A program made the translations under genes and the position numbers. From an uncultured Rhizobiaceae group bacterium (GTDB lineage Bacteria; Pseudomonadota; Alphaproteobacteria; Rhizobiales; Rhizobiaceae): DNA of 37,111 nt. The DNA is taken from NCBI GenBank assembly GCA_938009335.1, contig CALLHT010000194.1, positions 1 through 37,111 of the forward strand, read 5' to 3'. The notes under the pieces are model-generated. The model did no database searches. It was not told the origin of the DNA and saw only the letters and a list, made by a program, of their open reading frames with translations. Shown here piece by piece: positions 1-37,111 of the stretch; the stretch's first letter is position 1; every line of letters begins with the position of its first letter.

Positions 1-261
1 TTCCAACGAGCGCACAGCCTGAGTTTGAACGATTTCCTTGTTTGCATCCCGCCCAATCAGCCAAAGGCCCTTTACGTCCTCAATGTCGGATTCAATTGGT
101 TTGAAAATCGGATCAAGCGCTTGCTCGCGGTCGCTGTCAGAAGAGAGATAATTAAAAACCTCAAAATCAGTGCCGGTTTGTAGCTCCACCCCAAGATGCG
201 CAATCAGTTCTTTACAGCGATCAGCGACCTGCTGAACGTTTAATAAATTTGCGGTATGCAT
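1..261 (-). CDS. hypothetical protein, 5' portion only (runs off the window start)
   Basis: ATG at 261 on the minus strand opens an 87-codon frame with no stop down to position 1 (MHTANLLNVQQVADRCKELIAHLGVELQTGTDFEVF...). It is absent from the ORF track because it is truncated. No family recognised by eye. Confidence 0.35.
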   Translation of the reverse strand, partial: MHTANLLNVQQVADRCKELIAHLGVELQTGTDFEVFNYLSSDSDREQALDPIFKPIESDIEDVKGLWLIGRDANKEIVQTQAVRSLE

Positions 262-330
262 CACAAAAAAGCCCACACACTTTTTTGTCCCTTCGCTCCC
301 TGCATTTGCTTTGGGACTGTTTCGTTTAAC

Positions 331-1197
331 CTATGGCGAGAACTCCATAAGCAGCTCCTCGGATATCAAAGGTATTTCCCCCACATCCAAATTTCCGAAA
401 TCCAACTGGTTTGTCCTTGCTACCATTGCACCTAAAACGGGCTCGCCATCTGGCAAAAGCAGCGGCAGCAGAAGACGTTGGTAGTTGACTGTTTCCAGCT
501 CATCCCGACCATCTCGTGAATAGGCAGAGTGGATATGATCGTATCGGGGAGCACCCGATGTCATGACTGAGTCGTAAGCTGACAAAACAAACTTGTGATC
601 GAATAGGTTACTCTCATCATCACCAATGATTTTTCCAACAGCACTTTGTGCCCATGTCAGCCCAAGCCAAGAGACGAAAGAAGACTTTTGCCCCACAAAT
701 GTGCAAAGCCAGTTGCCGCGCGATTTGCGATAAATCAACAAATAGTCTCGCAGTGCCTCAAAGGCATCGCTTTCGAGGCGAGCCTGCGAACGGCACCATG
801 CAGAAAGCGAGGACGACAATAATGGGGTAGGGCAATCCCATACTTTCACCAATTCGTGCTGTTGTAGGTAGTAAACAAAATTATTTTCCGGAGAATTAAA
901 TTGGACCGATTTCAGTTCAGACGAAGATGCGTATTGATCTTCAACCCAGTCGTCCATGTTTGATACAAGCTCTTTTGCCCCCGAAATCCGTCTTTCGCCA
1001 ATATTAGTCAGATGGTATTGACGGTTTCTAACCTCAAAAAGCGGGCCTCCAGCGATGATTTCGAGGTCATCCAAGTGTCGACGAATGGTTTGTCTGGTGA
1101 AACCCAGGTGTTCAACAGCTTTCGATATGTTCAGGGTATCAGCCACTGAAACAAAAGAACGGAGCATTTCATAAATTACAGAAGGCGTTCTAGTCAT
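331..1197 (-). CDS. LysR-type HTH transcriptional regulator (N-terminal domain); C-terminal sensor domain not recognised
   Basis: The N-terminus LRSFVSVADTLNISKAVEHLGFTRQTIRRHLDDLEIIAGGPLFEVRNRQYHLTNIGE fits the LTTR winged-HTH pattern. The tracked start at 1254 is TTG; the in-frame ATG at 1197 (MTRTPSV...) places the HTH at the usual distance from the N-terminus. Confidence 0.65.
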   Translation of the reverse strand: MTRTPSVIYEMLRSFVSVADTLNISKAVEHLGFTRQTIRRHLDDLEIIAGGPLFEVRNRQYHLTNIGERRISGAKELVSNMDDWVEDQYASSSELKSVQFNSPENNFVYYLQQHELVKVWDCPTPLLSSSLSAWCRSQARLESDAFEALRDYLLIYRKSRGNWLCTFVGQKSSFVSWLGLTWAQSAVGKIIGDDESNLFDHKFVLSAYDSVMTSGAPRYDHIHSAYSRDGRDELETVNYQRLLLPLLLPDGEPVLGAMVARTNQLDFGNLDVGEIPLISEELLMEFSP

Positions 1198-1420
1198 GGT
1201 GTTCTTCAAATTCCGACCCAGCCCGCCAAGCTGAACAAATATGGTGGCGGGCAATAATAAAAATCACATCATTAGGGAAGAAATTTATAACAACTTAAAA
1301 GCGCAGTCCATACAAATACGTGTATTGGTCGAAAAAATATCGTTTAAGTTGTTAAATGTGGCGAAGGTTGACCTCAAAGCGGTTTCTGAACAGCTTTTAG
1401 AAAACGTCCGAGCGTTACTG

Positions 1421-3337
1421 TTAAGCCATTACAAAGCCGGCTTGTCGCAAGTCCATGGCGGAAAGCGCTTGCTTTACAATGCCTCCGCAATCGAGTTCCG
1501 CTTGCTCGATCATTCTGGCGGGAGACATTTGGTCCATGTATACATCAGGCATTGTCATCGTTCTGATTTTCAAACCTTTATCCAAAAGGCCTTGGCTTGC
1601 TAAATGATGTAAGACCATAGATCCAAAACCGCCGGTTGAACCCTCTTCTACCGTAATCAAGAGTGAGTGTTCACGCGCCAGTTGCTCGCACAGTTCAGTA
1701 TCCAGCGGTTTGGCGAAACGCGCATCAGCCACCGTTGTTGAAAGCCCATGGGTTTCAAGTTGATCTGCTGCGGCAAGGCAATCTTGTAATCTTGAACCGA
1801 AGGAAAGAAGCGCGATCTTGTCGCCTTCTTTAACAATGCGCCCTTTGCCTATTTCCAATATGCTACCGCGTTCCGGCATATCCACGCCAACGCCTTCTCC
1901 CCGAGGATACCGGAATGCAATGGGTCCCTCGTCAAAGGCCGCAGCGGTTGCGACCATGTGTTTAAGCTCTGCCTCATCCGATGCCGCCATGATGGTAAAG
2001 CCCGGAAGACAGCTTAAATAAGCAACGTCAAATGATCCCGCATGTGTTGCCCCGTCAGCGCCGACAAACCCTGCGCGATCAATTGGGAACCGCACGGGCA
2101 ATTGCTGGATAGATACATCATGCACGATCTGATCATAAGCGCGCTGGAGGAAGGTCGAGTAAATCGCGCAAAACGGCTTATACCCTTCGGACGCCATGCC
2201 CGCTGCAAACGTTACCGCGTGTTGTTCCGCAATGCCCACATCATAGGTGCGCTCCGGAAACGCTTTCTGAAAAATATCGATACCTGTACCAGAAGGCATG
2301 GCTGCTGTTATGCCGACCACGGTTTCGTCGTCTTCGGCTTCTTGCACAAGCGATTGGCCAAATACTTTGGTGTAGGACGGCACATTCGCAGCCGACTTTT
2401 GTTGCTTGCCATTGATTACGTTGAACTTGGAGACAGCATGCAATTTGCAGGAGGCTTCTTCGGCAGGCGCGTAGCCTTTACCTTTTTCTGTTACGATATG
2501 AAGAAGGATCGGACCTTGCTTGCTATCGCGTAGGTTTTCTAACAGGGGCACAAGCGCATCAAGATTATGGCCGTCAACGGGGCCGACATAATAGAAGCCC
2601 AGTTCTTCAAACATTGTGCCATTGTTGAAGAAATTCCGCGTGTATTCTTCCGTTTTACGTGCGCTTTCCTGAATAAACTTTGGCATGCGCTGATTGATCT
2701 GTTTTGCACCCTCACGAATAGAGCGATAGGTTTTACCTGATACAAGTCGAGCAAGGTAATGGCTCATTGCACCCGTTGGCGGCGCAATAGACATGTCGTT
2801 GTCGTTCAAAATCACGATCTGCCGCGCGTCCATGCCTCCGGCATTGTTCATGGCTTCATAGGCCATACCCGCTGTGATTGCACCATCACCGATAACCGAA
2901 ATCACATTGCGTTTTTCACCAGCAAGACGCGAGGCTTCAACCATGCCAAGGCCAGCGGAAATCGACGTCGAAGAATGCGCGGCACCGAATGGATCGTATT
3001 CACTTTCAGCGCGTTTGGTGAAGCCTGAGAGACCTTTTTCCTGCCGTAGTGTGCGAATGCGATCCCGACGACCTGTCAGAATCTTGTGTGGGTAACACTG
3101 ATGACCCACGTCCCAAATGATGCGGTCATGCGGGGTTTCAAACACATAGTGTAGCGCGACCGTAAGCTCCACGACACCCAGTCCGGCACCCAAATGTCCA
3201 CCGGTTACGGACACCGCATCGATCAGTTCTGTTCTCAATTCTTCTGCAAGAGTGGTAAGTTCTTGTCGCTCGCGCCGCCTCAAATCCGCTGGCACTTTTA
3301 TCTTATCCAGTAGTGGCGTTTTGGATTGCTGCGACAT
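1421..3337 (-). CDS. dxs: 1-deoxy-D-xylulose-5-phosphate synthase
   Basis: Typical Dxs N-terminus ([15 protein letters not shown]...[37 protein letters not shown]) and ThDP motif ([18 protein letters not shown]). ATG at 3337 (MSQQSK) is preceded by AAGGGAGG; the tracked start at 3364 is probably too long. Confidence 0.95.
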
Positions 3338-3389
3338 GGGACCTCCCTTACGTCCATACCTCAAACATAATAAGAATGGACAACTATTG

Positions 3390-3407
3390 TGTCCAAATTA
3401 TTAGACA
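3390..3407. promoter_or_regulatory. PpsR/CrtJ-type operator palindrome TGTCCAAATTATTAGACA (TGT-N12-ACA) upstream of dxs
   Basis: Exact TGT-N12-ACA in the bciB-dxs spacer. On the minus strand it overlaps a -10-like TAATAA (3398-3403) lying 16 nt from a -35-like TTGCCA (3420-3425). Confidence 0.6.
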
Positions 3408-3428
3408 TAATTTGATGTTTGGCAAGGC

Positions 3429-4640
3429 TTACTCGTGGTCGGATTTGCTTAGGCCATAGGATTCGGCAAGGTTCCAAACGTGTTCCGGGACCAAATTCTT
3501 GACTTTTGCCGGTTGTTTTCTGCGCAAGTGCAGAATGGTCTCCACTGCCTTCATCTCAACGCGTGTACGGGCAAATTCCAGTCCCTTTGGCCCGATCTTT
3601 GGCATAAGCCAGGCAACGATAGGGCGGACAAACTCCGGCATGGTTCGCAAGGGTAAGCCGTTTACAGAATTTTCCACATTGGCCTTGAAGCCCTCAACAT
3701 GTTTGCGGCGTTTACCAGAACTTCGCAAAGGCTTTGTTTCTAAATCATCGTTGAGAAGAGCAAGTAGTTCAGCGCCGCGTTCATTTCGCACGATCAACCA
3801 TTGGTCGCCTTCGCCCGCCATATATCCGACGGTGATGTCAGCAAGCGAGTTGGTGTAATCAACGCAAGTTTGGCAGGTGAGCGGGAAGAAGTCTCCTGGT
3901 AACTTGGAAATGGGGAGTTTCAGAAATGGAATTTCCTGCCTCCGGCCATCATCAAACCGCAGCTCGACCTTATAGTCAGCGCGAAATTCCAGATAGTTTA
4001 TGGTTTCTGGCTGTTCACTCAGCAGCGCCAGAAACTGGTGAAAATTCGCTGTTGTTGTGTTGTCTGAACATGGGGTGCCAATCACGTATAACCGTTCTAA
4101 CCCAAGTTCTTTTTCTAAGGATCGCAGCGCATAGACCTGACACGGTATGCCAATGAAGGCGATGCGTTTGTGTCCCGCTTCAATGGCAGGCTCTAACAGG
4201 GCAAGGCTTGGTGCGTATCCCATTCGCATACCACGGCAGTGCTTCATTTCTTCTGGATCGGTAACCAGAACGGGCTGCGGTTTCCATCGATCAAGTTCGT
4301 GTGGTTTGACCGCGATAACAGCATCGACTTTGCCGCTTTCTAAAAGCCTTTTGCCAATTTCAGACGTAATGCCAGTCCATTGCGCGCCTTCCCGATGGCG
4401 CTTTAACCCGGCGCGATGCATGGAAAGAAACGGACCAAAAAAGGCTTCGTCCGGTTGCAGTGAGGCGTTGCGAATACGCCCATGCACCTGCTTTTCCAAC
4501 TTTGGGTAATTGGGTTTAATAAATTGACATGCCTTGCCGCAGCGCTCAGGCTTTGACGTTCTGGATATCCCGCAATCGGTGCACATTGCCCGATGCGGCG
4601 CATCCGTTCCGGTTGGGTGATCTGTCAGCTTGTCTAACAT
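3429..4640 (-). CDS. bciB: FrhB/F420-hydrogenase-beta-like Fe-S flavoprotein, most likely ferredoxin-dependent 8-vinyl (bacterio)chlorophyllide reductase BciB
   Basis: N-terminal Cys cluster CTDCGISRTSKPERCGKAC, about 400 aa, FrhB-like fold, PGC context, divergent from bchI. ATG at 4640 (MLDKLTDHP...) is preferred over the tracked 4733, which would consume the divergent promoter. Confidence 0.65.
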   Translation of the reverse strand: MLDKLTDHPTGTDAPHRAMCTDCGISRTSKPERCGKACQFIKPNYPKLEKQVHGRIRNASLQPDEAFFGPFLSMHRAGLKRHREGAQWTGITSEIGKRLLESGKVDAVIAVKPHELDRWKPQPVLVTDPEEMKHCRGMRMGYAPSLALLEPAIEAGHKRIAFIGIPCQVYALRSLEKELGLERLYVIGTPCSDNTTTANFHQFLALLSEQPETINYLEFRADYKVELRFDDGRRQEIPFLKLPISKLPGDFFPLTCQTCVDYTNSLADITVGYMAGEGDQWLIVRNERGAELLALLNDDLETKPLRSSGKRRKHVEGFKANVENSVNGLPLRTMPEFVRPIVAWLMPKIGPKGLEFARTRVEMKAVETILHLRRKQPAKVKNLVPEHVWNLAESYGLSKSDHE

Positions 4641-4663
4641 GCCAACACTATAGGGCTTGTGTA

Positions 4664-4681
4664 TGTCAAAGAAAATAGACA
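4664..4681. promoter_or_regulatory. PpsR/CrtJ-type operator palindrome TGTCAAAGAAAATAGACA in the bciB/bchI divergent region
   Basis: Exact TGT-N12-ACA. For bchI it lies between a -35-like TTGTGT (4657-4662) and a -10-like CATAAT (4680-4685) at 17-nt spacing. Confidence 0.65.
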
Positions 4682-4735
4682 TAATAATATGTAATAAAAA
4701 TAGTGTTTTGATGTGCTGTGGAAGGGAAAGCATAC

Positions 4736-5773
4736 ATGACGCATAGAGCGGGAAACTATCCGTTTGTAGCGATTGTCGGGCAGGATGCGCTTAAGCTCGC
4801 AATCATTTTATGCGCAACAGATCAAAGTCTCGGCGGTGTTTTAGCACTAGGGGATCGCGGAACGGGTAAGACCACAGCGGTCCGAGCACTCGCAGCGCTT
4901 TTGCCTGAATTGGATACGGTCAAATCCTGCCCTTATCATTGTGATCCAGCAAACAAAGATGCCCAGTGCGAGGTTTGCGCGGGCAGTGATGCCCATGAAA
5001 TTACCGGTTTGGCTGCACCTGTGGTTGACCTGCCGCTCGGCGTTACAGAGGATCGTTTGCTGGGTGCGCTCGATCTGGAACGTGCGCTCGTTGATGGTGT
5101 AAAAGAATTTGAACCCGGATTGCTCGCAAAGGCCAATCGCGGGTTCCTCTATATTGATGAGGTCAACCTGCTTGAAGATCATCTGGTTGACGTGTTGCTA
5201 GACGTTGCCGCTTCCGGCTGGAACGTAGTCGAACGCGAAGGTCTGTCTGTAAAACACCCGGCGAAATTTGTTTTGGTCGGTAGTGGTAATCCAGAAGAAG
5301 GTGAGCTGCGGCCCCAATTGCTTGATAGATTTGGTCTTTCTGTCGATGTTGAGACGCCCTCAAACATCAAAGACCGCGTGGAAATTATTAAGCGTCGCGA
5401 TGCCTATGAACGTGACCCTAAAGCGTTTGTTAAAAAGTGGAAACAAGCCAATACAAAGCTTTCTAACCGGATTAGTAAAGCGCGCGACCTCCTACATTCT
5501 GTGCAAGTCGACGATCACATTCTGCAACTGATTGCAGAAATTTGCATCGCGCTGGGAACGGATGGTTTGCGCGGTGAATTGACGCTGATTAAAGCTGCGC
5601 GCGCGCATGCTGCCTGGAGGGGCGAAGTCTCTGTTCAGGTTTCTGACGTGAAAACCATGGCACCCCATGCGTTAAGTCATCGTCTTCGCCGTAATCCGCT
5701 GGATGATGCTCGTAGCTCGGTTCGGGTAGATCGCGTATTGGATGAGGTCTTCGCCAAGCGCGATGCCGCGTGA
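4736..5773 (+). CDS. bchI: Mg-protoporphyrin IX chelatase ATPase subunit I
   Basis: YPFVAIVGQDALKLAIILCATDQSLGGVLALGDRGTGKTTAVRALAALLPE (AAA+ Walker A). ATG at 4736 is preceded by GGAAGGGA; the tracked 4718 start is GTG. Confidence 0.95.
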   Translation: MTHRAGNYPFVAIVGQDALKLAIILCATDQSLGGVLALGDRGTGKTTAVRALAALLPELDTVKSCPYHCDPANKDAQCEVCAGSDAHEITGLAAPVVDLPLGVTEDRLLGALDLERALVDGVKEFEPGLLAKANRGFLYIDEVNLLEDHLVDVLLDVAASGWNVVEREGLSVKHPAKFVLVGSGNPEEGELRPQLLDRFGLSVDVETPSNIKDRVEIIKRRDAYERDPKAFVKKWKQANTKLSNRISKARDLLHSVQVDDHILQLIAEICIALGTDGLRGELTLIKAARAHAAWRGEVSVQVSDVKTMAPHALSHRLRRNPLDDARSSVRVDRVLDEVFAKRDAA

Positions 5774-5780
5774 GGTTCGT

Positions 5781-7589
5781 ATGGAACCCACAAACATCGA
5801 AGGTCGCGATAGTTCTCCACAAATAGAGACTGCGAATGTTTGGCAGGATGCTTTGCTCGCCATCAGGTTGATGGCTGCGAGTTTGCACAGCAAGATTGAG
5901 CCCCCCTTGGGGGTCTGCGTAAAATCCACCGCAGGTCCGGTTCTCGAACGTTGGTTAACGTGTCTCGAAAACGCGTTAGGCAGTGAAGCTGATATGATTC
6001 GCGTGCCATCTCATGTGGGCATCGATCGCCTGATTGGCGGGATTGATCTTTCTGCAACACTTGCCGCTGGAAAGCGGATTGCAGAGTCTGGACTTTTGTC
6101 AATGGCGCATGGAAATGCGTTATTGGTCACACAGCCGCAAACGCTGGAAGCGGACATGCTCTCAAGCCTGATCAGCGCAATGGACCACCAAGAGGTCATG
6201 GTTGAACGCGATGGCATAAGCGAACAGTTTCCGTCGCGTTTTTGCCCTGTTGTCGTTCATGACCCTGACGAAGAAATGCCGGCGGCTCTCTCAGATCGTC
6301 TGGCGATACACATCGACCTAACCCATGTTGATATTCGGCAGATAGAGCAAAGTGCTGACTTTACATGCAACGGTTTAGAACAGGTGCGACAGACTACGCC
6401 AACCAAAGCCGAAACTATCACATCGATTGTTGAACTCGCTGCAGCCTTCGGCATTCATTCTCTCCGTCCACCCCAACAGGCGCTATGCGTCGCGCGATTG
6501 AATGCCGAAATGCATGGCCCCGATGACTTGGTTGAAGAAGACATACTGGTCGCTTTGCGTTTGGCTCTTTTGCCCCGTGCGACCCAATTTCCTGCTGACG
6601 ATGAAGACGCGCTTCCAGACGAACAGGAGAAACAATCTCAAGATGCTCTTGATGAGGAAACAGATAATCAGGAAGCCCAAGAAAATGATATTGGCGAACT
6701 GGAAGATTTGTCGATTGAAGCGATTTTGGCAAGCCTGCCGGAGGGATTGCTGGACACGTTAAACCAGCACAAGAATGCAAACGCGCGTTCTGCTGCGGTT
6801 GGAAGAACGGGTAAATCAAAAGCCAATTTTAAGCGTGGGCGTCCAATCTCGAGCGTGCGAGGCAGACCTACTGCAAACAAACGGCTGGATATCTTGGCAA
6901 CGCTTCGCGCATCTGCTCCCTGGCAGAAGATCAGAAAAACAAACGTTTCAAGAGAACAAGCGGATGGCCCGCTTATTCGTTCGAACGATTTTCACGTCAG
7001 ACGGTTCAAGAAGCCTGCCGAAAGCACCACAATTTTTATTGTTGATGCGTCTGGTTCAACGGCAATCAACCGGCTTGGGGAAGCAAAGGGTGCGGTTGAA
7101 CTTGTTTTGTCGGAAAGTTATGCCCGTCGTGATTACGTTGCCATGATCGCGATGAAAGGCCGGGAGGCCGAAATCATATTGCCGTCCACCAGGTCGCTTG
7201 TTTTGGCAAAGCGTACATTGACCGGCCTTACGGGTGGAGGAGGGACACCGCTTGCTGATGGCTTGAGAAAGGCGCTCGCTTTGGCTCACGAAGAGCAGCG
7301 AAAGGGAAGAACGCCATCGCTTGTTGTTTTGACAGATGGCAGTGCAAACATTGATCTGGATGGAAATCCGGGTCGCGAACAAGCTCAAATCGATGCATTG
7401 AAAATGGCTCAACATGTCGCGTTTTCAGGGCTAGCGGTTGTGATCATTGATGTCAGCAAGCTTGTCGGAAGACAGGCGAAAGAAATTGCTGCCGCATGCC
7501 ATTCGCATTATGTGGCAATGCCGTTCGCCAATGCGACATCCATTTCAGAAGCGGTAAATGATCTTCAGGTCAGCGGCGCTGGAGCCTAG
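5781..7589 (+). CDS. bchD: Mg-protoporphyrin IX chelatase subunit D
   Basis: Degenerate AAA-like N-domain, an acidic/Pro-rich linker (PADDEDALPDEQEKQSQDALDEETDNQEAQEND) and a C-terminal vWA/MIDAS domain (IFIVDASGSTA). The start is ambiguous: ATG 5781 follows GAGG, ATG 5763 overlaps the bchI stop, and ATG 5742 is the tracked start. Confidence 0.9.
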   Translation: MEPTNIEGRDSSPQIETANVWQDALLAIRLMAASLHSKIEPPLGVCVKSTAGPVLERWLTCLENALGSEADMIRVPSHVGIDRLIGGIDLSATLAAGKRIAESGLLSMAHGNALLVTQPQTLEADMLSSLISAMDHQEVMVERDGISEQFPSRFCPVVVHDPDEEMPAALSDRLAIHIDLTHVDIRQIEQSADFTCNGLEQVRQTTPTKAETITSIVELAAAFGIHSLRPPQQALCVARLNAEMHGPDDLVEEDILVALRLALLPRATQFPADDEDALPDEQEKQSQDALDEETDNQEAQENDIGELEDLSIEAILASLPEGLLDTLNQHKNANARSAAVGRTGKSKANFKRGRPISSVRGRPTANKRLDILATLRASAPWQKIRKTNVSREQADGPLIRSNDFHVRRFKKPAESTTIFIVDASGSTAINRLGEAKGAVELVLSESYARRDYVAMIAMKGREAEIILPSTRSLVLAKRTLTGLTGGGGTPLADGLRKALALAHEEQRKGRTPSLVVLTDGSANIDLDGNPGREQAQIDALKMAQHVAFSGLAVVIIDVSKLVGRQAKEIAAACHSHYVAMPFANATSISEAVNDLQVSGAGA

Positions 7590-7615
7590 GGTCCAGACTC
7601 AATAAGGAGGTTATT

Positions 7616-7855
7616 TTGGTTGGAAGAAATTTACTCTGTGACAAGAAGAAAACCGCAAGAAACCTTCCGGTTTTCGAGGATTTTCGACGCATGTCACGGT
7701 GCAAAGAGCTCCAATCGTGTAGCGACACTGAAAATTTGTCCAACTGCTGCGTCAAGTCCCTTGACCGTAGCCAAGCTATGCCCTGCGGTCCTTTCCTTGC
7801 ATTTGAACAAATTTTCTTGTGCCAAAACAATCTCCTCATTGAGTATGGACCCTAA
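7616..7855 (+). CDS. candidate 79-aa Cys-rich small protein (TTG start); the alternative reading is an N-terminal extension of bchO from TTG 7620
   Basis: AAGGAGG at 7604-7610 lies 5 nt upstream of TTG 7616. The open frame MVGRNLLCDKKKTARNLPVFEDFRRMSRCKELQSCSDTENLSNCCVKSLDRSQAMPCGPFLAFEQIFLCQNNLLIEYGP has 7 Cys and balanced charge, and ends 11 nt inside bchO. No family recognised. Confidence 0.25.
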   Translation: MVGRNLLCDKKKTARNLPVFEDFRRMSRCKELQSCSDTENLSNCCVKSLDRSQAMPCGPFLAFEQIFLCQNNLLIEYGP

Positions 7856-8732
7856 TCCCGTGCAATGGAATGTTGAGAAATCGCGTTGGCCCAATTCTAA
7901 TGTAAGCAGATTTATAGAAACTGATGCTGCCAGATGGCATGTGCAGCGATTGGGTGTGGGGCCAAAGCTGCTGCTGCTCCACGGTAGCGGGGCAACCACG
8001 CATTCGTTTGATGGATTGATCGCAAACTTGAAAAATGAGTTTGAGATCATAGCTCTGGATTTGCCGGGCCATGGCTTCAGCTCTGGACTGAAACGTCTTG
8101 AACCGACTTTGCCAAACGTTGCAAGAGCGATCAGTGAAGTTCTTGAACACGAAGACTTCGAACCAGACTTGGTTATCGGCCATTCAGCGGGGGCTGCAAT
8201 CGGAGTGGAGTTAATCCATCGTGATCTCATAGCGCCAAAAGCATTGGTTGCAATCAATGGCGCCTTTTATCCGTTCCCCGGGTTTGCCGGCAGTTTTTTT
8301 CCGGCAATGGCAAAGCTGTTATTCCTGAACCCGTTCGTGCCTTCGCTATTCTCGGTCGCGGCCAGCAAAAGCAGGGTTGCTCGATTGATGGAGTCAACCG
8401 GTTCTACTTTGACCCATGAGCAAATTGGATATTATGAGCGTGCGCTTGCAAGCAGTGCGCATATCCGCGGGACACTGGCGATGATGGCGAACTGGCAACT
8501 TGAAACCATGCGAGAGAAACTAAGAAGGCTTCATGTTCCTACACAGTTGATTATTGGCGGGAATGATGGAACCATTGCGCCGGAAGCGAGCCTCGACACA
8601 GAAAAGAGCATGCAGAATTGCAGGCGTGTTGTTCTTGCGCAGTATGGCCATCTGGTTCATGAAGAGGCGCCAGAAAAGGTCGTGGATGCAGTTCGGGACT
8701 TTTGGTCGCAAACTCAAGAACAAGCTGCATAA
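7845..8732 (+). CDS. bchO: alpha/beta-hydrolase BchO (Mg-chelatase-associated accessory protein)
   Basis: FIETDAARWHVQRLGVGPKLLLLHGSGATTHSF plus the nucleophile elbow GHSAG, in the position after bchD. ATG 7845 gives the length typical of BchO; the frame stays open upstream to TTG 7620. Confidence 0.8.
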   Translation: MDPNPVQWNVEKSRWPNSNVSRFIETDAARWHVQRLGVGPKLLLLHGSGATTHSFDGLIANLKNEFEIIALDLPGHGFSSGLKRLEPTLPNVARAISEVLEHEDFEPDLVIGHSAGAAIGVELIHRDLIAPKALVAINGAFYPFPGFAGSFFPAMAKLLFLNPFVPSLFSVAASKSRVARLMESTGSTLTHEQIGYYERALASSAHIRGTLAMMANWQLETMREKLRRLHVPTQLIIGGNDGTIAPEASLDTEKSMQNCRRVVLAQYGHLVHEEAPEKVVDAVRDFWSQTQEQAA

Positions 8733-8763
8733 ACCTTGCGAAAAAATAGTTTACACTATTTAA

Positions 8764-8781
8764 TGTCCAATTATGAATACA
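8764..8781. promoter_or_regulatory. PpsR/CrtJ-type operator palindrome TGTCCAATTATGAATACA overlapping the crtI start codon
   Basis: Exact TGT-N12-ACA. The crtI ATG (8773-8775) lies inside the N12 spacer. Confidence 0.55.
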
Positions 8782-10317
8782 CATTTTATTCCTGACCAAG
8801 ATGCCGGACTATCCGAAAATCACGGAAAGCCGCATGTTATTGTCATAGGCGCGGGTTTCGGCGGTTTGGCTGCCGCGATCAGACTTCAGGCCCGTGGTTA
8901 CCAAGTCACCATTGCGGAGAAGCTTGAGCAAGCAGGGGGTCGGGCCAGCGTGTTCCAGCAAAATGGCTTTATCTTTGATGCGGGGCCAACGATTGTAACG
9001 GCTCCATTTGTTTTCGAAGAGCTTTGGGAAATGTGCGGAAAGCGCATGGCGGATTATGTGACGCTTGAGCCGCTTGATCCTTTCTATCGGATTCGGTTTG
9101 ATGATGGTGATGTCTTCACCTGCAACGGAGATGCAGACTTCATGCGTTCAGAAGTCGCTCGTTTCAATAAGGACGATGTCGCGGGGTACGACCGTTTTTT
9201 GGAAGAAAGCGAAGAGAACTATAAGATCGGCTTCGAGATGATGGGAACAGAGCCGTTCTCCAAATTTTCAGATATGTTGCGTTTTTTGCCGCAATTGATT
9301 TCTCATCGCGCAGACCGCTCCGTTTATGCGCATGTTGCCAAACACATCACCCATGAGAAGCTTCGCATCGCGCTGAGTTTTCATCCGCTATTTGTCGGAG
9401 GTAATCCTCTCCGCGTTACCAGTATTTACAGTTTGATTGCATACTTGGAGCGCAACTGGGGTGTTCATTATGTGATGGGTGGAACCGGCGCATTGGTTGC
9501 GGGCATGGTCAAACTGTTTAAAGAGCAGGGTGGTTCGCTATTGCTGAATTCACCCGTCGATCGCGTGTTGATTGAACATGGGACAGCAAAAGGTGTCGTA
9601 CTCGATGGGGGGCGGGAAATCGATTCCGATTTGGTGGTTAGTAACGCCGATGCCGCGTGGGGCTATGAGAACCTTTTGGGTGGTACAGCGCCGAAACGCT
9701 GGAAGCAGCAGAAGCTCAATCGGATCAATTTTTCGATGAGCTTGTTTGTCTGGTACTTTGGTACAGATAAACAATACGAGAATGTTGACCATCATACAAT
9801 TCTGATGGGGCCAAGGTATCAGGGTCTCTTAAAGGACATTTTTGACAACAAGGTATTGGCTGACGATTTCAGTCTATATCTGCATCGGCCAACCGCGACA
9901 GATCCGTCAGTGGCCCCGGAAGGGTGTGATTCCTATTATGTATTGGCGCCTGTTCCGCATTTGGAGGCGGATACAAATTGGCATCAGGAAGCGGAGAATT
10001 ATCGTCAACGCATACAGGATCGGCTTGAAGAGACCATTATGCCGGGTTTGGGAGACCATATCGCCGCGTCAATGATCATGACACCGAATGATTTCAAGCG
10101 TCGCCTCAACGCTCCCTTTGGTGCTGCATTTGGGCCAGAACCCATCTTCACGCAAAGCGCGTGGTTCCGGCCGCACAATGCCAGTGAAGAGGTGGACGGG
10201 CTTTATCTGGTGGGAGCGGGAACGCATCCAGGTGCGGGTCTCCCCGGCGTTGTCACATCGGCAAAGGTTCTTGATCGCCTGATCCCGCATGCCAGCGAAT
10301 TTGTTCGGGCAAAGTGA
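8773..10317 (+). CDS. crtI: phytoene desaturase
   Basis: FAD-binding VIVIGAGFGGLAAAIRLQARGYQVTIAEK...GGRA, length 514 aa, immediately followed by crtB. Confidence 0.93.
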   Translation: MNTHFIPDQDAGLSENHGKPHVIVIGAGFGGLAAAIRLQARGYQVTIAEKLEQAGGRASVFQQNGFIFDAGPTIVTAPFVFEELWEMCGKRMADYVTLEPLDPFYRIRFDDGDVFTCNGDADFMRSEVARFNKDDVAGYDRFLEESEENYKIGFEMMGTEPFSKFSDMLRFLPQLISHRADRSVYAHVAKHITHEKLRIALSFHPLFVGGNPLRVTSIYSLIAYLERNWGVHYVMGGTGALVAGMVKLFKEQGGSLLLNSPVDRVLIEHGTAKGVVLDGGREIDSDLVVSNADAAWGYENLLGGTAPKRWKQQKLNRINFSMSLFVWYFGTDKQYENVDHHTILMGPRYQGLLKDIFDNKVLADDFSLYLHRPTATDPSVAPEGCDSYYVLAPVPHLEADTNWHQEAENYRQRIQDRLEETIMPGLGDHIAASMIMTPNDFKRRLNAPFGAAFGPEPIFTQSAWFRPHNASEEVDGLYLVGAGTHPGAGLPGVVTSAKVLDRLIPHASEFVRAK

Positions 10318-10326
10318 TGGGCTATC

Positions 10327-11349
10327 ATGGCTAGGAAGTTCACCTCAGACCATATCGCGGAATGTCGGCAGATCATAAAGGAAGGGTCTAAGAGTTTCTA
10401 TTTCGCATCCCTTATGCTGCCTGCCCAAGTGCGCATGGCCGCGACCGCACTGTATGCCTTTTGCCGGGTGACGGATGATATCGCAGATGAGGGTGGTGCC
10501 ACTCTCAAATCCATAGAAGAATTGTCTCAACGTCTTGATCTTGCCTATGCAGGAACCCCTTTTGATCATGCTGCTGATCGTGCTTTTTCTGAGGTTGTGC
10601 ACCACTTCGATATTCCAAAGGAAGTCCCAGCCGCCCTGATTGAAGGGTATGAATGGGACATTCAGGGAAAATCTTGCGAGACGCTGAGCGATGTTATCGA
10701 TTATTCGGCACGCGTGGCTGGAACTGTTGGCATAATGATGAGTATTGTCATGGGACGGCGGATTGATACAACGCTCGCACGTGCCTGCGATTTAGGTGTC
10801 TCCATGCAGTTGATCAATATTGCGCGCGACGTGGGCGAGGATGCTCGTAACGGGCGAATTTACTTGCCCCGCGAATGGATGAGGCAAGAGGGAATTGATC
10901 CAGAAGAGTTTCTGGCCAATCCCGTTTTTTCAAGGCCATTGGGCAATGTTGTGGAGCGGTTACTGGATGTGGCTGATACAATTTACGAACGCGGAATGAG
11001 TGGTGTCTTAAACCTGCCGTCTTCCTGCCATTTGGGTATCCGTTCAGCGGGCATGGTATATGCGGAGATTGGTGCGAAGGTTCGCGAAAACGGCTGTAAC
11101 TCAGTCGACACCAGAGCGTACACGACCAGGGGGCGAAAACTTGGATTGATGCTCAAGTCAGCAAGCGCTCCGTTTTCTGCGCTAGAGTGCGATCCATCTC
11201 CGTCGTTAGAAGAAGTACAGTTTCTGATTGATGTCGCGGCACGTGACCGTGATACAGCCTTCGGCGATGGCGAATGGATATTGGAATTGTTTGCAGAAAT
11301 GGAACGGCGGGATCAGGCATATTTGCAGGCCGCGCGGTCTGGAATCTAA
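10327..11349 (+). CDS. crtB: phytoene synthase
   Basis: SKSFYFASLMLP...LYAFCRVTDDIADEG and DVGEDARNGRIYLPREW, the squalene/phytoene synthase signatures. Confidence 0.93.
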   Translation: MARKFTSDHIAECRQIIKEGSKSFYFASLMLPAQVRMAATALYAFCRVTDDIADEGGATLKSIEELSQRLDLAYAGTPFDHAADRAFSEVVHHFDIPKEVPAALIEGYEWDIQGKSCETLSDVIDYSARVAGTVGIMMSIVMGRRIDTTLARACDLGVSMQLINIARDVGEDARNGRIYLPREWMRQEGIDPEEFLANPVFSRPLGNVVERLLDVADTIYERGMSGVLNLPSSCHLGIRSAGMVYAEIGAKVRENGCNSVDTRAYTTRGRKLGLMLKSASAPFSALECDPSPSLEEVQFLIDVAARDRDTAFGDGEWILELFAEMERRDQAYLQAARSGI

Positions 11350-11365
11350 AAGTTGGATTGAATAG

Positions 11366-11833
11366 ATGGATTGGGCGCTTCTTTTCTTTGTATTTCTGAA
11401 TGTCGTTGCCGCAATGAGTGGCGGCTATTTTACGCCGGGCGAGTGGTATGAAGCGTTAGAGAAACCATCCTGGCAGCCGCCAAAATGGGCGTTTCCGGTT
11501 GTCTGGTCAGTTTTATATTTATTGAACGCGATTGCCGGCTGGATGATCTGGATGAAAACGGGTTTCGCGGGTGGCGGGTTCCTTGCTTTGTTGGTCTATG
11601 TCAGCTCGCTTGTACTCAATGCCGCATGGTCCGGTATCTTCTTTGGCATGAGGCGGATGCAGCTGGCCCTGTGGGAGGCGGGAGCACTCTGGCTTTCCGT
11701 CGCACTTCAAGTATTCCTGTTCTGGCAGATAGAAAGTTTCGCCGGACTGATCCTTTTGCCTTATCTGGTTTGGGTAACAATCGCGTTCTGGCTAAACCGC
11801 ACAATGCTGAAACTAAACCCGTCATTTGCGTGA
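11366..11833 (+). CDS. tspO: tryptophan-rich sensory protein TspO (CrtK)
   Basis: WYEALEKPSWQPPKWAFPVVWSVLYLLNAIAGW, 155 aa, five TM segments, canonical position after crtB. Confidence 0.9.
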   Translation: MDWALLFFVFLNVVAAMSGGYFTPGEWYEALEKPSWQPPKWAFPVVWSVLYLLNAIAGWMIWMKTGFAGGGFLALLVYVSSLVLNAAWSGIFFGMRRMQLALWEAGALWLSVALQVFLFWQIESFAGLILLPYLVWVTIAFWLNRTMLKLNPSFA

Positions 11834-11842
11834 GGATATCCA

Positions 11843-11983
11843 ATGGGAAGTTTGATCGGTATCATCGAATTGGCAGCCGTCTTTGGTCTCGTGATTGCCT
11901 TTGGAATATGGCAATTGCGTAGCTTGGACAAACTGGACCGCGAAGATGCAGAGCGCGAAGCGAAAGAACAAAATGAGCGATAA
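11843..11983 (+). CDS. untracked 46-aa single-pass membrane protein, unknown function
   Basis: MGSLIGIIELAAVFGLVIAFGIWQLRSLDKLDREDAEREAKEQNER. GAGGA (11832-11836) overlaps the tspO stop and lies 6 nt before the ATG. One hydrophobic helix is followed by a charged tail. It falls below the ORF-track size cutoff. Confidence 0.45.
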   Translation: MGSLIGIIELAAVFGLVIAFGIWQLRSLDKLDREDAEREAKEQNER

Positions 11984-11985
11984 TT

Positions 11986-13047
11986 CTATCTTCTACGCGG
12001 CATTCTAAACGGAAGCAGGCATCGCACCCAGTTGCGGGAAAAACGATCCAGATCTAAGCTCTCGTGAACAGAAACGAGACGTTCTCCAGAAATTTCAGAC
12101 TGAATTTGGCTGCGGGTATAAAAGGGTGTGTCTTCCAGCATCGAAAGCGTTTTGACACTCGTGGTTGCGTCCGCAAGCGTATGCCTACGAACCTGCCAAA
12201 TGGGCCCATTGGATAATCGGGTCCGTGGAGGAATAGCTTCTTCTTCAATGCTTCCATCTTTATTGATCGATAAAGAGAGCTGCTTGTTCGTTCCATTGCG
12301 CGTGAACGCATCATAGAGAATGCGTGCGCCGTTCTTGGTGTGAGCGCGTGACCAATCCCAATAGGAAAATCCTTCTTCCAGTGGTTCGTTTCCCCAGTTG
12401 CAATCCATATACCCATTGCCTGACCAGGACATAGACGGGTTGGAGAAATCCACTTCCACACGGCTCACGGCCCCAAACGGTTGCCAGTAATGCTTCCCAT
12501 TTTCATCAAGTTGAAACGGTTGATCAATCAGTGCAGATGGCCAGATTTTGATTGTGCCTGTCACTTTGCGTGGGATGGGATTAGCCCATTCATCCACATG
12601 AATGGTGAGGCATTGACCGTCCCATTCCAAGTTTGAGGGGCCCATTTGTAACGAATGCCGCTCTTGCTTAAGGGACGTTTTCCCGCGTTCAGTCAACGTC
12701 CAGCGTTTTCCAGCTTTGCCGTAAAGACCAACGTTGAATCCAATGTGGTTCTGGGGATCATCCCGCCCGGACCATGCATAGTAAGGCGAGAATACAGATC
12801 CAATCATCGCGATGATAGAGAACCCATTGTCGCCATCGTCACTGATTGCATCGGCATACCACCAGCCATACCCTTGAGGGGGAATCTCTAGGTCAAAGCG
12901 TGGTCCTTCATGATCTGCTCCGCGGCGATCATTCCCGAAAGCGTCGCCATTGGTACGCCCGCTCCCGGATGCACGCTCCCGCCCGCCAGATATAGGCCCG
13001 GTATCTTGGTTTTTGCTCCCTCGCGTTTGAACGAAGCCATCCATCCG
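11986..13047 (-). CDS. crtC: hydroxyneurosporene synthase (acyclic carotenoid 1,2-hydratase); start codon uncertain
   Basis: FDLEIPPQGYGWWYADAISDDGDNGFSIIAMIGSVFSPYYAW is the conserved CrtC N-terminal region. The only in-frame ATG/GTG/TTG upstream of it is ATG 13047, which is 160 nt inside crtD. Confidence 0.8.
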   Translation of the reverse strand, partial: RMDGFVQTRGSKNQDTGPISGGRERASGSGRTNGDAFGNDRRGADHEGPRFDLEIPPQGYGWWYADAISDDGDNGFSIIAMIGSVFSPYYAWSGRDDPQNHIGFNVGLYGKAGKRWTLTERGKTSLKQERHSLQMGPSNLEWDGQCLTIHVDEWANPIPRKVTGTIKIWPSALIDQPFQLDENGKHYWQPFGAVSRVEVDFSNPSMSWSGNGYMDCNWGNEPLEEGFSYWDWSRAHTKNGARILYDAFTRNGTNKQLSLSINKDGSIEEEAIPPRTRLSNGPIWQVRRHTLADATTSVKTLSMLEDTPFYTRSQIQSEISGERLVSVHESLDLDRFSRNWVRCLLPFRMPRRR

Positions 13048-14393
13048 TGTGAGGCCCTCCCGTAGAGCGCGCCGCCCGACCCCGGAAACAGGTTCTCGAA
13101 GTCCGATGGCTGTGTGATTGCCGACTGGTGGGGCGTTATGTTCAGTCCGCAATTCGAGAGGCTTCTTGTCATGTTGCGTTGGCATTGCTCCAACTCTCTT
13201 TCGTTAAGGCGGTTTACATCGCCATTTGCAGGTGAGTTGATAAGGCACATCAACCGTTCCGTTGGGTCTGAAAGCGTTCCATCATCGCCGCGATCCTGTG
13301 CGCACATATAAACTGTAGGCTGTGTAGGGGCGTAACCCCGCTCGAAGATGGAGTCGAATTCTTCGCGATAATCTTGCGAGAAAAAGACATTGTGCTGATG
13401 CAGTGGGAAGCCTTCCGCTTTGGCTTCCATTGACCAGGTTATTGCAGACAGAGATCTTTCCGCAGGCGCAACAGGTTTTGGTGTGCCATTGGAGGTTCCG
13501 ACGAATTCTTCGCTGAGTGCAGAAATATCTCCACAATAAAGGACACGCTTTGCCGTAAGCATTTCGCCTTTATCGGTAACGACACCACATACTTTGTGAC
13601 GGTCCATGAGAAGTCTAGCGACGGTTTCGCCTTGCCTGATCTCGGCCCCCTGTTCTTCTGCGAGCATTTCCATTGCCTGAGCAAGTTTATGCATTCCGCC
13701 GTTGATGAACCAAACACCTTCCTGTTCCACATGAGCGATTAGCATCAACGTTGCAGGCGCTTTATAGGGGGAAGACCCCACATAGGTCGCATACCTTCCA
13801 AATAACTGGCGAAGTCTGGGGTCTGGAAAATACGCGTGTAATTTTCCCATCAAAGACGTAAAGGGTTGTAACTGCCAAAGTTTCCGAACGTTCAACAGGC
13901 CTACGCGGCTGCCAAGTTGCAGCGGAGAAGGGCGTGAGGCACCAATGAATGTGTCTTTCAGCGAATTGAAGATGTTCTCAGAATCACGGCAAAATGTCTG
14001 AAAGCCTTCTGCACATTCCCGCCCGAAAAACGTTCCGATCTCATCGACAGTCTCTGCTTTTGAGGCGTGTAGATCGAAACTTCCTGAATCATCCCATGCG
14101 TGCCGCGCTAAAGTTTTTGCCTTTTTCAAATCGAGACATTGCTCGAAAGACTTTCCCGTTTTCCTGAACAGTTCATCGAAAACGTATTTCATTGTGAAAA
14201 CGGTTGGTCCGGAATCAATGCCACCAAGCGCGCTTGGCAGCTCGCGCATTTTCCCGCCGGGGTAAGGCTGACGCTCAATCAAGAGCGCATTCTCACCGCT
14301 GGAGGCCAAGGAAATTGCAGCGGCAAGACCGGCCATGCCGGCACCAATTATGATGGTTCGATTTTGTATCCTGACCTGTGGATCAAGTTTCAT
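12888..14393 (-). CDS. crtD: hydroxyneurosporene/methoxyneurosporene 3,4-desaturase
   Basis: RTIIIGAGMAGLAAAISLASSGENALLIERQPYPGGK (FAD fold), CrtI-family length, paired with crtC and divergent from crtE. Confidence 0.9.
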   Translation of the reverse strand: MKLDPQVRIQNRTIIIGAGMAGLAAAISLASSGENALLIERQPYPGGKMRELPSALGGIDSGPTVFTMKYVFDELFRKTGKSFEQCLDLKKAKTLARHAWDDSGSFDLHASKAETVDEIGTFFGRECAEGFQTFCRDSENIFNSLKDTFIGASRPSPLQLGSRVGLLNVRKLWQLQPFTSLMGKLHAYFPDPRLRQLFGRYATYVGSSPYKAPATLMLIAHVEQEGVWFINGGMHKLAQAMEMLAEEQGAEIRQGETVARLLMDRHKVCGVVTDKGEMLTAKRVLYCGDISALSEEFVGTSNGTPKPVAPAERSLSAITWSMEAKAEGFPLHQHNVFFSQDYREEFDSIFERGYAPTQPTVYMCAQDRGDDGTLSDPTERLMCLINSPANGDVNRLNERELEQCQRNMTRSLSNCGLNITPHQSAITQPSDFENLFPGSGGALYGRASHGWMASFKREGAKTKIPGLYLAGGSVHPGAGVPMATLSGMIAAEQIMKDHALT

Positions 14394-14462
14394 TGTCTAA
14401 AACTTTCAGACTTTCTCTTGCAATGCATTGAAGTTTCGTAAATAATTTCATACAAATCAAGG

Positions 14463-14480
14463 TGTCTAAAAAAATAGACA
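14463..14480. promoter_or_regulatory. PpsR/CrtJ-type operator palindrome TGTCTAAAAAAATAGACA in the crtD/crtE divergent region
   Basis: Exact TGT-N12-ACA, 15 nt upstream of the crtE ATG at 14495. Confidence 0.65.
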
Positions 14481-14494
14481 TATTGGAGGAATGG

Positions 14495-15364
14495 ATGGAA
14501 GCCGGTGCTAGAATAGAGATTTGCTTGGAAGAAGCCGTGGCAAGTGCTTCAAGCAAACCGTGTCCACCGCTTTTGGCGAAAGCAGTTCATTACGCAATAT
14601 TCCCCGGTGGCGCGCGCGTACGTCCGCAGCTAACGGTTTCAGTAGCGTCCGCATGCGGCGACGCAGATAGCTCTATCGCAGATCATGCAGGCGCAGCCAT
14701 TGAACTGTTGCATTGCGCTTCATTGGTTCATGATGACCTTCCTTGCTTTGATGATGCGGCCATTCGCCGGGGACGTGAAAGTGTTCACGCGCTTTATGGC
14801 GAACCCCTTGCCGTGCTTGTTGGCGATGCCCTGATAGTGGAAGCCTTCAATACACTGCAGCGAGGCTGCCAAAGAGATTTAAACAAATTAGGTCCGCTGG
14901 TTTCTTGCATTGCGGGAGCCGTTGGAATGCCGGGTGGTATTGTTGCGGGCCAGGCTTGGGAAAGCGAACCAAAAATCAATGTGCATCAGTATCACCGCGC
15001 AAAGACGGGCTCCCTGTTTGTCGGCGCGGTGGCCGCGGGTGCCATAGCCGTGGGTGAAGATCCGCAGCCATGGTGCCCGCTCGGTCAATTTATCGGAGAG
15101 GCCTATCAATTGGCCGATGACCTTTTCGACGCAGCGGGAAGTGCGGAAGAATCCGGAAAACCTGTTTTACAGGATGTAAACAACGGTCGTCCCAACGCGG
15201 TCGCTAAATATGGTATCGATGGTGCAATGAAGCGATTGAAGGAGACAGTCGGAAACGCAGTGGATGCGATTCCTGATTGTGAAGGAGGCGAAGAGCTCCG
15301 GTCTTTGATCCTTGCTCAAGCGACGCGTCTAGTGCCTTCCAAGCTGGCTAAGTCAGCTGCATAA
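14495..15364 (+). CDS. crtE: geranylgeranyl diphosphate synthase
   Basis: Polyprenyl synthase motifs LVHDDLPCFDDAAIRRG and QLADDLFD. ATG 14495 follows GGAGGA (14485-14490). The tracked GTG 14462 would lie inside the operator. Confidence 0.9.
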   Translation: MEAGARIEICLEEAVASASSKPCPPLLAKAVHYAIFPGGARVRPQLTVSVASACGDADSSIADHAGAAIELLHCASLVHDDLPCFDDAAIRRGRESVHALYGEPLAVLVGDALIVEAFNTLQRGCQRDLNKLGPLVSCIAGAVGMPGGIVAGQAWESEPKINVHQYHRAKTGSLFVGAVAAGAIAVGEDPQPWCPLGQFIGEAYQLADDLFDAAGSAEESGKPVLQDVNNGRPNAVAKYGIDGAMKRLKETVGNAVDAIPDCEGGEELRSLILAQATRLVPSKLAKSAA

Positions 15365-15380
15365 CGAGTAGGGCTTAGCA

Positions 15381-16493
15381 ATGGGCCTTTATGATCTTTG
15401 GCTCGATTTTCGTGAAAGATGTTTAACGTCACCTGCCTTTCACAAATTTGCTTTGGATTTTCCGCTAACGCGCCCGATTGTTCGAAAACGCCAGTCGGAG
15501 GTTTTTGATTTCGTATCCGGTTTTGTCTATTCGCAAATTCTATATGCATGCGTAAAGCTGGGGCTGCTCCACCACGAGAAAGTTAAGGGAAGAGGGGCAA
15601 CGCTTGCTGAATTGTGCGAGGTGACCGGTTTAGGCGCTGATGAGATGTATCGGCTGGCCCGTGGAGCGGCTTCAATGCGTATTCTACAGGAGCGTCATGA
15701 TCGGTTTCGTTTGGGGGATCTGGGAGCTGCCCTGTCGCAGAACGAAGGTGCCTGCGCCATGATCCTGCATCATGATGCGCTCTACAAAGACATGATCGAC
15801 CCAATCGCCATGCTTTCTCAAGGGCGAAAAGAAACGAACCTATCAAGATACTGGGATTACGCCCTAAACATTGATCCGACCCAAGTCAGTGAAGAGGAAG
15901 TAGCGGAATATTCAAACCTCATGAGCGCCAGTCAGCAAGACGTCTCAGAAGAAGTGATTGCTTCGTTTGAGTTTGGCAACTTCAACCAAATGCTGGATAT
16001 TGGCGGTGGGCAGGGAACCTTCGCAACCAATGTTGCCCGATATTGTCCGGAGCTTGAGGTTGGTGTGTTCGATCTGCCGTCGGTGGTAAAGAAGGGTAAG
16101 CAACGCCAACAAACCGGACAAACCGATCCCCGGATTAATTTTACAGGTGGCTCGTTCTTTGAAGATGAACTGCCAAAGGGGGCTGATCTTCTAACCCTGA
16201 TTAGAATCCTCCATGATCATGATGATGAACCTGCCCGCAAAATCATAGAGGCTGCCTATGCTGCGCTTGGCCCCGGTGGAACTCTTCTAATCGCAGAACC
16301 CATGTGTACAGGTGGGCATGCAGGAAGGATCTCTGATGCCTATTTCAACTTCTATCTATACGCAATGGGGAGTGGGCGGCCACGAAAACCCGAAGAGCTT
16401 CAAAGCATGCTCAAGGCGGCAGGTTTTGCTTATGCAGAACGTAAATCGACACGTTCTCCCTTCACATGCAGCATAATAATTGCACAAAAGTGA
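15381..16493 (+). CDS. crtF: demethylspheroidene/hydroxyneurosporene O-methyltransferase
   Basis: Class I SAM methyltransferase with a dimerisation domain (MLDIGGGQGTF...LIRILHDHDDE), 370 aa, directly after crtE. Confidence 0.85.
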   Translation: MGLYDLWLDFRERCLTSPAFHKFALDFPLTRPIVRKRQSEVFDFVSGFVYSQILYACVKLGLLHHEKVKGRGATLAELCEVTGLGADEMYRLARGAASMRILQERHDRFRLGDLGAALSQNEGACAMILHHDALYKDMIDPIAMLSQGRKETNLSRYWDYALNIDPTQVSEEEVAEYSNLMSASQQDVSEEVIASFEFGNFNQMLDIGGGQGTFATNVARYCPELEVGVFDLPSVVKKGKQRQQTGQTDPRINFTGGSFFEDELPKGADLLTLIRILHDHDDEPARKIIEAAYAALGPGGTLLIAEPMCTGGHAGRISDAYFNFYLYAMGSGRPRKPEELQSMLKAAGFAYAERKSTRSPFTCSIIIAQK

Positions 16494-16526
16494 AATTAAG
16501 AGACTGATCAACTTGACAAAATAATA

Positions 16527-16544
16527 TGTCCAAATAATATGACA
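16527..16544. promoter_or_regulatory. PpsR/CrtJ-type operator palindrome TGTCCAAATAATATGACA upstream of bchC
   Basis: Exact TGT-N12-ACA, immediately downstream of TTGACA (16514-16519) and covering the expected -10 region. Confidence 0.65.
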
Positions 16545-16589
16545 CATTCAGGGAGCCCATATTTTGCACTAAGCGAAGGTTGGGTACGA

Positions 16590-17528
16590 ATGGACGCTCA
16601 AGCGGTCATATTCGAAAAGCCGGGAGAACTGGCACTAGACACGGTAAGCATAACCGATCCAAAGGTTGGCGATATCGTAGTTGAATCCCGATTCAGCGGA
16701 ATTAGTACCGGAACTGAACGCCTTCTCTGGGAAGGCCGTATGCCTGATTTTCCCGGAATGGGATACCCACTTGTGCCTGGTTACGAGACGGTGGGTGAAG
16801 TCGTTGACGATCCATCTGGCCAGTACTCGGTAGGACAAATGGTATTTGTTCCCGGTTCTTCTGCTTACAGCGATGTGCGAGGATTATTCGGCGGCACTGC
16901 ATCCAAGCTGGTTGTGCCATCTGAACGGGTTTCCTTGGTAGAGCATTGCGGGACACAAGAGGGCGTGCTTCTGGCACTCGCCGCAACCGCTCATCACGCG
17001 CTTGCAACGCCCGGCTCCAAACTTCCGGAACTCATCGTGGGAAATGGTGTTTTGGGTCAGCTCATGGCTCGATTGACGGTTGCCTTAGGCGGTAAGCCTC
17101 CAATCATCTGGGAAAACAACCCTGTACGAAGATCACGCGACAATGGCTTCGAAGTCATCGATCCATCGCTGAATGGTGAGAGAACCTTCGATGCTATCGC
17201 GGATGTCAGCGGGGATGCTGCCATTGTGGATGCTCTTGCACCCGTTCTCAAGCGCGGTGGTGAGATTACGTTTGCCGGATTTTACTCTGGCCGTATCAGT
17301 TTCGCTTTCCCGCCGGTGTTCATGAAAGAAGCGCGATTCCGCGTTGCTGCGGAATGGCAGCCGGAAGACCTCGCGGCGGTCCAAAAGCTTCTCGCTGAAG
17401 AAAAGCTTAGTCTTGAAAATCTAATTTCGCACGAGCGTCCTGCAGAAGATGCTGGTGCGGCTTACGAAACGGCATTCGGTGATCCGCAATGCTTGAAAAT
17501 GGTTCTTAACTGGAAGGGAAGCGCATGA
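16590..17528 (+). CDS. bchC: bacteriochlorophyllide a dehydrogenase (3-hydroxyethyl oxidase)
   Basis: Zn-ADH/MDR fold (FSGISTGTERLLWEGRMPDFPGMGYPLVPGYETVGEV) preceding bchXYZ. ATG 16590 (MDAQAVIF) is preferred because the tracked 16539 lies inside the operator. Confidence 0.9.
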   Translation: MDAQAVIFEKPGELALDTVSITDPKVGDIVVESRFSGISTGTERLLWEGRMPDFPGMGYPLVPGYETVGEVVDDPSGQYSVGQMVFVPGSSAYSDVRGLFGGTASKLVVPSERVSLVEHCGTQEGVLLALAATAHHALATPGSKLPELIVGNGVLGQLMARLTVALGGKPPIIWENNPVRRSRDNGFEVIDPSLNGERTFDAIADVSGDAAIVDALAPVLKRGGEITFAGFYSGRISFAFPPVFMKEARFRVAAEWQPEDLAAVQKLLAEEKLSLENLISHERPAEDAGAAYETAFGDPQCLKMVLNWKGSA

Positions 17529-18550
17529 CTGAGGGGACATCGCATCCTGTAGAAGCTTTAAGCGGAACACAGGAAGACGTTTACGACAACTTGAGGGATG
17601 AGGCGAATATAGAGCCTGATCCGGTGCATACAGGCGAGGTTACAAAAGAAACGCAGATCATCGCGATCTATGGCAAAGGCGGGATCGGCAAAAGCTTTAC
17701 GCTTGCAAATCTGTCTTACAATCTAGCGCAACAGGGTAAGAAAGTCCTTTTGATCGGGTGCGATCCAAAATCAGACACGACATCGCTTCTATTTGGTGGG
17801 CGTTCTTGTCCAACCATTATAGAGACGTCTGCTGCAAAAAAGGCGGCAGGTGAAGATGTCTCTATCTCTGATGTATGCTTCAAACGCGATGGTGTCTTCG
17901 CAATGGAGCTTGGTGGCCCGGAAGTTGGGCGCGGATGCGGTGGTCGCGGCATCATTCACGGGTTTGAACTGCTTGAGAAGTTAGGATTTCACGAGTGGGA
18001 CTTCGATTACGTTTTACTCGACTTTTTGGGCGATGTTGTATGTGGAGGCTTTGGCCTGCCAATTGCCCGCGACATGTGTCAGAAGGTGATCGTCGTCGGC
18101 TCGAACGATTTGCAATCTCTGTACGTTGCAAACAACGTATGTTCTGCGGTGGAATACTTCAGGAAATTGGGCGGCAATGTCGGCGTTGCAGGCATGCTCG
18201 TCAACAAAGACGATGGGACTGGCGAAGCGCATGCATTCGCAAAGGCCGTCAACATTCCGGTTCTTGCCGCTATTCCACAAGATGAAGACATTCGCCGCAA
18301 ATCAGCGAGTTATCAGATTGTTGGAGACCCATCAGATCGCTGGGGCCCGATGTTCTCGGGGCTGGCAGACAACATGATGAGCGCTCCGCCGCGCCAACCA
18401 ACACCACTCGATCAGGAAGGCCTGCTCGGTCTCTTCTCCTCCGAGGAAACGGGAGCGGATTACATTCTCGAACCGGCATTACCGGAAGACATGTGTGATC
18501 CTTCTATCATTTCCAAACCATCATTGGAGGTTGTCTACGACAATTTGTGA
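17525..18550 (+). CDS. bchX: chlorophyllide a reductase iron protein subunit X
   Basis: NifH-like [46 protein letters not shown] overlap with the bchC stop. Confidence 0.95.
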   Translation: MTEGTSHPVEALSGTQEDVYDNLRDEANIEPDPVHTGEVTKETQIIAIYGKGGIGKSFTLANLSYNLAQQGKKVLLIGCDPKSDTTSLLFGGRSCPTIIETSAAKKAAGEDVSISDVCFKRDGVFAMELGGPEVGRGCGGRGIIHGFELLEKLGFHEWDFDYVLLDFLGDVVCGGFGLPIARDMCQKVIVVGSNDLQSLYVANNVCSAVEYFRKLGGNVGVAGMLVNKDDGTGEAHAFAKAVNIPVLAAIPQDEDIRRKSASYQIVGDPSDRWGPMFSGLADNMMSAPPRQPTPLDQEGLLGLFSSEETGADYILEPALPEDMCDPSIISKPSLEVVYDNL

Positions 18551-18557
18551 ATCCGGT

Positions 18558-20132
18558 ATGACAGAAGAAACTCCCCTCCTTGTTGAAAATGCCCAGGCAG
18601 AAGTGTCGTCCGTCTCTGCATCAGACGAGACTGCTGTCGACTTCAACGATGGTTTCGGATGTCATGCCGGAGCCGATCAGATGAAGGCGGCTGCAGAAAA
18701 GGCTGGCAAAAGCGAGATATTGGATCAGTTTGCTAAAGACTATCCTAAAGGTCCACATGATCAGCCGCAAAGCATGTGTCCGGCGTTTGGCTCGCTACGC
18801 GTTGGTTTGCGCATGAAGCGCACTGCTACGATTCTTTCGGGCTCTGCCTGTTGTGTGTATGGCCTTACCTTCACATCGCATTTTTATGGCGCACGCCGTT
18901 CTGTTGGATATGTGCCGTTTGATTCTGAAAGCCTAGTCACCGGAAAGCTTTTTGAAGATATACGTGATGCAGTCCACGAAATGGCTGATCCGGCAAAATA
19001 CGATGCGATTGTTGTTACGAACCTTTGTGTTCCGACGGCGTCTGGCGTTCCGCTGCAAATGTTGCCTGAGGCGATCAACGGCGTTCGTATCGTCGGCATT
19101 GATGTTCCGGGTTTTGGAATTCCGACCCATGCGGAAGCCAAAGACGTGCTTGCAGGCGCGATGTTAAAATATGCCCGCAAGGAAATTAAAAGCGGCCCGG
19201 TTCAGGCACCGCAATCAGCCTCTGGAAGCGGCAAACCAAAAATCACGCTTCTGGGTGAGATGTTCCCCGCTGATCCGATGAGCATCGGTGCGCTGTTAGA
19301 GCCGATGGGATTGGAAGCAGGAGCTGTTGTTCCTACTCGCGAATGGCGGGAACTTTATACAGCGCTGGATTGTTCTGCCGTTGCCGCAATCCATCCATTC
19401 TACACTGCATCGATCCGTGAATTTGAATCGGTTGGGCGTCCTGTTCGCGGTTCAGCACCCGTTGGTGTTGAAGGAACCGCGGCTTGGCTCGAAGAGATTG
19501 GCAAAGCTTGCAATGTGGAGACTGCTAAAATTGAGGCAGCGAAACAAAAATTCATTCCGGCAATTCAGGGGGCGCTTGCTTCGAAACCGGTAAACGGCCG
19601 GATTACACTTTCTGGCTATGAAGGTTCTGAACTGCTCGTTGCACGGCTATTGATCGAAAGTGGAGCGGATGTGCGATACGTGGGTACTGCGTGTCCGAAA
19701 ACAAAATGGTCGGAAGCGGATCGCGAATGGCTGGAAGCCAAAGGCGTGCATGTCAAATTCCGTGCTTCTCTTGAAGATGATTGTGCCGCGATGGAAGCCT
19801 TCGAACCTGATTTGGCGATTGGTACGACACCGGTCGTCCAAAAGGCCAAGGAGAAATCGATCCCAGGCCTTTATTTCACCAATCTCATTTCAGCGCGTCC
19901 ATTGATGGGGCCTGCAGGGGCAGGCTCATTGGCAGAGGTTGTGAATGCGGCTATTGCCAATAAACCACGCTTTGAGGCCATGAGCGAATTTTTCGAAGGT
20001 GTCGGGACAGGCCATGCAGCCGGTGTATGGGAAACGACACCAGAAGACCGACCGCAGTTTAAAAAGAAATTTGCAGCGCGCGCAGCGCGTGCAGCGAATG
20101 CAGTCGATAGTGGGGAGGCAGTAGGCGTATGA
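18558..20132 (+). CDS. bchY: chlorophyllide a reductase subunit Y
   Basis: NifD/BchN-like protein between bchX and bchZ. ATG 18558 (MTEETPLL) starts just after the bchX stop; the tracked 18495 overlaps bchX. Confidence 0.92.
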
Positions 20133-21589
20133 CCTTAATCCTCGACCACGACCGGGCAGGCGGCTATTGGGGCTCCGTTTATGCCTTCACAGCGATCAAG
20201 GGATTGCAGGTCATCATCGATGGTCCGGTGGGTTGCGAAAACCTTCCTGTCACGTCAGTCCTGCACTATACGGACGCATTACCACCGCATGAACTTCCAA
20301 TCGTTGTGACAGGTCTTGGCGAAGAAGAACTCGGCCAACATGGAACCGAAGGTGCAATGCGCCGTTCCCGCAACGTCCTTGATCCTGATCTTCCAGCAGT
20401 CGTTGTGACGGGCTCCATTGCTGAGATGATCGGCGGAGGCGTCACGCCGGAAGGTGCGAATATTCAACGCTTCTTGCCCCGCACGATCGATGAAGATCAA
20501 TGGCAATCGGCTGACCGGGCGCTGAAATGGCTATGGACAGAATTCGGACCCAAAAAGGGCCGCGTACCGGTTGCCAAAAAGCGCAAGGAAGGTGAGAAGC
20601 CGCGCGTCAATATTATTGGTCCGATCTATGGCACGTTTAACATGCCTTCTGATCTTGCCGAGATCCGTCGCTTGATTGAAGGCATTGGTGCTGAAGTAAA
20701 CATGACGTTCCCGCTTGGGTCTCATCTGGCTGATATCAACAAACTTTCAAACGCAGAAGCGAATGTCTGCTTATATCGTGAGTTTGGCCGTCTCTTATGT
20801 GAAGAACTTGATCGGCCTTATTTGCAAGCTCCAATGGGCATGCATTCGACCACAGCATTTTTGCGCTCATTGGGTGAAATTCTCGACCTTGATCCGGAAC
20901 CATTCATTGAGCAGGAAAAACACACAACGCTCAAACCGATGTGGGATTTGTGGCGCTCGGTAACTCAAGATTTTCTTGGAACTGCAAGTTTCGCGATTGT
21001 TGCAAACGAAACCTACACACGCGGCATGCGGAACTTCCTTGAAGAAGAGCTCGGAATGCCTTGCGCATTCGCAATATCCCGCAAAGCCGGTGTGAAAACA
21101 GATAATGACGAAGTTCAGCGTCTGATTGCCGAGACGTCGCCGATGATCGTGTTTGGCTCCTATAATGAGCGGATGTATTTGGCTGATCAGGGTTCGCGCG
21201 CGACCTTTATGCCAGCATCTTTCCCAGGAGCTGCAATCCGTCGACATACCGGAACACCGTTTATGGGAAATGCGGGCGCAAGCTATCTCATTCAAGAAGT
21301 CTGTAATTCACTCTTTGACGCACTGTTCCACATTCTGCCGCTCCAAAGCCAAATGGACGCAACAGCAGAAGCCAGCCCAACTGCTGCCAATAATACGATC
21401 GGTTGGGAAGATGCGGCGCGGACGAGGCTCGACGAAATTGTCGAACGCGAGCCGGTTTTAACCCGAATTTCTGCAGCAAAGCGCCTGCGTGACAAAGCAG
21501 AGCAGGATGCGCTGGCAGCCGGTGAAGAAGTTGTGACGCAAGAACGCGTTGAGCTTTCAGCAAAACAAATCATCAGGAGGGTTGCGTGA
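20129..21589 (+). CDS. bchZ: chlorophyllide a reductase subunit Z
   Basis: NifK/BchB-like ([38 protein letters not shown]). ATGA overlap with the bchY stop. Confidence 0.92.
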
Positions 21590-21631
21590 TGGGAAGCATG
21601 CATTCGCTCCACACAAAAGGGAGGACGACAT

Positions 21632-21844
21632 ATGTCTGATGTTTCGATCAACCAAGGCGTTGAGAGCGTCAAGATCAGCTGGGTTGAAAGCCTGATTTAC
21701 AAGGCTTTGGTCATCACATTGTTTTTTGTATCCGCTTTGGGTTTAGCGGTTGGCCGCTTGTTCGGCGCCAAGGGGCAGGGCCCATTGTGGCAGGAAGCGC
21801 GAGAGGCTGCTTATGCGGTCGCAGGATACGCGTTCAAACATTGA
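21632..21844 (+). CDS. pufQ: PufQ-like small membrane protein
   Basis: 70 aa with one central TM segment (LIYKALVITLFFVSALGLAVG) and a ...GPLWQEAREA... tail. It occupies the position between bchZ and pufB, with AAGGGAGGA before the ATG. The call rests on position and architecture. Confidence 0.55.
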   Translation: MSDVSINQGVESVKISWVESLIYKALVITLFFVSALGLAVGRLFGAKGQGPLWQEAREAAYAVAGYAFKH

Positions 21845-21853
21845 GTTTTAGAG

Positions 21854-21938
21854 ATTTCTCCACCTAACCCCTGGAGAGATACAGGTTCATTCGAACCAGC
21901 CCGGCCGCGGGGTTCGTCGCGGTAACGGCCGAAAGGCC
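21854..21938 (+). promoter_or_regulatory. structured pufQ-pufB intercistronic leader (several stem-loops)
   Basis: Hairpins at 21854-21880 (9 bp including one G-U), 21884-21897 (ggttc/gaacc), 21905-21922 (ccgcg/cgcgg) and 21927-21938 (ggcc-GAAA-ggcc tetraloop), followed by AGGAGG (21946-21951) and the pufB ATG. Confidence 0.5.
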
Positions 21939-21958
21939 AACGACTAGGAGGTTGTATT

Positions 21959-22177
21959 ATGGCTAGTCAAGATGGGGGTTCCATGACTGGTTTGACCAGT
22001 GGTGAAGCCCGTGAGTTCCACCGGATATTCATGAAGAGCACCATTGCCTTCACTGGATGGGCCTTTGCCGCGCACGCTCTTGTAGCAATGTGGCGGCCTT
22101 GGTTTTGGTACGATGGAAGCAACCCGGTTGTGTCAAGTTCGCTTGACGTGATCAAAACGCTGCCATTTTTCGGTTAA
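21959..22177 (+). CDS. pufB: light-harvesting 1 beta polypeptide with an unusual C-terminal extension
   Basis: GLTSGEAREFHRIFMKSTIAFTGWAFAAHALVAMWRPWF is a canonical LH1-beta sequence. A further 23 residues (WYDGSNPVVSSSLDVIKTLPFFG) follow before the stop. Confidence 0.9.
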   Translation: MASQDGGSMTGLTSGEAREFHRIFMKSTIAFTGWAFAAHALVAMWRPWFWYDGSNPVVSSSLDVIKTLPFFG

Positions 22178-22191
22178 GGGAGAAATGAACC

Positions 22192-22374
22192 ATGTATAAG
22201 ATCTGGCTCTTTTTTGACCCACGCCGCGTTCTGGTAGCGCTTGCAGTATTTCTGTTCACTCTGGCAATTTTGATTCATTTCATTTTGCTCAGCACAGACA
22301 GATACAACTGGTTGGATACTAACCAAATCTCTTCTGTTCAGACAGAAGCAATGGTTGAACGTCTCATATCCTGA
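22192..22374 (+). CDS. pufA: light-harvesting 1 alpha polypeptide
   Basis: [41 protein letters not shown] is a canonical LH1-alpha sequence. The AAGGGAGA SD overlaps the pufB stop. Confidence 0.92.
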
Positions 22375-22390
22375 GGCTGATCCGGCTTTC

Positions 22391-22424
22391 TCGGCAGGCG
22401 GAAGCATTTTCTTCTGCCTGCCGA
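22391..22424 (+). promoter_or_regulatory. pufA-pufL intercistronic stem-loop (mRNA stabiliser / partial terminator)
   Basis: tcggcaggcggaag-cattt(t)-cttctgcctgccga: a 14-bp stem with one G-U pair, in the same position as the decay-blocking hairpin known in Rhodobacter puf mRNA. Confidence 0.7.
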
Positions 22425-22459
22425 AATCAAGAATTTTATAACCTTTTGGAGACTGGGCC

Positions 22460-23353
22460 ATGGCCTTATTAAGTTTCGAACGAAAATATCGTGTCCGCGG
22501 GGGCACGCTCTTGGGAGGTGACCTGTTCGATTTTTGGGCGGGGCCTTTTTATGTCGGGTTTTTCGGGGTTTTGACGATCTTTTTCGCAACCCTTGGAACT
22601 GCCCTGATCATATATGGTGCGGCCCTCGGGCCAACTTGGAATATTTGGCAGATCAGCATTAATCCGCCATCTGATGAATATGGCTTAGGATTAGCGCCTA
22701 TGGCCGAAGGTGGTCTATGGCAGATCATAACATTCTGCGCCACGTTTGCCTTTATAAGTTGGGCACTGCGAGAGGTGGAAATCTGCCGAAAGCTCGGTAT
22801 GGGATATCATGTTCCGGTGGCGTTCAGTTTCGCTATTCTGGCGTTTGTATCGCTGAATATCTTCAGACCCATATTAATGTACATCAAAGATGGTGGTGAT
22901 AGCGGCTGGTCACATGGCTTTCCCTACGGGATCTATTCTCACCTCGAATGGGTGAATAACGTTGGGTATGCCTATGGCAATTTCCACTACAATCCTGCGC
23001 ATATGATTGCGATCACCTTCTTCTTTACAACAACGCTGGCCTTGGCACTGCATGGTGGCCTTGTTCTGTCATCCACCAACCCGGGTGCCGGGCAGGAAGT
23101 TAAAACTCCTGAACATGAGGACACCTATTTCCGTGACTTTATCGGATATTCGGTCGGCACGCTCGGCATTCACCGTGTGGGCTTGTTCCTTGCACTTAGT
23201 GCAGTCTTCTGGAGTGCGGTCTGTATCATCATCTCAGGTCCATTCTGGGAAGATGCATGGAGCGACTGGTGGACATGGTGGTTGGAACTGCCGGTATTCC
23301 CGCAAGATGATCTCGTTCGCGAAATTGGCGACCTGCCATATCTCGACGAATAA
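22460..23353 (+). CDS. pufL: photosynthetic reaction centre L subunit
   Basis: [36 protein letters not shown]...[33 protein letters not shown]. Confidence 0.97.
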
Positions 23354-23367
23354 GGAGGAGATGAAAC

Positions 23368-24309
23368 ATGAAAAATTACCAAAACATCTTCACGGCCATT
23401 CAAGTGCAAGGGCCTCCGGGCCAGGGCATCCCTCTTCCAAGAGGCGATGAAGCGAGAATTGGTGAGGGCAAGCTCAACTACTGGATTGGTAAATTTGGTA
23501 ATGCCCAGATCGGTCCGTTGTATCTGGGTACGCTGGGTCTGATTTCGCTGGTCACATTCCTGATTGCGTTCAACATCATCGGCTTGAACTATCTCGCGCA
23601 AGTGGGCTGGGATCCGGTGCAATTTGTCCGCCAGCTCTTCTGGCTATCACTTGACCCGCCAGCGGAGAAATATGGACTTCAGGTACTACCACCCTTGCAA
23701 GAGGGCGGTTGGTATATGATCACTGGCTTCTTCTTGACGGTCAGTGTTCTGACCTGGTGGTTGCGTACCTATCGCCGTGCGAAGTCATTGGGTCTAGGCA
23801 TGCACATCCCAATTGCGTTTGCATCCGCTATCTTCCTGTTCCTGGTATTGGGCTTTATTCGTCCATTGCTGATGGGGAGTTGGTCTCATGGTGTTCCATA
23901 TGGTGTGTTCTCGCATCTGGATTGGACGAACAACTTTTCGCTCATTTACGGCAACCTGTTCTACAATCCATTCCATGCACTATCGATTGCGTTCCTTTAT
24001 GGTTCTGCATTGTTGTTCGCCATGCATGGCGCGACCATTCTCGCTGTCACACGGTATGGCGGCGAGCGTGAGATCGAGCAGATTACAACACGCGGAACAG
24101 CTTCAGAACGTGCAGCTTTATTCTGGCGCTGGACCATGGGCTTTAACGCGACCATGGAATCGATTCACAGATGGGCATGGTGGTTTGCGATGCTAACCAC
24201 TTTGACTGGCGGTATCGGCATCTTGCTCACAGGCACGGTTGTTGATGACTGGTCAGCTTGGGCAATCAAGCACGGTGTACTGCATGAAAGTGGAACGAAT
24301 ATCCGTTAA
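23368..24309 (+). CDS. pufM: photosynthetic reaction centre M subunit
   Basis: [13 protein letters not shown]...[33 protein letters not shown]...[28 protein letters not shown]. Confidence 0.97.
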
Positions 24310-24337
24310 GGTTACAGGATAATCTCAATCCAGAAAG

Positions 24338-24365
24338 AAGGGCGCTGATTAAGCGCCCTTTTTCG
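24338..24365. terminator. rho-independent terminator ending the puf operon (possibly bidirectional, also serving the convergent SCP2 gene)
   Basis: aagggcgct-gatta-agcgccctt: a perfect 9-bp GC-rich stem followed by TTTTTCGTT. On the opposite strand it is followed by a T-rich CTTCTTTCT. Confidence 0.75.
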
Positions 24366-24405
24366 TTATAAGGATAAGGGGTGATGTTGTTTGTGAGACT
24401 GTGGT

Positions 24406-24783
24406 CTAATTCAATTCAGGCGGGGCAAAGAACTGATGCAGCTTGATGGCTAGAGATATCGGCCCTTCATAACGTAGCTTACGTCTAAAAAATGCTTCCT
24501 GCCCGGTGAGACGCCCCATGACCATGTCGACATAGGTTTGCGCCGACATTTTCAAGGTAAGCGTTGGGTTTGCATGAATTCCCTGCTCTAGAGAACAAGT
24601 GTCACTTTTGATGGTCGCAAAGAAGTCTGCTCCGTCATCGCCTGATAGTTTGAACTGCAGAATTGCGTTAAGACCACGCGCAGCCTCAGGCCGAAATCGC
24701 GATGGCATGCCTGAAATAATTTGCTCAATGGTTGGATCTGAAATCACTGTTAAAGCTCTGAAATTATGTCGAAACACAGTCAT
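24406..24783 (-). CDS. SCP2 (sterol/lipid carrier) domain protein
   Basis: 125 aa with the SCP2-like pattern ...ILQFKLSGDDGADFFATIKSDTCSLEQG...TLKMSAQTYVDMVMGRLTGQEAFFRRKLRYEGPISLAIKLHQFF. No clear SD. Confidence 0.65.
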   Translation of the reverse strand: MTVFRHNFRALTVISDPTIEQIISGMPSRFRPEAARGLNAILQFKLSGDDGADFFATIKSDTCSLEQGIHANPTLTLKMSAQTYVDMVMGRLTGQEAFFRRKLRYEGPISLAIKLHQFFAPPELN

Positions 24784-24841
24784 TTATGTATAGCACTGAT
24801 AAGGGATTTCTACAAAAATCAGACGAAAAATTTGCCAAATT

Positions 24842-25474
24842 ATGCTAAGAAAACCTATGGAAAGTTTTCGATTATTTCTGGCATTGGTTATTCTTTATAT
24901 CATGCCAATCGTGATTACCTTTTGGGTCGTCATTCATGCGTTCTCGGATACTTGGCGCAATACCAATCCGATGCGAGCTTACGCTTTTGCCGGTCTTTGC
25001 ATCGTGCTTGTTACGGCGTTTTGTTACAGCCTTCAGAACATCCTTCTTGGTTCTGATTTGGGAAATTCTCTCGCGCTTTTTCTAGTTGGCGCGGCTATCT
25101 ATCTAGCTTCTTGGTTTCTGTGGCGACCTGTTAAACACCATCTTGATTTCAAAACATTTGCAGGCATACCGGAAGTCACCAATGAGAAGATCAGCCTCAT
25201 CACCGATGGCCCATTCGCGATGGTGCGGCACCCGCGATATTTAATGGTTTGGATCGGAGTACTGGGCTGGTGCCTGATGGCGAATTATTCCGGCGCGTAT
25301 GCAATCGGGATCGCGTCTATGTTTGGCCTGTTGATCATCGTTAATCTAGAAGAGCGCGATCTGATCAAGCGGTTCGGCGACGAATACCGCGCATATCAGA
25401 AAAATGTACCACAGCTCATCCCGACGCGTGATGGCGTGCGTGACTTTATTTCAAATAATTTTCGAAAGCAGTAG
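24842..25474 (+). CDS. ICMT/PEMT-family integral-membrane SAM-dependent methyltransferase
   Basis: About five TM segments and the family hallmark LITDGPFAMVRHPRYLMVWIGVLG...NLEERDLIKRFGDEYRAYQKNVPQLIP. The start could be ATG 24842 or ATG 24857. Confidence 0.7.
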   Translation: MLRKPMESFRLFLALVILYIMPIVITFWVVIHAFSDTWRNTNPMRAYAFAGLCIVLVTAFCYSLQNILLGSDLGNSLALFLVGAAIYLASWFLWRPVKHHLDFKTFAGIPEVTNEKISLITDGPFAMVRHPRYLMVWIGVLGWCLMANYSGAYAIGIASMFGLLIIVNLEERDLIKRFGDEYRAYQKNVPQLIPTRDGVRDFISNNFRKQ

Positions 25475-25476
25475 AG

Positions 25477-26082
25477 TTAGAAATCGAGCTCTGGGAACTT
25501 GCTCACATATATGCGGAACCAGGGCGTGAACTTCTCGGGCGTATCCATAATCTCCTGGTGCAGATCTATCGCTTTAATCCAACGAATTTCAGCAACCTCG
25601 TCAGGGTTCAAATCATAGTCCAGCGTGTGCTTATCTGCCTCTGCGCGGAACATGTGAACGCGCTCGCGCTCCCATAAACCATTTCCCACATCTGCAGAAT
25701 ATTCGACGATACGCTTTGCTTGCGTATCAATAGCAATACCCAGTTCTTCATCAAGGCGACGGGCAACCGCATCATGAATATCCTCGCCCATATGCGGATG
25801 CGTGCAACATGTATTCGCCCATTGGCCGCCACAATGATATTTGCAATCAGCTCGGCGTTGGATGAGCAACTCGTCGCCATCGAAGATGAAGACCGACAAG
25901 GCTAAATGGTGAACGCCTTTGATATGGGCTTCGATCTTTTCTATCGGAAACAACGTACCATCAGCAGAGATCCCTGGGATCATAATGGCCGGATCACTGG
26001 GTGCAAGGGTGCAGCTAGACTGCGCATCAATGTCAGGTCCGTCTGCTGCATCCGGTGTTAGATAGAGAACATCGTCAAGCAT
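25477..26082 (-). CDS. idi: isopentenyl-diphosphate delta-isomerase, type 1 (Nudix)
   Basis: HHLALSVFIFDGDELLIQRRADCKYHCGGQWANTCCTHPHMGEDIHDAVARRLDEELGI. The alternative ATG at 25983 (MIPGISADGTLFPIEKIEAH) gives the usual length. Confidence 0.88.
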   Translation of the reverse strand: MLDDVLYLTPDAADGPDIDAQSSCTLAPSDPAIMIPGISADGTLFPIEKIEAHIKGVHHLALSVFIFDGDELLIQRRADCKYHCGGQWANTCCTHPHMGEDIHDAVARRLDEELGIAIDTQAKRIVEYSADVGNGLWERERVHMFRAEADKHTLDYDLNPDEVAEIRWIKAIDLHQEIMDTPEKFTPWFRIYVSKFPELDF

Positions 26083-26097
26083 CGCTTTAACCGCTCT

Positions 26098-27312
26098 CTA
26101 CGCAACCGCACGGGAAAGCGCGCATTGTGACCAAAGCTCGGACAATGCGCTGACGAGTTTTTCAATATCACTTTCTGTATGAACCGGCGAAGGTGTAATG
26201 CGCAAACGCTCAGTCCCTTGGGGGACTGTAGGATAGTTGATCGGCTGCACATAGATGCCGTGATTATCCAGAAGTAGATCAGAGATAAATTTACACTTTT
26301 TCGCATCACCCACCATGACCGGAACAATGTGGCTGTCGTTCAACATGTGAGGTACGCCAACTGCATCCAGCTTTTCGCGAAGTAGGCGAACGTTGCGGCG
26401 TTGTTGCTGACGCTCAATCTCGCTTTGCTTCAGGTGCTTGATTGAGGCCGTTGCGCCCGCGGCAAGCGCCGGGGGTAGGGCAGTTGAGAAAATAAAGCCG
26501 GAAGCAAATGAACGCACAAAGTCGATCAGGTTTGCAGAACCAGCGATGTATCCGCCCATCACGCCATATGCTTTACCAAGCGTACCTTGAATGACGGTTA
26601 TACGGTCCATCAGACCTTCACGCTCAGCGACACCGCCACCGCGCGGACCATAAAGGCCAACGGCGTGAACTTCATCGAGATAGGTCATTGCTCCATATTC
26701 TTCACAGACATCGCAAATCTCGGCAATCGGGGCAATGTCGCCATCCATCGAATAAACGGATTCAAAGGCAACAATGCGTGCAGCATCCGGATCTGTATCG
26801 GCAAGGCGTTTTGCCAGGTCTTCCACATCATTGTGCTTCCAGATCGTCTTTTGAGCTCGGCTATGGCGAATGCCTTCGATCATGGACGCGTGGTTATCAG
26901 CATCCGACAGGATCACCGCATTCGGCAGGCGCGCACCCAGTGTTGAAAGTGCCGCCCAGTTGGCCACATAGCCAGATGTCAACAAAAGTGCTGCCTCTTT
27001 TGCGTGCAGGTCAGCGAGTTCTTCCTCAAGCACAACGTGATAATGGTTTGTACCCGAAATGTTGCGCGTGCCTCCAGCACCTGCACCACTTTTATCGAGA
27101 GCGTCTTTCATCGCGTTCACAGTATTAGGGTGTTGTCCCATGCCCAGATAGTCGTTGGAACACCAAACCGTAACATCTTTGATGCGGCCGTCCACATGGC
27201 GTTTAGCCCGGGGGAATTGTCCTTTTGCTCGCTCCAGATCCGCGAAAACCCGGTAATTTCCAGCTTCGCGCAATGCGTCCAATTCTTGCTCGAAGTGCTT
27301 CTCGAAATTCAT
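26098..27312 (-). CDS. hemA: 5-aminolevulinate synthase
   Basis: [36 protein letters not shown]...[14 protein letters not shown]...[12 protein letters not shown] (PLP lysine region). Confidence 0.95.
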
Positions 27313-27316
27313 TTAA

Positions 27317-28147
27317 TCAACTCCTGCCTGCCGGTTCCCTGTCTTGCAACGCAGTTAACACTGCATTTTCTGTTTCCCCATTTGCTGGGTTTTGTCGGGT
27401 CATTGCCCAACTCCATAGTCTGCTATCTGCAACCGGCAATACCATGAATATATGTTCAAGGATTGCTAGCGCAACCAGCGTCGTAAGCATAGTAACTTGT
27501 GTTTGAACGGCTGCGTCATATTGCACATGATTTAAAGCATAAATCCCGCCAGAGAAAAAGGCGATACACCCTGTCAGAGATAACCAAAACGCGATGCTAA
27601 TCCTGTCATGCCGGAAATAGGTTTTCATATAGGCCAGACGTTCCGGGATCATATTGGTGGAAAGTTCCGGTGCACCTGAAAAGATAGTCAGTTTTGCGCC
27701 CAGTCGCATTATCCATAGAAGCGCAAAGGTTTTTATCGCCATCCCGCTGCCGCCGCTTGAGTCAAGAACGGCTAATAACCCAAGCATAATTACAAGCGCG
27801 TATTCGTGATGTGCGATGGCGCGGAAGGCAAGTTTAAAGCGCTCGAACTCTGAAACATCATCCGGGCAAGCCTCAGTGCGACTACCGGTTATCATGCCGG
27901 ATAGAAGCGTGAATTCTACCCATCCCCAAATGATGATTGCTGAGAAGAAGCCGAGATATACCGCCCACGCACCTGATTGCGCGCTTGCAATCAAGACACC
28001 TGCAAATCCGAAAGCGCAAAGAACCGTCATACCAATTAAACGAAGGTTCATCTGCGTATCCAATCCCCGAGCAAGCCAAAGCACGGCTCCGGTGGAGGCC
28101 CACCAAACCAGAACAACAGTTGCAATCGGGATTAGAATTTCGCTCAT
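27317..28147 (-). CDS. puhE: photosynthetic complex assembly protein PuhE
   Basis: 276-aa polytopic membrane protein between acsF and hemA, the conserved PuhE position. The N-terminus MSEILIPIATVVLVWWASTGAVLWLA is typical. Confidence 0.78.
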   Translation of the reverse strand: MSEILIPIATVVLVWWASTGAVLWLARGLDTQMNLRLIGMTVLCAFGFAGVLIASAQSGAWAVYLGFFSAIIIWGWVEFTLLSGMITGSRTEACPDDVSEFERFKLAFRAIAHHEYALVIMLGLLAVLDSSGGSGMAIKTFALLWIMRLGAKLTIFSGAPELSTNMIPERLAYMKTYFRHDRISIAFWLSLTGCIAFFSGGIYALNHVQYDAAVQTQVTMLTTLVALAILEHIFMVLPVADSRLWSWAMTRQNPANGETENAVLTALQDREPAGRS

Positions 28148-28163
28148 AGTTTGTTCAGTTTCC

Positions 28164-29258
28164 CTACCAGGTTGGACATAGTCTGCTGGTTTCAGGAATC
28201 TCGTTTCCTTTCGTCGGGATCATGTAAAGCCTCAAGAAGTTCCATCCGGCTCTTGCGCCAAGAACAGCCTTTTTAGCTTTGCCTATGATGCCGCCTTGCT
28301 TGTGGGCTGCATCCATTGCGATTGAAATCTCGTTCAACTTTCGCAGACGTTGGATGAAAGCGGGATGATCCAGATCAAGAAGAAGTGGGAAACATTGCTT
28401 CGAGATTTCATTGGTGATGCGGAAGACACGGAAATCATAATCCTCGATGTCAATGTCCAGCGCCTTATGGAATTCAGGCCGCGCATGATCACGAACAAAC
28501 ATGGTTGCATAGACTGCACACAAGAAAAACTTGATCCAAAGTTTGTTGCGGCCTTGAAGCAGTTTCGGGTCCGCACGCATCAGCAGCGAGAACGCCTCAC
28601 CATGGCGGAATTCGTCATTGCACCATTCTTCGAACCATTTGAAGATCGGGTGAAAGCGTTTGTCCGGGTTCTTCTCTAAATGCCTGAAGATCGTGATGTA
28701 GCGCGCATAGCCAATTTTCTCAGAAAGATATGTCGCGTAGAAAATAAATTTCGGTTGGAAGAACGTATATTTCTTGGCCTTGGTCAGGAATCCAAGATTC
28801 ACGCCGATATCAAAGTCTTTCAACGCATCATTGATGAAGCCGGCATGACGTGCCTCATCACGGCTCATATATGAGAAGAGCTCTTTGATGTCCGGATTAG
28901 AGCCTCTACGTTTCATTTCTTTATAAAGAACGCAGCCGGAAAATTCTGCAGTCAGTGAACTCACCAGAAAATCCGTAAGCTCAGGGCGCAAACCTTCCGG
29001 AAGGGCCTCAAGATCGATGATATCCCATTCCTCATTACGCTTGAAGTGACCTTTATTCGGGTCTGCCTTCATTTCTGCAATCAGCGCATCCCATTCTTCA
29101 CGCACGCCGGAAACATCCGTCTTGTCCAGCTTGTCAAAGTCCGTTGTGTAAAATCGCGGATTGAGAAGGGTTGTCTCGTGGGCCAGTTTTGTGGTCTCGC
29201 TCTGCGTCTCCAGATCAACAGGACGCGCATTGCCTAATGTTCCTGCATGAGCGTTCAT
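28164..29258 (-). CDS. acsF: aerobic Mg-protoporphyrin IX monomethyl ester oxidative cyclase
   Basis: [40 protein letters not shown]...di-iron ligand motifs ([27 protein letters not shown]). GGAGGAAAG SD. Confidence 0.95.
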
Positions 29259-29557
29259 AGTCTTTCCTCCGAAAAGCTGAACTCGCAGAGTTCCATGAAT
29301 TCAAAATCACCCGTCATTCTCGTCCAAAGCCGTTCAATCGGACCGGCGCGTTTGATGGTTGCCTTACGATCAAAGGTCTGATGCTCGCCATAAGGCACCT
29401 CAATCGGTTTGCCGTGAACCAGAACTTCGTCTCCCGGGTTCACGGTTGTGCCGTCATTGAAGCGGACATGCGCTTCAAAGCTTTCGAATTTGTTGACGAT
29501 TTCGACTGTGCAATCGACGTCTTCTGTCCGGTTAAGATTTAGTAGTTGTTTGATCAT
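29255..29557 (-). CDS. conserved small soluble PGC protein between puhC and acsF; its position matches the AcsF accessory subunit BciE of Rhodobacter sphaeroides (from memory, not verified)
   Basis: 100 aa ([60 protein letters not shown]...). There are ATGA stop/start overlaps at both ends: puhC stop/orf start at 29554-29557 and orf stop/acsF start at 29255-29258. Confidence 0.6.
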
Positions 29558-30027
29558 CCTTTGGCTCCCTCTTCCGAATGATTGCTAGGTAGAAATTTTG
29601 CAAAACTTTCAATGGCAATTGGCCCGAAAGCATTAACGCGAATGTTCTCGCCGCTGGCGGGATCAGTGATCCGCAGATCGCCGTTCTCGGACTTCACCAG
29701 TTTGAATGGCAGGTTGAGATCAACTTCCTTGAGCGTGCGCATGCGAACAAGGCTGCGCATGGAAATCCGCACAAAAGCGCCTTCACCCTTGGTGAAACGG
29801 CCCAGACTTTCTTTGGTTCTGGCGTCATAAACCGCCAGCTCGCCGTTTTCTTCGTCGAGAATATACAGTGAGCGTTCCTCGACGGTTGCCTGTGCATTTC
29901 CGGATACCGGACCGTTTGACAGAACAGAACCGACAACCAGCAATAAGGCGAGAACCACCACTGCCAACGCTCCATAAAGCGGGAGTTTGTGAATGCCTGT
30001 GATTTCCTGTGTCGGGTTTTTGCTCAT
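29554..30027 (-). CDS. puhC: photosynthetic complex assembly protein PuhC
   Basis: 157 aa with one N-terminal TM segment (LPLYGALAVVVLALLLVVGSVL) plus a periplasmic domain, in the position after puhB. Confidence 0.8.
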   Translation of the reverse strand: MSKNPTQEITGIHKLPLYGALAVVVLALLLVVGSVLSNGPVSGNAQATVEERSLYILDEENGELAVYDARTKESLGRFTKGEGAFVRISMRSLVRMRTLKEVDLNLPFKLVKSENGDLRITDPASGENIRVNAFGPIAIESFAKFLPSNHSEEGAKG

Positions 30028-30036
30028 GATGTTGCT

Positions 30037-30726
30037 CTAAATACGGCCCTCTGGAGATGCAGGTGCTGCGGTCAGACGCCCACCTTTTACAGATGTCTGT
30101 TTGGTTGGTGAGGTTGATGGCGCTTCTGCTTCAATCGGTTTTTCATAGAAAGCATGAAGCTGCTCACTCAGAATTTTTGCGACATGTGAAATATTTCGAA
30201 CTGACCGCATTGCCGGTTCTGGCTTTGTTACTTTCCAAGGCCGTGCATGTGGCCAAAGGATTGCCCAAGACAGTTTCGAATGTTCTTTTAACTCAAGCGT
30301 AAGATTGCCGTTTTCTGCAAATGTCTCTTGCACATTAGCGCCGATCACCTGGGCAAATGGATAGTTGAAGGTCACCGGGAGCGCGATGCCAAAGCGCATA
30401 ACTACTCTTTTGTTGGTGATCGAATACACGGATGTTTTATGAACGGTCCGCGCATACCAGCGGATCATCGCAAAAACGATGAGCGCGGCAATCGCCATAA
30501 ATGAAGCACTGATCAGGCCCTGCATTGCAGTGCCCCCGTCATACATCGCAGTGGCAAATTTCCAGACCGCGACAATGCCAAAATAGGCGAGAATTTTTCG
30601 TTCATGCAAAACCGAACGGGCGAAAGCACGCGCGTCAGGCGCGCCTTGCCACACAAGATGTTCCCCTTCCGGCAGATGTGCCGGAAGGCCTGGAACGGGT
30701 TCGGTTGCAAAATCGTCGTGGCTCAC
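30037..30726 (-). CDS. puhB: photosynthetic complex assembly protein PuhB
   Basis: EPVPGLPAHLPEGEHLVWQGAPDARAFARSVLHERKILAYFGIVAVW is a typical PuhB N-terminus. The GTG start overlaps the puhA stop (GTGA). Confidence 0.85.
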   Translation of the reverse strand: MSHDDFATEPVPGLPAHLPEGEHLVWQGAPDARAFARSVLHERKILAYFGIVAVWKFATAMYDGGTAMQGLISASFMAIAALIVFAMIRWYARTVHKTSVYSITNKRVVMRFGIALPVTFNYPFAQVIGANVQETFAENGNLTLELKEHSKLSWAILWPHARPWKVTKPEPAMRSVRNISHVAKILSEQLHAFYEKPIEAEAPSTSPTKQTSVKGGRLTAAPASPEGRI

Positions 30727-31499
30727 AGCAGAGGCTCCTGACGATCAGGCGTTGCATACAACATGCCGCCACCAAAGTAGGCTTGGATTTTTTCCTCTTC
30801 CAGCATGGTGATCTGGTTATCAGACGCAGGCTTCGGAATGTCCTTAAACTGCTCCGAAATCAGAGCATGAACATAAAACTCTTTTCCGCTGCCGCGTAGT
30901 TTGTTGCGCAGTAACGCGAAATGTTGTGGAACCAGGAAAGACCGACGTCCTGATGTGACCTGATAGTAACGAATGACTGATTCCATTGTATCAACCCAAA
31001 CGTCTGTCACTTCACCAGCAATTTGACCGTCTGCTGCAATGATATTGAGACCATGCGGGTCTGTATCCATCGCAGCGATGCTGAAGTCTTTTGCTACACT
31101 CATCGGTTTAATTGCCGGATGACCATGGGGATCAAGGTCAGGATAGTCTGGACGTTCTGCCCATGCGGCTGGCCCCACACCGTCTTTCAATGGATTGCCG
31201 GTAGGCACCAAAGGTGAGCCCGCAACAGCACTTGTGCGTTCGGCTGCTATCGGACGCGTGTCGCGATTTTCGGGGTTAGGATAGGTTTTCGTGCCCTTAC
31301 CGTGTGGCAAGATGAATGTTTTTGGTGAAGGAAGAGAGATGAATGGGTCGTGATTATATTCGCCCTTCACATCGCTTTCCAAAGGATAGCCTTCCCGGCG
31401 GCTTTCAGATTGCAGATACCAGATCAGGCCCGCAAAAAAGAGCCAGAATGCATATAGCACGACCTGGGCAACGTCGAGGTTTCCAACAATTTCTACCAT
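30723..31499 (-). CDS. puhA: photosynthetic reaction centre H subunit
   Basis: MVEIVGNLDVAQVVLYAFWLFFAGLIWYLQSESRREGYPLE... ATG 31499 follows GGAGA and starts just after the lhaA stop. The tracked 31685 start overlaps lhaA. Confidence 0.93.
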   Translation of the reverse strand: MVEIVGNLDVAQVVLYAFWLFFAGLIWYLQSESRREGYPLESDVKGEYNHDPFISLPSPKTFILPHGKGTKTYPNPENRDTRPIAAERTSAVAGSPLVPTGNPLKDGVGPAAWAERPDYPDLDPHGHPAIKPMSVAKDFSIAAMDTDPHGLNIIAADGQIAGEVTDVWVDTMESVIRYYQVTSGRRSFLVPQHFALLRNKLRGSGKEFYVHALISEQFKDIPKPASDNQITMLEEEKIQAYFGGGMLYATPDRQEPLL

Positions 31500-31518
31500 G
31501 GTTTTTCTCCAAGTTTGA

Positions 31519-32964
31519 TCAGCCGGGTAATTCGGCCAGTCCAATTCCCTTTTTAGGTGGGGTTGAGTTTTGGTCGCCTTTGTCCGATGCCCTCCGGACA
31601 ATGGGACCGATTGCAATAAGAGCGGCAAATAAGAAGCCGATCTCAAGATGATAAACGATTGAATAGCCAAGCGCGTGATCTGCAAACGCTGGCCCTAACG
31701 AGCCGGACGCAGCAACCTGACCGCCTAGATCGCGGATAATGCCACCACTTGCCAAGCCGATGCCGATGCCACACGCTTGCACCGCGCCCCAAGCCCCAAG
31801 CGCCAGACCAGAGCCAGCGTTTTCCGCCAAATCCATGCATGCGGTAAGCGTGCCAACGGCAAACATGCCACCACCCATGCCAATGAGTGCAGTGCCAATT
31901 CTGAAGAGCAGTGCTGATTGGAAAGGCGCTGAGAAAATTACCGCTGAGAATGCAATTACACCAATCAGTGTGCCGTAGGCTGCCAAGCGGTGTGGGTCCA
32001 TTCCTTTGCCGAGAAAACGCGCTGCTACCATAAAGCCGCCCATGGTTCCGGCTGCAAAAACTGCATTGAGCAATGTTGTTTGGCTGACAGAAAGGCCGAG
32101 TATCTCGCCGCCATAGGGCTCCAGCAATACATCTTGCATAGAAAAGCCCAGCGTTCCGAGGCCAACAGCAACCAGCAAGCGCAGGCTGCGCCGGTCTTCA
32201 CGGAAAGTCGCCCATGCTTCATTGAACGTTGGGCGTTCGATATCCGGTGCCGTCTCGGATGGTCTGCGCGGTTCTTGTTTCCAAAGGGCAATCACATTCA
32301 AGATCATGGTCGCTGCGGCAGCACCCTGAACGACTTGGATAAGGCGCTTAGGAGAGAAATCCGCAAGGAAGTAACTGAACACGATTGCGCTCACAAACAT
32401 ACCCACCAGCAGCATGGTGTAGACCAAGGCAACCACACGGGGCCGGGTTTCATCGGGCGCAATGTCGGTTGCCAGAGCTAAGCCTGCAGTCTGCACCATA
32501 TGAATGCCAATGCCTGTCACCATAAATGCGACAGCAGCGGAAACGGGCCCCATCCACCATGGTCCCAGTATCTGGGAATGAAGAAGCAGCAACGCAAACG
32601 GCATAATTGCCAGACCCCCGAATTGCGTTAACGTGCCAAACCAGATGAACGGGACCCTTCTCCAGCCCAATAAGGATTTATATGTGTCCGAGCGGTAACC
32701 GATAAGTGCTCGGGCAGGTGCGAAAAGAAACGGCAATGCAACCATTACTGCGACGAGTGACGCAGGAACACCAATCTCCAAAATCATGACTCGGTTGAGT
32801 GTGCCAGTGAGCAATACTGCAGCCATGCCAACGGAAAACTGGAACAATGACAGGCGCAGAAGTCTTCCCAGAGGAAGTTCTTCTGATGCGGCATCAGCAA
32901 ACGGTAGGAAGCGTGTGCCGACGCTCCTCCAAAAGTCCACCGCTGTCATTGCACGTTTGGTCAT
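31519..32964 (-). CDS. lhaA: PucC/LhaA-family MFS protein (LH1 assembly)
   Basis: 481-aa protein with about 12 TM segments between bchM and puhA (LPLGRLLRLSLFQFSVGMAAVLLTGTLNRVMILE). ATGA overlap with the bchM stop. Confidence 0.88.
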   Translation of the reverse strand: MTKRAMTAVDFWRSVGTRFLPFADAASEELPLGRLLRLSLFQFSVGMAAVLLTGTLNRVMILEIGVPASLVAVMVALPFLFAPARALIGYRSDTYKSLLGWRRVPFIWFGTLTQFGGLAIMPFALLLLHSQILGPWWMGPVSAAVAFMVTGIGIHMVQTAGLALATDIAPDETRPRVVALVYTMLLVGMFVSAIVFSYFLADFSPKRLIQVVQGAAAATMILNVIALWKQEPRRPSETAPDIERPTFNEAWATFREDRRSLRLLVAVGLGTLGFSMQDVLLEPYGGEILGLSVSQTTLLNAVFAAGTMGGFMVAARFLGKGMDPHRLAAYGTLIGVIAFSAVIFSAPFQSALLFRIGTALIGMGGGMFAVGTLTACMDLAENAGSGLALGAWGAVQACGIGIGLASGGIIRDLGGQVAASGSLGPAFADHALGYSIVYHLEIGFLFAALIAIGPIVRRASDKGDQNSTPPKKGIGLAELPG

Positions 32965-33665
32965 GAGTTGATCAACTCCAAGGCTTGGCTTTTGTAGAAC
33001 TTGGTCGATACAAACTTGGTGCGGTTAACCCGGTAGCCGAAATTGTGGGTGAGGCTCGCATTGATCGAAGAAATCAAGGCTTGCTCTGAAACAGGTTCAA
33101 TGGCTGGCGAACGATCATTGCGCGGGAAGAGTTTCCCGATAGCTTTCATAACCGTAAGGGCAGGGGTTTTTGGCGCAAATGTAAACAATACCCCTTCGCG
33201 GGTTCTTGGTGCAAACCCTTCCAGTAACTGAGTAATGCTCGCAAGCGGATAATGAATGAGTGAATCCATTGCCACCACATAATCAAACGAACCGAACGAT
33301 GGATCTGACATGTCGCCTGCATGAAACGTGATTGTTTGTTTGTTGATATCAGCGGGCAAACGATCAGCTGCTTCAGCAACCAGTTCTGGTGAAATATCGA
33401 TAGCAACCACGTCTGCACCTCGGCGCGCAGCCTCAATCGAGAGCATTCCGGTTCCGCATCCTGCGTCCAGAATACGTGCACCCTGCAAATCATCCGGCAA
33501 CCAACCAAGAAGCGTTTCGCGCATCTCCTGACGCCCGGCACGAACAGTTTCGCGAATGCGAGAAACCGGAGAGTTAGATGTCAACGCAACCCAATTGTCT
33601 TTGGCCGTCCGGTCAAAGTATGTTTTAAGTTCGCTTCTGCGGGTTTCGTAGGATACTTCAGCCAC
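32961..33665 (-). CDS. bchM: Mg-protoporphyrin IX O-methyltransferase
   Basis: YFDRTAKDNWVALTSNSPVSRIRETVRAGRQEM...ARILDAGCGTGMLSIEAARRGADVVAIDISP. GTG start preceded by AGGAGAA. Confidence 0.93.
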   Translation of the reverse strand: MAEVSYETRRSELKTYFDRTAKDNWVALTSNSPVSRIRETVRAGRQEMRETLLGWLPDDLQGARILDAGCGTGMLSIEAARRGADVVAIDISPELVAEAADRLPADINKQTITFHAGDMSDPSFGSFDYVVAMDSLIHYPLASITQLLEGFAPRTREGVLFTFAPKTPALTVMKAIGKLFPRNDRSPAIEPVSEQALISSINASLTHNFGYRVNRTKFVSTKFYKSQALELINS

Positions 33666-33674
33666 GCTATTCTC

Positions 33675-37111
<3,437 letters not shown>

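Follow-up and report, generated by a model that had tools for sequence, protein, structure and literature searches.

In the photosynthesis gene cluster (PGC) of an uncultured Rhizobiaceae bacterium, two adjacent genes code for a protein of the SCP2 fold and for an integral-membrane methyltransferase (MT). Relatives have a larger module of four genes (SCP2, MT, CoxS-CoxL-like, CoxM-like), of which this pair is a reduced form. We tentatively propose, with a confidence close to an even chance, that the pair is a coupled SCP2 carrier and methyltransferase, reduced from a module that has been kept repeatedly in or by the PGCs of aerobic phototrophic Proteobacteria. The window, i.e., the whole stretch of 37,111 nucleotides that was analysed, carried an initial annotation which had already suggested a carrier and a methyltransferase at this site. 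The link to the molybdenum enzyme was missed there.

Position of the pair and signals around it

Both open reading frames were present where they had first been described, and their placement inside the PGC was borne out by the flanks, pufL and pufM on one side and idi, followed by hemA and then puhE and acsF, on the other. No pufC was found after pufM in the window. Non-core PGC genes in the window are idi, dxs and tspO. The features of the region are listed below.

23368..24309, plus strand: pufM, upstream flank (NCBIfam TIGR01115, 515 bits)
24335..24363, no strand assigned: G+C-rich hairpin of 12 pairs between an A-run and a T-run, found by direct folding of the region
24406..24783, minus strand: SCP2-fold lipid-binding protein; longest ORF 125 aa from ATG 24783, likely 113 aa from GTG 24747
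24748..24856, no strand assigned: divergent spacer between the SCP2 and MT genes, about 109 bp long; with the longest ORFs (24784-24841) it would measure 58 bp
24842..25474, plus strand: predicted ICMT/Ste14-type integral-membrane SAM-dependent MT; longest ORF 210 aa, likely 205 aa from ATG 24857
25472..25479, no strand assigned: convergent stop-to-stop junction of MT and idi; MT stop up to 25474, idi stop from 25477
25477..26082, minus strand: idi (type 1 IPP isomerase), downstream flank (NCBIfam NF002995, 127.8 bits against a cutoff of 127)

The start codons of both genes probably lie further in than the longest reading frames would have it. Homologues of the MT begin with MExF or MDEF, so the true start is probably ATG 24857, while the SCP2 homologues have the N-terminus M-x-DPTI and the source record has a product of 113 aa, so GTG 24747 is the probable start of this gene. 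For this reason the spacer is probably about 109 bp long and not 58 bp as first described; the rest of that description, AT-rich and with neither a TGT-N12-ACA operator nor a clear Shine-Dalgarno sequence, stood. The 58-bp stretch has a G+C content of about 29%, compared with about 50% for the window. In relatives, the interval between the conserved near-start residues of SCP2 and MT is about 80-215 bp, and the spacer has a semi-conserved pattern, TATAyCAT ... GCAAAA, in common with them.

Twelve PpsR/CrtJ-type TGT-N12-ACA sites were found elsewhere in the window, none of them in the spacer, and the spacers of the 21 related loci checked were also free of such a box. The sequence sign of co-regulation with the PGC, a PpsR/CrtJ box at the spacer, was accordingly absent. 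Scanning for sigma-70 and terminator consensus sequences gave nothing above shuffle expectation; the spacer has a single weak sigma-70-like match (minus strand), a number within chance expectation. The hairpin stands between pufM and SCP2, which converge on it, and probably terminates transcription from both sides; its fold z-scores are -3.1 on the plus strand and -4.4 on the minus strand. It was missed by the consensus terminator scan, probably because the T-run is absorbed by an extension of the stem. At the other end of the pair, the stops at 25474 and 25477 leave no space for a terminator between MT and idi, and in loci L001 and L006 the gene calls of these two genes overlap. Transcription running through from the strand of puh, hemA and idi would give antisense RNA of MT and sense RNA of SCP2. 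An Rfam search of positions 21500-26200 (E <= 0.1) returned no RNA family.

Families and folds of the two proteins

Assignment of the smaller protein to the SCP2 family was confirmed by Pfam (SCP2 PF02036, E 3.6e-13, 50.2 bits against a cutoff of 21.3), and its profile matches solved SCP2 domains at E 2e-10. The AF2 model (pLDDT 90.9) has the alpha/beta SCP2 fold, a sheet of five strands whose accompanying helices make up a hydrophobic tunnel, and matches SCP2, SCP2-like and alkylsulfatase C-terminal domains with TM 0.7-0.82 and probability 1.0. One cysteine, C63 when counted in the 125-aa product, is invariant. The sequence has no hydrophobic N-terminal signal, which suggests a cytoplasmic location. 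UbiJ and UbiT had been named as a parallel; the fold is indeed common, but neither a close similarity nor a linkage to ubi genes was found, as UbiJ was matched at E 6e-5 to 4e-4, at ranks 36-45, and the window contains no ubi genes. The parallel is an analogy only.

The second protein belongs to the ICMT/PEMT superfamily, as first assigned. It passes the Pfam cutoff for PEMT (PF04191, 33.7 bits against 25, E 5.2e-8) and, as a borderline case, for ICMT (PF04140, 24.5 bits against 24); the two models overlap on a common C-terminal cofactor region. Its profile aligned over the full length with the ICMT of PDB entry 4a2n (Ma-ICMT; E 6.7e-9), and the same entry was the top PDB fold match of the AF2 model (pLDDT 92, probability 1.0, TM 0.50-0.53). 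Five transmembrane (TM) helices are present, in agreement with the earlier count of about five, and the RHPRY hallmark is intact: R124, H125, P126, R127 and Y128, together with E165 and E166, are invariant in 40 homologues, those from the window's own lineage (type A, see below) included. At least 30 further residues are invariant, again with type A included. Among NCBIfam families the best match was isoprenylcysteine methyltransferase, followed by MddA. More specific assignments were rejected, namely the protein-S-isoprenylcysteine O-methyltransferase equivalog isopcys_mtase (NF040696, 54.6 bits against a cutoff of 160), the methanethiol S-methyltransferase MddA (NF045656, 43.5 against 270) and the lipid A Kdo2 1-phosphate O-methyltransferase LmtA (TIGR04571, 21.7 against 325).

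ICMT enzymes methylate the carboxylate of an isoprenylated substrate at the interface of membrane and cytosol, and the active site of the MT is expected to face the cytoplasm. Enzymes of the superfamily are also known to carry out S-, N- and phosphate-O-methylation (MddA, OlsG and LmtA), and carboxyl methylation by the MT is therefore not guaranteed. We know of no CaaX prenylation pathway in these bacteria, so the substrate would not be a prenylated protein.

Conservation, distribution and the four-gene module

The survey of relatives comprised 20 species-level genome loci (GTDB species). The gene order of the window, pufM / SCP2 MT / idi hemA puhE (type A), was found in 15 of them, and therefore the pair is no one-off insertion. 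Carriers of type A include Pseudahrensia aquimaris and Ahrensia sp. R2A130, as well as several metagenome contigs; according to record titles, many of the relatives derive from marine samples. Neither reading frame is broken in any of the 15 recovered species loci of type A. The view of the two genes as one module was upheld, as SCP2 and MT are adjacent in every lineage that has SCP2, even where one of the genes is inverted. In Ahrensia sp. R2A130 they form an operon with a gap of 8 nt, directly downstream of and co-directional with pufLM. The genes are also co-inherited, with the same major groups in both trees. In both genes dN was far below dS, in line with purifying selection; as dS was saturated in most comparisons, the result goes no further than this inequality. 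The non-synonymous rate of the type-A MT was 2.5 to 8 times that of neighbouring PGC genes. The pair is kept, with its catalytic residues conserved, across a whole clade with PufM identities down to about 81%.

In other lineages the MT is translationally coupled, by an 8-nt overlap or a 1-nt gap, to a form-II CoxL-type molybdenum hydroxylase and a CoxM-like FAD subunit. The large subunit of the hydroxylase has the motif AYRGAGR and a CoxS-like domain fused at its N-terminus, and its nearest family members are aldehyde-oxidising. The SCP2 gene is usually located upstream of this operon and divergent from it. Loci with the molybdenum enzyme also carry a palindrome, TTGACAG-N6-CTGTC, which may be the binding site of a regulator. 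The four-gene module was found at at least five other positions in or beside PGCs, with the junctions hemA/..., bchO/.../bchD, crtC/.../puhE, .../crtB crtI bchO, and near bchI-idi. In the window's lineage no molybdenum hydroxylase was found within 10 kb on either side of the pair, and the aldehyde-to-acid step would therefore be missing or encoded elsewhere. In Hyphomonadaceae, the genes upstream of the pair are not crtI and crtB, for which they were first taken; their products are a 3-hydroxyisobutyrate dehydrogenase and an aldehyde dehydrogenase, and the genes are probably mmsAB; bchI, bchD, bchO and crtB are located further upstream.

Association with the PGC is strong but not exclusive. 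Eighteen of the 20 genome loci lie within 10 kb of bch, puf or puh genes, and six junction types (A to F) are spread over two deep clades, so that the location is recurrent and the arrangements are independent. The module also occurs outside PGCs in at least 4-5 lineages, where its neighbours are sox genes, an atu (acyclic terpene utilisation) cluster, or 2OG-oxygenase, amidohydrolase and PEP-utilising genes. The sox context was seen in one lineage only, in a locus adjoining soxYZA and flavocytochrome c sulfide dehydrogenase genes, and the copy at the atu cluster also adjoins a TetR gene. The MT subfamily, whose members score 230 bits or more against its profile (A4), is tiny: in a set of 1.84 billion representatives it amounts, at 50% identity, to about 6 clusters. 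It is present in few lineages and most phototrophs are without it, and hence it would be a photosynthesis accessory and not a core component. No match to the MT was obtained by tblastn against 72,556 plasmids. More distant relatives of the MT (33-38% identity) were set outside the subfamily on the basis of the one whose context was read (P0162), which is located near metH and PhoU without SCP2 or a molybdenum enzyme.

Proposed function, alternatives and known systems

According to our proposal, the SCP2 protein would extract or present a hydrophobic metabolite, probably of isoprenoid origin, from the photosynthetic membrane, and the membrane MT would methylate a polar group on this metabolite. 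The most likely target would be a carboxylate, converted to a methyl ester, and where the molybdenum enzyme is present it would make that carboxylate from a lipophilic aldehyde. We infer one common substrate for the pair, its isoprenoid nature, a chemistry from aldehyde to acid to methyl ester, and a possible role in photosynthesis. A molybdenum-dependent dehydrogenase converting geranial to geranylate provides a precedent (PMC4097962). Of the carrier-plus-methyltransferase hypothesis put forward in the initial annotation, the conserved unit and its association with the PGC stood, and a carotenoid, quinone or lipid is a candidate target; that a carrier and a methyltransferase work together on some lipophilic molecule, probably one of isoprenoid origin, is plausible. 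A more specific version, which we regard as rather improbable, is that SCP2, MT and form-II CoxSL/CoxM constitute an undescribed pigment-tailoring or photoprotective pathway of aerobic anoxygenic phototrophs, in which a lipophilic isoprenoid aldehyde would be extracted from the photosynthetic membrane by SCP2, oxidised to the acid by the molybdenum enzyme and capped as a methyl ester by the MT. Examples of such aldehydes would be an apocarotenal, a carotenoid aldehyde, phytenal or geranylgeranial, and the window's lineage would run a shortened version, methylating a pre-formed acid.

Several observations were counted against the proposal. Type C loci have no adjacent SCP2 gene, so the carrier is not always linked; the copies outside PGCs, the missing PpsR box, the fast evolution of the MT and the absence of the subfamily from most phototrophs were counted likewise.

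The pair or module could instead have a housekeeping or catabolic role, for example on an environmental lipophilic compound, and be a passenger of the PGC, as PGCs would move and rearrange as blocks carrying passengers along. This is unlikely, but it has the most to be said for it among the alternatives: the sox, atu and 2OG-oxygenase/amidohydrolase/PEP-utilising contexts outside PGCs, the absent PpsR box, a divergent promoter region of its own with insulation by the hairpin, the many phototrophs without the subfamily, and the loosely related genes tspO, dxs and idi which PGCs already hold are all in line with it. The PGC makes up roughly 1% of a genome, as estimated from typical PGC and genome sizes, and for that reason six PGC junctions in two deeply separated clades are hard to obtain by chance. 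The catalytic residues kept throughout the clade in spite of the divergence of PufM, and the arrangement in Ahrensia directly downstream of pufLM on the same strand, also argue against a mere passenger.

Other alternatives concern the role of the MT. It might be a lipid N-methyltransferase of the PEMT/OlsG type that supplies the photosynthetic membrane with phosphatidylcholine or methylated aminolipids, and SCP2 would then be a phospholipid transfer protein; the best Pfam match was PEMT, and SCP2 proteins are known to bind phospholipids and fatty acids. We give this a slim chance, as the PEMT and ICMT models overlap on the cofactor region, Ma-ICMT is both the protein aligned over the full length and the top fold match, the best NCBIfam match is isoprenylcysteine methyltransferase, and the coupling to an aldehyde-oxidase-like molybdenum enzyme would be left unexplained. 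That the MT serves mainly as a membrane anchor or electron-acceptor dock for the soluble molybdenum hydroxylase, with SCP2 as a CoxG-like tether and the pair of the window's lineage as a decaying remnant after the molybdenum enzyme was lost, is highly doubtful: translational coupling to the molybdenum enzyme, the use of the lipid-binding CoxG for membrane association in CO-dehydrogenase clusters and the fast evolution of the type-A MT would fit, but the SAM-binding RHPxY...EE motif and the other invariant residues are retained in type A as well, no reading frame in the 15 type-A loci is broken, and dN is far below dS. Least probable of all is an MddA-like thiol S-methyltransferase (methanethiol or sulfide to DMS or MeSH) for sulfur detoxification in marine aerobic phototrophs, with SCP2 incidental. 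The second-best family match, the one locus with sulfur-oxidation neighbours (soxYZA, flavocytochrome c sulfide dehydrogenase) and the marine origin of many relatives agree with it, yet the score of 43.5 bits is far from the cutoff of 270, the sox context is confined to one lineage, and a lipid carrier and a molybdenum hydroxylase would serve no purpose with small volatile thiols.

Returning to the proposal of a coupled carrier and methyltransferase, the pair and the molybdenum enzyme together have the look of an accessory pathway not described before. Aerobic anoxygenic phototrophy would gain a new tailoring or detoxification step if a pigment, quinone or lipid of the photosynthetic membrane proved to be what the module acts on. 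The substrates of bacterial ICMT-family MTs, and those of the form-II CoxL-type molybdenum hydroxylases so common in marine bacteria, would in that case have a testable context. Should the pigment-tailoring version be true, it would give the first physiological substrate for form-II CoxL enzymes, whereas passengers would mean that non-photosynthetic cargo is maintained through rearrangements of the PGC. Genetic tests are feasible with the cultured carrier Pseudahrensia aquimaris CCUG 60023 (GCA_042676045.1) and with Ahrensia sp. R2A130, which has been sequenced.

Few bacterial gene clusters have been studied as well as PGCs. Like the accessory genes tspO, idi, dxs, bchO, puhE and lhaA, the pair is non-core and recurrent in the PGCs of particular lineages; unlike them, neither the pair nor the four-gene module was found described in the searchable PGC literature. 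The Rhizobiaceae preprint has no mention of the SCP2-MT pair, and in the Citromicrobium paper an aldehyde oxidase/xanthine dehydrogenase gene is named only among the numbered genes of a figure legend.

MddA, LmtA, PEMT and OlsG are bacterial members of the membrane methyltransferase superfamily to which the MT belongs; they work on small or lipid substrates and give weak family-level matches. The gene neighbourhoods differ. The comparison with Ma-ICMT (Ste14/ICMT) is closer, as superfamily, fold, five TM helices and the motif RHPxY-hydrophobic-EE are the same, and by analogy the MT would be expected to work where membrane and cytosol meet, methylating a lipophilic substrate there. However, identity is only about 19%, with a TM score of about 0.5, and the MT has conserved motifs of its own, the HLDFKTFAGxPE loop and the N-terminal PxVIxFW..H, which do not align with conserved positions of Ma-ICMT. 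UbiJ and UbiT share the SCP2 fold and, by analogy, possibly the logic of a polyprenyl lipid held for tailoring enzymes, O-methyltransferases included. The SCP2 protein described here is nevertheless a weak structural match to UbiJ (10-14% identity), its best matches being classical SCP2, MFE-2 SCP2-like and alkylsulfatase C-terminal domains, and its partner is an integral-membrane ICMT-type enzyme without ubi genes nearby, as opposed to the soluble class I UbiG and UbiE. The form-II CoxSLM (CODH-like) systems resemble the module of the relatives in that the MT is grouped with an AYRGAGR enzyme and a CoxM-like FAD subunit, and CO dehydrogenase clusters likewise encode a lipid-binding accessory protein alongside, cf. 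CoxG. The window differs from these systems in having no molybdenum enzyme gene, and the module itself differs in that its CoxS-like domain is fused to the large subunit and its partners are an ICMT-like MT and SCP2 instead of CoxDEFG.

The gene pair in the window

Between pufM and idi-hemA-puhE the window carries the following features:

24335-24363, hairpin of 12 pairs separating the convergent pufM and SCP2 genes
24406-24783, minus strand, SCP2-fold protein of 125 aa
24842-25474, plus strand, ICMT/PEMT-type methyltransferase (MT) of 210 aa

Both ORFs were found where the initial annotation had placed them, with pufL and pufM on one side and idi, hemA, puhE and acsF on the other. The SCP2 protein matched Pfam PF02036 (E 3.6e-13), a profile of 28 homologues matched solved SCP2 and MFE-2 SCP2-like domains (E 2e-10), and the AlphaFold model (pLDDT 90.9) aligned to SCP2-type domains with TM 0.7-0.8. 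A beta-strand cysteine, C63 in the 125-aa numbering, was invariant in 28/28 homologues (alignment A2); we know of no such invariant cysteine as typical of SCP2 domains. The assignment of MT to the ICMT/PEMT membrane methyltransferase superfamily held for Pfam, profile, fold and motif. Scores exceeded threshold for both PEMT (33.7 bits) and ICMT (24.5 bits), the profile aligned over its full length with prokaryotic Ma-ICMT, a five-helix enzyme (4a2n; E 6.7e-9), the model (pLDDT 92) showed five transmembrane helices with 4a2n as top fold match, and the classical ICMT cofactor motif, RHPRY plus EE, was invariant across 40 homologues. Both proteins belong to known superfamilies, of which they are new members. 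Among narrower families, true isoprenylcysteine methyltransferases, MddA and LmtA were rejected, as MT failed the curated cutoffs of all three.

Since SCP2 homologues begin with M-x-DPTI and the source record product has 113 aa, SCP2 translation probably begins at the GTG at 24747; similarly, homologues of MT begin with MExF or MDEF, which points to the ATG at 24857 as its probable start. With these two revisions the spacer would be about 109 bp. The 58-bp core, originally described as the AT-rich spacer, has about 29% G+C by count. In relatives, about 80-215 bp lie between conserved residues near the two starts. A loose TATAyCAT pattern followed after 16-20 nt by GCAAAA was common to spacers of the window's type (window 24748-24856; loci L001, L004, L009, L010, L038, L039 and L041), and may represent a promoter or 5' region belonging to the pair itself.

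No TGT-N12-ACA box was found in the spacer, as initially noted, and the window elsewhere holds 12 such sites, several in promoter regions. Boxes of the TGTC-N10-GACA type (PpsR/CrtJ-like) lie in intergenic regions or junctions:

3390, dxs/BciB-like gene
4664, BciB-like gene/bchI
8764, bchO/crtI
14463, crtD/crtE
16527, crtF/bchC

None occurs in the window near the pair or between idi and hemA. The hairpin at 24335-24363 forms the end of the puf operon and is common to the SCP2 gene; no pufC or pufX-like ORF was found 3' of pufM in window 23368-24405. The stops of MT and idi are convergent and 2 bp apart (25472-25479), with overlapping gene calls in relatives, so read-through from puh-hemA-idi would be antisense to MT and sense to SCP2. 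The remaining window genes are dxs, a BciB-like gene, bchIDO, crtIB, tspO, crtCDEF, bchCXYZ, puf, puh and bchMLH, and the photosynthesis gene cluster (PGC) looks complete. A LysR-type regulator-like ORF (331-1254, minus strand), with weak N-terminal HTH matches and no others, lies at the cluster edge beside dxs. The longest crtC ORF (11986-13185, minus strand) and crtD (12888-14393, minus strand) share about 300 nt; the family match begins at residue 124 of the crtC ORF, and the crtC start is therefore placed well downstream.

Conservation and genomic location

Protein searches gave 59 close full-length relatives of MT and 41 of SCP2, with no others, and many shared contigs. Scanning a single genome for each GTDB species gave 20 loci, 15 of which had exactly the window's arrangement (bchZ-pufLM, SCP2 MT, idi-hemA-puhE-acsF). 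All 15 were Hyphomicrobiales, namely 'Rhizobiaceae group' MAGs, Pseudahrensia aquimaris and Ahrensia sp. R2A130, and further such loci were present on metagenome contigs. In Ahrensia sp. R2A130 (L021, 9564-10600) SCP2 has the opposite orientation to that in all other loci and forms an operon with MT, with an 8-nt gap, directly 3' of pufLM and in the same direction; adjacency was thus kept while orientation changed. A G+C-rich hairpin without a clear U-run lies between pufLM and this operon. Neighbour-joining trees of SCP2 and MT had their major groups in common. Compared with its closest relative, MT had a dN of 0.245, evolving faster than its neighbours (0.096 for idi and puhE, 0.03 for hemA), and for both genes dN was far below the saturated dS. 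The two genes are real, intact, conserved and co-inherited, and MT has kept its cofactor motif.

Among 1.84 billion representatives, searched exhaustively with HMMER for MT, six 50%-identity clusters and no more reached >=230 bits; below them the score dropped to 196 bits and passed into the large continuum of ICMT-like proteins, with 111 at E <=1e-30 and 19,514 at E <=1e-3. In the next clade out, the member P0162 (36% identity) had an unrelated neighbourhood.

Outside the window's clade, all lineages have two further genes behind an MT of the same subfamily, overlapping by 8 nt or separated by 1 nt. The product of one, about 950-980 aa, joins an N-terminal CoxS-like 2x[2Fe-2S] domain to the large subunit of a molybdenum hydroxylase (MoH), and the second is a CoxM-like FAD-binding subunit (FAD). 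The large subunit scored highest, though always below cutoff, with models of archaeal glyceraldehyde (aldehyde) dehydrogenase and of CO-dehydrogenase large subunits, and contains AYRGAGR, which we take to be the signature of form-II CoxL. SCP2 is mostly upstream of MT and divergent. In the window's lineage this module is reduced to two genes. Mapping the window's PGC proteins onto 63 loci distinguished six junction types.

Junction types of the pair or module (slashes mark the junctions)
A (window type): pufM / SCP2 MT / idi hemA; no MoH within 10 kb
B: puhE hemA / SCP2 MT MoH FAD; L031, L032, L062
C: crtI bchO / MT MoH FAD / bchD bchI; SCP2 absent from the 20-kb neighbourhood; L029, L030, L036, L037, L042
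D: crtE crtC / SCP2 MT MoH FAD / puhE puhC puhB puhA; L046, L048, L049, L051, L056, L057
E: SCP2 MT MoH FAD / crtB crtI bchO; L050, L055
F: bchO bchD bchI ... idi-like, mmsAB-like / SCP2 MT MoH FAD; L022, L025, L026 (Hyphomonadaceae/Henriciella MAGs)

Loci without a PGC gene in the flanks at hand were L008/L016, adjoining sox genes, L033/L034, adjoining a TetR gene and an atu-type acyclic terpene cluster, L028 and L053, and probably also the group L054/L058/L060/L061. As a PGC makes up roughly 1% of a genome by our estimate, the six different junctions in two deeply separated clades show that the module is over-represented in PGCs.

Several other features accompany these loci. All alpha-type loci with MoH after MT, whatever their neighbours, have a TTGACAG-N6-CTGTC(C/T)AC palindrome about 15-40 nt upstream of the MT start (L022, L025, L026, L028, L029, L031, L036, L042, L062). 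This palindrome differs from a PpsR box and does not occur in the window or the other type-A spacers; it may be an operator, or the promoter of a near-leaderless mRNA. The type-F MAGs carry homologues of bchI (about 57% identity), bchD, bchO and crtB within 1-5500, and therefore appear to have photosynthesis genes; to our knowledge Hyphomonadaceae are not known for phototrophy. A block of three genes separates crtB from crtD in L029 (2620-5964) and L030 (1345-4689), in the same PGC as the MT-MoH operon. One encodes a cytochrome P450 whose nearest matches are terpene oxygenases, and the others encode an ATP-grasp protein and a DUF2306-like membrane protein; the three may tailor carotenoids.

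Proposed role and known systems

The initial interpretation of the pair as a carrier with a methyltransferase was partly supported. Judging by the SCP2 fold, the position of MT in the membrane and the gene linkage, both proteins would act on one and the same lipophilic molecule. The methyl acceptor would probably be a carboxylate, given ICMT chemistry and the partnership with an aldehyde-oxidising enzyme of the xanthine-oxidase family; within the MT superfamily, thiols, amines and phosphates also serve as acceptors. A probably isoprenoid-derived substrate is suggested by the PGC context, by the atu genes beside L033 and by a molybdenum-dependent geranial-to-geranylate dehydrogenase documented in P. 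aeruginosa (PMC4097962).

Against this proposal stand the lack of MoH near the pair in the window's clade and of SCP2 near MT in type C, the missing PpsR box and the existence of copies outside PGCs. The main rival reading takes the genes as passengers of the PGC. We rate it lower, since a module that persists at six distinct junctions within or next to PGCs would have been retained through repeated rearrangement. Each of the MddA-like, PEMT-like and membrane-anchor readings conflicts with one or more of the features tested.

For a shared role of carrier and methyltransferase, the earlier comparison with UbiJ and UbiT stands as an analogy of mechanism and not as membership, the window's SCP2 protein being only distantly like UbiJ. 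SCP2 with an ICMT-like MT and, in relatives, form-II CoxSL/CoxM was not found as a recurrent PGC accessory in the searchable literature. The comparative-genomic pattern is solid and previously unremarked, and a cultured organism exists for testing. The combination is thus one not described in that literature, of a kind that is known, a lipid carrier combined with a tailoring enzyme.
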